Origin: a virus
Taxonomy: Duplodnaviria; Caudoviricetes
Virus record (IMG/VR): IMGVR_UViG_3300036828_000700
Location: 1 to 52,534 of that record
DNA: 52,534 nucleotides
Direction: 5' to 3' (one strand)
Within the stretch, counting starts at the first letter, position 1. The number at the start of each line of letters is the position of its first letter. The position numbers and the translations under genes are program-made. The notes beneath the pieces are model-generated. The model saw only the letters and a program-made list of their open reading frames with translations. It had not been told where the DNA came from and made no database searches. Positions 1 through 52,534 of the stretch are shown piece by piece.

Positions 1-127
1 GCTGTTTCAACGTCCTCGTCGATCCGGCCTTTGCCCCTGCCGTGATGCGGTCCTAGCTTCGGCCTCTTCATGACGGCACACCCATGCCGCCTCCACCATT
101 GCCCATCTGCGGATTCGCCTGTGACGG
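1..127. repeat. 127-bp terminal direct repeat (copy at 52408-52534); circular assembly overlap
   Basis: Bases 1-127 (gctgtttcaa...gtgacgg) are identical to 52408-52534, and reading frames continue across the junction. Confidence 0.95.
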
Positions 128-541
128 GCCAACGGCCGCGCCAGAGAATCCTAGTGATGGGCCGACTGGCACTGCCTGTTCCTTGATCGTGTCGTTCAGG
201 CTTTTGCCAGCCTGATCAAGCGCGGCCCATGCTCTGTTGAGATGACGGGCCACTTCCGGATGACTCTGCATCATGTGGATCATGTGTGCAGCGACCACAC
301 GTTTCATCTGATCGATATTGCCGGCGGCGAATCCGGAGTTGGCTTTCTTCTGCTCGTTGATCCGCTGTGCAATCGCGGTCATGAGCAGATTGCCGGGAGT
401 TTCGGCACCTGGGGTGCTGGGCATTCCGGCACCCGGAGCACCCAGAGCACCGCCCCCAGGTGGAGCGCCACCTGGGACGGGCGTCGGACCCATGGTGGGT
501 CCGCGCCTGAGCTGCATCATCGCGGCTGGTGTCAGTGCCAT
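68..541 (-). CDS. Pro/Gly/Met-rich head-region protein
   Basis: 157-aa ORF coupled to its neighbours, lying between portal and scaffold on the circle. Confidence 0.7.
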   Translation of the reverse strand: MALTPAAMMQLRRGPTMGPTPVPGGAPPGGGALGAPGAGMPSTPGAETPGNLLMTAIAQRINEQKKANSGFAAGNIDQMKRVVAAHMIHMMQSHPEVARHLNRAWAALDQAGKSLNDTIKEQAVPVGPSLGFSGAAVGPSQANPQMGNGGGGMGVPS

Positions 542-543
542 GA

Positions 544-750
544 TCAGTCGCGGTCGTTAGCGCCAGTACCCTTCGGGAAATAACCGAGCGGGTCTTTGCT
601 CCGTGGTGCTGGGGCGGCCTCGCCCACTGCCACATCATTCTTCAACGGCATCCGTGCATACGGCGTCCTCATATCGGGGAGGCCACCCCGATCGTCGGTA
701 TTGAGCCGTCCCTGTCCGTTGGAAAGTCCTCTTCCGTTTCCGTTTGCCAT
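544..750 (-). CDS. hypothetical protein
   Basis: GAGGTG SD about 6 nt before the ATG at 750 (MANGNGRG...). Confidence 0.6.
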   Translation of the reverse strand: MANGNGRGLSNGQGRLNTDDRGGLPDMRTPYARMPLKNDVAVGEAAPAPRSKDPLGYFPKGTGANDRD

Positions 751-760
751 GTGGATCACC

Positions 761-835
761 TCATCTGCGGCTACGGCGCTGCCGCCGTGCGCGAAGCAGG
801 AATCGCTTGCCGCGGGATTTAACGCTGCGTGCCAT
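761..835 (-). CDS. 24-aa Arg-rich micro-protein
   Basis: Translated by hand: MARSVKSRGKRFLLRARRQRRSRR*. Its stop overlaps the next gene's SD. Confidence 0.5.
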   Translation of the reverse strand: MARSVKSRGKRFLLRARRQRRSRR

Positions 836-1000
836 TTGCGTACCTAGTTAAAGGGGGCGCGACGGCCCTGCATTGGTGGTGATCCATCGCAGTAGCCGCC
901 TCACCCCAGAACTGTTTCCAAGGCCTTCCCGAGGAGCCGATCCGTTAGGCAGCTCAACTCTCCCGGCGTTTAAGCCTTGTGTCGGAAGTCCCGTTGTTTG

Positions 1001-1066
1001 CTACTTCCGACCTTTCCGAGATGCGCGCTTACCGCGCCGTCGATTCCGAACGATGTCCTCGAACAT
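1001..1066 (-). CDS. 21-aa Arg/Lys-rich micro-protein
   Basis: Perfect AGGAGGTG SD, then MFEDIVRNRRRGKRASRKGRK*. Confidence 0.65.
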   Translation of the reverse strand: MFEDIVRNRRRGKRASRKGRK

Positions 1067-1083
1067 GTACGTCACCTCCTTGT

Positions 1084-1359
1084 TCAGATTCCGGTCTCGA
1101 CCTCGCCATTGCGGGCGATGATCTGTCCGTCCTCTCTGATGCGGACCTCGCGTGCGTCTCCGTAACGTCCCAGCAGGGTGACTGCGGAGCGCTCAAGATA
1201 CGCAGCGCGTTCGCGGTCATCCATCTGTTTCCAGTCCATCTCAGAAACATCGAAGGGCCAGGAGAGTTTTCCAGCGACAGCGACCTGCACCTTGAAATAG
1301 CCAGTGCGATCGGGCCACGGCTGGAAGTCGATGATCTCGACCCGCGAGTTAAGTCTCAC
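1084..1359 (-). CDS. hypothetical protein
   Basis: 91-aa ORF co-oriented with the late genes. Confidence 0.6.
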   Translation of the reverse strand: MRLNSRVEIIDFQPWPDRTGYFKVQVAVAGKLSWPFDVSEMDWKQMDDRERAAYLERSAVTLLGRYGDAREVRIREDGQIIARNGEVETGI

Positions 1360-1423
1360 GCTGTTAAGAAATGCGGGCGGGGAACTTTGAACTCAATCGC
1401 TGTGGAACAAACGAGGAGAATTT

Positions 1424-1458
1424 AGAGAAGAGAGAGAAGCGGGGGCCGAAGCCCCCGC
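1424..1458 (-). terminator. intrinsic terminator closing a two-gene moron
   Basis: Minus strand reads GCGGGGGC-TTCG-GCCCCCGC followed by a T/C-rich tail. Confidence 0.7.
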
Positions 1459-1469
1459 AGCGGGTGAAA

Positions 1470-1829
1470 TCATCTGAGAACGAGCGGCGGGTTCTTCTCA
1501 GTCGCCTCAAAGGCTTCCTCAAACGACGGGCCAGCGCCGAGCACTTCAAACATCATGCCCATCAGCACGCGCCCGACTTTATATCTCGGCACCCAGTACT
1601 TGATGCGACCGAGCCTCAGCTCAGGTTCTTGAGCGATGATGTAGAAGTTGTGGCTGTCCTTGATCGTGCCGCAGCACTTGCCGCTGAGTTTGCCGTGCTC
1701 GCAGACCCCATGCGGCCATTCGCGCCACTGGAGATCCTCGCCGATGAATGCGCCGCGCTTCTCCATCGCCACGGCAGCGTTCTTGCCCCAGAGCTTGCGG
1801 GCCTTCCGTAGTGCCTGTGCTTCAGTCAT
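1470..1829 (-). CDS. hypothetical moron protein
   Basis: ORF 1470..1847 in the track; the GAGGAG SD favours the ATG at 1829 (MTEAQALRKA...). Confidence 0.65.
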   Translation of the reverse strand: MTEAQALRKARKLWGKNAAVAMEKRGAFIGEDLQWREWPHGVCEHGKLSGKCCGTIKDSHNFYIIAQEPELRLGRIKYWVPRYKVGRVLMGMMFEVLGAGPSFEEAFEATEKNPPLVLR

Positions 1830-2016
1830 GGGGCTGCTCCTCTCCATTGCGAAAGCGCATCGCGGTGGTCCAGGTGACCTTCTCGCGTGCGCCAGTGAGG
1901 AACTTCACAATCGCGTGGTCGCGGCGGATGCCGATGATGATGCCGGCGCACCAGCCGACCCCGATTTTCACCCAGACCGGATTGCCGAGCTGAGCGATGT
2001 AACGAGTGACAGTCAT
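1822..2016 (-). CDS. small SH3/Tudor-like beta-barrel protein (tentative)
   Basis: GGAGG SD before the ATG at 2016; pattern LGNPVWVK..W.AGII..IR..AIVKF..G.REKV.W. Confidence 0.55.
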   Translation of the reverse strand: MTVTRYIAQLGNPVWVKIGVGWCAGIIIGIRRDHAIVKFLTGAREKVTWTTAMRFRNGEEQPHD

Positions 2017-2067
2017 TTCTTGATGCCTCCTTGCATTGGCGTCTTGTCTCATCACGTTCTGATAATA

Positions 2068-2096
2068 CTTATAGCATAGTCATTCGACTAAGTCAA
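2068..2096 (-). promoter_or_regulatory. sigma70-type promoter
   Basis: TTGACT (2096-2091), 17 bp spacer, TGc-TATAAG (2073-2068). Confidence 0.75.
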
Positions 2097-2139
2097 ATAA
2101 CCTGCTATTTTTGATTATCAGATTGAGTAGTCGAAATGA

Positions 2140-2373
2140 CTATTGATTTAGGTGGACGAGGTCTTGCCGACGAACTTGGATGCGCCAACGGCCACGGGCA
2201 TCGCGGAAAGCCCGATAACCAAACTCCGCGAGAACGTCACCCTGATAGAGCCACTTGTAAATGGTTTTGGGTCTTCGCATCACGAGCACCGCGAACTGGC
2301 TTACCGGAATCCAGCGATCCCGTTCTCCTTCCTTAAGCCAGGGCGGCTGGGCCTTGCTGATCCGCACGCTCAT
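2140..2373 (-). CDS. excisionase/MerR-like HTH DNA-binding protein
   Basis: WIPVSQFAVLVMRRPKTIYKWL...DARGRWRI fits a winged-HTH pattern. Confidence 0.7.
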   Translation of the reverse strand: MSVRISKAQPPWLKEGERDRWIPVSQFAVLVMRRPKTIYKWLYQGDVLAEFGYRAFRDARGRWRIQVRRQDLVHLNQ

Positions 2374-4124
2374 GATTTTTTCTTCTGGTTCTTCAACTCC
2401 TGCATCTGCGCGGCCATCTGCGCCTGCATCTGGGCTTCCTTGTTCAGCCGGTCGAGCACCTTCTTGCGGTTGGGATAGCGCACGGCCTCGAGCAAGCCTT
2501 CGGTGTCGAGTGCGCCCATGTTCTTAAGGGCGAGTGCCATCTGCCGGATCATCACGCCAGAGAAAGGTTGTAGGGATGCCGGATCGACATGGGCCTCATA
2601 CTGCATCACTCGATTGGGGTCCACTGGCTGCCAACGGAGAGTGCCGAAGCCGTCCGCTCGCGGGTCCGCGTACAACCTTTCGTCTTTGGTGAACTGGGCC
2701 ATCGTCGCAAAGATCAGATAGGCCAATCGCCGGATCGGCTCGTACATGAGGCGAGCACGGCCACGCGTTAGCGTTTGCCCCTGCATCAAGCTGCCGGTGA
2801 AGAGATCGTTTGAGACGTTGCCCTGTGGCGTTTTTCCCATACGCGGATCGGAAAAGCCCTGGAGCAGACGCTGCTTGGTGAGCAGCAGCTCAGAGGCCTG
2901 AATTCCCTCACCGCTTCCTTTTGGCTGCACCAGCGTAGGAACGGGCGAGCCTTGCGCGATCATCTGGGTTTCACCCGGCACACCACCGAATCGTTCGGTA
3001 TCGATTCCCGTCGATTCATCGATGAACCAGATGCCGTTGAGCAGGCGCACCATGTTCTCAAAGTCCTGGGTCACGAACCTTTCGGCCATGTCCTGCAGGG
3101 CTTTGGAATACCTGAACGGAGGAGGTGCCCAGAATCCATGGAGCGCCGGCATCCCCACAAAACGAACCACGGGGAACTCGCCATGCCAGTAGGGATTCTC
3201 GCCGTCGAACAGGATGATGTTATTGCACTCCACGATCATACGGCCGCGCGGGTAGCGCATCCGGTAGTCCTGACGGGCCATTCCTGAGAATTCGATCGGC
3301 TCGTTCTTGCCGCCAGTGGTGCGGACCCGGGAATTGTCGCGCAGGAACAGGGTGCGGACGCGCACGCGGGCATCGCCGGGAGTGCTGCTCACTGGCAGAC
3401 CAGGAATCATTCCCTGCATGGGGCCAGTGGGCACTTCGAGTCCGAACACTCCGCGGCGACCCATTGAGGACAGGGGCAGCGGTTCTGGTGACCGATTGAG
3501 CGTGACCCGCTGGGCTGGGACAGGCCAGTACTGCTTCACCACGTCGAGCCACATATGGTCCTCGAGGATGACGTACTGCCATTTCTTGTCATCGATGGAA
3601 TACGGGTCGGGATAGACCGTCTCAGGGTCGCGCCAGTACGCGGTAGTGTCGCCGCGGCCATTGCGGAGATCGTTGTCGTAACCGACTTGGATGAATCCGC
3701 AACCGCAGAAGAAGGACCACATCAGGGCGTATAGGATGTTGAGATTGACCTGAGAGTCCCGCCACTGGGCCTGCAGACAGGCCTCCGCGTTTTCATCCTG
3801 GTCGTAGTTGGCGAAGGTCTTGACGATATAGATGCGGGGGTCGATGTCAGTCAGGTCGATCGCTTCCATGAAGCCCAGCACCTGGGCCTCCGGAATCCGC
3901 ATCGTCGGCCGGAAGATCGGAGTTTCAGTATCGCGGGGAAAGAGGTTGTAGGAATCCCTTATTTGTCGGAACCACTCGTCTCCGAGCTGATCTTTTCTTT
4001 GCTGCTGGGCGATTCTTTGGAGGTTGTCGATTTGCTGGCAGATGCGGGATTCCGCCGCGAGCTGCTCTTTGTCGGAATCGCTGACGCGGTCTGCGAGGCG
4101 ACGGACGGTAGCTCTATTCGCCAC
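2370..4124 (-). CDS. portal protein
   Basis: 584 aa, directly downstream of the terminase. Segments GCGFIQVGYD, DPETVYPDP and NPYWHGEFPVVRF, plus a Gln-rich C-terminus, resemble P22-like portals. Confidence 0.85.
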   Translation of the reverse strand: MANRATVRRLADRVSDSDKEQLAAESRICQQIDNLQRIAQQQRKDQLGDEWFRQIRDSYNLFPRDTETPIFRPTMRIPEAQVLGFMEAIDLTDIDPRIYIVKTFANYDQDENAEACLQAQWRDSQVNLNILYALMWSFFCGCGFIQVGYDNDLRNGRGDTTAYWRDPETVYPDPYSIDDKKWQYVILEDHMWLDVVKQYWPVPAQRVTLNRSPEPLPLSSMGRRGVFGLEVPTGPMQGMIPGLPVSSTPGDARVRVRTLFLRDNSRVRTTGGKNEPIEFSGMARQDYRMRYPRGRMIVECNNIILFDGENPYWHGEFPVVRFVGMPALHGFWAPPPFRYSKALQDMAERFVTQDFENMVRLLNGIWFIDESTGIDTERFGGVPGETQMIAQGSPVPTLVQPKGSGEGIQASELLLTKQRLLQGFSDPRMGKTPQGNVSNDLFTGSLMQGQTLTRGRARLMYEPIRRLAYLIFATMAQFTKDERLYADPRADGFGTLRWQPVDPNRVMQYEAHVDPASLQPFSGVMIRQMALALKNMGALDTEGLLEAVRYPNRKKVLDRLNKEAQMQAQMAAQMQELKNQKKKS

Positions 4125-4383
4125 TGTGCTCCGATTGAATCCATCGGAAGCCGCCTGTCACCAGCAAGCGGGTTGGGGTTGTCTGTTCGACTTTTTCTTA
4201 TCTGGTCTTCCACGTCTTTGGCAATGTTTATCAAGTCCCGAACTGAACCCATCAGCTCAAACCTAGCTAGAGTCCGCAGGTTGGAAATCAGCGAGAGAAG
4301 CAGATTCTCCCACGCCAGCGTGTAGTTTGAGCGGTACTGCTCCAGAAAGTCGTCACCAATTTTCTTCAGCAGTTGATCAGCGT

Positions 4384-4629
4384 TCAGCTTTTTAGTTCGC
4401 GGTAGCGGAACATGTCGCCCACCGGCTGCTCCGGTCCCGCCAGCATCCGTGCGCGGTGCAGCTCCTCCTGGCGCTTGAGCATCCGCTCGTTGGTCAGGAC
4501 GACGCTGGTCGGCATCTTCTTGATGGGTTTCTTTTTCTCGCGGCAGATTGAGCACGTCTTCTGCTCGTGCCTGATCGCTGGGTGGGCGAGGTGTTCGAGG
4601 GCGTTTGCGATTCGTTTCAGATCGTTCAA
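4384..4629 (-). CDS. hypothetical protein (H...H...CxxC)
   Basis: 81-aa ORF starting 3 nt after the terminase nuclease gene stop. Confidence 0.6.
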   Translation of the reverse strand: MNDLKRIANALEHLAHPAIRHEQKTCSICREKKKPIKKMPTSVVLTNERMLKRQEELHRARMLAGPEQPVGDMFRYRELKS

Positions 4630-4632
4630 GGA

Positions 4633-5448
4633 TCACCACACACCTTCCAGCTTGTCACCCACTTTCGGTTTAAAAATTTGGGTTTTCACCATCCACTTCT
4701 CGTGCAGACGCATGGCCGGATCATAATCGTAGTCGAGGGGGAAACGCTCCTGACCCTCCTTCTCCTCAAGCAGACGGCGCGACTGACCCGCGTTCTTGGG
4801 CGGCGGGTACTGATCGAGAGCGACCGCCGCGATGGCGGCCGCGACGAAGATATCATCGTGACCGCGCTTGACCTCCCAGCGCACCGTGAGATCATCGCGC
4901 ATACAGAAACCCATCTGGGCAACCAGCCGCTTGTCACGGACCTTGAGGAAGCCATGAGTTGCACCTGGATCGATTGGCCGGATGAACTCCCGAAAAACGA
5001 TGAGCATCTTCTGGCGCGATCGGTATGTGGTTTCCCAACCCAGCGCTTTCCCGATGTGCTTGTACCGCTTGTCGTCTTTGCCCAGCCATCCGTAAAGATT
5101 CGGGTAGTGGTATTTGTCACGAAGCAGCTTGTTAACCTGGCTTCCATCGCCGCCCGTCTGCTCCACGTTCACCAGCGCCTTGTTGTAGTAGCGACCGAGC
5201 GCGTTGACCGTCCAGGCAAACTCCTCGACTCCTAGGCGGTGCGCGAAGGTGAAGGCCTGATTACCAGTCATGCCGTTCCAGCATACTGCGGCCGAAAAAT
5301 CGCCTTTTGCGGTCCCATCCGGATCGAGATTGCCGCGAGCTGCATCGGCACCGAGATAGTACTTATCGCCTTCGATCGGTTGCTCCCAGATCCACAGCGG
5401 CGAGGACTCTCCGCGGCCGCGGCGCAGTTGGATGGGAAAATCACTCAT
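4633..5448 (-). CDS. terL: terminase large subunit, C-terminal RNase H-like nuclease part
   Basis: IWEQP..YYLGADAARG, DFSAA, NVEQTG and HDDIFVAAAIA acidic nuclease motifs. Confidence 0.88.
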   Translation of the reverse strand: MSDFPIQLRRGRGESSPLWIWEQPIEGDKYYLGADAARGNLDPDGTAKGDFSAAVCWNGMTGNQAFTFAHRLGVEEFAWTVNALGRYYNKALVNVEQTGGDGSQVNKLLRDKYHYPNLYGWLGKDDKRYKHIGKALGWETTYRSRQKMLIVFREFIRPIDPGATHGFLKVRDKRLVAQMGFCMRDDLTVRWEVKRGHDDIFVAAAIAAVALDQYPPPKNAGQSRRLLEEKEGQERFPLDYDYDPAMRLHEKWMVKTQIFKPKVGDKLEGVW

Positions 5449-5800
5449 GAAGTTGCCACCCCTGCAGGGTGCGAAGAATCCGATGCTTTAGTCGATCGGC
5501 GGCGTCGTCCACTTCGTTGTAGTCCGCCACTGAGGTCGCCGCGAAGAACGTCGGACACTGGACCTTTTCAGGGTTGGAAGCCATGCCAGTGACCATGACC
5601 GAAATCGCCCCTGGCAGGTTGCTCCAGTCCAAACCCCACTCCCAGCCTTTCATCAGCGGTTCATCCCTGAGCATCTCGTTGAGCACAGCTCCAACCGCCT
5701 GACACAGCCCCAGCGGGTCGCGCCGGAACGCCACATCGAGATCGATGTGATCGCGAATGATCTCCTGCTCAGAGGCGAGGTGCCAGCCCTTGCGTTTCAT
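5441..5800 (-). CDS. hypothetical protein inserted between the terL halves
   Basis: 119-aa ORF with start/stop overlaps to both neighbours. Confidence 0.65.
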   Translation of the reverse strand: MKRKGWHLASEQEIIRDHIDLDVAFRRDPLGLCQAVGAVLNEMLRDEPLMKGWEWGLDWSNLPGAISVMVTGMASNPEKVQCPTFFAATSVADYNEVDDAADRLKHRILRTLQGWQLHE

Positions 5801-6399
5801 TTTCCAGTCGTCAGCAGTCGCTGCATCTGGTCGAGAATTTTGGCCTGTGCTGGGGGCCAGTGTCCCTGCCGTTCAACCCACTCCTGCCCCTGACTCTTGG
5901 GGAACATGTAGCCGCGCATGAACATATCGAGATAACTCTGGTTCATGAACTGGTCGAAGGATCGGTTGTCACCTTCGCGACCTCCACTGGCTTTGAAATC
6001 TTTCTGCTCCTCCTGCCAGTGCTGCTGCGCCAATTCCATATCGCGCGGAGTCATCGCCTGCCGAAACTGCTGCTTGAGGTTCCACCACGCAGGATGCACT
6101 GGCTCCCCGCTAGGCTTGACGTTACCCAGATAATGCATCGCCTCGGTGGTGATGATGTCCTGCAACTCCTGCGGGGTCTTGGGCCGCGCCGCCCGCAATT
6201 GGATGGACAGCTTTCCCGGCGCGGGGTTGTCCTCGCCCCAAGGCATGTAGGTTTCGTCCTGATAGGGACCAGCGGCTCTCGTTACATTGATCGGTACATT
6301 GGCAAGCAGTGGGTACTGGCGATTCACTGCCTGCACTGCGGCGGTATACGAAGGATCATCCGCAGGATGCGTCGGTGCCAGTGGGATTCCTGCTGCCAT
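5797..6399 (-). CDS. hypothetical protein with a degenerate zincin-like motif (TEAMH)
   Basis: 200-aa ORF; IITTEAMHYL resembles HExxH without the first His. Confidence 0.6.
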   Translation of the reverse strand: MAAGIPLAPTHPADDPSYTAAVQAVNRQYPLLANVPINVTRAAGPYQDETYMPWGEDNPAPGKLSIQLRAARPKTPQELQDIITTEAMHYLGNVKPSGEPVHPAWWNLKQQFRQAMTPRDMELAQQHWQEEQKDFKASGGREGDNRSFDQFMNQSYLDMFMRGYMFPKSQGQEWVERQGHWPPAQAKILDQMQRLLTTGK

Positions 6400-6402
6400 C
6401 TC

Positions 6403-6528
6403 TTAAACGCAACGCGCCTTGTGCCTAGTGTGGCAGCGGTTGCAGACGTACTTTCCACATCGCGGGCAGATCCGCGAGGTCTGGTCACCGCAGCTTATGC
6501 ACTTCTTCATCTCGACCGTTCGTTTCAT
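6403..6528 (-). CDS. 41-aa Cys/His zinc-finger protein
   Basis: Translated by hand: MKRTVEMKKCISCGDQTSRICPRCGKYVCNRCHTRHKARCV*. Confidence 0.6.
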   Translation of the reverse strand: MKRTVEMKKCISCGDQTSRICPRCGKYVCNRCHTRHKARCV

Positions 6529-6532
6529 TTCC

Positions 6533-7504
6533 CTACTCTGCGGGTGGCGGGATTTCCACTGACCCCATGAACCGCGGTTTACGGAGTGTCGATTCGGCCG
6601 CCTTCATTTCCCCCGGCAGAAAGGCCGGATCACCCGTGGAAACGAAGGCCTCCTCTGGATTTGTCGGATACTCTTGGTGAAACTTATCGACGTAACCTTG
6701 GCACCGATTCGGAATAGCCCAGCGCCGCCAACTGATCTGCTCAAGGTCGGCACCGTACAGCTCGACCAGCTCCTGTTCCTCCTGGTCGAGGTTCGAGGAC
6801 AGGACATTGTTGACCTCAACATCCATCCGCGAAACGGGATCCATCAGCCAGGAAATAAAGATCGGGGCGAACTGGTTTTTCCGCTCGACCGCCTCAATCC
6901 AGTAGTTGTAGAACGTCTCGCCCGCGCCCACCTTCCCGTTGGCGGTAGACTCGATGAGAATCATCGTGTCCTGCCGGTAAGCTACGGTCGAGATGAGCGC
7001 GGTGAATGCGTCCTCGGCCTGTTCGTAAAATGCAGCTTCGGATAGATGCAGCGCGGTGACGGTGAGTCCGCGTGCGCCTTCGACCGTTTTCGCGGTCGCG
7101 ATGCTGTAGAGCGATTCTCCATCCAGATGAGGAAATCGGAGTTCGTGCGCGGTTCTGAGCTGCTCCGGATCTAGGTTGCAGTCGTAACAGAGCGTGGTGT
7201 GGCCGGCGCGCGCATCGCGGAACATCGCACGCACGTTCTTGGCGCGGTGTGCGACTGACATCGCCACCGCATTGGGGAACGCGGTGCAATGAATGACGTT
7301 GAGAAAAGAACAGTGGGTGGAGATGCCAACGCGGCGGGCTTTCAGAATGATCGCCCACATCGGCAGGCCTTCGGCGGCCTGCTGCATGAGCCTATCGATA
7401 ACTAGGAGCTGGGAGGGATTCGGCTCAAACGGAACCTGAGCGGCGCGGTCGCGGTGCTTGATGCGGAACTTGGAGAAGTTGACGGCGCGGAGATCGAGGT
7501 ACAT
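6533..7504 (-). CDS. terL: terminase large subunit, N-terminal ATPase part
   Basis: Walker A ILKARRVGIST, Walker B LHLSEAAFY, motif C IESTANG, linker FHQEYP..EEAF. Confidence 0.9.
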   Translation of the reverse strand: MYLDLRAVNFSKFRIKHRDRAAQVPFEPNPSQLLVIDRLMQQAAEGLPMWAIILKARRVGISTHCSFLNVIHCTAFPNAVAMSVAHRAKNVRAMFRDARAGHTTLCYDCNLDPEQLRTAHELRFPHLDGESLYSIATAKTVEGARGLTVTALHLSEAAFYEQAEDAFTALISTVAYRQDTMILIESTANGKVGAGETFYNYWIEAVERKNQFAPIFISWLMDPVSRMDVEVNNVLSSNLDQEEQELVELYGADLEQISWRRWAIPNRCQGYVDKFHQEYPTNPEEAFVSTGDPAFLPGEMKAAESTLRKPRFMGSVEIPPPAE

Positions 7505-7516
7505 GTTCCGGCCCTA

Positions 7517-7544
7517 GCAGTGGGTGCCCGAAAGCACCCACTGC
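7517..7544. other. perfect 11-bp hairpin just upstream of the terL ATPase gene
   Basis: GCAGTGGGTGC-ccgaaa-GCACCCACTGC, with no U-tract on the coding strand. Confidence 0.55.
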
Positions 7545-7559
7545 CAACGAACTTGTCAT

Positions 7560-8207
7560 TCATTTCCTTACGGGCGTCGGCGCACTCTCACTAGGAGGTA
7601 GATTGCCCGGAGGTCCGGGCTTCGGAATCAGCGCTGCCTTGTAGCCTTCACCCGGAACGTAAACGATGACCAAGGCCTTGCCCTCTGGCACGGTAATGCC
7701 TGGTGGCAGAGCATCGGGCGGCAGCACAATCGGCGGCGTGGCATAGCCCGGCCACGGAGCGTCTCCACCCCAAGTGCCCAATGGCGGCGACGGCGGGTAG
7801 AAGATCGGCGGCATCGGATACGTCGGCGGATAGTAAATCGGCGGAGTCGGCCACGGCAGAGGTGCGCCTCCCCAAATGCCTAGAGGAGGAGGACCACCGC
7901 TAACAGGCGGATTCGGCCATACTGTCGGCGGTATCGGGTGCGCCGGATAAGGAGGCGGACCACCCGGAGCAATCGGATGCGCCGGATACCCCGGAGACGT
8001 CGGGGGGTAATAGATCGGTGGAGTGGGCCAAGGTATAGGGGCACCACCCCAAATCCCCGGTGGAGGTCCAGCACTGCCCGGTGGTGGAGTGGGCCACACT
8101 CCCGGTGGAATCGGGTGCTCAGGATGCCCCGGCCACCAGGGCGGCTTCTCATCGGGTGGCCGTGATGGCATCGGCATCGGAACGATCAACGCGTAAAATG
8201 GATCCAT
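7560..8207 (-). CDS. proline-rich repeat protein
   Basis: Repeated PxHPI and GIWGGAPxPWPTPPIYYPP units; strong GAGGAGGA SD region upstream. Confidence 0.75.
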   Translation of the reverse strand: MDPFYALIVPMPMPSRPPDEKPPWWPGHPEHPIPPGVWPTPPPGSAGPPPGIWGGAPIPWPTPPIYYPPTSPGYPAHPIAPGGPPPYPAHPIPPTVWPNPPVSGGPPPLGIWGGAPLPWPTPPIYYPPTYPMPPIFYPPSPPLGTWGGDAPWPGYATPPIVLPPDALPPGITVPEGKALVIVYVPGEGYKAALIPKPGPPGNLPPSESAPTPVRK

Positions 8208-8264
8208 AGTTTCCTCACTTCCTCCTCATCTTTTAAGGGTTTCGTATCAGCACATTGTTACCGT

Positions 8265-8474
8265 TCATCGGATTCTCGGTACCAGCAGCGGTCCACTGAG
8301 CAGACCCAGGGCTTGGAGCAGGACCACAACTAGGATCAGCGCGAGGATTGCCCGGATCACCACCCGCACTGGTTGAACCATGGGAATCTGCCCGATGAGC
8401 CAATCGATCAGATAAAAAATCAGCCCGAGAATCGCCAGATAGATGAGCAGCGCGATCAGATTCTCCAAGTTCAC
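8265..8474 (-). CDS. small two-TM membrane protein (holin-like candidate)
   Basis: Two hydrophobic helices separated by IPMVQP. Confidence 0.7.
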   Translation of the reverse strand: MNLENLIALLIYLAILGLIFYLIDWLIGQIPMVQPVRVVIRAILALILVVVLLQALGLLSGPLLVPRIR

Positions 8475-8956
8475 ATCGCTACCGTGCCGCGGACCGATCC
8501 CTGATGTCGTTGTCGTCGCTCATTGGCAACCCTTGAAATCTCGCGATAACAGCCCTCGCTGCACGCCCGCAGCGCCTTCAGCTCGTTGGTAATTTCGTCG
8601 CGGATCACAATCTCCCCAGCGAAGCGGCCACCCGGGAGCACTTTCTTGCAGTGGTCGCAGAGCATCGCGGTGCGCGTGTTCTCGAGCTGCTGCAGACGCT
8701 TGGCGCAGCGGTCCAGCGTACCCTTCATGAAGTCGCAGAGCTGGCGCAGATTCTGCTCCGTGAAGTTCTTGTTGAGGTAGTCGATGGTTAGCGCACCGAG
8801 CTGCTCATAAAGCCGGTCGATGTCTAAGGTCGGCTCAAGCAGCGTGCCGTTACCGTTGTGATGCTCCTGCTCCTGCGGTCGCGGTTTCTTCTTCGCCGAC
8901 TTCTTTTTCTTCGTAGCGCCGAGGCTTCCCTCCATGTCGATTTCCATCACCGTCAC
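8471..8956 (-). CDS. hypothetical protein with CxxC...CSxxC zinc motif
   Basis: CDHC and ACSEGC motifs; basic N-terminus. Confidence 0.65.
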   Translation of the reverse strand: MTVMEIDMEGSLGATKKKKSAKKKPRPQEQEHHNGNGTLLEPTLDIDRLYEQLGALTIDYLNKNFTEQNLRQLCDFMKGTLDRCAKRLQQLENTRTAMLCDHCKKVLPGGRFAGEIVIRDEITNELKALRACSEGCYREISRVANERRQRHQGSVRGTVAM

Positions 8957-9162
8957 CTCAACGTATTGATTGCGCGTTCACGCCTGACCTGATCGCGCAG
9001 GAACTGCTTATATTCGGGCCGCGTGAGCACATTGACCTGTCCGCACGCGGAACACTGGAACACCCACTCCTGTTCGCTCTCCTGGATGCATTTCATCGGC
9101 TGTCCACCGCGCACACAGTAGGGCGCGCGGTTGCCGCAGCTAGGTGGTTGCGGTCGCATCAA
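8953..9162 (-). CDS. small zinc-ribbon protein
   Basis: PYCVRGG...FQCSACGQ. Confidence 0.6.
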   Translation of the reverse strand: MMRPQPPSCGNRAPYCVRGGQPMKCIQESEQEWVFQCSACGQVNVLTRPEYKQFLRDQVRRERAINTLR

Positions 9163-9887
9163 AGTACAACCCCTACGGCGAAGATGTTGCCGACCATGAC
9201 TGCGGCTGATCCAAAGACCCTGAATTCAATCGCGACCGCTGGGTAGAGCTTGGTGTCGGCATTGATGTCCATCTCCCACTGGGGCCACCCGGGTATCGGG
9301 GGATTTCCGTCCATGTTCAGATCGACCGTGTCCACCCTGAACATGGTCACGGTACGACTCTGCCCAGGCTCTATGGTCTCGGGGTCAGTGTCACCATTTC
9401 TTATGTCGGCGCAATGCGCGTAACCCAGATATGGATACATGGGCCGGTTGTTCTGCGAGGGGCGATCGACACCTAACCCCGTTGAGAAACTACCCCTGGC
9501 AGTGCCGCCCTTAACCAGCAGTGTCGCCATACTCAGAAACTGCACGCGGTTGGTTCCTGAAACCGGCGGCTGGATGCGGATTGGCTCGTTGCCAGTCGCA
9601 GACCCAGTACCGTAGGAACCTCCCTTACTGCCCGATGGAACTCGGTAGCCTGGTGGCCACGTGCCGGGAGCGATGTGAAGTGTGTTGTTGCCGGGTTGAA
9701 TGGTTCTCCAATTGGGGCTGCGATCCAGATAAAGGCAACCGTAGCCCGCAAACCCGCTCACCGCAGGGAACGACTGGCTAGCGCCTGAGTGACCTGAGAG
9801 CACATCGCTGCTGCCGCCCCCACCGGAAGGGTTATCGGGAATCTCTACCGAACCAGGCGTGCTTCCAACTACCGGATATTTAGCCAA
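9159..9887 (-). CDS. hypothetical Gly-rich beta protein, possibly virion-associated
   Basis: 242-aa ORF in the late unit. Confidence 0.6.
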   Translation of the reverse strand: MAKYPVVGSTPGSVEIPDNPSGGGGSSDVLSGHSGASQSFPAVSGFAGYGCLYLDRSPNWRTIQPGNNTLHIAPGTWPPGYRVPSGSKGGSYGTGSATGNEPIRIQPPVSGTNRVQFLSMATLLVKGGTARGSFSTGLGVDRPSQNNRPMYPYLGYAHCADIRNGDTDPETIEPGQSRTVTMFRVDTVDLNMDGNPPIPGWPQWEMDINADTKLYPAVAIEFRVFGSAAVMVGNIFAVGVVL

Positions 9888-10031
9888 TGGAAAAGATCCT
9901 CCGGTCGGAGCTGTACTGACTTGGTCGGGGTCGCCTTGGGTTTCGGATGTTTCTTTTTATGATGAGTCTTCGCCAGTGCCAGACTGGTCATCAAGAAGAA
10001 CGTCATCACCAACACAATTATTGACTTCACA

Positions 10032-10619
10032 CTATCTCACCTGGAAGATGTCCTTCACCCCACGTCCTGTTGCCAGCGCTTTCTCCACCGTCTGGAAATC
10101 CGCCGCATCCTGGTCCGGTGTCACCGAACTCTCACGCGGATGCGGATTCAGACGCGGATGATCCGCAGGCAGACTAGCGGGGATATCCGTCCGCGGACCA
10201 TCCTTGGAGACATACGAATTCTCAAACAGACGCGCTGGCTGGGGACCTGCGGCCGTTTCCGCATTCGCACCGCCAATCACGATGGGATTCGGCCTCTTCT
10301 GGGAATGTGGCCGCCCTCGCTTGCGCTTCACGCGAGCTACGGGCTTCGGCTCTCGGGGGGAATGAGCCTCGACCTGCGGGCGGCCGACCTCAACTGTAGC
10401 AGCCGGTGGTGATGGAGGCTTGATCATTCCCGCTCGAGCACGCGGTACGAATAGTTCAGGAATCCCGCCGAAGTCCTGGGTCAGTTTGAGAAACCACTCA
10501 TCTGACTTGCCCACCGCTTCCTTCAACGCAGCACGCAGATCGACCGCGTCTCGAGCGGTCAGCGTGTCCCATTCGATTCCGCGCAACAGCTTTAAAAATT
10601 CCGGTCCAATCCCGGTCAT
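10032..10619 (-). CDS. hypothetical protein with an AT-hook-like KRKRGRP motif
   Basis: 195-aa ORF. Confidence 0.6.
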   Translation of the reverse strand: MTGIGPEFLKLLRGIEWDTLTARDAVDLRAALKEAVGKSDEWFLKLTQDFGGIPELFVPRARAGMIKPPSPPAATVEVGRPQVEAHSPREPKPVARVKRKRGRPHSQKRPNPIVIGGANAETAAGPQPARLFENSYVSKDGPRTDIPASLPADHPRLNPHPRESSVTPDQDAADFQTVEKALATGRGVKDIFQVR

Positions 10620-10620
10620 G

Positions 10621-10776
10621 CTAGTCTGGATCCAACGGTACGTCCTTGCTCAGGTCCAGCAACTGGTTCAAATAGTCCTGACAGTCATTCAACAACAACT
10701 GGTCGCTGACCTGCTGGCGTTTCTGCCCTAAGCTGGCTGCGAACTGCTTGATCTCTTCGTATTGATGATCGGTCAT
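10621..10776 (-). CDS. small helical protein, paralog of 10778-10969
   Basis: MTDHQYEEIKQFAASLGQKRQQVSDQLLLNDCQDYL. Confidence 0.65.
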   Translation of the reverse strand: MTDHQYEEIKQFAASLGQKRQQVSDQLLLNDCQDYLNQLLDLSKDVPLDPD

Positions 10777-10777
10777 C

Positions 10778-10969
10778 TCAGTCCTCATCAGGCGTTGGCT
10801 CCGGTGCCGGATCCGGCTCCAACGGCGCGTTCGCGTAGTTGACCAGCCCGACCAAGTCACTCAAAAATTTCTGACAACGGTCAAGCAACTGCTGATCGTT
10901 TACCTGCTGCCGAAGCTGCACCAGATTAGCCGCAAACACGGTGATCTCATCAAACTCGCTCTGAAGCAT
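10778..10969 (-). CDS. small helical protein, paralog of 10621-10776
   Basis: AAGGAGAG SD; MLQSEFDEITVFAANLVQLRQQVNDQQLLDRCQKFL. Confidence 0.7.
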   Translation of the reverse strand: MLQSEFDEITVFAANLVQLRQQVNDQQLLDRCQKFLSDLVGLVNYANAPLEPDPAPEPTPDED

Positions 10970-10984
10970 AACTGTCTCTCTCCT

Positions 10985-11521
10985 TTAATGGTGGGGTGCC
11001 GCCGGAATCTCGAAGCTCGGAGGATATGACGTTCGCCCGGGCGGATACGGCGGATTAGGCTCTGCTGAGACTGGCGCCTTCCTCTGATTCGGAACCACCG
11101 TGCTCGTCGCTGTCGCGGTCGTCACTGGTGGATTGGTCGGATTCATTTGCGGCGTCGGTGAAATGCTCTGGATCGGAACCACCGTCGGGCTCGAGGTCGG
11201 GGTCGGCACGGTCTGCGTCGCGGTCGCGGTCGCGGTCTGCGCCTGCGCTCCAGGCTGATAGGAATTGATCACCACCGCTGTCAGCGCCAGCATCGGCCAG
11301 AAAATCAGGTTCTTCATGCTGACAACCTCTCTCACGCCGCCCACCTTCGCGTGCGCCACCAGATCCACATAAGCGCTGCCCCCATCATCATGCCGGTAGT
11401 CATTCCCACTGCCAGGACTACCAGCACCCCAACCGCTGCGATGTCCAGTATCCATATATGATGATGCCGCCCTAGCCTTCTTCTCCTCGCTATAGAACCA
11501 ATCTCTTGAGTACCACGGCAT
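10985..11521 (-). CDS. Pro/Thr-rich exported protein (probable internal start at 11317, MKNLIFW...)
   Basis: Signal-peptide-like MKNLIFWPMLALTAVVINSYQPGAQA followed by a Thr/Pro-rich tract. Confidence 0.55.
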   Translation of the reverse strand: MPWYSRDWFYSEEKKARAASSYMDTGHRSGWGAGSPGSGNDYRHDDGGSAYVDLVAHAKVGGVREVVSMKNLIFWPMLALTAVVINSYQPGAQAQTATATATQTVPTPTSSPTVVPIQSISPTPQMNPTNPPVTTATATSTVVPNQRKAPVSAEPNPPYPPGRTSYPPSFEIPAAPHH

Positions 11522-11564
11522 AGATCGAGCTTCTCAACTACCGCCTCCCTGACCGGCGGCTTCT

Positions 11565-11804
11565 CTACCGCCGTCTCCCGAAAAAACTCCGCCCCGACCG
11601 CTGCAATAGTTCCGGCGGAAAATTGTCCCGATGCGGCATCCCAGTGCGATCCGTCCACACCACGTTAACCCGCCCAGAGTCCGTTATCTCCTCGACCTGC
11701 ATCTTCGGACTCCCACTCCGCAACTGCACCAGCTCCCCTGCCCGCAACGGATACTCCGCAAGATCCCCGCGACTCTGATTCACCATTCGTGCATAACCCA
11801 GCAT
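11565..11804 (-). CDS. YodC/DUF2158-like small protein
   Basis: AGELVQLRSGSPKMQV...VNVVW...FPPELL pattern. Confidence 0.7.
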   Translation of the reverse strand: MLGYARMVNQSRGDLAEYPLRAGELVQLRSGSPKMQVEEITDSGRVNVVWTDRTGMPHRDNFPPELLQRSGRSFFGRRR

Positions 11805-11857
11805 ACTTAACCCCTATCTCGGACCTCCCATCCTACGTCAATCGTCAGGACGGAAAA

Positions 11858-12627
11858 GCGCTCAAACTGTTATCGGGTTTCTCACACGCTACGGCTCGCT
11901 CAGTCTCCATGGGTATCTCGCCTTGGTCGGCTCGCTTCATGATATCGGGTTACTCAACATCCGCGGCTCGCTCATCACGGTCGGGGTTTCTCCGACTTCA
12001 CGGCTCGCTCAGGTGTACCGGGGTGCTCATCTTTGGCGGCTCGCTCGACTGGAGCGGAATCCTCTCTTATCACGGCTCGCTCTGCTGTGTCGGAATTCTC
12101 AATATTGACGGCTCGCTCACTTCATCTGGGTGACTCCATCAAGTCGGCTCGCTCTCTGGGGAATCGGGTGTCTCGTTATTTACGGCTCGCTCTGAGGGGT
12201 CGGGTTACTCGCCAACGGCGGCTCGCTCACGAATTACGGGTGTTCTCTGATCGCGCGGCTCGCTTCCATGCTACGGGTGCCTCTTTGCTTACGGCTCGCT
12301 CTAACAAATCGGGGTGCTCCTCCGTAACGGCTCGCTCATGTATGTCGGGTTCCTCAATACTGGCGGCTCGCTCAGACTACACGGGCATCTCCTTGTTGAC
12401 GGCTCGCTCGCGCCATACGGATGTCTCACAGAATGCGGCTCGCTCAACTACCCTGGGTTTCTCGTGGACAGCGGCTCGCTCCGATGTTTGCGGGTGTCTC
12501 CTCATCCACGGCTCGCTTCTGGATAGTGGGTTTCTCACGCTGGACGGCTCGCTCATTCATCGCGGGTTAACTCAGCGAAGACGGCTCGCTCCACGGAGAC
12601 GGGTGACTCACAAATCTCGGCTCACGC
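11858..12627 (-). ncRNA. TIGR-type dual-repeat guide-RNA array, 21 units of about 36 nt
   Basis: + strand CGGCTCGCTY starts at 11892, 11928, 11964, 12001, 12037, 12073, 12109, 12145, 12183, 12219, 12256, 12292, 12328, 12364, 12400, 12436, 12472, 12509, 12545 and 12582, with partial copies at 12618 and about 11858. These alternate with a second repeat YGGRnnnCTC, and unique spacers of mostly 8 nt lie between them. Confidence 0.88.
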
Positions 12628-13473
12628 CACCTTTATAAGCGTGCTGTGTCCCAGCTTCTCGATCGCATACGGCAGCGGCGGCTCCTTCTTGAACTTCCTC
12701 CGATACGCCTCTGCCCACCACTCCCGCAAAAAGATCTTCGTCGCCCACCGCTGCGCCCGCCGATCAATCCGCCCATCCGGTAACCGGCCCGCCTCGTAAA
12801 TCACCCGCATCTCCTTCTTGAACTTCTTCGCCGCCAGCGTCGCCCTGGCCGTCTCCGCATTCATCCCGCTCAAGTTGCGCTCCACCTCCAGGCGCTTGCG
12901 CTGCTCATACAACTTCCCGAATACACAGTCCTCCCGATTGTGAAACTTCATGAACGAATCCCCCAGCTTGTACGCTATCTGCTTCCCCAACGCACTCCAC
13001 GGCCGCTTCTCCCCCTTCCTCCACACCACCGTCGGATCCAATCCGTAGAACCTCCAGATCTTCGACGGCGTCGTCGCGATATCCATATTGATCGTAGCCA
13101 GTAATCCCGCCGAGATGATCGGTCCTACTCCAACGAACGAACGCGCCCACATCCCCATCCCCGTCGTCTCCTCCCTCGTGTACTGCTCCAGCATCGCAAA
13201 TATCGCCTTCTCCGTATCCCGATCCCTCCCCGCCAACCAACTCAGCAACTGCGCACTCGCCCCAGCCTCCTCCGTCTTCCTCGCCCTGTGTGCACTCGAT
13301 ATCCGAAACTGCTGCTGATCGTAATACGACTCCACCAGATACCTCACGATCGTCAGCCCCCTACTCGGATCCTCTGCCAGTCGAGCTACTGCGGCTTTCG
13401 CATCCGCCCTCAGCAAACTCGCCGTCTCCGGATTCACCATCTCCTCATCTACCACCAATTCCATTCTCGCCAT
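12622..13473 (-). CDS. Tas-like Nop/IS110 C-terminal domain protein without a nuclease domain (TasA-like)
   Basis: WARSFVGVGPIISAGLLATI..TPSKIWRFYGLDP..RKGEK resembles the IS110 C-terminal/Nop fold. The N-terminus is helical (YYDQQQFRI) and no RuvC DEDD or HNH motif is visible. Perfect GGAGGTGATC SD; the array begins at its stop codon. Confidence 0.82.
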   Translation of the reverse strand: MARMELVVDEEMVNPETASLLRADAKAAVARLAEDPSRGLTIVRYLVESYYDQQQFRISSAHRARKTEEAGASAQLLSWLAGRDRDTEKAIFAMLEQYTREETTGMGMWARSFVGVGPIISAGLLATINMDIATTPSKIWRFYGLDPTVVWRKGEKRPWSALGKQIAYKLGDSFMKFHNREDCVFGKLYEQRKRLEVERNLSGMNAETARATLAAKKFKKEMRVIYEAGRLPDGRIDRRAQRWATKIFLREWWAEAYRRKFKKEPPLPYAIEKLGHSTLIKVA

Positions 13474-14053
13474 CTTCGGATCACCTCCCGCTCTTTTCTC
13501 TGTAGCTACCTAGGAATTTTTTTTCCACCCAGCCACGACACAGAGGTGCTGAAGACCACCGCGCGCGCCGGGGCCGCCGCCGGCCAGGCTTGGAGCCATC
13601 GGACGGGCGGGTCAAGCCAAGCCAAGGCACAGGACGACCGCATCTATCGGCACAGGCAAAAGAAAGGATGCGTTATCCTTTTCACACAGGATAAAGACCA
13701 GCGTCCGCGCGGACTATTGGCGGACGATCGCTCTGGTTGGAAACAGGTTGGAATTCAGTAGCCTTTTGGCTTCTGCTTCGACGTCAGAGCATACGGACTA
13801 TCTATTGGCTTCGTTGGCTTCGCTGCCTTGACGTGTCCTGCCCAACGAGCCTGTCGAGCCAGCACAAGGTTTGGAAAGCCCTGTGCACGCCAGAATCGTG
13901 CACGCGCTATGCCCTGTGCCGTGGCTCGTGCGACGTTCGCGGATTTTGAATCGAACAGCATACTCGACAGGGATTAGATGAGAGCACAGGGCAGGATTGC
14001 GAGAAAGCCGATCATTCGATTGAAGAAAATCTTAGGTGCACACGTCAAACCTA

Positions 14054-14082
14054 TTGACAGATGATAAGCAGAAGAGCATAGT
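14054..14082 (+). promoter_or_regulatory. early sigma70-type promoter with an operator in its spacer
   Basis: TTGACA (14054-14059), 17 bp spacer, CATAGT; TGATAAGCA at 14062-14070. Confidence 0.6.
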
Positions 14083-14123
14083 TAGATTGTCAATCGAAAC
14101 GTTCCCAAAGAAGAGGAGCGACA

Positions 14124-14864
14124 ATGGTCACAAAGAGCAGGACCACACAGGGCAGAATCAATCGCAATGGATTGGTTCTATGGGAATCCGCGACACAGGT
14201 TGCGATTGCTACGGGATTTAAAAGGCCTTCGGCTAATCGCAAGACTGGCAAAATGATTCAGATCTTTATCATCGTGAAGCAGGTTGATCCTGTTACTGCG
14301 ATACACACAGGGCAGGACGAAGCAGTGTGCTTCTCTTGCAAACTGCGCGGACGAATCAACGAGGAAGGAAAGCTTGTCGAGCGAGCCTGTTACGTTGATT
14401 TGCCAAAGAGCGTGCTGTCAGTCTGGAATTGCTTTCATCGTGGTGGATATCGCAAGCTTGAAGACTACTCTGTGTTTGACGGACGCAACGTCCGCTTTGG
14501 CGCATACGGAGAGCCTGTCCTGCTTCCTCTAGACATGGTTCGCGAGATAGCAGGACGCGCAAGCAAACGCACAGGCTACACCCATCGTTGGAAGGAAGTA
14601 GCGATCCAAGGCTACCGTCATTTCTTTATGGCGTCCTGTGACCAGAGCGATTATCAGGAAGCCGAAGCACTAGGCTGGCGGACGTTTAGCGTGAGCGAGG
14701 AAGCACTAGAGAAGCACGTCCTGTGTCCTGCTTCTGAGGAAGCAGGAAAGCGGACCAATTGCGCTAAGTGTGGCCTGTGCTCTGGCACTAGCCTACAGGC
14801 ACGCTCGATTTGGATTCCTGCCCATGGTCAAGGCAAGAAATACGCTTACAAGGTTGCAGCGTAG
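14124..14864 (+). CDS. conserved Cys-rich phage early protein (Gp88-like/radical-SAM-like, tentative)
   Basis: SANRKTG.MIQ, C..C...CYV, RFGAYGEP, TGYTHRW, MASCD, GWRTF, CPA...C..CGLC motifs. Confidence 0.7.
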   Translation: MVTKSRTTQGRINRNGLVLWESATQVAIATGFKRPSANRKTGKMIQIFIIVKQVDPVTAIHTGQDEAVCFSCKLRGRINEEGKLVERACYVDLPKSVLSVWNCFHRGGYRKLEDYSVFDGRNVRFGAYGEPVLLPLDMVREIAGRASKRTGYTHRWKEVAIQGYRHFFMASCDQSDYQEAEALGWRTFSVSEEALEKHVLCPASEEAGKRTNCAKCGLCSGTSLQARSIWIPAHGQGKKYAYKVAA

Positions 14865-14920
14865 GCTAGCACGGACGATAATCAAACTGACTCAATATTC
14901 CCAAAGACGAGGAAACGATC

Positions 14921-15184
14921 ATGGAAAACATTTGCAACGATTGTCTGCACAACCAGTGTGATGACTGTTACGAATCCGATTGCCAGTGCAATCTTTCCAG
15001 TCATACGCTCGCAGCCGGATTGCTTCTGCGTTTCGCAGCCGAAGCAGTCAATCCCGATCATGACGTTGATATTCAGACTGGCAACGTCACGATTCAATTC
15101 CTGACCAAAGACGGCGCGAATGATCAGGCTGAGTTCAACCTGCTGATCAACGGACGCACCTATCATGTGACGGTGCGAGCATAG
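14921..15184 (+). CDS. hypothetical protein with a Cys-rich N-terminus
   Basis: GAGG SD; C..C...C..C....C.C. Confidence 0.65.
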   Translation: MENICNDCLHNQCDDCYESDCQCNLSSHTLAAGLLLRFAAEAVNPDHDVDIQTGNVTIQFLTKDGANDQAEFNLLINGRTYHVTVRA

Positions 15185-15211
15185 CGTGTATCGCGCGTAC
15201 AGGAGAGCATC

Positions 15212-15442
15212 ATGAAAATCGGCGACAAGGTTGCTTATTCGGTCAAGTGGCTGCGGTCCTGCGGAATCTACACAGGTCCGATACCGTTTGCGCGCGGTGT
15301 AGTCACGGGTATCGCGCGTATGGGGTCACGGTACGACGGCACCACGATCGCGACGGTGGATTGGGGCGACGATGAAATTCCGTCCAAGGTAAACGCCGCG
15401 AATCTGGTCCGCGTGGCTGATTTACACAAGGAACTTTCTTAA
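15212..15442 (+). CDS. SH3-like small protein
   Basis: AGGAG SD; MKIGDKVAY...RGVVTGI...ATVDW. Confidence 0.7.
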   Translation: MKIGDKVAYSVKWLRSCGIYTGPIPFARGVVTGIARMGSRYDGTTIATVDWGDDEIPSKVNAANLVRVADLHKELS

Positions 15443-15471
15443 CGGGAAATTTCCCAAAGACGAGGAACATC

Positions 15472-15744
15472 ATGGACGAAAGACTCAAATCGATTTTGCA
15501 GCGGATGGACTATTTCACGGTCGCTGCTTTGGCAGAACGCATCGAAGCACTAGGCGCGGACGCTGTGAGCGAATTGCGTGCCCTAGCAGAGCAGAAGCAT
15601 CGGCGCGCGATATGGGATGGACGTGCCTACATCCGCCCTGACGTTGCCCTGCAGATGGACGCGATTGTAGCGATTACCAAGGGATTGAATTTCAGCAAAC
15701 GCCGCACGGGCAAAAATGGATCGCGCGTGCGGACAACCAACTAA
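15472..15744 (+). CDS. hypothetical early protein
   Basis: GAGG SD, 90 aa. Confidence 0.65.
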   Translation: MDERLKSILQRMDYFTVAALAERIEALGADAVSELRALAEQKHRRAIWDGRAYIRPDVALQMDAIVAITKGLNFSKRRTGKNGSRVRTTN

Positions 15745-15767
15745 TTTTCCCACAGGAGAGGAAAGCA

Positions 15768-16406
15768 ATGAGCAAGTCACTTTGGCTAGACGAGTTTGGC
15801 AAGGAATACGCGCCCGATGTGGTGGTCGAGGATCTGCTTTCGATTCGTGGCGTGGTTGACGATTCGTGGCATAACGATGTAGCGCCGCACTTCCGCTTTG
15901 AGCGGGATAACGCCGCTGTCGAGCTGTGGTTCTACACTGCGGATCCGAATGACCGCGCAAACGAGGGCGACAGCATCCCACCGGATCAGCCGCGCTATGT
16001 GGTCTACGACATAGCTCCGGACGCGCGCGGGCAACTAGAGGAAATCCCTGACTACGGTGCCGCACAGGTCGCCTATCAGGGCGAGAGTGGGTGCGGGGCG
16101 GTCGCGAAGTTCCTTGAGCTATCGCGCCTGCCACAGGCTGTGGGCGACAAGTTTGCCAAGCTTCTGCGCCGCGAGCTGACCCCTGCGGAATTCTCAGAGA
16201 TGCGCCGCCGCAATCGCGATGCTGGCGATGTCCATGGATTCTGCGCCAGCCACGATTTTTGCGATGCGAATATGCCGATGGCTGAGGCCCTGCTCGTGGT
16301 CACGGGCTGCGAACCTTCCTTTGAGCATGACGCGATAACTGAGCTGTGGAATCAGGCGTGGGATTACGCCAAGCGCGAGCATCTGACCGCACGCAAAGAC
16401 GCCTAA
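15768..16406 (+). CDS. hypothetical early protein (two fused modules: DxSWHND..P and CASHDFCDANM.M)
   Basis: Both motifs are visible in the translation; SD present. Confidence 0.75.
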   Translation: MSKSLWLDEFGKEYAPDVVVEDLLSIRGVVDDSWHNDVAPHFRFERDNAAVELWFYTADPNDRANEGDSIPPDQPRYVVYDIAPDARGQLEEIPDYGAAQVAYQGESGCGAVAKFLELSRLPQAVGDKFAKLLRRELTPAEFSEMRRRNRDAGDVHGFCASHDFCDANMPMAEALLVVTGCEPSFEHDAITELWNQAWDYAKREHLTARKDA

Positions 16407-16460
16407 CTGACGAGGGGCGACACCCCGAAATCCGCGTCTGAGGTGGCGCGGATATTAGGC
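16401..16460 (+). ncRNA. type I hammerhead ribozyme
   Basis: Stem I GCCTAA/TTAGGC; core CTGACGA; stem II GGGG-cgaca-CCCC; GAAA; stem III TCCGCGTC/GGCGCGGA; cleavage triplet ATA at 16452-16454. Confidence 0.88.
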
Positions 16461-16482
16461 TACGAAACCCAAAGACGAGGTT

Positions 16483-17265
16483 ATGACAATGCAACGGAAT
16501 TACTTGGATCGAATCGGTGACCAGATGGATCGCGCGTGCGAGGTTCTAGGAACCCTGGAATTTTCCAGGGCGGATTTACGCTCCGCGATCCTGCGCGTCA
16601 AGAACGCTATGCAGACACCGGAGTATCCGGCGGCGGTGCTGGAAATGGAGCGGATCGAACACCACACCGTGCAGCATGGATTCCTGCCCCCGCGCAACGC
16701 AGACGAGATGTGCGAGGAAATTGCGCGGGAAATCAACGCGATCAACCAGTTCAAGCCTGACATGGTCGCCTATGCTGAGGGGTTCCAAGGCGTGCTGACA
16801 GTCAAGTGTGCGGACGGCGAGAGCTTCACGGTTGGCACCGCCAACGAGACGTGGGCGGCTGACTTCTATCCTTCTGACGATGCTGCGGAATCCGGCGAGT
16901 GCTACGTGGGGTTCGACACTGGAATCGATGGGACGTGTACGGATGCTAATCAAGTTGCGGTCGCGATTGTGTTGAACGTGAAAGACTACATGAGACGTCG
17001 CCCAGTGCGCGGCGAGTTTCTGGAAAGGCTGCGCGATTTCCGCGAGGCGGCGGCTGAGCTTAATGCCGCGTGGGGCAAGCTCGACGCTGAGGACAGCAGC
17101 GCGCTGGTCGATTACTACCCGTTCCAGAATTCGTTCGATGAGATGGTGGGCAAAATCGATGAGTGGGTCACGCAGGCGCGGTCCACGCTGAATGACGAGT
17201 GTCAGGAACATCCGGCGGATGACAACTTCGCGATTGAACCGAAGCAGGCGGTGAAAGGAACCTAG
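16483..17265 (+). CDS. hypothetical acidic early protein
   Basis: 260-aa ORF with SD. Confidence 0.7.
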   Translation: MTMQRNYLDRIGDQMDRACEVLGTLEFSRADLRSAILRVKNAMQTPEYPAAVLEMERIEHHTVQHGFLPPRNADEMCEEIAREINAINQFKPDMVAYAEGFQGVLTVKCADGESFTVGTANETWAADFYPSDDAAESGECYVGFDTGIDGTCTDANQVAVAIVLNVKDYMRRRPVRGEFLERLRDFREAAAELNAAWGKLDAEDSSALVDYYPFQNSFDEMVGKIDEWVTQARSTLNDECQEHPADDNFAIEPKQAVKGT

Positions 17266-17310
17266 CCCTGAAACTGCGGGGTCGCCTGCGGACCCCGCCT
17301 CTATCAAGGC
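17265..17310 (+). repeat. structured intergenic element, copy 1
   Basis: GCCCTGAAACT-GCGGGGTC..GACCCCGC-CTCTATCAAGGC; second copy at 18554-18598. Confidence 0.75.
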
Positions 17311-17342
17311 GATTAGGCCTGAACAACCCAAGGAAGAGGTGA

Positions 17343-17729
17343 GTGACGATGAAAGTTTTCAACCCGCAATGGCAACGTCACATGGACGTTGACGATAAGC
17401 TTGCGACCTATATGAAGGCGCAGGGCTACGAACCCTGTCACACGGGCGGCGGCTGTATGGCGTGGTGGAAGGACGAGGAAGGCTTCTACACCATGATCAC
17501 GTATATCGACGTCGAGCTGGGCGACTGGGCGCACATCGACGATCCGCAGTGGCTGGTTGGGCGCTACGGACGCGACACTGACGGCTGGAATGACGGCTGG
17601 GTCTGCTATGAGGGCGGCGTGAAATTGGAGGTGGCGTTTGAGATTGCGCGCCATCTGCCGGATCCAAAGGCGGGCGAGGAGTGCTACGTCACGGCGGGCG
17701 ACAAGGAACTGGGAGGGCGGCGGCGATGA
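17343..17729 (+). CDS. hypothetical early protein (HTGGGCMA motif)
   Basis: GAGGTG SD, 128 aa. Confidence 0.7.
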   Translation: MTMKVFNPQWQRHMDVDDKLATYMKAQGYEPCHTGGGCMAWWKDEEGFYTMITYIDVELGDWAHIDDPQWLVGRYGRDTDGWNDGWVCYEGGVKLEVAFEIARHLPDPKAGEECYVTAGDKELGGRRR

Positions 17730-18079
17730 ACACATGCCAATGCGGTCATCCAAGGCGCGCTCACGATTTTGACTCAGGCAAATGCACCCACTTGAACCTT
17801 GAGCAGGGCAAGTATTGCGACTGCCGTCTCTATGAGCTTGCGGGTAACGCGCGTGTCCAGGAACCCGCGGCCAACTGGCGCAAGGCCAAGGAAGTGCTGG
17901 TGTGGGCGAAGCACACGCGCAAGTGGGAATTTGCACGGCAGGAATTGCCGCACGCCAACGACATCGCCAGAGGCGACACTCGCGCCTTCTGGGTGCGGCG
18001 CGACTACTCCACCATCTGTCCGGTAGGCGAGGAAATCGCCACGCTGCCCGTGCCGCCGCCGCCCAAGGTCGAGGCCTGA
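17726..18079 (+). CDS. hypothetical protein with an N-terminal C.CGH...H...C...C.C zinc motif
   Basis: ATGA overlap with the upstream gene. Confidence 0.65.
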   Translation: MNTCQCGHPRRAHDFDSGKCTHLNLEQGKYCDCRLYELAGNARVQEPAANWRKAKEVLVWAKHTRKWEFARQELPHANDIARGDTRAFWVRRDYSTICPVGEEIATLPVPPPPKVEA

Positions 18080-18153
18080 ATATCGGCTTGCTTGCGGACG
18101 TCTACTATGTTAATTGATTATCAATCTAACTTTCCCATAGAGGAGGGAAGCAA

Positions 18154-18378
18154 ATGAACCTGACAGTTTGGCCCGTAGAGAAGACCAGTGAATGGGTCCA
18201 GTGCGAAAAGCTGGGTTCGATGACTGGCAAGCGTGTCTGCCACCAGCAGGCGTCCTATGTGGTGGCGGTGCGCGACCCTGAGAAGGAAACGGAACTCAGG
18301 CTCTGCCGCCAGCACGCCAAGTACGCGGTTGATGGCGCGATGGATCTGATCCTGAAAGCCTCGCAGGAGGTTAAGTGA
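18154..18378 (+). CDS. small Cys/His zinc-binding protein
   Basis: GAGGAGG SD; C...C...LCRQH. Confidence 0.65.
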   Translation: MNLTVWPVEKTSEWVQCEKLGSMTGKRVCHQQASYVVAVRDPEKETELRLCRQHAKYAVDGAMDLILKASQEVK

Positions 18379-18379
18379 A

Positions 18380-18553
18380 ATGGACGGATTAGTGATCGAC
18401 AATGACGGACTCGCCAATTGCGACTGCGGAGTGGTGGGTTTTGAGGTGACTTTCGGTGCTGACGGAGCGGTCGAACTGGTGTGCGTATCGTGCGGCAACC
18501 TGTACTCGACTCAGGACGTCGAACGCGCACGCAAGGAAGGACGCAGCAACTAA
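18380..18553 (+). CDS. small zinc-ribbon protein
   Basis: AGGAGG SD; translated by hand MDGLVIDNDGLANCDCG...VCVSCGN...*. Confidence 0.6.
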   Translation: MDGLVIDNDGLANCDCGVVGFEVTFGADGAVELVCVSCGNLYSTQDVERARKEGRSN

Positions 18554-18598
18554 GCCCTGAAACTGCGGGGAGGGAAACCTCCCCGCCTCTATCAAGGC
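18554..18598 (+). repeat. structured intergenic element, copy 2
   Basis: GCCCTGAAACT-GCGGGGAGG-GAAA-CCTCCCCGC-CTCTATCAAGGC. Confidence 0.75.
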
Positions 18599-18629
18599 AA
18601 TTTAACTTTCCCACTGAGGAGGGAAGAAG

Positions 18630-19085
18630 ATGAAAGCTCTCAACTGGTTTGAAGTATCTACCCTAGACGATGGCGTGAACTACGGAACCGCCGCTCAGGC
18701 CGTCGTATTTGCGACGGACTACTGGATGACGCCGGATTGCGTGATCCCGTGCGGATCGCGCGCGCGCGTGAGCTGCAACTCCCTGAACGAACTGTGCTGC
18801 TACTTGGAAGTCACGCTGGACGAGCCGCGCAAGGGCGTCGAGGACGGAATCGTGTTCTTTGGCGGTCACCTGGATCCGGGCGCGGACTGCCACGGTCCTG
18901 CGGAAGAGCGCGAGGATGACGCGAAGGAATGGTTCAAGCCGTCGCCGCTGACGGTCGAGGAGGTCACGCCCTATTACTGCACGGGTTGCGGCCACAGTGT
19001 TAACGAGCCTTGGAGCCTGCATCGCGTCCGTTGCATTGGCGAGTGCCCCCAGACGCTCTACCCGCCGCCGAAGGAGGTCAAGTGA
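18630..19085 (+). CDS. hypothetical early protein
   Basis: GAGGAGG SD, 151 aa. Confidence 0.65.
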   Translation: MKALNWFEVSTLDDGVNYGTAAQAVVFATDYWMTPDCVIPCGSRARVSCNSLNELCCYLEVTLDEPRKGVEDGIVFFGGHLDPGADCHGPAEEREDDAKEWFKPSPLTVEEVTPYYCTGCGHSVNEPWSLHRVRCIGECPQTLYPPPKEVK

Positions 19086-19258
19086 TTATCGAGGTCGTCC
19101 TCTGCGAGGACTGCGGGCAGGATGCGCGGGTGCCTAGGCGTCCGCAGCTCCCTGCGTGCACGATGTGCGGGTCAACGCGCGTGTCGCTCTGCGAACGCGA
19201 GGAAACCCCAGACGAGATTAGCCGCCTGATGAAGGCGCTGAACGAGAGGCGAGGATGA
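19082..19258 (+). CDS. small CxxC-CxxC zinc-ribbon protein
   Basis: AGGAGG SD; GTGA overlap with the upstream gene. Confidence 0.6.
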   Translation: MIIEVVLCEDCGQDARVPRRPQLPACTMCGSTRVSLCEREETPDEISRLMKALNERRG

Positions 19259-19533
19259 TGAGTAAGAAACTGGGACATCCATCGAACCGGCAACGCCGGA
19301 TTACCGGCAGGAGATTCATAGACCGTGCGGAACTTACTTACGAGAACGGGAGGGTGGTCGATTCTCTGGTCGATATGCTGACCGACATCCGGCACTCCTG
19401 CGGCCAGAAACCGGGCATCGACTTCGATAACTGCGTGCGCCTGTCTGAGATGCACTATCAGGACGAAATAAAGGGCAACGAGACGCGCCGCACCAAGGGC
19501 GGCTATGTATCGCGCGTGAGGAAATCGCAATGA
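19255..19533 (+). CDS. hypothetical protein (DMLTDIRH motif)
   Basis: Translationally coupled ORF. Confidence 0.65.
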   Translation: MMSKKLGHPSNRQRRITGRRFIDRAELTYENGRVVDSLVDMLTDIRHSCGQKPGIDFDNCVRLSEMHYQDEIKGNETRRTKGGYVSRVRKSQ

Positions 19534-19721
19534 CCCAGAAAAAAGTGCGGAGCGATATCTTCGACGCGTTTACGGCCGGCTTTAACGCCGCTCGCGCGGT
19601 TCCGTCTGACGTTGACAAGCCGCTGAAGGAATATTTTGAGGACGCCTGGAAGGCGTTCATCGCGGCGACGGGCATTATCGACGAGCCAGCCAAGGAATGG
19701 CCGGACTGGATGACCAAATAG
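19530..19721 (+). CDS. hypothetical protein
   Basis: ATGA-coupled ORF. Confidence 0.6.
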   Translation: MTQKKVRSDIFDAFTAGFNAARAVPSDVDKPLKEYFEDAWKAFIAATGIIDEPAKEWPDWMTK

Positions 19722-19748
19722 CAGACAAACAGGAGTCTCGGAATCACG

Positions 19749-19943
19749 ATGACGACGAGCTACACTCAGGACGATGAGCGCAGAGCGCATATCGAGAATA
19801 TGAACATGGACACCGAATACAAACGTGGGCTTTTGAAGTACGAGCCGTGGAAAGTGGTGGTCACCGCGCTTGGTGCGGGAGCTGCTCTCACAATCGCGAT
19901 CATCGCGTTGCTGACCTTCATGGCGGCGAGGGGTTTCCGATGA
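19749..19943 (+). CDS. small C-terminally anchored membrane protein
   Basis: YEPWKVVVTALGAGAALTIAIIALL hydrophobic helix. Confidence 0.65.
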   Translation: MTTSYTQDDERRAHIENMNMDTEYKRGLLKYEPWKVVVTALGAGAALTIAIIALLTFMAARGFR

Positions 19944-20158
19944 AAATCCGCCGCATTCCCAAAGAGGAACTCAACCGCGGGTTCTGCCACGATTGCCACT
20001 CGCGGGCTGAAATCGAAGTCACCTTCGGCTCCAAGCGACCAGCTCTGCGCCTGTGTCTGCATGACGCGAGGTATATGGGTGGCGTGATGACCTCGCGCGT
20101 GGCTGAGGCCGATGCGGGCGTGCCGATTCCGAAGCCAGGGGAACGCCCGTATACCTGA
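19940..20158 (+). CDS. small Cys-containing protein
   Basis: ATGA overlap; CHDC...LCLH. Confidence 0.55.
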   Translation: MKIRRIPKEELNRGFCHDCHSRAEIEVTFGSKRPALRLCLHDARYMGGVMTSRVAEADAGVPIPKPGERPYT

Positions 20159-20449
20159 TTTGCTTATCAAACGCGGTGCCGCGCGGATTGGGTCTTGAGG
20201 AGCGGCACTTCCCTCAAGACCAACCCCACGAGGAGGGATTCCATGCGGCGAATGAAATCCGGCGAAGAGAGGCTGGTGCCACCTTGGGCGGCTGCACAAA
20301 TAAAATACATAGAGGTTCCATGTGGCATGTTTGAATTGCTGGCGCGTTGCCTCGATTGGGGAGACACGAATCAAGACCTGATTCGGCAGGGATTCGTAAA
20401 CTCAGTCGTATTCTCAAAGAATTGATTTATCCAAAAGGAGCGACTAATC

Positions 20450-20650
20450 GTGGTCGAAATATTGGCGGGAATTATCGTGGTCGCCATCTGTATCGCGGGT
20501 GCTTGGGCGCTGGTCCTGTTCGGAGCGCTGCTGGTTACGTCAGCGCTCGAGTTCATCATCTGGGTCGTCACCGCACCCTGGAATATCTACCGTTGGTGGC
20601 GGAACCGTCAGGCGGAACACGAAGCGCAGACTAGGAGTTTGGACGCCTGA
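20450..20650 (+). CDS. small membrane protein
   Basis: AAGGAG SD; long hydrophobic stretch. Confidence 0.6.
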   Translation: MVEILAGIIVVAICIAGAWALVLFGALLVTSALEFIIWVVTAPWNIYRWWRNRQAEHEAQTRSLDA

Positions 20651-22244
20651 GTTTGATAAGCAATTCCTCGACAGCCTGAATCCGTTCCCCGATCCACGCC
20701 ATCACTGGCACCGCCATCGAGTTTCCCAGAGCGCGATAGCGCGGACCATCTGCCGCCGTCTTTCCGCGATATCTGATCCGCGTGAAGTTATCCGGAAAGC
20801 CCTGGAGGCGTTCGCACTCGAGCGGAGTGAGCCGCCGCACGCGCGCCTGATGCAGAACCTGTCGGCTGTGGGTTCGGCCACCGCTGCCCGGATTGGTCAG
20901 GGCATAGGCGGTGTCTTCCAGAAACTCGAGGTTGCGACCGTCGCTGCGCGTGCGCTCAGTGAAGGTCATTACCGCTGGGTAGCCCTGCCCAGGTTTGCCG
21001 CCGCCACAGGTGAGATTGGCCGTCTCATTCTGGGTGACCTCAGCACGCCGGTTTTCCTTGAACGCTATCGCGTGCTGCTTACCAGCCTGCAGGGTGAACA
21101 TGGGATCGCCTGCGTTGCCGATTCCCAGTCCGTCGCCCAGATCCGGCCTGTCCCGCCGTGCTCCGACTTCCAGGATCGGGATTATCGGCGAACCGCGGCC
21201 GGTACCATCCTCCGTCACATGGTCCGTCTCAGTGGTCAGAGCGTGGGTCACCAGCGGCACCCCTCGACCAGTTCCGTCCTCAGTCACTCCGCGCTGCAGA
21301 TTGGCGAGCGCGTGGGCTACCACGAGCGGAGCGCCTCGACCAGTTCCGTCCTCTGACGCATCGAACCCATCAGCTCGCAATGTGTGGGCTACCACTGTGC
21401 TGGAGCTGCGCTCCGGATACGCACCCTTGTAGTCGCGGGCGCTGATGCTCATGGCGATTTCCGGAATGAAATCGATCCTGTCAGGGTCGTTGCACTTGCT
21501 CTCCTGGCGCGGTCGCACCGCGTGGCTCAGGACGGAGTTGTGCATCCGGAAGGTGTTACCTTCGTGCGACCAAGTTCGTCCCTCGTTGGCAGTGACAGGA
21601 TCCGCCACGAAGCTCATTCGATCGGTGTCTGAGCACCAGCCACGAACCCCAGAGCCGCCCCCAAGTGTTCCGGCAGGGTCTTCCCGCGCCGGTCGGCTCG
21701 GCGCAGGATTCCAGCGCAGGCTCGAGCGCTCAAATAGTACTGCGGCGGCAGCTCGCCAGTCTCCAAGATATCCGACAATGAAGACGCGACGGCGGCGCTG
21801 TGGAATTCCGAAGAACTGAGCGTCAAAAATTCGGTAGGCGAACCCATACCCGAGTTCTGCCAGTCGAGTGAGGATGAGTCCGAAAACGCGTCCTTCGTCA
21901 AGCGAGAAGACGCCGGGAACATTCTCCCAGACCAGCCAGCGGAAGCGTGCTCGTTCAACAAACGCAAGCCATTCAAGGGTGAGGTTACCACGAGCTCCAT
22001 CCAGTCCAGCTCTGAGTCCTGCGACGGAAAAGTCTTGGCACGGGGTTCCCGCCACGAGAAGGTCTGCTGCTGGGGGGAAAGGGATTCGGGTGAAGTCTCC
22101 ATGGTTGTGTACTCCAGGCCAGTAGTGTTTGAGCAGGGTGCGACAGAACGGCTCGATCTCAGCGAAGCCCACCGGATTCCAGCCCAGCGGTTCCCACGCC
22201 ATGCTGGCGGCCTCGATGCCGGAACAGATGCTCAGGTAGTTCAT
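20631..22244 (-). CDS. DNA (cytosine-5) methyltransferase
   Basis: Motif I SICSGIEA, catalytic GTPCQ, ENV, QRRRRVF, motif IX RRLTPLECERLQGFPD and motif X RYRALGNS. Confidence 0.95.
   Translation of the reverse strand: MNYLSICSGIEAASMAWEPLGWNPVGFAEIEPFCRTLLKHYWPGVHNHGDFTRIPFPPAADLLVAGTPCQDFSVAGLRAGLDGARGNLTLEWLAFVERARFRWLVWENVPGVFSLDEGRVFGLILTRLAELGYGFAYRIFDAQFFGIPQRRRRVFIVGYLGDWRAAAAVLFERSSLRWNPAPSRPAREDPAGTLGGGSGVRGWCSDTDRMSFVADPVTANEGRTWSHEGNTFRMHNSVLSHAVRPRQESKCNDPDRIDFIPEIAMSISARDYKGAYPERSSSTVVAHTLRADGFDASEDGTGRGAPLVVAHALANLQRGVTEDGTGRGVPLVTHALTTETDHVTEDGTGRGSPIIPILEVGARRDRPDLGDGLGIGNAGDPMFTLQAGKQHAIAFKENRRAEVTQNETANLTCGGGKPGQGYPAVMTFTERTRSDGRNLEFLEDTAYALTNPGSGGRTHSRQVLHQARVRRLTPLECERLQGFPDNFTRIRYRGKTAADGPRYRALGNSMAVPVMAWIGERIQAVEELLIKLRRPNS
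21614..22102 (-). CDS. overprinted alternative-frame ORF inside the C5 MTase gene
   Basis: 162-aa ATG ORF in another frame ending SSLSDILETG..YYLSARACAGILRRA..RGK.LP. Confidence 0.5.
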   Translation of the reverse strand: METSPESLSPQQQTFSWREPRAKTFPSQDSELDWMELVVTSPLNGLRLLNEHASAGWSGRMFPASSRLTKDAFSDSSSLDWQNSGMGSPTEFLTLSSSEFHSAAVASSLSDILETGELPPQYYLSARACAGILRRADRRGKTLPEHLGAALGFVAGAQTPIE

Positions 22245-22654
22245 AGAGTGTGAGTATTGGCAGCAGCTACAAAGTCCTCGTATTTGACCAGTCGCAATTC
22301 GCTATGGCAGCTAATTGCTTCCGCTAGGTCCGTCACGAATACATCGCGCAGGGTCCATGCTTGATCCGGCCCACCGAGCACCAAGTAGGCCTTTGAGATA
22401 CACGATCGGTGGAGCAACATATTGAGTCGCACCGCGTCATAAACGATCTTTTGTTCTGCAGTTCCCGGGTGCTGTTGCCATTTGAGGGATATCACGCAGC
22501 GCAGCTCAGGCATCCAGAGATCGGCGCGATACATCGCCCCAAGGACTGGCGCAATTGGTCGTTCACGCTCGCACAAATACCCGCGGGTGCGGAGCATTTC
22601 CTTGATATCATCGCGAAACAGATTGCCGGTGTTAGTGTTCAACGGCATCGTCAT
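22241..22654 (-). CDS. PD-(D/E)XK family nuclease
   Basis: YRADL...ISLKWQQHPGTAEQK. The likely start is 22654 or 22648 after AAGGTG; the ORF track extends it to 22774. Confidence 0.7.
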   Translation of the reverse strand: MTMPLNTNTGNLFRDDIKEMLRTRGYLCERERPIAPVLGAMYRADLWMPELRCVISLKWQQHPGTAEQKIVYDAVRLNMLLHRSCISKAYLVLGGPDQAWTLRDVFVTDLAEAISCHSELRLVKYEDFVAAANTHTL

Positions 22655-23534
22655 CTTCACCTTGAAACAACCAGTCGAAAGCAGGCATGAAAATGCTCCC
22701 CACTGGCCCGAAATGCTGGGCAAAGCTGTGCCCGCGCGGCCCGAGATAGAAAGCCGCCGAAGGAAATGGCGCACTATTTTCGGAGTCAGAGAATTTCAAC
22801 CGGCCATCGAAGAAACAGACGGGGGCATTGGTTGGATAAAAGCGCCGGAACCAGTGAGTATCGGTGCGCGACGGAACCAGAGCGATCGCTTCCGTAACCC
22901 CGTCTTCACTCAGCAGCTTTTCCACCCACGAATCGATGACGTCGCCGTAGGGTGGATTCATATAAACCCGCCCGCTCCAGGTCTGCGCTAGCCCATCGTC
23001 CTCGATCGTGAAGTGGCGCTTGGCGGGAACCGCCTTCGCGTGTTCAGCGCAGGGATCGAGATCAATGCCGCGCATCACTGCAGAAACCCGCACAATGATG
23101 TCAGGCGGGGTGAGCCACTGATCGGTCTTGCTGCTGAAGGCTGTTCGCAGAAATCCGTTGCCGTGATCTGCGATCGTCCTTTCAAATTTCTCTTCGGGAA
23201 TGGCGGCCAGCTTCTGCCACTTGGATGATTCGCTGCGGGTAACGCCCAGGTCGTTTAATGTCGTCGCCCGCGACATTACTTTCGGTTGTCCCTTGTCCGC
23301 CCGTTCGCCGCGTTCTTTCATTTCCGCCAGCAGTCGTCCTGCGCCGCGCTCCGCCCGCAACCGGATTTCAGCGCACCAATCGGCCATCTCGTGATCCTTC
23401 GCCTGCCTAGCGTATGCCTCGAGCGCCACGGCTTTGTCGCGGATGTCCTTAATCTCATCGACACTGTGCGCCTCAGCCAAAGCGCGGCGGGCGGCATCGT
23501 ACTTGATCAGTTCCAGTTTGGCCGTCGTTTTCAT
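22632..23534 (-). CDS. phage DNA N6-adenine methyltransferase with an N-terminal helical domain
   Basis: DQWLTP, DLDPCA, DGLAQTW, catalytic MNPPYG, VPSRTDT, GRLKF and APFPS motifs. Confidence 0.9.
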   Translation of the reverse strand: MKTTAKLELIKYDAARRALAEAHSVDEIKDIRDKAVALEAYARQAKDHEMADWCAEIRLRAERGAGRLLAEMKERGERADKGQPKVMSRATTLNDLGVTRSESSKWQKLAAIPEEKFERTIADHGNGFLRTAFSSKTDQWLTPPDIIVRVSAVMRGIDLDPCAEHAKAVPAKRHFTIEDDGLAQTWSGRVYMNPPYGDVIDSWVEKLLSEDGVTEAIALVPSRTDTHWFRRFYPTNAPVCFFDGRLKFSDSENSAPFPSAAFYLGPRGHSFAQHFGPVGSIFMPAFDWLFQGEDDDAVEH

Positions 23535-23626
23535 GGGAAACAGACCCTGAGTTAAATCAGTTCTTCTTATGGATTTTCGATCTTGTTGTGCTGTATACGG
23601 GGGTTAAGGAATACAACAACAAACCC

Positions 23627-25330
23627 TCATTCGGTCCGATCCGAAAACAGGTCGTTGGTTTTTAAGAAATACTGATAGCCCTTGCCTGCCCTCTCACGCT
23701 CGAGCTGACCCCCTGGCCTGCTCATCTGGTAGAGCGCGTTCTGGGTTTCGACGCGGGAAATAGCCAGTGCTTCCATCACCTGAGCGACGGACATCCGGCG
23801 TCCCTCTTCGCCGCCCTCAAGAAGCCCGATGATTCGCTCCGCATACATTCGCCACTTCATCCAGGGTTTGAAGTCACCAGCAGGCCGTGCCCAACCTTCG
23901 TTGTCCCGGGTGATGCAAAGCGGTCTGATGGGCAATCCCCGCGGGTCGCGGGTCATGGTGCTTTCGATGGTGTACAGCTCGTCAGTCCATTTTTTTGAGA
24001 GCAGGACTGGCGAGAACTTGGCGACGATACCCTGTGAACCCAGTGCCGCCTTGGCGGCCGTCGTCGCATCCGGCATCCATTTCGGACTGTGGTGGGTCGC
24101 CTTGACGTGGCCGTTGATCTCATCCGCCAAGGTCTGGATTCGACCGACTGCCGTCCGAGTCTGGGCGTACTTGATTTCGTCTTGAACGCGGATGAAGTCG
24201 AAGAGCATATCCAGGATGACAAAGCGGCTACCCTCGACCTCAGCAATTCGGGCGATCTCCGCGAGAATCTGCTCCGGTTCAGGGTTCTCGCTCGCGTTGA
24301 TCTTTACCAGGCGCAAGGGCAACCGGCGGCGCAGCCAGCCCATCCGCAGCAGCTCCATCCGGGTGGTCGCGTATTCGTCATCGGACGCCGCGTAGATGAC
24401 GGGCTGCTGGAGGGTTGCGCGTCCATAGACTTCCTCGCCGGCCGCAATCGCGAGCGCTTCGGTGCGAGTCGCGGTGGTCTTGCCCTCGTGTTTGCCGCCC
24501 ACTCCGAGTGAAATCGCGCGCTCGTAATAGAGCTGGGCGACTGACGCAGCGCGGCTCATATATTCCTGATTGGAGAGTTCCGCCTGTTCTGCGGTTTCGC
24601 AGATTACAACGGAGTGTCCCGGAACGGCTGGAAGATGTTCTTCAGCGATCGCCGGCAAATAATCATCGCGGAACGCCTGGACTATCTTCACCGCGAGGCG
24701 ATGCAGCTCCTCATCGACCTCTGATTCGTTCAGTTCCGGCAAAGGCCAGAGCGGCGACTTCTGAGCGGTGATCCAATCCTTGGCCTGGGTGACGAGAGTC
24801 TCGACCAGCGTGTCTTCTTCGGTGCTGGCTAGCAGCTCACGCTGTTGGTCAGGAACCTGAGTGAACCAGTGCTTGAACCTGTAGCCGACCTCGAGTTGCC
24901 ATTTGCCGAAATCGCGGGAGGCGGTAACCGCCGCGCTGCGCCCCGAGTCGGCGGATTCCCGAGCGCGCTGGGTTCTCCATCCGCCTGACAACGATGGGGT
25001 GTCATCGGTCACCGCCTCGACGTCCGGAAGCTTACCGTTGGAGTAGTGAGTCGTCCCGTTGGTCGAAAGTGCCGCAGCGGGCACCGTAGCCTCAGGAATG
25101 GATATTCTGAGGTCGGCCGCCGTCAGCCCGATTGTGGTGAGTATGCTGTCGGTGGAATCGCCCTGGTCTGCGATGCACGCAAGGAGGATCCGCCCGTTGG
25201 ACTCTCGAGCGATGAGTGACAGTTCTGGGTCACCGTCATTGTGCGTTAAGCATGGGCACTGCGATCGGAACTTCTGATCGCCAAGCCAATGAACACCCTC
25301 GAACCTGCCAGCAAACTGGCGCAGGTCCAT
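23627..25330 (-). CDS. replication protein: N-terminal zinc-binding (primase-type) domain plus RecA-like helicase
   Basis: CPC.HND..LS...LLAC at the N-terminus; Walker A GGKHEGKTT, Walker B VILDML, THHSPK, ALGS; C-terminal winged helix. Confidence 0.78.
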   Translation of the reverse strand: MDLRQFAGRFEGVHWLGDQKFRSQCPCLTHNDGDPELSLIARESNGRILLACIADQGDSTDSILTTIGLTAADLRISIPEATVPAAALSTNGTTHYSNGKLPDVEAVTDDTPSLSGGWRTQRARESADSGRSAAVTASRDFGKWQLEVGYRFKHWFTQVPDQQRELLASTEEDTLVETLVTQAKDWITAQKSPLWPLPELNESEVDEELHRLAVKIVQAFRDDYLPAIAEEHLPAVPGHSVVICETAEQAELSNQEYMSRAASVAQLYYERAISLGVGGKHEGKTTATRTEALAIAAGEEVYGRATLQQPVIYAASDDEYATTRMELLRMGWLRRRLPLRLVKINASENPEPEQILAEIARIAEVEGSRFVILDMLFDFIRVQDEIKYAQTRTAVGRIQTLADEINGHVKATHHSPKWMPDATTAAKAALGSQGIVAKFSPVLLSKKWTDELYTIESTMTRDPRGLPIRPLCITRDNEGWARPAGDFKPWMKWRMYAERIIGLLEGGEEGRRMSVAQVMEALAISRVETQNALYQMSRPGGQLERERAGKGYQYFLKTNDLFSDRTE

Positions 25331-25359
25331 AGCGCGAACCCCCTTCGCTGGTTCAGCGC

Positions 25360-25651
25360 GTTGGAAGTATGTTGGAAAAAACCGGTGGACGGCTGTAATC
25401 GACTATCAACTCAGGTAACCGCTCAGGCACACTGGCTATTCCGCACATAGTGCCTCTCCCCGTAGGATGAACTGTGCATTTTTGGTTATTCATGATTATT
25501 CAGTTTTACGGGGGTTTACAGGGCAGGTCAGGATAGGTTATCCTTTGGAACGGATACCCTGTCCTTTTCCTGCACCTAAAACCCCAGTAAATCCCTAGCT
25601 TTTTTGCCCGTTCCCAGTGCTCGTTGGAAGCCCGTTGGAAGCCCGTTGGAA
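25360..25651. other. putative attP (integrase arm-type direct repeats)
   Basis: GTTGGAA twice (25360, 25371) and three times (25623, 25634, 25645), each set with an 11-bp period, bracketing an AT-richer non-coding core just 3' of int. Confidence 0.62.
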
Positions 25652-26830
25652 TGACACCACTTTCGCCTGCCGCTGTTCGGTCGCTTTCGCAAGTTGCTCA
25701 CCGATTTCCAGCAACCGCTCGTCGTTCTTCAGCTTGTAGCGCTTGTGCATCGCAAAGCTCTTGTGACCCACGAGGTCCATCACGTTGGCCGATGAGATGA
25801 CCCGCTCTAGGTTCGTGGTCGCGGTGCGCCGGAAGTCATGGTAGAGACGGCTGCGCTTCTCGCCGGTACGCTCATCGACGTAGATCCCTGACTCCGTGCA
25901 GGCCTTCACCCAGTCTAGGTGGAAGTTCGTCATCGGCTTGCCCTTGGGGGTGGGAAACAGCCAAGGAATAATCTGACCCAGCTCAACTTCCAAGCTCCGG
26001 ACGTATGCCGCCTGTTCATCGAGCACCGCCCTAAGCTCAGGGGTGAGCGGAAACTTCCGGCCCTCGCGGTTCTTGGAGTGGTCCTCATCGAGGATCAGGA
26101 ACTTGTCATCGACGTCGCTCTTGCGGCGCGACAGCACCTCGCGCTTTCTCCAGCCCGTCAGGTAACCGACCCGCACCACGGCATGGAGATGCTGCGGCAA
26201 GTGGGCGATGAGCTTCTCCAACGCCTCAGGCTCAAAGAAGCCTTTGCGGATGGTCCTGCTCTCGTCCTGATAATCCATGACCGGAATGTGATCCACCAAT
26301 TCAAACTTCTTACCCAGCCAGAACGCACGGCGGATTGCTGACAGATGGCGATTGATCGTTCCAGGCGCGAAGTCTTCGGCCTTCAGATGATCGACGTAGC
26401 CAGCGACCACCTTGCTGCTGCAATCGTTGGCGAACATCCCAGTGAAGTACGGACGGAGGTGCTTGTTGAGCTTGTAATGAAGATCCTTGAGCGATCGATT
26501 GCCCTTCTCCTCCCACTTGCGGACCAGAAGGTCGAACAGGTCGTTGACCGTGGTCTGCGCTCCGACCACCAGCCCTGCTAACTGCAGCGCGGCGCGGAGC
26601 TTCTCGTTGTCAGGGAAGAGCTTGAGCAGTGCGTCGAAGTTGCGACTGTCGATCAGAAGCTTGACATCTTTGACAATGCCCTTCTCGTACTCGCGGCGTC
26701 TTTCTTCGGTGTATTTGGCCTCATAGCCCTGCTTGAAGACCTGAAGCTTCTCAGGGTTCTTGGGGTTCTTGATTCCAGGGATATCGAAGTAAATCCCCAT
26801 TTTGTCGCGGCGCGCTTCTATTCCGACCAT
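25595..26830 (-). CDS. int: tyrosine integrase
   Basis: TGWRKRE (R), SKN (K), YHDFRRT (HxxR), VGHKS (H) and KRY (Y). Confidence 0.95.
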   Translation of the reverse strand: MVGIEARRDKMGIYFDIPGIKNPKNPEKLQVFKQGYEAKYTEERRREYEKGIVKDVKLLIDSRNFDALLKLFPDNEKLRAALQLAGLVVGAQTTVNDLFDLLVRKWEEKGNRSLKDLHYKLNKHLRPYFTGMFANDCSSKVVAGYVDHLKAEDFAPGTINRHLSAIRRAFWLGKKFELVDHIPVMDYQDESRTIRKGFFEPEALEKLIAHLPQHLHAVVRVGYLTGWRKREVLSRRKSDVDDKFLILDEDHSKNREGRKFPLTPELRAVLDEQAAYVRSLEVELGQIIPWLFPTPKGKPMTNFHLDWVKACTESGIYVDERTGEKRSRLYHDFRRTATTNLERVISSANVMDLVGHKSFAMHKRYKLKNDERLLEIGEQLAKATEQRQAKVVSFQRASNGLPTSTGNGQKS

Positions 26831-26888
26831 GTGTCTCTATCTCCTATTGATAAGCATCCTGACACAATGGTCCTTGGCTAGCAAGCCC

Positions 26889-27095
26889 CTAGGGTACAGG
26901 CTGAATATCGGCCTTTTCGTACACCGTCCAGATGATTTCTAGGTGGCCGTGCACCCGCACCACCGATCCGGGCGGCATCTGCTTGAGCCGGATCCACTTG
27001 TAGACCGCGCCTTTCTTGCGATGGACGCGTCTGGCGAATTCCTCGATGGTAATCCGCTCGTGCGGGACGATGCCGTTTCCGTCAGCCTTGCTCAT
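26889..27095 (-). CDS. excisionase-like HTH protein
   Basis: ITIEEFARRVHRKKGAVYKWIR..QMP, immediately upstream of int. Confidence 0.7.
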   Translation of the reverse strand: MSKADGNGIVPHERITIEEFARRVHRKKGAVYKWIRLKQMPPGSVVRVHGHLEIIWTVYEKADIQPVP

Positions 27096-27502
27096 GGCTC
27101 CTCGTTCTCGCCGTCCGGATATTGTTGAGGCGTATCGTTCTGCTCGCCTTCTTCAACCTTAAGGGCGGAATCGTCGTACATCCGGTTGCAGTTCGCGATC
27201 CACTGATCGAGCGCGGTTCGCACCGGATAGAGCAGGGTGAGCAGTGACTTGGTGACGTCGCGGACGTGAGCGTCACCCAGCACTGACATCGGCATCCGCC
27301 GCCAGTGAAGGAACTGGTACTCATCGATCCGCAGCCCGCGCTTGCCGGGTAGCACCTGAAACACCCCTTGTTCCTCACGCCAGCCGTGCTCCTGGATCTG
27401 CCGATAGATGGCACCAGGCTTCACGTTCAGGTGCTTTGCGAGGTCTTGGACGCTGATCAGGTGAAGACTGGGTGTATGAATTTCCTTGTTAGCGTTTTGC
27501 AT
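27092..27502 (-). CDS. HTH DNA-binding protein (Xis/Cox-like N-terminus)
   Basis: LISVQDLAKHLNVKPGAIYRQI...GLRID. Confidence 0.7.
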   Translation of the reverse strand: MQNANKEIHTPSLHLISVQDLAKHLNVKPGAIYRQIQEHGWREEQGVFQVLPGKRGLRIDEYQFLHWRRMPMSVLGDAHVRDVTKSLLTLLYPVRTALDQWIANCNRMYDDSALKVEEGEQNDTPQQYPDGENEEP

Positions 27503-27793
27503 GAAACCAACTCAGCAAATCGTCTGAGCGTTGTTATTTCAGCGGCAGATGCGAAGGCTACACCTTGTAGCGAAAAAAGCTGCAACGGGTTTGATGAGTT
27601 TTTCCACAGCAGACCTCGAAATCGATACGATTAGTGACTACTTGTGTCTGATCGACACTATTCGGGAGCAATCTCTGTGGACTGGCAGCATCCTTTCGCT
27701 GTCGTTTTGAGCGGCTCTGTATTCAAATGGGTAGCCCTTTAATCGAGGCTCAAGCGAACGGCTGTACAGACTTCAGGGCAGGTAGGTCCACCA

Positions 27794-28489
27794 ATGGCTA
27801 ACTACGCTCTATTCGACGTGGAAACGGTGATCGACTGGGAGTTAGTCGAAGACGTGGAGGAGTGTGGCAAGCATGAGTTCGTTGAGCTGCTTCGCGATGA
27901 GCAAAAACGCGGCGCGCTAGAGGATGTCTTCGTGCCGTACACCTATCACGTTCCCGCTGTAATTGGCCTAGGAGTCCTCTCGCCGCAGGGCGATCTCAAA
28001 CACGTCGGGTGTGTTCGCGGGAATGACAGCGAGGGCGTGAGTCGAGAATTCTGGGACTGGATGAGTCGCTTCCAGGCACCACCCAACCGGGGCACCCTCG
28101 TCTCGTTCAACGGTCGCGGTTTCGATTTGCCGGTCTTGGAGTTGGCGGCCATGCGCTACGGCATCCGAGTTCCCCAGCACTTCAACGAGAAGTACGGCAA
28201 CCGTTATCGGTTCCAAGAGGATTGGCATCTCGACATGCTGGACTACTTCACGGCCCACGGAGCCACCAGAGGCCTGCGCGGCGGGTTGTCGATGCTCTCC
28301 CACGTCTGCGGTATGCGGACCAAGCACCTTGTGTCGCACACCAATCTGGAGGAGGTGCCAGTCGAGCGGATGCAGCGCTGGTGTCGCAACGATATCCGGC
28401 GGCTCTATGTGACCTTCCAGCGACTGCAGTTTGTTCGCGGCAGGGCTGACGAAATGCCGGAAGTGCCAGAGTTGGAGGACGAACTCTGA
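27794..28489 (+). CDS. DEDD 3'-5' exonuclease (PolB-exo-like)
   Basis: FDVET, LVSFNGRGFDLPVL, HLDMLD and WCRND motifs. Confidence 0.88.
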   Translation: MANYALFDVETVIDWELVEDVEECGKHEFVELLRDEQKRGALEDVFVPYTYHVPAVIGLGVLSPQGDLKHVGCVRGNDSEGVSREFWDWMSRFQAPPNRGTLVSFNGRGFDLPVLELAAMRYGIRVPQHFNEKYGNRYRFQEDWHLDMLDYFTAHGATRGLRGGLSMLSHVCGMRTKHLVSHTNLEEVPVERMQRWCRNDIRRLYVTFQRLQFVRGRADEMPEVPELEDEL

Positions 28490-29187
28490 TGGCAAACGAA
28501 ACCGCATACCCCCTGTTTTGGCCTCGAGGTAGAGCGCGAACTCCTGTCGGCAAGCGGATCGCTGATGCGCCGTTCTCAGTCGGCGAAAACTTCGCCACTA
28601 CTAGGCGCGAAGTCCGCGAAGGGCAAATGCACGAGGTGGCGGTTTCCCGGCGCCGCAGCAAGGCCGTCGGGCTTCCGATCGCGGTGGACCGGCTTGAGGA
28701 CCAACTGCAGCGGCTGGGCGCTCAGGCCATCGTGCTCTCGACCAACCTTGAGTTGCGGCTCAACGGGCAACCTCGAGCTGGGCAGCGCGACCCCGAAGAC
28801 CCAGGCGCGGCGGTCTGGTTCAACTTGAACAAGAAGCGCATGGTCCTAGCCTGCGACAAGTGGACCCGCGTGGCAGACAACATCGCGGCGCTCGCCGCTC
28901 ACATCCGGTCGATCCGGTCAGTCGAGAGCTACGGTGTGGGTACTATGGAACAGGCCTTCGCGGGCTATCGGACGTTGGAGGACTTCAGCGGTGGTGACAT
29001 GCCTTGGAAGCGTGTCTTGGGATTCGGTGTGGACACTCATCCGACCTTAGCGGAAGTCGAATCGAAGTATCGGACCCGCATGAAAGAGATTCACCCAGAC
29101 ATGTCGGGTCAGAGTGGATTGCAGGCCTCGCAGTTGAACGTCGCCATCACTCAGGCCCGCGCTGACTTAGGAGGAGGGCAATCATGA
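28489..29187 (+). CDS. phage protein with a C-terminal J-domain
   Basis: YPLFWP.GR.RT N-terminus; WKRVLG...YRTRMKEIHPD...LNVA. Confidence 0.8.
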   Translation: MANETAYPLFWPRGRARTPVGKRIADAPFSVGENFATTRREVREGQMHEVAVSRRRSKAVGLPIAVDRLEDQLQRLGAQAIVLSTNLELRLNGQPRAGQRDPEDPGAAVWFNLNKKRMVLACDKWTRVADNIAALAAHIRSIRSVESYGVGTMEQAFAGYRTLEDFSGGDMPWKRVLGFGVDTHPTLAEVESKYRTRMKEIHPDMSGQSGLQASQLNVAITQARADLGGGQS

Positions 29188-30290
29188 ATGACGTCGTCAA
29201 ACAGCTCGTCGATAACAACCGCGAGAACATTCTGGCGCGGTTACCGCGGTACATGACTCCGGAGCAGTTCTTCTCGTTCTGTTACAACCTCAGCCGCAAC
29301 GCAGGACTCGCCCGGGTGGCGCAGAACAATCCCGAATCGCTGCTCAATGCGATCATGAAAGCGGCTGAACTCGGGCTGGTCATCGGCGGTGCCTACGAGC
29401 ACTGCTGGGTCATCCCCTACAAGGAAGAGGCGCAGCTCCAGATTGGCTGGCAGGGAATGCGCTACCTGCTGATGCGCTCTGGGGCAATCGTCAAACTGGC
29501 TGCTGCCTGCGTGTACGAGGGCGACGAGTTCAACATCGAGCTGGGCGACAAGGAAGCGCTCATCCATCGACCGATGCTGAACGATGACCGGCGGCGCGAT
29601 CCGAAGTGGATGTTCGACAAGCGAAACATCCGAGGCGCTTACGCGGTCGCGTGGCTACCGACTGGCCTGACCGCGCATCGCTGGTGCGAGATGGGCGAAA
29701 TCGAAGCCGCACGCCTGAAGTCGAAGGTTCCAGACGGACCCGCCTGGACGCACTTCTACCCAGCCATGGCGAGCAAGACGCCCGTGCGGCGGCTTGGAAA
29801 GCTGATCGACAACTGCGGACCCACACCTGAGAACCTTGAAGCCTGGGAGCGATACGGGCGGGTGCTGGAAGTGGAACGCTCCCAGTATCACAACCTCGAT
29901 GACATACCGAAGCTTGCGGCGACTGACGATATGCCGAAAGCGAAGAAAGATCGTCGGGCGGGGGGAACCCCTGCGGGCACGGAACGCGTTGAATCCTCAC
30001 CACCACAAGATGGGGACCGGAAGACGAAGGCGCCGGAACGCTCCGCTGCTCCAATCCCCCCGCCTATCCAGACAACAGCGCGAAAGGTTCCAGACCCGAA
30101 ACCCGCTGAACCGGAAGAACCGATCTCGCTCGAGCGGCAGGATCAGATCATGGATCGGGTGAATGCGGCCGGCATCAAAGCAACCGCCATCCTTGAATTC
30201 ATCCGCAGCGAATTCGGAATCGCAGGTTTAGGCGTCACACCGTCACAGGCGACCAAGATCGATCAGTACATCCGAGAGCACGCCTCATGA
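29184..30290 (+). CDS. recT: RecT-family single-strand annealing protein
   Basis: PESLLNAIMKAAELGL, WVIPYK..AQLQIGWQG, VYEGDEF, AW..FYPAMASKT..RR. Confidence 0.9.
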   Translation: MNDVVKQLVDNNRENILARLPRYMTPEQFFSFCYNLSRNAGLARVAQNNPESLLNAIMKAAELGLVIGGAYEHCWVIPYKEEAQLQIGWQGMRYLLMRSGAIVKLAAACVYEGDEFNIELGDKEALIHRPMLNDDRRRDPKWMFDKRNIRGAYAVAWLPTGLTAHRWCEMGEIEAARLKSKVPDGPAWTHFYPAMASKTPVRRLGKLIDNCGPTPENLEAWERYGRVLEVERSQYHNLDDIPKLAATDDMPKAKKDRRAGGTPAGTERVESSPPQDGDRKTKAPERSAAPIPPPIQTTARKVPDPKPAEPEEPISLERQDQIMDRVNAAGIKATAILEFIRSEFGIAGLGVTPSQATKIDQYIREHAS

Positions 30291-30841
30291 AGTGGCCGTC
30301 TACCACCGACATCATCAAGTACTTCGGTCTGTCTGCGGACTACGAGGAATTCGCCAGCGATGCAGCCAGCCAGCGTGGTCGGCTGGTTCACGCCGCCTGT
30401 CATCTGCTCGCTAGGAACGAGGAGGATTCAGAATGGGAGGCGCGTCATCCTGAATGTCACCCCTACCTGGATGCCTACCGCAAATTCCGGCGCGAGCATT
30501 CCTTTCGTCTGCATTCCGCTGAGAAGGAATTTCGTTGCGAGGCCCATCGCTTCATCAGCCATCCCGATCAGATCGGCAAGCTCGATACTTTCGGGTCAGT
30601 CGATCTTGAACTGAAATCCGGTTCGATGCCGCAGTGGTGTGCTCTTCAGACCGCAGGGCAAATCCTAGCGATAGGCACGCCGACAATGCCGCGATTCGCG
30701 CTGCTGCTCAAAAGCGACGGCAACTACAAGCTCTACCCCCACGAGAACTTCCGCGACCTCGACCGCTTTCGCTCCATGGTCGAAACGTGGTGGACGATTA
30801 AGGAGTTCAGCAATGGCGACCGTACCGGCGCTCCCAGATGA
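30287..30841 (+). CDS. PD-(D/E)XK (RecB/Cas4-like) exonuclease, likely partner of RecT
   Basis: PSTTDII, RGRLVH, HPD, ELKSG and LQTAG motifs. Confidence 0.78.
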   Translation: MKWPSTTDIIKYFGLSADYEEFASDAASQRGRLVHAACHLLARNEEDSEWEARHPECHPYLDAYRKFRREHSFRLHSAEKEFRCEAHRFISHPDQIGKLDTFGSVDLELKSGSMPQWCALQTAGQILAIGTPTMPRFALLLKSDGNYKLYPHENFRDLDRFRSMVETWWTIKEFSNGDRTGAPR

Positions 30842-31559
30842 GAGCGAATTCACCAGAGGCTTCGCTGACATCGCGGGCACTCTGGACAGCTACGAGAAAA
30901 CCCTGCGCGGCATGGAGTCAGGAACGCTCAAGGCCAGCATCGCGCTCGAGTACGCACAGGAGGCGAAGCGGTATCTGGACGCCGTCGATAACTCAGAACT
31001 GAAGATCCACGTCGGTCGCCTTTACCAGGAGCATCGCAGAGCGTCCGGTTGGCTCAAACGACTGCGCGCACCAGGCGAGCTGCTACTCAAGTACTGCAAT
31101 GACATCCGCGGCGACTGGGAGGTTGAGCGGCGCCGTCGCAGAGACGAGGAGGTCCGCAAGCGCGAGGAGCAAGCCAACTTGTTCGCAGCGAGCCAGCGGA
31201 AAGCTGAGGTCATCCATCTGCGGAAGATCGGCAAGGAAGCTGAGGCCGATGTTCGAGCGGCCGCAGCCATCGTACCGATAACCGTCAATGTGGATCCCGA
31301 CCTAGGCAAACCTGTCGGCGAAATCATGGTCGAGGTATGGCAGCCGAAGCGCGACGAGCACGGCGACATCGTCTTCAGTGACGAGACGGCTTACCGAGTG
31401 TGGAACGCAGCAAACCCCGCGTTGCATTTTCTGATGGGTCATAACTACGGGAAGTTGAAAAAGTGGTTGACCGATAACAACGGCCTGATGCAGCCGCCAG
31501 GGCTGGAGATTGAGCACAAGTTTGAACCGCGCACGCGGAGCGAGCCTGACAATGAATAA
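30813..31559 (+). CDS. coiled-coil hypothetical protein
   Basis: AAGGAG SD; charged helical centre. Confidence 0.65.
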   Translation: MATVPALPDESEFTRGFADIAGTLDSYEKTLRGMESGTLKASIALEYAQEAKRYLDAVDNSELKIHVGRLYQEHRRASGWLKRLRAPGELLLKYCNDIRGDWEVERRRRRDEEVRKREEQANLFAASQRKAEVIHLRKIGKEAEADVRAAAAIVPITVNVDPDLGKPVGEIMVEVWQPKRDEHGDIVFSDETAYRVWNAANPALHFLMGHNYGKLKKWLTDNNGLMQPPGLEIEHKFEPRTRSEPDNE

Positions 31560-31592
31560 ATTTATCAAACGCATCCGGGCAGCAGTCGTTCG

Positions 31593-32042
31593 TTGGTGGG
31601 AACGACAGGGAACTCTGTGATGGTTTACCGAGGGTATCGTTTCGGCGGCAGATGCGTCGTCGTTTGCGACGGCAGGAAGATCAATCCGCGCTTGGATCTC
31701 TTCAACCACAGCCCGAGCGGCTTTGAGTGGGGCTATGGCGGCAGCGGTCCCGCGCAAACGGCTCTCGCCATCCTCGCGGATTATCTGAAGGACGACGATC
31801 GCGCGGTCTTGCTCCACCAGAAATTCAAGTGGGACGTGATTGCGCGGATGCCGCACAAAGACTGGCGCATCAACGAAGTTGTACTGCGCGGATGGCTCAA
31901 GCTCCATGAGGACGTAAAGGACGCCCAAGGGATGGCTGACCGGACTCGCGAGCAGGAAGCTGACGCACCAGGACGTGACGCACCAGGACGTGGTTCGCTC
32001 GCTCATTTGTGGGGCAGCAAAGGCCACTTCCATCCCAAATGA
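31593..32042 (+). CDS. DUF6166-like protein
   Basis: NHSPSGFEWGYGGSGPAQTALAILAD motif. Confidence 0.75.
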   Translation: MVGTTGNSVMVYRGYRFGGRCVVVCDGRKINPRLDLFNHSPSGFEWGYGGSGPAQTALAILADYLKDDDRAVLLHQKFKWDVIARMPHKDWRINEVVLRGWLKLHEDVKDAQGMADRTREQEADAPGRDAPGRGSLAHLWGSKGHFHPK

Positions 32043-32232
32043 GCACGAGCAACGAGCATCAGCATCCCTGCGTGCGATGCGGCGATATTTTCCAGTGCTG
32101 GTGTTCCGCACCTGGGGAAATGTGGGATCAGCGGATGTGCCATAGGTGCGCCAACCAGTACCACCGGATTCGCGATGCCGCGCACTTACCTAGGGGCACA
32201 CACTTCCGGCGGCCGAACGATTTCAGGAGGAA

Positions 32233-32487
32233 ATGATGGCTGAAATAGATGAGATTGAATGGCTGCGCGAGTCTGATGAGAAACGCCTAGGTGGGGTGCG
32301 CGATGAGATTTTGCAGGTGATCTCGGATCATGAAGAGAGGATTCACGGCGGAGGGTGTTGTCTCTCAGAACGGATCAACGCGATTGCATTCTTCGCACAC
32401 AGTCTTGGATTGAGATCAGAGGCGGACGAAACCTGGACTTATATTCGCGCGATTCTGGGGGCGGTCTACGAGTCACACCATCATTAA
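32233..32487 (+). CDS. hypothetical protein
   Basis: AGGAGG SD. Confidence 0.6.
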   Translation: MMAEIDEIEWLRESDEKRLGGVRDEILQVISDHEERIHGGGCCLSERINAIAFFAHSLGLRSEADETWTYIRAILGAVYESHHH

Positions 32488-32494
32488 AATCGAA

Positions 32495-32941
32495 GTGCTG
32501 GGCGAGGCGGCACCGTTCCGCAAGAAGGTAGCGAGCTGGCAGGCCAAGGACGGTCGCTTCGGAACCCACGCCTACGATGAGAAGAAGTATGCGGGCTGGA
32601 AAGATCACGCGAGACTGGCCGCCAGCCGGGAGATGAATGGCCGACCACCGCTCGCTTGTCCGATTGACTTTAAAGTCAAGATCTACTTCCAGATTCCGGA
32701 ATCGTGGAGCGGTCGCAAGACGCAGCAGGCGATCAGCGGCATCATCCGGCCCACGATCACACCGGACTACGACAACCTCGCGAAGGCGTGCGCTGACGCA
32801 TTGACTGGGATTGTGATCCGCGATGACAAGTACATCGTCATTGCACGAATCGAGAAGTGGTACTCCGACCGACCGCGGGTCGAGATGGAAGTGAGCGAGA
32901 TCGAACCTTTGAGCCAGACGAGTGAGCTCAGGTTTTCCTGA
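32495..32941 (+). CDS. rusA: RusA-family Holliday junction resolvase
   Basis: PDYDNLAKACADALTGIVIRDDKYIV....K.YSDRPRVE. Confidence 0.9.
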   Translation: MLGEAAPFRKKVASWQAKDGRFGTHAYDEKKYAGWKDHARLAASREMNGRPPLACPIDFKVKIYFQIPESWSGRKTQQAISGIIRPTITPDYDNLAKACADALTGIVIRDDKYIVIARIEKWYSDRPRVEMEVSEIEPLSQTSELRFS

Positions 32942-32953
32942 TAAGCAGGGTAC

Positions 32954-32981
32954 TAGACATGATTGATTATCATGTTATGCT
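32954..32981 (+). promoter_or_regulatory. promoter of the RHH gene, associated with two TGATAA(G/T)CA sites
   Basis: TAGACA, 16 bp spacer, TGt-TATGCT; sites at 32939-32947 and 32964-32972. Confidence 0.6.
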
Positions 32982-32988
32982 CGATGGC

Positions 32989-33234
32989 ATGGAGATTAAT
33001 ACGGGCAAGATAGCCCCTGAAGGCAAGGTAGTGTTCCTGCGATTAAGCCCAAAGCTTTACGCGGAACTGGAGGAACTCAGATCCCGCACCAAAGGCCGCG
33101 GCGTTGCGACAGTCATTCGGCAGATAGTGGAAGCCGCGATTTCTGAAGGCATCACGGTGCGTAACGACCTGAAGAAAGGATCGAAGAAGAATGGACGTTC
33201 CAAAGGCCGAGTGGAAGCTGGGGCCGTGGCATGA
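32989..33234 (+). CDS. ribbon-helix-helix (Arc/CopG-like) regulator
   Basis: VVFLRLSPKLYAELEELRSRTKGRGVATVIRQIVEAAI. The ATG at 32989 lies 7 nt after the -10 box; the track ORF starts at 32959. Confidence 0.72.
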   Translation: MEINTGKIAPEGKVVFLRLSPKLYAELEELRSRTKGRGVATVIRQIVEAAISEGITVRNDLKKGSKKNGRSKGRVEAGAVA

Positions 33235-33931
33235 CGAACCGGACCGGCTGGAGTGGCGATCGCCTAGCGGACTGCCGACTCTGATTGTCCGGAGTTCTGT
33301 CACTGGTTCCCTCTGCGGTTACGCTGGCGTTCCGCCTGGGCATCCGCTCTACGAAGTCCCTGCTAGCGACTGCGGCTTTCACTTCAAGGCGGCGGATTGT
33401 CGGCGCGTCTCGTGGCACAGGTATCACCGCAGCATGAGAATCGGACAGCGCTACCTGTGGCGGCGCTATGGTGGTCCGGAGGAGCCAAGAGGCTACAACC
33501 TCTTCACCCGCATGGACCCTGACCCTCACCATGCCCACACTGAGTGCGACGGCCATTCGCCTGAGGACGTTCTCAGTTGCCATGGCGGAATCACTTTCTC
33601 AGGTGGATGTGGTGGTCCGATCTGCCATACGCCAGCTTCCGGCGAGCCAGAACACATCTGGTGGTTCGGGTTCGATTGCGGCCACACTGGAGATGTCACT
33701 CCTGGGATGGACGCGCTACTCGACAAGATTGGCTCGCTCTGGAGCGATGGTGATCATCATCGGGGCGATGAGTACCGCGACCTTGCCTACGTGCAGGCTG
33801 AGGCCAACCAGCTCGCGGAGCAGCTCGCCAAGTTCAAGGGCCGCATCTACTGTCAGCGGTGCCATCGACGTCGGCGGCTAAAGCAGCTTTACTGTCGGTG
33901 CGGTTCCACGGGCGCGTGGCGTTGCGCTTAA
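33191..33931 (+). CDS. conserved phage protein (CGY.G.P.GHP...HGGITF...WFGFDC.H.GD)
   Basis: Motifs visible in the translation. Confidence 0.75.
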   Translation: MDVPKAEWKLGPWHDEPDRLEWRSPSGLPTLIVRSSVTGSLCGYAGVPPGHPLYEVPASDCGFHFKAADCRRVSWHRYHRSMRIGQRYLWRRYGGPEEPRGYNLFTRMDPDPHHAHTECDGHSPEDVLSCHGGITFSGGCGGPICHTPASGEPEHIWWFGFDCGHTGDVTPGMDALLDKIGSLWSDGDHHRGDEYRDLAYVQAEANQLAEQLAKFKGRIYCQRCHRRRRLKQLYCRCGSTGAWRCA

Positions 33932-33967
33932 CAGAATGGTGGTGAATCCAGCGCAGGAGGAAGTTCC

Positions 33968-34126
33968 ATGCAGTGGACACACCTGTTTCTGGGTTTGGTC
34001 GCGGTCAGTTGGCTGATCAGCGTCGAGTATCGCCTCTGGGCCAATCTTAAGATCCTGAGCGAGTTTCAGAGTCGGGTCACCAAGGCGAAAGAGACACCGT
34101 CACATCTGCGTGCGGTGGAAAAATAG
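33968..34126 (+). CDS. small single-TM protein
   Basis: AGGAGG SD; MQWTHLFLGLVAVSWLISVEYRLW...*. Confidence 0.6.
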   Translation: MQWTHLFLGLVAVSWLISVEYRLWANLKILSEFQSRVTKAKETPSHLRAVEK

Positions 34127-34129
34127 CGC

Positions 34130-34345
34130 TCAGTTCAGTTCTTCTCGCATTGGTGGTCGCGTGCTACGCCACTGTCGGCGCAGTCTTCCCTTTAGGTCTG
34201 GCAACGCCGTCCGCACATAACAGGATTGGCAAAAGATGACTCCTTCCATCAGTTGCCGGTACTTCCATGGCGTCGCCCAGGTGTATGCAATCGGCCGCTT
34301 ACACCCCCAGCAGGTTATCTCAGACCATGTGCGCTGGCCCGCCAT
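34130..34345 (-). CDS. small CxxC-CxxC protein
   Basis: Last ORF of the late unit. Confidence 0.55.
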   Translation of the reverse strand: MAGQRTWSEITCWGCKRPIAYTWATPWKYRQLMEGVIFCQSCYVRTALPDLKGRLRRQWRSTRPPMREELN

Positions 34346-34348
34346 GTT

Positions 34349-34723
34349 TCATTTCTTCTTCGCCGCGATGCCGTACTCCTCCAGCCGCGCCTGCGGCGTC
34401 AGGCACTCGATCCGCTCCTGATTGTCCTTTGCCGCGTTGACACAGGTCTGGTACTGCGCCCTCAAATCATCCGCGATGTATCCGCGCATCGCGTTCCAGC
34501 GTTGGTCATCCTCCACGTGCATCTGGCTCAACTGGTGTAGCTCGCTCAGGTTGTATTGCTCCAGCGTCCGCAGATCGCGGGTGACGGCGTGGGCGATAAA
34601 CCATCCTGCCATGATGGCGATGAACGAAGGCACGCCGACTATCCCAGCAGCCAAAACTGGAACGGCGGACCACCACGGCGCCTTCTCGTGGACCTCCTTG
34701 GCGAGTTCCAGGTCATCGCTCAT
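34349..34723 (-). CDS. membrane protein (holin/spanin-like candidate)
   Basis: N-terminal TM helix plus a soluble C-terminus with a Cys pair. Confidence 0.6.
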   Translation of the reverse strand: MSDDLELAKEVHEKAPWWSAVPVLAAGIVGVPSFIAIMAGWFIAHAVTRDLRTLEQYNLSELHQLSQMHVEDDQRWNAMRGYIADDLRAQYQTCVNAAKDNQERIECLTPQARLEEYGIAAKKK

Positions 34724-34829
34724 TGCAAACCCCCCTTTGTCCGCGATTTAATTGACTAGGGGATGACGGGAATCCTGGGTCGAAGACGGTAGCGCGTTAA
34801 ATAATTAACACCACATCCGGCATCCCCAC

Positions 34830-34988
34830 TTATCGTCTCCTCGCCTTCCGCACCTTCCGCCGCTTACCACTCTCGCGTTTCTTCCGCATTGCAGCGGCAA
34901 CCGCTTGGTCTTGCGGGTGCCCAGCGCGCACCATCTCGCGGATGTTCCCCGATACCGTTGCTTGGCTGGTTCCGGCTTTAAGAGGCAC
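34830..34988 (-). CDS. 52-aa basic phage protein (MPLK.G.S...S.NI.EM..AGHPQ.QAVAAA type) with an Arg tail
   Basis: Translated by hand: MPLKAGTSQATVSGNIREMVRAGHPQDQAVAAAMRKKRESGKRRKVRKARRR*. Confidence 0.75.
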   Translation of the reverse strand: MPLKAGTSQATVSGNIREMVRAGHPQDQAVAAAMRKKRESGKRRKVRKARRR

Positions 34989-35133
34989 GCTGCGATCTCC
35001 GCTTCTTATGTCTGTGCTCGCGCCTGCGCTTGTAGCGCTGACGCGGGATGTCGCGTGCGCGGACTGGACCCTCGTCAGAGGTGGTCGGCGAAAGAAAGTC
35101 AGTGAAGGCGTTGGGCGGTTCTTTGCCGTTCAC
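34978..35133 (-). CDS. 51-aa Arg-tailed micro-protein
   Basis: GTGA overlap; MNGKEPPNAFTDFLSPTTSDEGPVRARDIPRQRYKRRREHRHKKRRSQRAS*. Confidence 0.6.
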   Translation of the reverse strand: MNGKEPPNAFTDFLSPTTSDEGPVRARDIPRQRYKRRREHRHKKRRSQRAS

Positions 35134-36920
35134 GGTTGTTCCTCTTCCGGCTGATCCCCAGCGAATTGGCCGAGGGTGCGGCTGATGGGAGTCGCTAAGG
35201 GTCGCGTTACATATCGGGAGGAAAGCGCCCGGGGAATGATCGGCATGACCGATCGGGTTTCCGGCATATAGGGTATCCCAACCAACCGCGAGAGCATGTC
35301 TATGACTCCGCCGCGGGGTTCTCTCGCTCCGACTTCCGGAATCGCGGCCGCAAGGTCAGGTGCCACTGCCCGCTGGAAGGCATTCGCCTTGGCGGGGTCT
35401 TGTAGCCGGGTGAGAAACGGCATCTCTTTATCGATTCTCTTCATCAGCGTGGGTTGGTCGATGACGCCCTTGAGTTTACCTCCGCTAAAGGTGGTTCGGC
35501 GCGCCCCTTTGAAAGCGTCCTCGAGAATCACTGACGTACCATAGTCGCCGGATAGCTGACCGTAACGGTCACCCCACTTCTCGCCCAGTGGTTTACTGAT
35601 CTGATTCAACCGCTCTTTCAGCGCATCGCGACCGTCATGCCCCGCCACACGATATAGCCAGGAATCCTGTGCGCTCTTCTCAACCCCTGTCGTCCCATAG
35701 GACAGCGCATTCATCCTGCGGATGTGATCGATCGCATCGCCGATGCTGAAGTCCTTCATAACAATGGTGTGCTGGGCGCTGTCCACGTCAGGAAGAGTGA
35801 ATTTTTCTCCGGTCGCTGCTTTGCCCGCTTTGCCGTAGAGCTTCGCTTCAGCGGGTTCCGCAGGTTTGTACTCCTTGATTTTGTTAATGAGATCGTCGCG
35901 GAAATTGCCGAGCTGTTTGCCGGCGCTTCTCTCCAGATCGCCGTTGGCAATCTTTTCGGTCATTTCATCGATGGTCTTGGGCGCACTGCTCAGCGGGAAT
36001 TCGTTGAAGAGATCCATCACCCCCTGCCCGATGCGGCGCGTGGTACGCTCGAGCATTCCGCTCCTGCCCGTATAACGACCTGCCAGCTCAAAACCCTTAC
36101 CCAACAATTTCCCCCCGAGCATTCCACCAGCTTCCTTCGCCCCTTCCACCCCAGCTCGAAAAAGGCGTTCCCCTGACAGATACGGCTTGTCGGACGGTTC
36201 CATGTAACCGCCGACCATGGCCGCACCGATCGGAAGCGCGAGTGAGAGGCCACCAGTCTCAGGGGCCAGAGCTAACGCCGCTACATTGCCTGCCGTGCCG
36301 GCCGCTTCGCCGATCGTTCCTGGGGCAACGTATTGCGCCGCACCCGGCAGTTTCGTGAAAGCGTGTTCGTATCGTTGTTCCAAGCTCGGTGGTCCGCTAG
36401 GCGCTGCGGGCGGTGTCGCGGCGGCGGGAGGTGTTGAAGATGCGGATTTCGGTAGGTAGCGCGCACGGACATCGGCTGGCACTTGGTCCGTTGGTACGGG
36501 CGTGATGCTGCCATCCGGATTTACCATCCCGAACTGATTTCTGCTCGGACTGTATTTGTATTGTGGAGCACCTGAATCAGCCATCGTCGCCCCCGGTACT
36601 CGTGACAGAACTTTCGGTACATACGCGCGGGTTTCGGCCGGGAATATGCCGCGGTCCACATTTGTTTCCCCAGCGTTCCATGCCGCAAGAGCCATCCGCT
36701 CATCGCCGTGGTACTTCCGCAGCAGATAACCCATGTGCGCGTCGTACAACCATTTCTGCGTGGCGGGATTGGTGAGGTCTTTCGCTGGCACACCGTAGTG
36801 AGCAGCGAGTGCAGGCGTGATCTGAGCGAGGCCGATTGCGCCCTTCGGACTTACCGCATAGGGATTACCGCTACTCTCGACACTGACGACGGCAGGCCAG
36901 AGTTCCTCGCTGGAGGGCAT
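35130..36920 (-). CDS. ejection protein with an N-terminal lytic transglycosylase (SLT) domain
   Basis: VESSGNPYAVSPKGAIGLAQI...ALAAWNAG...ETRAYVPKV. Confidence 0.88.
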   Translation of the reverse strand: MPSSEELWPAVVSVESSGNPYAVSPKGAIGLAQITPALAAHYGVPAKDLTNPATQKWLYDAHMGYLLRKYHGDERMALAAWNAGETNVDRGIFPAETRAYVPKVLSRVPGATMADSGAPQYKYSPSRNQFGMVNPDGSITPVPTDQVPADVRARYLPKSASSTPPAAATPPAAPSGPPSLEQRYEHAFTKLPGAAQYVAPGTIGEAAGTAGNVAALALAPETGGLSLALPIGAAMVGGYMEPSDKPYLSGERLFRAGVEGAKEAGGMLGGKLLGKGFELAGRYTGRSGMLERTTRRIGQGVMDLFNEFPLSSAPKTIDEMTEKIANGDLERSAGKQLGNFRDDLINKIKEYKPAEPAEAKLYGKAGKAATGEKFTLPDVDSAQHTIVMKDFSIGDAIDHIRRMNALSYGTTGVEKSAQDSWLYRVAGHDGRDALKERLNQISKPLGEKWGDRYGQLSGDYGTSVILEDAFKGARRTTFSGGKLKGVIDQPTLMKRIDKEMPFLTRLQDPAKANAFQRAVAPDLAAAIPEVGAREPRGGVIDMLSRLVGIPYMPETRSVMPIIPRALSSRYVTRPLATPISRTLGQFAGDQPEEEQP

Positions 36921-36923
36921 GAT

Positions 36924-38057
36924 CTATCTCCAGTCGTTGATCCCCGATGCTCCCCCACCAGCTCCACCAGCAGCGGCAGCGGCATCTGCTTGCTCTCCAA
37001 TAAGGGTCTTGTATTGGTCGAAGTATCCGCCCGGCTCCATCCAATCATGAATCTTTTGCAGAATCAGAACTGGCGCGTCGCCTACTTGCGGAATGTGGTA
37101 CTTCGTAATTTCGTCTGCTTTGGTCGGATTCCTAGACCTCCACGCCTGATCGACCATGCCGATCATAGCCGTGTGGATCATGCTGACTTGACCAACAATC
37201 TCTTGTTCTTTGGGGTCGCCCGCCATGTGCATCGCATTTCTAATGACCGTTCCCCACATCGGCGCTCTGGACTTATCCATCTTATAGTCGCCGATCGTCT
37301 TCTGCAGACGGTTCATGCCCTGCACGGCACTTGCGAGCACATGCTTTCCCTCCTCCAACTGTGCAGCACCAGCGCGCGGAGGTGCCTCACCAGCGATGGT
37401 TCCGGCGGGTGCCTGCTTGGGAACATACTTGTAGTAGGCCTTACCGCCCTCCCAGAAGGGTCCCTTGATTTCCGTCGCGTCAGGTCCAGCCGCTTGGTGA
37501 AATTTGTCGAAGCTGGGAATCACAGACTTGTCGAATTCTTCGAGGTCAGCCGGATTGGGATTTGGATCCTGCGCGATTGCTTTGGCTCGAGCGAGTACAT
37601 CCGCAGGGACACCAGGCGGATTTGAATTCGCCCAAGTCCCGATATGCGCCTGCATCTCAGCGGGCGTTGCGGGTTTGGGTTTTGCCGCCTGGGTCTGCAA
37701 TTCGTAGAATTTGTCTGGCGTCATCGCGCCGATGCCGACCAGCCTCATCTGCTTGTCCGTATCAGACATCGTCTTATCGGCGATGATGTCATTGATGTGC
37801 TGTTGCATGGCTGACTGCTGCAACGACTTGCCGATGTCACCACCCATGACACTGGTGATGGCGTTTGGTGATGCGCCAGCCTTGAACATCTGGCGTGCCA
37901 TCTCATATTCGGGATCTGGGCCGAGTGCATCGAGTGCTTTCCCGAACGACGAACGGTCGAGGTTCTGTTGCTGGACGTTCTGGAGGTTTTGCCAGTTCCG
38001 CCCAGCCGATCCAGCCAGCGTACCCGCGAGGCCCAACCCAGTGAGAAAGCCCGCCAC
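36924..38057 (-). CDS. internal virion/DNA ejection protein
   Basis: MAGFLTGLG..., Gln/Ala-rich; position typical of podovirus ejection genes. Confidence 0.7.
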   Translation of the reverse strand: MAGFLTGLGLAGTLAGSAGRNWQNLQNVQQQNLDRSSFGKALDALGPDPEYEMARQMFKAGASPNAITSVMGGDIGKSLQQSAMQQHINDIIADKTMSDTDKQMRLVGIGAMTPDKFYELQTQAAKPKPATPAEMQAHIGTWANSNPPGVPADVLARAKAIAQDPNPNPADLEEFDKSVIPSFDKFHQAAGPDATEIKGPFWEGGKAYYKYVPKQAPAGTIAGEAPPRAGAAQLEEGKHVLASAVQGMNRLQKTIGDYKMDKSRAPMWGTVIRNAMHMAGDPKEQEIVGQVSMIHTAMIGMVDQAWRSRNPTKADEITKYHIPQVGDAPVLILQKIHDWMEPGGYFDQYKTLIGEQADAAAAAGGAGGGASGINDWR

Positions 38058-38264
38058 TTATTCCTCCAGCGATCCCAGAGCGCCGTTCTTTCGGTAGAGC
38101 AGGAAGTCGTAGTTCGGTGCCTGCTGGAGTGGTGCGGATGGCATCCCGAGGATCGCGCGCTCAAGTACCAGCTCAAACATCTGCATCGGCTCAGGCTCAA
38201 ACATGGTTCCCGGCGGGAATCCCATCAGCGCACGTTGGATCGCTTGTACGAGTAAATCAGCCAT
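38058..38264 (-). CDS. hypothetical protein
   Basis: Abuts the downstream gene. Confidence 0.5.
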   Translation of the reverse strand: MADLLVQAIQRALMGFPPGTMFEPEPMQMFELVLERAILGMPSAPLQQAPNYDFLLYRKNGALGSLEE

Positions 38265-38276
38265 TTGTGCGCCCCG

Positions 38277-39182
38277 TCAGGAGGAGGAGGACGTTCCGCC
38301 TCGGCCCCCTCCGAAAATATCGGACTCCACGAAGCCCCCTAAGGCACTCGTGTCTCCCCCTGGGTACAGTCCACTCGCGAGTGCATTCGACCTGAGCCAG
38401 TCAGTCATGGCTGCTTCCTGCATCTGCGCGAGGACTGGTGCGATGGCCGTGGTGTAAGCCTGATTCATCAGGTAGGGCGCGTTTATCTGGCCGGTTTCTT
38501 GGCCCTGTGCAGCCAACTGCGGCATGATGGATTTCCGAAGTGCCGCCGCCTGTGACTTGGCAAGCTGCTGTGATTGTTTCGCAAGAGCGTTTGGGTCCAG
38601 CAGGCTGCGTTGCTGGAGGTACTTCAGGAGATCGGTGGTGCCGCCAGCGATACCCTGCAGACCCTGTGCACTCAGAAGCCCAGGCCAACCACCTTTGTCA
38701 GAAGCGGGCTGATTGCCAAAGAACAGGCTGCGCCAGAAACCGGGAGAGGAGGGATCGGTCGCCGCTGGGTCAGTGAAAGCCACGGCGGGGTTGCCGCCTG
38801 GTGTCCCGACCCCAGTACCTGTGGGATCGGTGTACCAGTTCGCGGCTACTGGCGACGGTGGACCGGCGAAAGGCGACGTACCAGCCACCGCGCTTCCTCC
38901 AGCCGTCAGATTTGGGCTGATGGTCGGTGGTGGGCCGTAAGGACCGACACCGACAGGTGCCGCCATCATACCGCCTGAACTAGAACCGTCCGCTGCGGCC
39001 CCCGTCACATCGCCGAAGTTAGTGGGCAAATTCACCCCCGTGTAGTCACCACCACCAGCGGGTGCGCCACTACCAGTGAGGTAGTTGCCCGCTGCACCCA
39101 TCCACCCAGTCGGGCCACCACCGATGAAACTCGGAGCGACGTTGCCCAGAGCCGATAATCCTGCACCGATTGTTTCCGACAT
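38277..39182 (-). CDS. Gly-rich DNA pilot/ejection protein
   Basis: Composition and position. Confidence 0.65.
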   Translation of the reverse strand: MSETIGAGLSALGNVAPSFIGGGPTGWMGAAGNYLTGSGAPAGGGDYTGVNLPTNFGDVTGAAADGSSSGGMMAAPVGVGPYGPPPTISPNLTAGGSAVAGTSPFAGPPSPVAANWYTDPTGTGVGTPGGNPAVAFTDPAATDPSSPGFWRSLFFGNQPASDKGGWPGLLSAQGLQGIAGGTTDLLKYLQQRSLLDPNALAKQSQQLAKSQAAALRKSIMPQLAAQGQETGQINAPYLMNQAYTTAIAPVLAQMQEAAMTDWLRSNALASGLYPGGDTSALGGFVESDIFGGGRGGTSSSS

Positions 39183-39191
39183 AATGCTCTC

Positions 39192-39626
39192 CTATGCCGC
39201 CATCGCGTATTGCGCGAACGGGTTGCTGGGACCGAACAGATTGGCGGCGATCTGATTGCCGTAATCCCCTGTACCAGCACCAGCACTAGGCGGCGTCCCA
39301 GCACCGAAGGGGTTGAGAGTAAGCTGCTGGGGTTGAGCACTGGGGAGATCTCCTCCCGCTACCATCGGTGCTGCGGTCAACGCTGGTGCTGAAACCGATG
39401 GCAAGCTCGGCGCTTTCGGTTGAGTAAGAGCGGACCCTATTCCGCCGCCGACACCTGAGACCAGACCCGGAAGAGCGGTCGCCAGTCCGCTCGCCGTTGC
39501 TCCGCTCAGTCCTGCGGACGCCAACGAACCAGCTATTGGTCCTGCTGGACCTATGAATGGTGTCAACGCTGCGCCTGCCGCCATTGGCAGAATCCGCGCC
39601 ATCAGTTGTCCTATGCCAGATCCCAT
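39192..39626 (-). CDS. Gly/Ala-rich pilot-like protein
   Basis: Hydrophobic GxxxG-rich N-terminus. Confidence 0.65.
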   Translation of the reverse strand: MGSGIGQLMARILPMAAGAALTPFIGPAGPIAGSLASAGLSGATASGLATALPGLVSGVGGGIGSALTQPKAPSLPSVSAPALTAAPMVAGGDLPSAQPQQLTLNPFGAGTPPSAGAGTGDYGNQIAANLFGPSNPFAQYAMAA

Positions 39627-39974
39627 TTAAATAACTCCCACTGCTAGATCGCCCTTGAACGGCTCAAAGTAAGCTCCCTGTCGATGGGCGATTTCTAGCA
39701 ATTTTTTCTCTTCATCGATCTCGCTTGCCAGCCAGACCATGTATCTGCGAAAACCGCGCTCGCGGCATTCCTTGAGAACGTGTTGTAGCAGCCGGTGTGC
39801 CCACAGCGTCGGCATTTCTCCCCAGCGCACAAGGCGTAGCAGCATGACGACATCATGTGCGCCGCCCGCGATGAGCACCGCGTTGCCATAAACCCAGACC
39901 CAGGCCGGATCGAAGGTCTGGAACTCCAACGGGATGGGCAACACATCGCCCTCGCGTGGATGCTTGATCTCCAT
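39627..39974 (-). CDS. GNAT-fold-like tail assembly protein (tentative)
   Basis: AHRLLQHVLKECRERGFRR pattern; located next to the nozzle gene. Confidence 0.55.
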   Translation of the reverse strand: MEIKHPREGDVLPIPLEFQTFDPAWVWVYGNAVLIAGGAHDVVMLLRLVRWGEMPTLWAHRLLQHVLKECRERGFRRYMVWLASEIDEEKKLLEIAHRQGAYFEPFKGDLAVGVI

Positions 39975-41935
39975 CAGAACCTCTGGCCGAACGGCCGCGG
40001 CTCCTTCGCGGTGATGTGGTAGTCCACGCCCTCGATGTTGGCGGGGCCGGAACCGGAGTAGGTTCCGTTGAGCGAGGGACCAGTCTGATGAACGTCGAGC
40101 GCCACCCCCAGATCCTCGTTGCCGTAATAGTTCGCCGTCGTCGCAATGTTAGGAGAGGTGCCGGACGAAGGTCCAGCGCCACCTACCTGCTGAATGTTAT
40201 TCGGCTGTGACTCCTCCCCGATGTTGAAAAAGCCGGTGATCTGTCCCGCTTGCGGCGCGGTCAGCCGCACATTGGCCCGCCGGAAATATGCTCGTGACCC
40301 TGGTTCACCGACTTCTGGCGGTCGGAAGGACCAGGCGACTTGCGTCGGAGGAGCGGTAGCATCCCACGCGGAATCTCCCGCCTGCCACTGCCGGATCGAT
40401 GCGACGTTGCCTGGACCGAAATCCGCTATCACCGTCCTCGCGTCGAAGCCGCTCACATACGGTGGTCGCAACTGCTGCATACAGGTGATCGGATACTGGG
40501 TGCCATTCGGTAGCGGTAGTAGGGTTCCGTTCATGTAATCGATAACCATCCACGCCCGCATCACCAAGTCGTAGGCGAAGATCCGCGTGGTGTTCCCGTC
40601 AGTGGTCGGCAGGGAGCAGATATACAGCGGCGGATTGGTAGTCAGGGTTCCGCGCGCCTTGCTCAAGCGCTTGAAGTCCACGCCTGGAGTTACCAGATCA
40701 CCGTAGATGTAGGGTCGCACTTCTTCGCTGATGAGCCGATCGTTGATGCCGTCGAAGAGTGCGAATCCCAAGTGACAGAACCTAATCACGCCGAAGCCCG
40801 TGGCGAACTGAACGCTGCGGGGCGCGAGACATCCCATGTCAGTTTTCACCTGGGTGGTCTGGAAGTTCTGCGCCTGAAAAACCCCAGAGACGGTGTAGGT
40901 ACTGTAGTCCTTGAACAGGACCAGCGTGCCGCTGGGCGTGATTCCAGCCTCAGCGATGGTGAAGGTCGCGATGCCAGTCCCTTGAGTTCCGTCGTCCTGT
41001 CCCACGGTTTCGGTGTTGCCGAGCGGCCACGCATCCGCGTTGTTGGGATCGCTCTGCCGCAGCACGCTGGGACCGTCGATGCTGCCATTGGCGATGGTGG
41101 TCTGCGGAGCTGTGTTCCAGGCCCACAGCGAGTTGGCGTGCTTGATGATGTGCGCGGCTCCATGCGGCGGGAACTGCTTGGCGAGGTCGGGCTTTTCCTT
41201 GATCACCATCCAGATGATCTGGTTGTCCGCGATGGTTTCGCCTGAGCCTGGGTGTGCTGCGCCCGAACTACCGAAAGCGGGCTTAGTGGTTCCGGACATC
41301 CCGCCAGATCCGACGCCGCTCGAGTTGGACAGCCCGCTAGCCGCAGAACTGACGGTGACATTGACCACTTGCCAGGTTGAGAGAACACCGTTGCCGTCAT
41401 TCTCAGCGATTCGCTGGCCGATCGAGTAAAAGGTATTCGCTTTCCAACTGGGTGCGCCGATGTCGCCGATCCCGAGATTCTGAAAGACACCTCCCAATGA
41501 TGGCAACCCAGTCATCTTCACCAGCGAAGCGTTGTTGCCCAGCGAGATGACCGTGACGCCGGCAAAGTTGACGAACTGCGGCATATCCCAATTGGCGGTG
41601 TTCGAAAGCAGCGTCAGGAACGTGAAGGCGCTGACAGGCGTCAGACCCCACTGGTAAATTCCCATGTTTTGCCCGTTGGGAGCGGCCATGATGGGAAACA
41701 CTTGGAAGGTGTTGGGATCGATGAACAGACCAATCTCCTGGATGGGACTGCCAGGATTGGATCCTGAGGCATCGGTCGAAAGCACCCCAGTCCCATCGCA
41801 GACCGTGAGCGCACCGCGCTGACTGAGCAGAAAATTGCTCGAGCGCTGGATCGCCCCTTTCGTGATGTTGAAGCGGTCCATCGAGGCGATGACGCCCTTC
41901 AGGAACCCCTTCTGCGAGACCACCTTGAACGGCAT
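39974..41935 (-). CDS. tail nozzle/tubular protein B-like (beta-propeller)
   Basis: LRQSDPNNADAWP, LVLFKD, GCLAPRSV, LISEEVRP and IFAYD..RAW patterns. Confidence 0.75.
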   Translation of the reverse strand: MPFKVVSQKGFLKGVIASMDRFNITKGAIQRSSNFLLSQRGALTVCDGTGVLSTDASGSNPGSPIQEIGLFIDPNTFQVFPIMAAPNGQNMGIYQWGLTPVSAFTFLTLLSNTANWDMPQFVNFAGVTVISLGNNASLVKMTGLPSLGGVFQNLGIGDIGAPSWKANTFYSIGQRIAENDGNGVLSTWQVVNVTVSSAASGLSNSSGVGSGGMSGTTKPAFGSSGAAHPGSGETIADNQIIWMVIKEKPDLAKQFPPHGAAHIIKHANSLWAWNTAPQTTIANGSIDGPSVLRQSDPNNADAWPLGNTETVGQDDGTQGTGIATFTIAEAGITPSGTLVLFKDYSTYTVSGVFQAQNFQTTQVKTDMGCLAPRSVQFATGFGVIRFCHLGFALFDGINDRLISEEVRPYIYGDLVTPGVDFKRLSKARGTLTTNPPLYICSLPTTDGNTTRIFAYDLVMRAWMVIDYMNGTLLPLPNGTQYPITCMQQLRPPYVSGFDARTVIADFGPGNVASIRQWQAGDSAWDATAPPTQVAWSFRPPEVGEPGSRAYFRRANVRLTAPQAGQITGFFNIGEESQPNNIQQVGGAGPSSGTSPNIATTANYYGNEDLGVALDVHQTGPSLNGTYSGSGPANIEGVDYHITAKEPRPFGQRF

Positions 41936-42064
41936 CTATCGTCGCCGACCTCTCATGCTGTAACGCCGCGGCGGATGGTGCATCGGTCCCATCCGACCGC
42001 GCCGCTGTCCTGGTGATGCGATGTGTGGTCGCCGTCCGTGATGATGAGTGGTGTTCCTTGCCAT
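41936..42064 (-). CDS. 42-aa Arg/His-rich micro-protein
   Basis: AGGAG SD; MARNTTHHHGRRPHIASPGQRRGRMGPMHHPPRRYSMRGRRR*. Confidence 0.6.
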   Translation of the reverse strand: MARNTTHHHGRRPHIASPGQRRGRMGPMHHPPRRYSMRGRRR

Positions 42065-42066
42065 GG

Positions 42067-42261
42067 TCATCTCCTATATTGGCGAGAGCGTTTGCGTCCC
42101 TTCGCTCCCATCGCCTGAAATCGTCCTTTGCCGTACTTGGCCCGTCCGATCGCGGCCGCAACGGCACCTGGATCACTGACATTGCCACGCCTACCGATCT
42201 TGGCCTTGAGCGAGGCGAACCGTCCACCGCCGCCCAGCTTCATCGATTTTCTTCGGGCCAT
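42067..42261 (-). CDS. small basic phage protein
   Basis: AAGGAGG SD; KLGGGGRF..L...DPGAVAAAIGR.KYGK..FQ.M..KGRKR. Confidence 0.75.
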   Translation of the reverse strand: MARRKSMKLGGGGRFASLKAKIGRRGNVSDPGAVAAAIGRAKYGKGRFQAMGAKGRKRSRQYRR

Positions 42262-42272
42262 TGGCTTCCTCC

Positions 42273-43016
42273 TTATCCGTTTATTGGCCCCATGCTGGGC
42301 GGGGTCACGTTGCTTTGCTGCATTCCTTCGGACGGCTCCTCGATGTCCCCCGACTTGGGGAAGCCGGGTTGATTGCCCGCGCCGCCGCTTGGACCCGTGA
42401 ACGTGAGGATCATTGCGTTGCCCGCGCCGGGAGTGATCGCAGTCCAGCCACCTGTAAGCGGACTGCCTGCGGTGCCAGCGGCGGGATTATACGCCACCAC
42501 GCCATTTAGCGGTGAAAAGGCCGTGTTGGCCTGTTGTTGCGTGGTCGTAAATCCCGGCATCGGGGTCACAGTGACCGTGTACTGGGTCTGCTGCCACGCC
42601 ACGGCTACCTCGCCAGTTTGCGCCAGCGATCCAGCGGTGGTCACTTCTGCCGCGCTGCCCGAGGGGAATGGTGTCAGTTGCTCGCCGATCTGATCCTGCG
42701 CGGTAACTCCTCCAAGGTCGAGGACGTAATAGGTCATCCCGTCGAAGGTAAGCCCCGTTGTTGAGAACGACGTTGTTCCTCCCGGCACGTTGAATGCCCA
42801 CGCCGAACCCATCGTCACATCGCCGTCTGCGGACTGGAACGTAGGGCCATAGACCCATGAATAGCCGGGAGTGGAGATCGTGATGGCATGGGCAGTGCCA
42901 CCCGCCTGTAATGACCAGACCACCAGCACGCAGTCGCCTGCGTTGGGGGTGAAGGGACGGCTGGTCAGTTCAGGACTGCCTCCAATGCCATCCTGAGTCA
43001 GTAGCGTGACAGTCAT
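42273..43016 (-). CDS. beta-rich virion accessory protein
   Basis: Thr/Gly-rich beta pattern in the tail region. Confidence 0.65.
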   Translation of the reverse strand: MTVTLLTQDGIGGSPELTSRPFTPNAGDCVLVVWSLQAGGTAHAITISTPGYSWVYGPTFQSADGDVTMGSAWAFNVPGGTTSFSTTGLTFDGMTYYVLDLGGVTAQDQIGEQLTPFPSGSAAEVTTAGSLAQTGEVAVAWQQTQYTVTVTPMPGFTTTQQQANTAFSPLNGVVAYNPAAGTAGSPLTGGWTAITPGAGNAMILTFTGPSGGAGNQPGFPKSGDIEEPSEGMQQSNVTPPSMGPING

Positions 43017-43019
43017 AGG

Positions 43020-43286
43020 CTAGTGTTTCGTCGCTCCCGATTTCGGCGGGTCGAGCTTTTGAATCTCGGCCTTCAGCGAGTCATTCTCCTTTTTGAGTGC
43101 CGCGATGGTCTGAGCCGCTGCGGTTTCTTCTGCGTTGCAGCCGACTTGGTGAAGTTGGCCCAAAAGCTGCTGCACATCAGGCGCGACGGTGGGCTGGGCT
43201 ATCGGTGCCTGAGCAGACACCATCGCATCGACCAGAAAAACATTCGCTACACAGACCGCGAGCACGATTCCTAAAATGACTCTCAT
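43020..43286 (-). CDS. signal-peptide plus coiled-coil small protein (spanin-like or chaperone candidate)
   Basis: Hydrophobic N-terminus, heptad-repeat C-terminus. Confidence 0.6.
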   Translation of the reverse strand: MRVILGIVLAVCVANVFLVDAMVSAQAPIAQPTVAPDVQQLLGQLHQVGCNAEETAAAQTIAALKKENDSLKAEIQKLDPPKSGATKH

Positions 43287-43294
43287 GGTTCACC

Positions 43295-46225
43295 CTAGTT
43301 GGTGAGATAAGTAACGTTACCTATCAGGTAACTGGTATTTGTGAAGTTGGTATCGAAGGCTTGGGAGCCCAATGCCGCACCGGTACTAGCCTGTTGGTAG
43401 ATGTATAGACACGTCGTATTTCCTGTAATGAGGGTAACAAGTATGCCCGTAAGACCTGTCATCCCAAATTGGTTATTGACCAACCACGGACCTTGGTTTC
43501 CAGCACTGGTGTAGGTGGCAACCGGCAACCCACATATCTGTGCGCTGCCAGTTGAGGTTCCTTTGGCAGAGAGTGAAATATCAAAGTAGGCCGTAATCTG
43601 TTTGCCATTCTGGGTGTAGTAACCAGTTTGATGCGAGTAGGTCATTCCTACACTACCGCCGCCCAACTGCAATGCGGGGGTCCATGGCGTAACCGACGCC
43701 GCACCACCGGGCGTACTCCACGCAAATGCGCTCCCGGTATATTGCAGATAACCTGCCGCCAGAGTCGGAACCGCGACCCCCTTGAGGCCTGCCACCGTCA
43801 GAGCGCCCGCACTAGTAATCGTGGCGTCTCCCGACAAGCTTACCGGCGGGAACGAGGTGGCTGAAGCCGCCACCCTGATCTGCCCAGCCGAGGGAGCCGT
43901 AGCACTCCCTTCGCCACCGTTGGCGATGCTCAGAGGCGTGGTTGCAGTCGCCAGCGCGCCGAACGAGGTGCCCGAGGTCTTGGTCACCGTCAATGCACCA
44001 GTCGATGCCAAGGTCGCATCACCAGACACAGTCTCTGGAAGATATTGGGTGGCCGACTGGGCGATCAACATCTTTCCCGATGTCGGTGCAGTGTTAGTCC
44101 CAGTCCCCCCATTGGCGACCGGAGCGATATTCGTCGTGGCGAGCGGGCTGAAGGAAGCACCATTGGTAGCGGTTACCGTAATACCCCATGTACCCGCCGA
44201 TACCCGTGTGAGAGTAGCGTCCCCGCTTATGGTCGCGGCTTCACCCACTCCGCTCGTTGTCGTATAACCCACTATCTGTGGGGCGGTTCCTCCTGCGGGA
44301 AGTCCACCGCCACCAATAGCAACGCCGTTGACTTTATAGATACTGCCCGTAGGGATGTTTATCCCGGTTGCATCAATTGTTGCGATTGTGGTCTGCGTAA
44401 AGGAATTACCTACTGTTAACCCCGCATTTTGGGAAAAATAGAAGCCGGTCCCATACATACCAACGTCTTGTGAGGTAGTAGCGGCGGCAATAAAGTTGGT
44501 TCCGTTGTAATAAGCACCAGCGGTAAAGTGGAAACTGTCTACCCCCGTGCTCAGCAGTGACGCGCCAGGGGTAGTCGTATTGCCAAAAAAGATCGAGGTC
44601 GAGCCAGTGTTGGATACCACCAGAGTCGGTGTGGTTGCTATGCCGGTCAGAGTTGGCGAGGCGATTGGCGCGTAATTAAGCTGACCACCAGCAGGGTTAG
44701 CCCCTAATGCAATCGTTCCAGTTGTAGTAATCGCTCCGCCAGTTAGACCCGTACCCGCAGTGATGCTGGTGACGGTTCCGCCGCCACCACCCAGAGCAAC
44801 ACCGTTGATTTTATAAGTGCTGCCCGTAGGTAAATTGATTCCAGTGCTATCAATCGTGGCGATCACGGTGGGAGTGAACACCGTGGCGAAAGCTGCTGCG
44901 GGGCCAGTGCCGAAGGTATAAACCCCGTGCAACATTGTGAGAACGGTAGGCACAGCGCTTGTAGTTGAGACGTCGATGTACCGCCCCATGTTATCGACGA
45001 CGGCTCCCTGCGCCTCAACGAGAAGATTGGTCATTTGACCATTGACGGTCGGGCCGATGAATATATGCCCTCCGATCAAGCCGGTGTAAGTTCCCGCACC
45101 TTGGCCGACTCCTGCCTGTCCGAACACTATGGAATTTTTCGCTACCGGATTCGCTCCGGCTATAGGGGTATACCCAGTGCCCATGTTGAGGCCGAGAATC
45201 TGGATATTGCCAAGGCCGGTGTAATCCCAAAATTGATTCGGTTGAGTGCCGGATACCTCCACCTGAATCGACGGGCCATTTGCTGGGATATCGATCGTCC
45301 CTGTGGACGGTGCCATGTCGAGTACCGTGAGGTTGCTAATACCGTAATTTCCCCACGTCGCACCGTCATGGAAAGTGTAGTCCTTGCCGTTGATAGTCGG
45401 CGCATGGAGGCCAGTGGTATCCCACGTCGTACCGTCGGGGAAGGTAAGAGTGCCAGTGATAGAGACGGTGGTGCCGCTGATCGAATGGACCGTGGTCGCG
45501 CCGCTAGGAAGTATCGACACGTCGCCCGTCATGGTGACGGGGTTGTACGCGGTCGCGCTTGAAGCGACCAGAATTTGACCTACAGCGGGTGCAGCCCCTT
45601 GGCCCAATCCGCCGTTCGCGACACTGAGTGGCAGTGGCGGTCCACCACCAGCACCGGCAGGGGTCGCACATGACGGGACACCAGTCGCGCTGATTGCATT
45701 CACGAAATCACTGCCAGCACAGGTACCTCCCATCGGTACGCCATTGAAGGTCAGGGAGGGAGCAGTGCCCGTGATGTTTATGCTGCCGATGGTAACCGAA
45801 CCGGGAATGCTGGTGATCGCCGCGCAAGACGGCACCACCGTGGAACTCAGCGCGATCATGAATTGATTGGCAGCGCACGTCCCGCCTAGCGGCACTCCGT
45901 TGAAGGTGATCGCCCCGCCCGCAGCTATATTCAGAGACTTGAGATTATCGATCCCGCTGCTGGTCCAGACGCTTCCATTGGGACCGTTGATGATCGTGCT
46001 GGGGTCGTAGTTGATGACGGTGCCCGGATTGTAGGTGCTCGTCCCGTTGAACGTCGGGTTGTTGATCAGCGGATTGTTCAGAGTCGAATCGTTGATGGTC
46101 GAATCGTCAATGATGACATCCAGCAGCACCGTGCCGGGGCCAACGCCGGGGAAATTCGACCGGAAGCCCGCGAAGCTAGGAGTCGCGCATACCAGGAAGA
46201 TGAGGAGCGGCGCCCACCATTTCAT
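43295..46225 (-). CDS. tail fibre-like protein with an N-terminal signal-peptide-like sequence
   Basis: P.ANGG.G and SGDAT repeats; C-terminal TPWTP.L...GYYTQNG.....F.I domain. The ATG at 46225 overlaps the upstream stop; the track ORF starts at 46252. Confidence 0.8.
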
Positions 46226-48357
46226 CGGTAATATTGCAGCAAGAAGCCGCACTCATCAGATGGCGTGAAGGTCGATTGTGTGATCGAACAGCACGCCATG
46301 ATCCCATGGTTGAACGCCCAGCCGCGTACATCGCCCACAGACAGATCGCGATCTGACTGCGCCATGATTTGCCAGCTTGACGATCCGATCGGGGTTGCTC
46401 CCGCTGCTGGCATCCATGTTGTGTCGAAGAATTGCAGGTAACGCTGCCCCGTCCATCCGGCGACCGTGGGCATCGGGGTCGGCTGCGCCGTCCGTGTCCC
46501 GGTCGCTGTCGCAGTACGAGTCGGGGTCAATGTCGGAGTAGGCGTGGCCGTTGGAGCCATCGTGGGAGTAGGCGTCGGCGACATCGAGGGCACCCCGCTC
46601 ATAGTAGGCGTGGGAGTAGGTGTGAACGTGGGAGTAGGTGTGGGCGTCCCAGCCATCGTGGGTGTGGACGTGGGTGTGGGCGTGGGCGTCGGAGCCGCCA
46701 TGTTCCAGAGCACGATTACCGGATGATCGTCCACGGTGATGACGGGGCCGCTTCCAATCGGGCTGGTGCCAGACAATACGTCGTAGATCTGCGCGTTGGC
46801 CGGAACACCGCTCAACATCCAACTTTCGACGTGCTCGCCTTGTGGACGGTCGCCGGTCGCAATCAACCAGTTAGTCCCGTTGTACTTCTGGCCGCACACC
46901 ATATAGTCGGTCGTCGCCATTGGCCCGCTGATCGAAGGACAGTGGGTATTCGGCGTAAATGTCGCGCCGACAGGATCGTGCATAATCGTGGTGAAGTTAT
47001 GGATCGCCGTGGCAGCTTGGTACGGGGTTCCCGGCGTGCCGTTGTTCTCGTTCTGAAACAATCCGAAATTGGTGGTGTCGTCCGCTACTGCGTAGATCGA
47101 CACCAAGCTCCAGCCACGGATGTACCCGATGATATAGCCGTTGACGATCATCGCTGCGCGGGCTTCTTCGGTAGTGTTGGGAGCGCCGAATTGCACGCCC
47201 GTTTCGCTGGTCACACGGGGCACTTGGGGGCATTGCGCGATAGGAACCGCAGGGAAGTTGCCTTGCACAGTATTGCCGCAGAAGTTGCCGGTCATCCCGT
47301 CGTCGGAGCCGCCAGTGCCGGTTTCAAAGGCTTGGGTTACGATGAAATCGGCCGGGCCGCTGTAGCCGTTGCCTTCGATGTAATTATGAACGTCGGCGTA
47401 GTCGCCCAGCGTGGGATGACTCGCGGGTGTGAAGGAACCAGTAAACTGGAGCAGCACGTTGTCGGGTTCCGCGAATGGGTTCTTCCACGAAAAGATCGGC
47501 ACGCTGGGGAAGTTGGATTTCGCGTTGGTGTAATAATCAGCCGCGAACGAAGCACATCCTGCCCAAGTAGAGCCGCCGCCGCCGCAATTGACGCCGTTGT
47601 AGGTGAACGTAAGGTTGTTGGCCTCGTTGCCCACCTCAAGCGCGTGGATCGTGTTCCCGAAGAATGTGAGATTCGGCATTTCAAAGCCGGTTATGGTGCT
47701 GGTCGTTACGCTACCAGCCGTGTAGGGCATCACGTCCCAGTAGTCGGTCGGAAAGGTATTGAAAAAGGTGGTGATAAGGTTGCGTACATCGCACCCGCCA
47801 CCCCAGATCGCGAAGTCGCAAGTGAAGTCCGTGCGAGCGTGCGCCACCCCCAAGTAGTTCAGTTCGTTCCTAGCGATGGTCAGGTTGTTGCCGTAGGCGG
47901 CAGGGTCAGTGACCACGCGGAGATCCGCACTGGTCGAATACAGCAAGGCCGCAGCGGTGCCGAAAATGGGCGTCGAGACGGCGAGCGGTGCGACTTGTTT
48001 CGGTGCGGACGTGCGCTGCATCACTGTCCCAATAGGAATGTGCGTGGCGAGCCACGGGACTGGAGTCCCACGCGCCAGCGCCAGCGTGGTCGGAGTGCTC
48101 GTAGGCGACGGAGTAGCGATCACCGAGTTCTCGTTGGAAACGTGAGCACCGTAGAGAACAACTGCGGACTCTACGACCATAGTCGGTGTCCCACCGGGAA
48201 CCGGCTGGGTCATCAGCGGCGCCGGAACCACGCAACAAACCGCTGGTGCCGGACAGAGCGAGTAATGGTAAGGCGCGTTCTCCTGGCCGAAGGCTCGCGC
48301 GAAGCCGAGCGCCATAACGACCAACACAAGAATCGCGAGGATTAGTTTATTAACCAC
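46222..48357 (-). CDS. exported protein with a clan GH-A-like glycoside hydrolase domain and Pro-Thr linkers
   Basis: Signal peptide ending AFG; [13 protein letters not shown] and VTSETG motifs; long (PT)n tract. Confidence 0.72.
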
Positions 48358-49646
48358 CCGAATCCAATCCCATTGACGTTGCGCGCGTCCGAAGTGTTCT
48401 GGCCCCAGACGGGTATCTGGCGCGGTTTTAACCGGCCCAGCCGACTCTGTTTCGCGATCTTGTCCGCCTGCGATTGGAAATCACTTAGCAGCTTTTCAGC
48501 ACCCGCCTCGTCCTGCTCCATCGAGCGGACTTGCGAGAGCATATGGAGCACCACGGGTGTCTCCCAAGCTGGTGGGACCATGATGGTCTGGTTGGAGTCG
48601 CCCACGTCGTATGTCTCTGCGAGCCGATAGCCGCTAAGGCGGATATTGAGTTCCGTGACTGGAGCATTGGCCGAATGTACGACGGCATCAGTTCCGCCCA
48701 AGCCTCTGGTCACCCCGTTGAACTGCCAGATGTTGTTGAATGGCGGCTGCTGGGCGTTGTCGATGATGTGGTTAACGGAGGAAAAGGCCACGATCTCGCT
48801 GTCGATCTGCGCGAGGCCGATGGAGAGAAATCCGGCACCGTTGAACATCTGAAAGAAGTTCGTGTCGGCAAGGATGTTGCCCGCCAACTGGTTGCTTCCA
48901 CCCGTCCGGTTGCTCTGCGGCCAGACTTGAATGACCGACTGCGGGCCATCCTGCTCGTAGCTCAAGATGCCCGAGAAACCCGCCGCTGAGTTACGCAGGT
49001 ACATGAAACTGCGTGGCACCACATCCATCGGATAGCCGTCGTACCAGGCATTCGTGAATTGGTAGAACGGCGAGGCCAGCCGGTACATGGACTGGTTGAT
49101 CTGAGACTGCACCCCGGTGATGTCCACGATCCCGCCGCCGATCTTGACCATTTCCTGAAGCGCACGGTTGAGCAGCCGGAAAGCTGTGTACGCTCCGATG
49201 AAGTTGCCATCGGTATCGGGCAGAAAAGCGGTCGAGCGCGTCGGCAGCGCGGTGTGAACCAATGGAGTCCCGACACCCACGTCGTAGTTCCCAATGCCGG
49301 ACGCTTGCTGCGCAGGGAAGCTCCACATATCTGCCGTGGAGGTCAGCGGGGTTCCCTGTCCAGCTTGGTAGATATTGATGGTCTGGATCTGAATGCCAGA
49401 CATCTGGACTTGTGCGACTATCGCGTTTTGGCTTCCGGTGAGCGTAATTGATTGTTGGTTTGACGGTGCGGTCTCGCCCCAGTTGGTGACGCCGGTCGCG
49501 GCGAGGGTGTTCGTGGTTCCCGGCTGGAACTGGCCCCCTGTCAGATTGGTGCCTGTCAGGGAAACGAGGATGGGCGGATTGTGAACTGCGGGTGCGTCGG
49601 GGATCCGCGCCCGAAGGTCCATTATAATGTCGCCGACTAAACTCAT
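48342..49646 (-). CDS. head-tail adaptor/tubular protein A-like, with inserted domains
   Basis: [17 protein letters not shown] and VPPAWE.PVV patterns; follows the capsid genes. Confidence 0.65.
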
Positions 49647-49656
49647 TAACTTCCCT

Positions 49657-49696
49657 ATAAAAACAAATGGCGGTCACCCGCGAGGCGTGCCGCCAT
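49657..49696 (-). terminator. intrinsic terminator after the capsid/decoration genes
   Basis: Minus strand ATGGCGG-CAC...GTG-a-CCGCCAT followed by TTGTTTTT. Confidence 0.7.
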
Positions 49697-49734
49697 CGTT
49701 GTTCGCGAGTCTCCGCGACTGCGTTCCGCTTCGC

Positions 49735-50139
49735 CTACATCAGCGCGCCCCAGACCTCCGCATCACATACCGGCGTGCCTCCGGTGCCAGCCGCCGTCAT
49801 CACGAGAGTCGCGACTATCGAGGTGAGGGCCACGTCGGTGATGAACTCAATCGGGACGCTGACGAAGTCGCCCGCCGCCCCTGCCGCTGACGGTGCCATG
49901 TAACCGATGTCCCAGAAGTTGGTTCCGTCGTTGCCGCGCAATGAGAGCGAGACGAATCCGCCACCCGTGGTGAAACCCTTGGCCTGCACTCGAACGATTC
50001 CAGTGTTGACTGGCTGAGGGAGAGTCAGCGTAAGGGTATTGCTCGTACCGACTGAGGCTTGGGTTGCTTTCGCACTCCGAGCAGTAAGTCCGGTCCCCAT
50101 CCCCTCAAGAATTCCTGCGACTGACTTGAGAATTGCCAT
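49735..50139 (-). CDS. capsid decoration-like protein
   Basis: 134-aa beta-rich ORF directly after the major capsid gene. Confidence 0.6.
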   Translation of the reverse strand: MAILKSVAGILEGMGTGLTARSAKATQASVGTSNTLTLTLPQPVNTGIVRVQAKGFTTGGGFVSLSLRGNDGTNFWDIGYMAPSAAGAAGDFVSVPIEFITDVALTSIVATLVMTAAGTGGTPVCDAEVWGALM

Positions 50140-50148
50140 GGTCGTCTC

Positions 50149-51153
50149 CTATTGCCCGAAGTCGAGCGCGCCGTTCATGCGCGGGCTAACGACCGACAAC
50201 TGCCAAGTCAGCGTGACTTGCGCCACGAGAACCTTTTGGTTGCTGGGTCTGATGAAGGGGTCAACGTCAAAATAGTTGGCCGGATGGAACACTGGGAACA
50301 GATACTTCGTGTTCAGCATCAGCGAGGCTGCGTGTCCGTTCGCGAGTGGTGCCTGCGCCAGGAAACGATCCTGGAAGACGACCATATTGTTGTACTTGAG
50401 GTGATATCTGAACCCGAACTGGACGGCTTGCTCGTCCTGGTCGGGTTGGTTGTAACGGATCTGGCCGTAGTACGACTTGCGGAAACTCCGGTACATCTGT
50501 GGAGTCATCAGGAACAAGTCTGGCTCGTCCCAACCATAGGTTACTTGCTGGTAGAGGTTCTCGACGTCGTCTGCCAGCACGGTTCCAGCAGTAGTGACCG
50601 CGACATTCGCGTTGGGTTGCCAGAACGCATTGATGGTCTGCGAGCGATCGATCCCCGCGATGATGTTGTTGGTCACCGCAACCCAAGACATCAGGTCGTC
50701 TATATCGATCGTGGTATTCTGCGGTGCCGTGTGAAACAGCGCTCGCGAGAGCTTCATCAGAAGCGAAGCGATACCGACCTGCCACTTCGCTTTCGCCAGT
50801 TTCACGATTCCAGTGGGACCAGCATTGATGACGAGGTCGGTGAACGGGATCGCCACCGACTGATAGTAAAACCGCCACAACTGGTTGGCCGGCTGGATCG
50901 AATCAATGATCTGGGTTTGCAGGATCTGGTCACCGTAGTACGCGCCGCCCGTGGTTTCTTCTTGGGTGACGAGCGGGTACACGAGTTCGCCGCCAACGAA
51001 CCGGCGACCGTTTCTTGTCATCCACTGAAGCGCTGGGCTTGGAGTGAATGCGTTGTCGGCGAGCTCGGGGTGAACGTATTTCTGGGTGATTGAGTTGAGC
51101 GTGTTCACCAGTAAGGCTGGTGGCGCATTAATCCCAGTTCCTACGACGGCCAT
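50149..51153 (-). CDS. major capsid protein
   Basis: 334 aa; ADNAFTPSP, GGELVYPL, IAGIDRS..FWQ, EPDLFLM and LNTKYL patterns; follows the scaffold gene. Confidence 0.85.
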   Translation of the reverse strand: MAVVGTGINAPPALLVNTLNSITQKYVHPELADNAFTPSPALQWMTRNGRRFVGGELVYPLVTQEETTGGAYYGDQILQTQIIDSIQPANQLWRFYYQSVAIPFTDLVINAGPTGIVKLAKAKWQVGIASLLMKLSRALFHTAPQNTTIDIDDLMSWVAVTNNIIAGIDRSQTINAFWQPNANVAVTTAGTVLADDVENLYQQVTYGWDEPDLFLMTPQMYRSFRKSYYGQIRYNQPDQDEQAVQFGFRYHLKYNNMVVFQDRFLAQAPLANGHAASLMLNTKYLFPVFHPANYFDVDPFIRPSNQKVLVAQVTLTWQLSVVSPRMNGALDFGQ

Positions 51154-51166
51154 GGGTTACTCCTCG

Positions 51167-51997
51167 CTACTGCGGTATCTGATTCCAGACGTCGGGATCG
51201 TTGAGAATTGCATCGTCGGGAATCTTATCGACCCCGCCGAATTTGGACTTGAGCTGGAGCGAACCACCACCGCCGAAGCCGGGACTCGGAACGTAGCTTC
51301 CGTGCTCAGTAAGCTCCTTGCGCGCCTGGGTGTAGCCTTCCTCCCGCGCCTGCTTGACGATTTCGTCGCGCTCAGTGGCGGCGTTGATCGGAGCCATGAC
51401 TGACTCATGGATGCGGTCAAAGTCCGGATAGCGGCTACCAGGCTCAACGAGTTGCCGTTCGTTGGCGAACTCAAGAACTTTATTGAAGGTCCAGTCCTTC
51501 GGCCACTGGAAGCTGCGATAATCGCGCTTCATGTCTTTGTTCACTTGAAAGCCGAAGGCGCTGACGAGTTCTTTGCGGAGGTCTTCCTTGAACTTGTTCT
51601 GGTTGGACTCGATCTCGTCGAGCTTCTTGAGCCGCTCGATTACAGGAGCGAAGAACTCTCCCGGCTTGTCCATGACCGTCGGGTTGCGCTCGCCTTGGAG
51701 GCGTGCGACGAGCTGATCCAGAAGGTCAGGTTGCCCGTTCGGGTTGGGGTTCTGCTGGACAGTCTGAAGCTGCTGCGCGACCTGATCGTAGAGCGCGCGT
51801 AGCTCGTTGTATTGATTGGCGAGCTTGCCGTACTCGCCCTCGAGCTGGCCCGTGCGCTTGGTGAATCGGTCGAGGCTGCCGCGCTGTTCGATGTCGTAGG
51901 CACGCAGATCGCCCAGCTTCACCTTCATGTCTCCGATAGTGAGTTCGAGGTCGTCCGCGAACTTTTCTTTGTCATCGAGAAACTTGCGGTCAATCAT
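51167..51997 (-). CDS. capsid scaffolding protein
   Basis: Acidic coiled-coil protein immediately upstream of the capsid gene. Confidence 0.72.
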   Translation of the reverse strand: MIDRKFLDDKEKFADDLELTIGDMKVKLGDLRAYDIEQRGSLDRFTKRTGQLEGEYGKLANQYNELRALYDQVAQQLQTVQQNPNPNGQPDLLDQLVARLQGERNPTVMDKPGEFFAPVIERLKKLDEIESNQNKFKEDLRKELVSAFGFQVNKDMKRDYRSFQWPKDWTFNKVLEFANERQLVEPGSRYPDFDRIHESVMAPINAATERDEIVKQAREEGYTQARKELTEHGSYVPSPGFGGGGSLQLKSKFGGVDKIPDDAILNDPDVWNQIPQ

Positions 51998-52191
51998 CGT
52001 CGTTTGCTCGTGGTTCGGCGTGCCTGACGCGTCGAGCGGAAGCGCGCACGTTGAGTTTTGCGTTTGACCTTGCGATTGGAGCTGTCATCGTCGTCGGACT
52101 CAGGAGGCGCACCTGGTTCGGTATACATGCCACCGCCTTCGTCGGTGCCGCTCCCAATGACGGAGCTACTGGGATCATCATCGCCGTTCAC
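51994..52191 (-). CDS. micro-protein with acidic N-terminus and Arg-rich C-terminus
   Basis: Ends SDDDDSSNRKVKRKTQRARFRSTRQARRTTSKRR*. Confidence 0.6.
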   Translation of the reverse strand: MNGDDDPSSSVIGSGTDEGGGMYTEPGAPPESDDDDSSNRKVKRKTQRARFRSTRQARRTTSKRR

Positions 52192-52372
52192 TGCGTCGTC
52201 TCCGTTCGTGTTCCCGTCGGCGGTGCTTCCGGCGCCTGCGCCGGTACGGTTCCTCTAGGATGATGGGGCCACCACCAACGACTTCCTCGCGTTCCCCTCC
52301 CTCGCGTCCACCTCTAGCGCCGCCTCCCCTAGCGCCGCCTCGAAACCCGCCGCCGAATCCGCCTCGTGCCAT
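52178..52372 (-). CDS. RGG-repeat, poly-Arg micro-protein
   Basis: MARGGFGGGFRGGARGGGARGG...YRRRRRKHRRREHERRRRSERR*. Confidence 0.62.
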   Translation of the reverse strand: MARGGFGGGFRGGARGGGARGGREGGEREEVVGGGPIILEEPYRRRRRKHRRREHERRRRSERR

Positions 52373-52478
52373 GGTGTTTCTGCCTCACTGGGGTTCGATC
52401 GATGGGTGCTGTTTCAACGTCCTCGTCGATCCGGCCTTTGCCCCTGCCGTGATGCGGTCCTAGCTTCGGCCTCTTCAT
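52329..52478 (-). CDS. 49-aa Arg-tailed micro-protein spanning the assembly junction
   Basis: ATGA overlap with the stop of 68-541; MKRPKLGPHHGRGKGRIDEDVETAPIDRTPVRQKHHGTRRIRRRVSRRR*. Confidence 0.55.
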   Translation of the reverse strand: MKRPKLGPHHGRGKGRIDEDVETAPIDRTPVRQKHHGTRRIRRRVSRRR

Positions 52479-52534
52479 GACGGCACACCCATGCCGCCTC
52501 CACCATTGCCCATCTGCGGATTCGCCTGTGACGG
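52408..52534. repeat. 127-bp terminal direct repeat (copy of 1-127)
   Basis: Exact duplicate of the window start. Confidence 0.95.

Follow-up and report, generated by a model that had tools for sequence, protein, structure and literature searches.

The 82-nt gap between two co-directional genes of a phage raises the question of whether the RNA made from it is a self-cleaving ribozyme and, if so, what its cleavage would mean for the genes on either side. The window, that is the whole 52,534-nt stretch of DNA analysed here, is a complete viral genome with terminal repeats which contains portal, terminase, capsid, integrase and RecT genes; the host of the element is a temperate soil phage, and the element is located inside an accessory gene block. 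Both flanking ORFs are on the + strand, the upstream one encoding 212 aa (15768-16406) and the downstream one 258 aa (16489-17265). Comparison with cultured phages gave no match for the DNA of positions 15400-17400, nor for the capsid protein. The 212-aa protein matched phrog_21393, which is annotated as of unknown function, over residues 123-203 (E = 7e-14), had no Pfam match and in the Atlas matched hypothetical viral proteins only. For the 258-aa protein there was no PHROG or Pfam match, no usable Atlas match and no relative among viral contigs, and a search of metagenome contigs with its family returned one weak locus (L103), covering residues 101-137 only and lacking a hammerhead. A preliminary description of this DNA had called the two genes early, a label that is unsupported, as PHROGs, Pfam and the Atlas gave no function for them and nothing dates their expression.

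Positions 16401-16460 (+ strand), read directly from the sequence, contain all the bases conserved in the hammerhead core, together with three helices (6, 4 and 9 bp). Stem I pairs GCCUAA (16401-16406) with UUAGGC (16455-16460), and its 5' strand corresponds to the last codons of the upstream gene, GCC TAA, with the stop codon at 16404-16406. The catalytic strand CUGACGA (16407-16413) supplies C3 U4 G5 A6 N7 G8 A9 and is followed by the stem II hairpin (16414-16426), in which four G-C pairs (16414-16417 with 16423-16426) enclose a 5-nt loop (16418-16422) and G16414 with C16426 forms the G10.1-C11.1 pair at the base. G12 A13 A14 (GAA, 16427-16429) lead into the stem III hairpin (16430-16453), consisting of 9 bp (16430-16438 with 16445-16453), of which A15.1-U16.1 (16430 with 16453) is the first, and a 6-nt loop (16439-16444). 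The residue at H17 is A16454, and not G. Hammerheads cut after NUH, the position of the cut following from hammerhead geometry, and the predicted scissile bond is that between 16454 and 16455, A16454 being the last base of an AUA triplet; cleavage there would be expected to yield an upstream RNA with a 2',3'-cyclic phosphate and a downstream RNA with a 5'-OH at U16455. The preliminary description had proposed a complete type I hammerhead, with stem II closed by a G-C pair and the TAA stop contained in stem I, and all of this is borne out here; its predicted cut after 16454 is consistent with the geometry. The AUA triplet is present in active natural hammerheads (PMC1636495). In one natural hammerhead, studied as purified RNA, it was the slowest of four cleavage triplets (PMC1636495), a slowness that counts against the proposed cut after A16454.

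The minimum free energy (MFE) fold of 16395-16466 is exactly the hammerhead three-way junction (-28.8 kcal/mol, z = -3.55), in agreement with the helices found by a motif descriptor; one of 200 shuffles folded as well, and the junction was kept when the RNA was folded in a 180-nt context. Across the window the descriptor gave a single match on the + strand and none on the - strand. With stems of at least 4/3/3 bp, no motif occurred on either strand of 400 shuffled windows that preserved dinucleotide composition, and with stems relaxed to at least 3/2/2 bp seven matches were obtained in 400 shuffles, the best of these totalling 9 bp as against 19 bp in the real element. No type II or type III hammerhead was found in the 52.5-kb window, nor was a second hammerhead detected there by the type I descriptor, the covariance model R1 (see below) or the type II and III patterns, and a tRNA scan of the window gave no match.

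The check that the preliminary description had suggested, an Infernal scan with hammerhead models, gave a divided result, the general Rfam model falling short and a model of viral hammerheads recovering the element. At gathering thresholds Rfam had no match anywhere in the window, and a whole-window Rfam scan at E <= 1, likewise without a match, was too insensitive to detect even the element at 16401-16460. In a sensitive scan of 16340-16520 the best Rfam match was RF00163 (Hammerhead_1), which scored 18.7 bits (E = 0.035) against a threshold of 34; the low score reflects the very short helix III for which the model is built, the element having 9 bp with a 6-nt loop, and the cmscan alignment imposes a short helix III that is false. 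Model R1 was trained on two other viral hammerheads only (L059 and L087) and built on a two-sequence alignment, a MAFFT alignment of ten hammerheads having been dropped as not structure-aware. It gave the element 49.5 bits (E about 3e-13) as the sole match in the window at E <= 10, part of this score arising by construction since both training sequences had been retrieved with a pattern from the core and stem II of the window.

Two homologous copies were found in other viral contigs. When four related viral records, gathered via the capsid protein of the window, were scanned with R1, one contained a copy (G001, the capsid protein of which is 97% identical to that of the window), and a third copy came from a pattern scan (L193). 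A pair table was made by parsing each of the three sequences, as MAFFT had put a gap inside stem III. The 11 fixed core bases, including those of the C3-A9 strand and of GAA, the A15.1-U16.1 pair and A17 are invariant in all three copies, and the loops differ freely. Changes on both sides of a pair were observed at stem I pair 5, where the compensatory change is that of the G001 homologue, at stem II pair 10.2 and at stem III pairs 15.7 and 15.9, the last of these being C-G, A-U and G-C in the three copies. At 10.1/11.1, normally a G-C pair, a U faces a U in both homologues, suggesting that this sub-lineage may be weaker and that conservation of the module could in part reflect something besides catalysis. 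A loose pattern made up of the core, GAAA and the ACCCAAAG box described below gave, among the matches listed (115 loci), one weak chance match and no new member of the lineage. Among 50 loci with relatives of the upstream protein, two (L005 and L006, identical in sequence) carry a hammerhead, and this at a different position, indicating that the element is not tied to the upstream gene.

The element also conforms to features of phage type I hammerheads as a class. Of 51 viral loci matching the half-motif of core and stem II, 45 had the whole hammerhead; when stem I of at least 5 bp and stem III of at least 4 bp were added, 44 of the 51 viral loci qualified as opposed to 6 of 79 loci in prokaryote genomes. 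In an alignment of 35 distinct rows 97.2% of cells pair (67.2% when shuffled) and 13 of the 15 pairs vary on both sides, with the alignment being fitted to the model and the covariation counts ignoring relatedness. Among 70 distinct phage type I hammerheads the most frequent layout, seen in 32, is that of the element, with 6 bp in stem I, 4 bp in stem II and five nucleotides in loop II. Fast hammerhead cleavage at low Mg2+ depends on a tertiary contact of loop II with the region past helix I. An A-U Hoogsteen contact between loop II and position 1.7 has been described (PMC2553840), and the bases expected for it are present here as A16422, at the end of loop II, and U16461, the first unpaired base past the 6-bp stem I and the candidate partner of A16422. 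In 61 phage type I hammerheads the combination of final loop II base and base 1.7 is U/A in 48, A/U in eight, the window included, and another in five, a covariation that fits the described contact, these counts again ignoring relatedness. A search by eye of the flanks for a pseudoknot partner of loop II gave none that was convincing. The placement of the element is typical as well. Of 72 distinct phage type I hammerheads, 66 lie where one gene ends and the next begins, compared with 3.8% of 3600 random same-strand positions, a position being counted when an ORF of at least 40 aa ends between -12 and +19 nt relative to stem I and, in addition, an ORF with an ATG start begins 0-44 nt beyond it.

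Taken together, these data indicate a genuine type I hammerhead in the 82-nt gap, which in all likelihood cuts a polycistronic mRNA after A16454 and would thereby separate the two operon halves. Intercistronic mRNA cutting, the role put forward in the preliminary description, is supported at the sequence level by the compensatory changes in the homologues, the R1 score and the positional rule. It is also a hypothesis already published for prophage hammerheads (PMC3088659, PMC6765202), which are found beside genes, show cleavage both in vitro and in E. coli, and have been proposed to process long phage transcripts (PMC3088659). Transcription could begin at a sigma-70-like promoter candidate at 14054-14082 (+ strand; TTGACA-17-CATAGT, 10 of 12 matches), upstream of the + strand block with the ribozyme, and this site is a candidate only, as the three such sites in the region are no excess over the shuffle mean of 3.4. 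Within the polycistronic transcript, stems II and III would fold first as local hairpins, stem I would close once its own 3' strand emerges, and the RNA would then cut itself after A16454. The upstream product would retain its stop codon and end in two stable hairpins and a 2',3'-cyclic phosphate, whilst the downstream product would bear a 5'-OH and a poorly structured leader of about 34 nt containing the Shine-Dalgarno (SD) sequence and the start at 16489. Folding of 16455-16560 is no better than that of shuffles (z = +1.23). The downstream gene probably starts at ATG 16489 rather than at 16483, because two of the four relatives start with MQRNY, as does the reading from 16489 (the other two start with MTQPNYLDRIG). 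The SD-like GAGG (16477-16480, + strand) is 8 nt before this ATG and begins 22 nt after the predicted cut, bearing out the earlier estimate of about 20 nt, and the leader also includes the ACCCAAAG box (16467-16474, + strand), which recurs 6-9 nt beyond stem I in all three homologous modules. Once separate molecules, the operon halves would be free to decay and to be translated independently of each other.

The position of the stop codon allows for a different relation between ribozyme and ribosome. A ribosome terminating within stem I would cover both stem I and the core, and cutting would then occur only where the upstream gene is not being translated, with cleavage reporting or being set by upstream translation and not constitutive. 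Consistent with this, the stop occupies stem I positions 4-6 in all three copies, and the sole change in stem I, A to G, converts TAA to TGA and so preserves the stop and, via its partner, the pair. Among 19 distinct hammerheads that share this stem I, 17 have an ORF of at least 40 aa ending exactly at the stem I stop, and in a set of 30 chosen regardless of stem I an ORF ends within -12 to +19 nt in 28, compared with 10% of random positions. However, tight packing in a short gap of a compact genome yields the same picture, many hammerheads begin 2-9 nt past the stop and have no overlap with it, and cleavage by natural hammerheads is believed to be co-transcriptional (PMC1636495) and may precede the arrival of the first ribosome. 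We consider gating by translation unlikely.

The distribution of the module has led us to consider a role at the level of DNA. A unit of approximately 75 nt comprising stem I with its stop, the ribozyme and the ACCCAAAG leader might be a repeated linker and a homology patch for accessory-gene exchange, in which case its main evolutionary role would be in DNA and RNA cleavage would keep newly joined genes expressible. The module is common to the window and G001, yet neither the upstream nor the downstream protein of one is related to that of the other; at E <= 0.001 the remainder of the block (14100-19750) gave no DNA match in G001, while the structural genes are 65-83% identical, and the module lies on opposite sides of one shared small gene (14921-15184 in the window) in the two phages. 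Similarly, the proteins on either side of one set of 11 similar hammerheads fall into eight upstream and six downstream clusters in 10 combinations, and several other viral contigs contain 2-4 hammerhead copies each. Against this, the catalytic core is invariant while the stems covary, which argues for selection on RNA and not on DNA homology; 60 nt at about 75% identity would be a poor substrate for homologous recombination, and the differing flanks may represent paralogous copies within genomes. An exchange patch with its main role in DNA appears quite unlikely. It is conceivable, though on balance doubtful, that elements of these proposals combine in a portable gene joint, a cassette of about 75 nt that supplies the upstream stop, a self-cut and a standard short downstream leader, is repeated and swapped among phages and is perhaps gated by ribosomes; if so, accessory genes could be swapped without their expression coming to depend on the genes beside which they land.

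An inactive relic, having the hammerhead shape with no cutting at cellular Mg2+ and serving only as a stable pair of intergenic hairpins, for example as a 3' exonuclease barrier, or having no role, is very unlikely. Inactive hammerhead-like RNAs, one of them from a Xanthomonas phage, were included in Perreault 2011 (PMC3088659), and the non-canonical 10.1/11.1 of the two homologues could be taken in the same sense. The examples named there as inactive deviate from the consensus (PMC3088659), however, whereas the window copy matches the consensus core without deviation and has the candidate tertiary pair A16422/U16461, and the fixed core bases, A15.1-U16.1 and A17 have been kept in three copies with diverged loops and stems. 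That hairpins in a GC-rich intergenic region resemble a hammerhead by chance is extremely improbable. The half-motif does arise randomly in large datasets, 55 of its 79 matches in prokaryote genomes lacking any completing helix, but within the reach of computation this explanation is refuted by the absence of the motif from 400 shuffles at 4/3/3 bp, the 49.5 bits with R1 and the compensatory changes in the homologues.

Intergenic hammerheads of phages have been known since 2011, with purposes that are so far proposals. The element adds to them a clean and canonical copy, missed by the standard Rfam scan, and the comparison made here yields three testable regularities: phage type I hammerheads lie between gene end and gene start far more often than random positions, often with the stop within stem I; the same module can join unrelated genes in closely related phages; and the base that ends loop II covaries with base 1.7, as U/A or A/U. 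If these are confirmed, the phage hammerhead would be a defined intercistronic processing unit, and better covariance models for phage annotation are suggested.

Two systems offer analogies for what the module may do. RiboJ is a man-made hammerhead insulator placed before a ribosome binding site, which leaves the downstream leader identical whatever lies upstream, and the PeSLs of T4-type phages are repeated intergenic cassettes of promoter and stem-loop, without a ribozyme, at which small accessory genes are shuffled. Among hammerheads, RF00163 has the same topology, with stem I open, and the same core as the element, and differs in its expectation of a very short helix III as in repeat-borne eukaryotic copies; phage and bacterial type I copies have a longer helix III (PMC13725137). 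The sTRSV (+) hammerhead resembles the element in the lengths of helix I (6 bp) and helix II (4 bp) (PMC1636495), and its final loop II A and the U beside position 1.6, a Hoogsteen pair in the crystal (PMC2553840), have their counterparts in A16422 and U16461. It is nevertheless a type III hammerhead, with helix III open and a GNRA tetraloop II where the element has helix I open and a 5-base loop II, and it sits in a circular satellite RNA, cutting replication multimers, rather than between phage genes. The type I hammerheads of RNA mycoviruses share with the element a long helix III, a short intergenic gap and a cut, predicted in the case of the element, that falls a few nucleotides ahead of the next start codon, and a role in translation of the downstream ORF has been proposed for them (PMC13725137). 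These belong to eukaryotic RNA viruses, often have a very short helix II and lack the usual loop contacts, and initiation there is cap-independent and eukaryotic rather than SD-led. The closest likeness is to the hammerheads of Perreault 2011 (PMC3088659), which similarly occur in phage DNA, on the strand of the flanking genes and in an intergenic gap, with a consensus core and a proposed function in transcript processing. Examples include a triple arrangement around ardA in Agrobacterium tumefaciens and intergenic copies in PaP3 and Bcep176; several copies flanking genes are frequent there, if not universal, whereas the element is the single copy in 52.5 kb, and its flanking genes have no assigned function. 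The stop codon in stem I and the swapped U/A form of the loop II to 1.7 contact are possible further points of difference, although either may already be shown in the supplements of that paper. The element belongs with these intercistronic hammerheads of phages and prophages, and represents a known phage habit rather than a new type of element.

Read from the sequence, the plus strand at 16401-16460 contains all parts of a type I hammerhead. The 5' strand of stem I (16401-16406) is followed by the CUGACGA core (16407-16413), a stem II of four G-C pairs (16414-16417 with 16423-16426) enclosing loop II (16418-16422), the GAA core strand (16427-16429), a nine-pair stem III beginning with A15.1-U16.1 (16430-16438 with 16445-16453), the predicted cleavage-site base A16454 and the 3' strand of stem I (16455-16460). 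Positions 4-6 of stem I form the TAA stop codon of the open reading frame (ORF) at 15768-16406. The thermodynamic optimum for 16395-16466 coincided in full with this three-way junction (-28.8 kcal/mol, z = -3.55), which persisted as a self-contained module in a 180-nt fold. A complete hammerhead had been proposed here in the preliminary description, and the sequence reading and energy-minimum fold bore out every item of that observation. A descriptor requiring the core, G10.1-C11.1, A15.1-U16.1, H17 and uninterrupted stems matched the window once on the plus strand and not at all on the minus strand. When the whole window was shuffled 400 times with dinucleotides preserved and both strands scanned, it gave no match with stems of at least 4, 3 and 3 bp; at 3, 2 and 2 bp or more the same shuffles yielded seven matches with a maximum of 9 bp in total, versus 19 bp in the real element.

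The proposed scan with hammerhead covariance models gave a divided outcome. Rfam produced no match on the whole window at gathering thresholds and none at E <= 1, and on a 181-nt stretch RF00163 reached 18.7 bits where 34 are required. Since the copies behind that model have a very short helix III, its alignment invented one of 4 bp. A model trained on two other viral type I hammerheads, L059 and L087 (R1), scored the element at 49.5 bits (E ~3e-13), the sole match in the window at E <= 10. As the training sequences were fetched by the window's core and stem II pattern, that share of the score arises by construction; the share from stems I and III and the cleavage site does not. One R1 match at L014:4867-4917 (17 bits, E = 0.055), which has no CUGANGA core, was judged a false positive.

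A search with the capsid protein identified four related viral records (97, 96, 95 and 74% identity), of which R1 detected a hammerhead in one, G001 (19109-19167, 40.4 bits). The remaining three are fragments, 28-53% complete, and the missing hammerhead there consequently says little. A second pattern, fixing only the core and inner stem III, matched eight viral loci, three of which contained full hammerheads: G001 again, L191 with a different hammerhead, and L193, the third member of the window/G001 lineage. When these three copies were parsed pair by pair, CUGACGA, GAA, A15.1-U16.1 and A17 were unchanged and both loops varied freely, with compensatory changes (window, G001, L193) at stem I pair 5 (A-U, G-C, A-U), stem II pair 10.2 (G-C, C-G, C-G) and stem III pairs 15.7 (G-C, C-G, C-G) and 15.9 (C-G, A-U, G-C). 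The stem I change converts TAA to TGA, so that pair and stop codon are both kept, and in all three copies stem I positions 4-6 hold the end of an upstream ORF. Counting against a simple picture, the nearly universal 10.1/11.1 G-C pair, canonical in the window, is replaced by U opposite U in both G001 (L190:942-1000) and L193 (5881-5939), leaving just three further stem II pairs with the remaining core kept.

The half-motif consisting of the core and the window's stem II occurred at 51 viral loci, and the rest of a hammerhead was present in 45 (33 type I, 12 type III). In 596 Gb of prokaryote genomes it occurred at 79 loci, 55 with nothing more and most others with only 3-bp stems; stem I of at least 5 bp together with stem III of at least 4 bp was found at 44/51 viral versus 6/79 prokaryote-genome loci. 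Genome contigs L107, L111, L113, L119, L128, L129, L134, L136, L137, L153 and others lack completing helices and were rejected as ribozymes. The half-motif in these contigs lies in the same surrounding sequence, apparently one conserved stretch across many bacterial MAGs, where it has arisen without a ribozyme. When 43 matches (35 distinct rows) were aligned by fitting to the model, a procedure whose counts favour the model and take no account of relatedness, 97.2% of pairing cells were paired versus 67.2% after shuffling, both sides had changed in 13 of 15 pairs, and the covariation score was 0.55 versus at most 0.09 when 3' partners were shifted by 1-3 columns.

Placement between genes was regular. 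A pattern fixing the window's stem I recovered a type I hammerhead in at least 36 among the 115 matches listed, and an ORF of at least 40 aa ended at the stem I stop in 17 of 19 distinct copies with window-type stem I among the matches listed. In pooled sets, an ORF end within -12 to +19 nt of stem I together with an ATG ORF start 0-44 nt after it accompanied 66 of 72 distinct hammerheads among the matches listed, versus 3.8% of 3600 random same-strand positions (24/30 versus 2.2% in a subset picked independently of stem I). Ribosomes that terminate within stem I might block ribozyme folding, and such gating of the ribozyme by translation fits the recurrent stop codon in stem I, a rule which is equally well met by tight packing of genes.

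The genes on either side are not conserved with the ribozyme. G001 and the window share collinear packaging and head genes over ~8 kb (65-83% DNA identity), whilst the accessory block at 14100-19750 had no DNA match at E <= 0.001 in any of the four capsid-related records. The two hammerheads follow genes whose proteins show no relation to each other (best E 0.42); the downstream proteins, which fall in different clusters, are likewise unrelated, and the sole small gene common to both blocks (window 14921-15184) precedes the hammerhead in the window and follows it in G001. What the two accessory regions have in common is the ribozyme and a ACCCAAAG box, located 6-9 nt past stem I in all three modules (window 16467-16474, L190 ~1010-1017, L193 ~5949-5956). 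The box is shared even though the gene downstream in the window is a different one from that in G001 and L193; no pairing partner or role was found for it. Among 50 viral loci encoding relatives of the upstream protein only L005 and L006 carried a hammerhead, identical in the two, different from the window's and ~500 nt upstream of the gene. The unrelated neighbours and the 2/50 loci indicate that the hammerhead is an independent module, tied to neither flanking gene and an appendage of neither. A DNA-level role as a gene-shuffling joint also fits these unrelated neighbours, and one group of 11 similar hammerheads is flanked by eight upstream and six downstream protein clusters, but such a role leaves the invariant catalytic core unexplained.

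Several features bear on activity of the RNA itself. With a 6-bp stem I, a 4-bp stem II and a 5-nt loop II, the window's hammerhead has the layout seen most often, in 32 of 70 distinct copies among the matches listed. In 61 viral copies with 6-bp stem I among the matches listed (L052-L102, L190, L193, L312-L426), the final loop II base covaries with base 1.7, just past stem I (uncorrected Fisher p = 5e-9), with U and A in 48, A and U in eight including the window, and other combinations in five; the A/U form occurs in at least five separate lineages on reading of the rows listed. A conserved Hoogsteen pair that joins the last A of the stem II loop to a U beside residue 1.6 is described by Chi et al. 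(PMC2553840), and the window has the corresponding bases (A16422 and U16461). Active natural hammerheads include some with the AUA triplet; of four triplets compared, it gave the slowest cleavage with purified RNA and ranked second during transcription (PMC1636495). Architecture, loop II/1.7 bases and triplet point to a ribozyme that is probably tertiary-stabilised and active. An inactive relic is unlikely beside these features, as is a chance motif beside the shuffled-sequence counts.

The conserved hammerhead fills part of the 82 nt between the stop codon and ATG 16489. The longest downstream ORF starts at ATG 16483; of the four relatives, two begin MTQPNYLDRIG and two MQRNY, the latter matching the reading from 16489. 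This agreement, together with a GAGG located 8 nt ahead of it, makes ATG 16489 the likelier start. By established hammerhead chemistry the transcript would cut itself after A16454. The upstream product would retain the stop codon, so that ribosomes could still terminate, and would finish with hairpins II and III and a cyclic phosphate. The downstream product would start with a 5'-OH followed by a leader, which is no more stably folded than its shuffled versions (z = +1.23). Depending on host RNases (RNase E, RNase J), a 5'-OH end may stabilise or destabilise the downstream RNA. The earlier interpretation, that an early mRNA cleaves itself and may thereby uncouple the downstream genes, is supported apart from the label "early", which is unproven. 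The hammerhead lies in a small plus-strand gene block (~14124-19721) flanked on both sides by minus-strand blocks and preceded by a sigma-70-like site at 14054-14082, such sites being no more numerous than in shuffled sequence. On the minus strand, a transposase-like gene (12622-13473; phrog_4285, E = 3e-33) directly adjoins the variable accessory block with the ribozyme, and two DNA methyltransferase genes lie next to the block (20631-22244, residues 14-310 of which also match a primase family, and 22632-23534).

At 52,534 bp and ~58% G+C, the window is a viral record that is complete and bears direct terminal repeats. It encodes a portal, large terminase, major head protein and lytic tail protein, the two methyltransferases, a polymerase/primase, a RecT-like protein and an integrase. 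This gene content marks it as a temperate tailed phage; its capsid protein had no match among cultured phages. Within the portions of the literature searched, neither the stop-in-stem I rule, nor the U/A form of the loop II-1.7 pair, nor the same module beside unrelated genes was found. In the 48 U/A copies the two bases are swapped relative to the A-U contact that has been described in sTRSV and Schistosoma. Type I hammerheads with long helix III in phage DNA are treated as already described in PMC13725137, and the window hammerhead belongs to this known kind. Perreault et al. proposed that phage hammerheads process long transcripts into mRNAs the length of an operon or a gene (PMC3088659; cf. 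PMC6765202), and demonstrated that three prophage arrangements cleave both in vitro and in E. coli (PMC3088659). In several viral contigs two to four type I copies lie on one strand between successive small ORFs: L059 (1363-1414, 2109-2161 and 3038-3089), L354 with four, L333 with three, and L097, L098, L101, L312, L319, L338, L383, L419 and L423 with two each. Prophages were reported to have this same arrangement in 2011.
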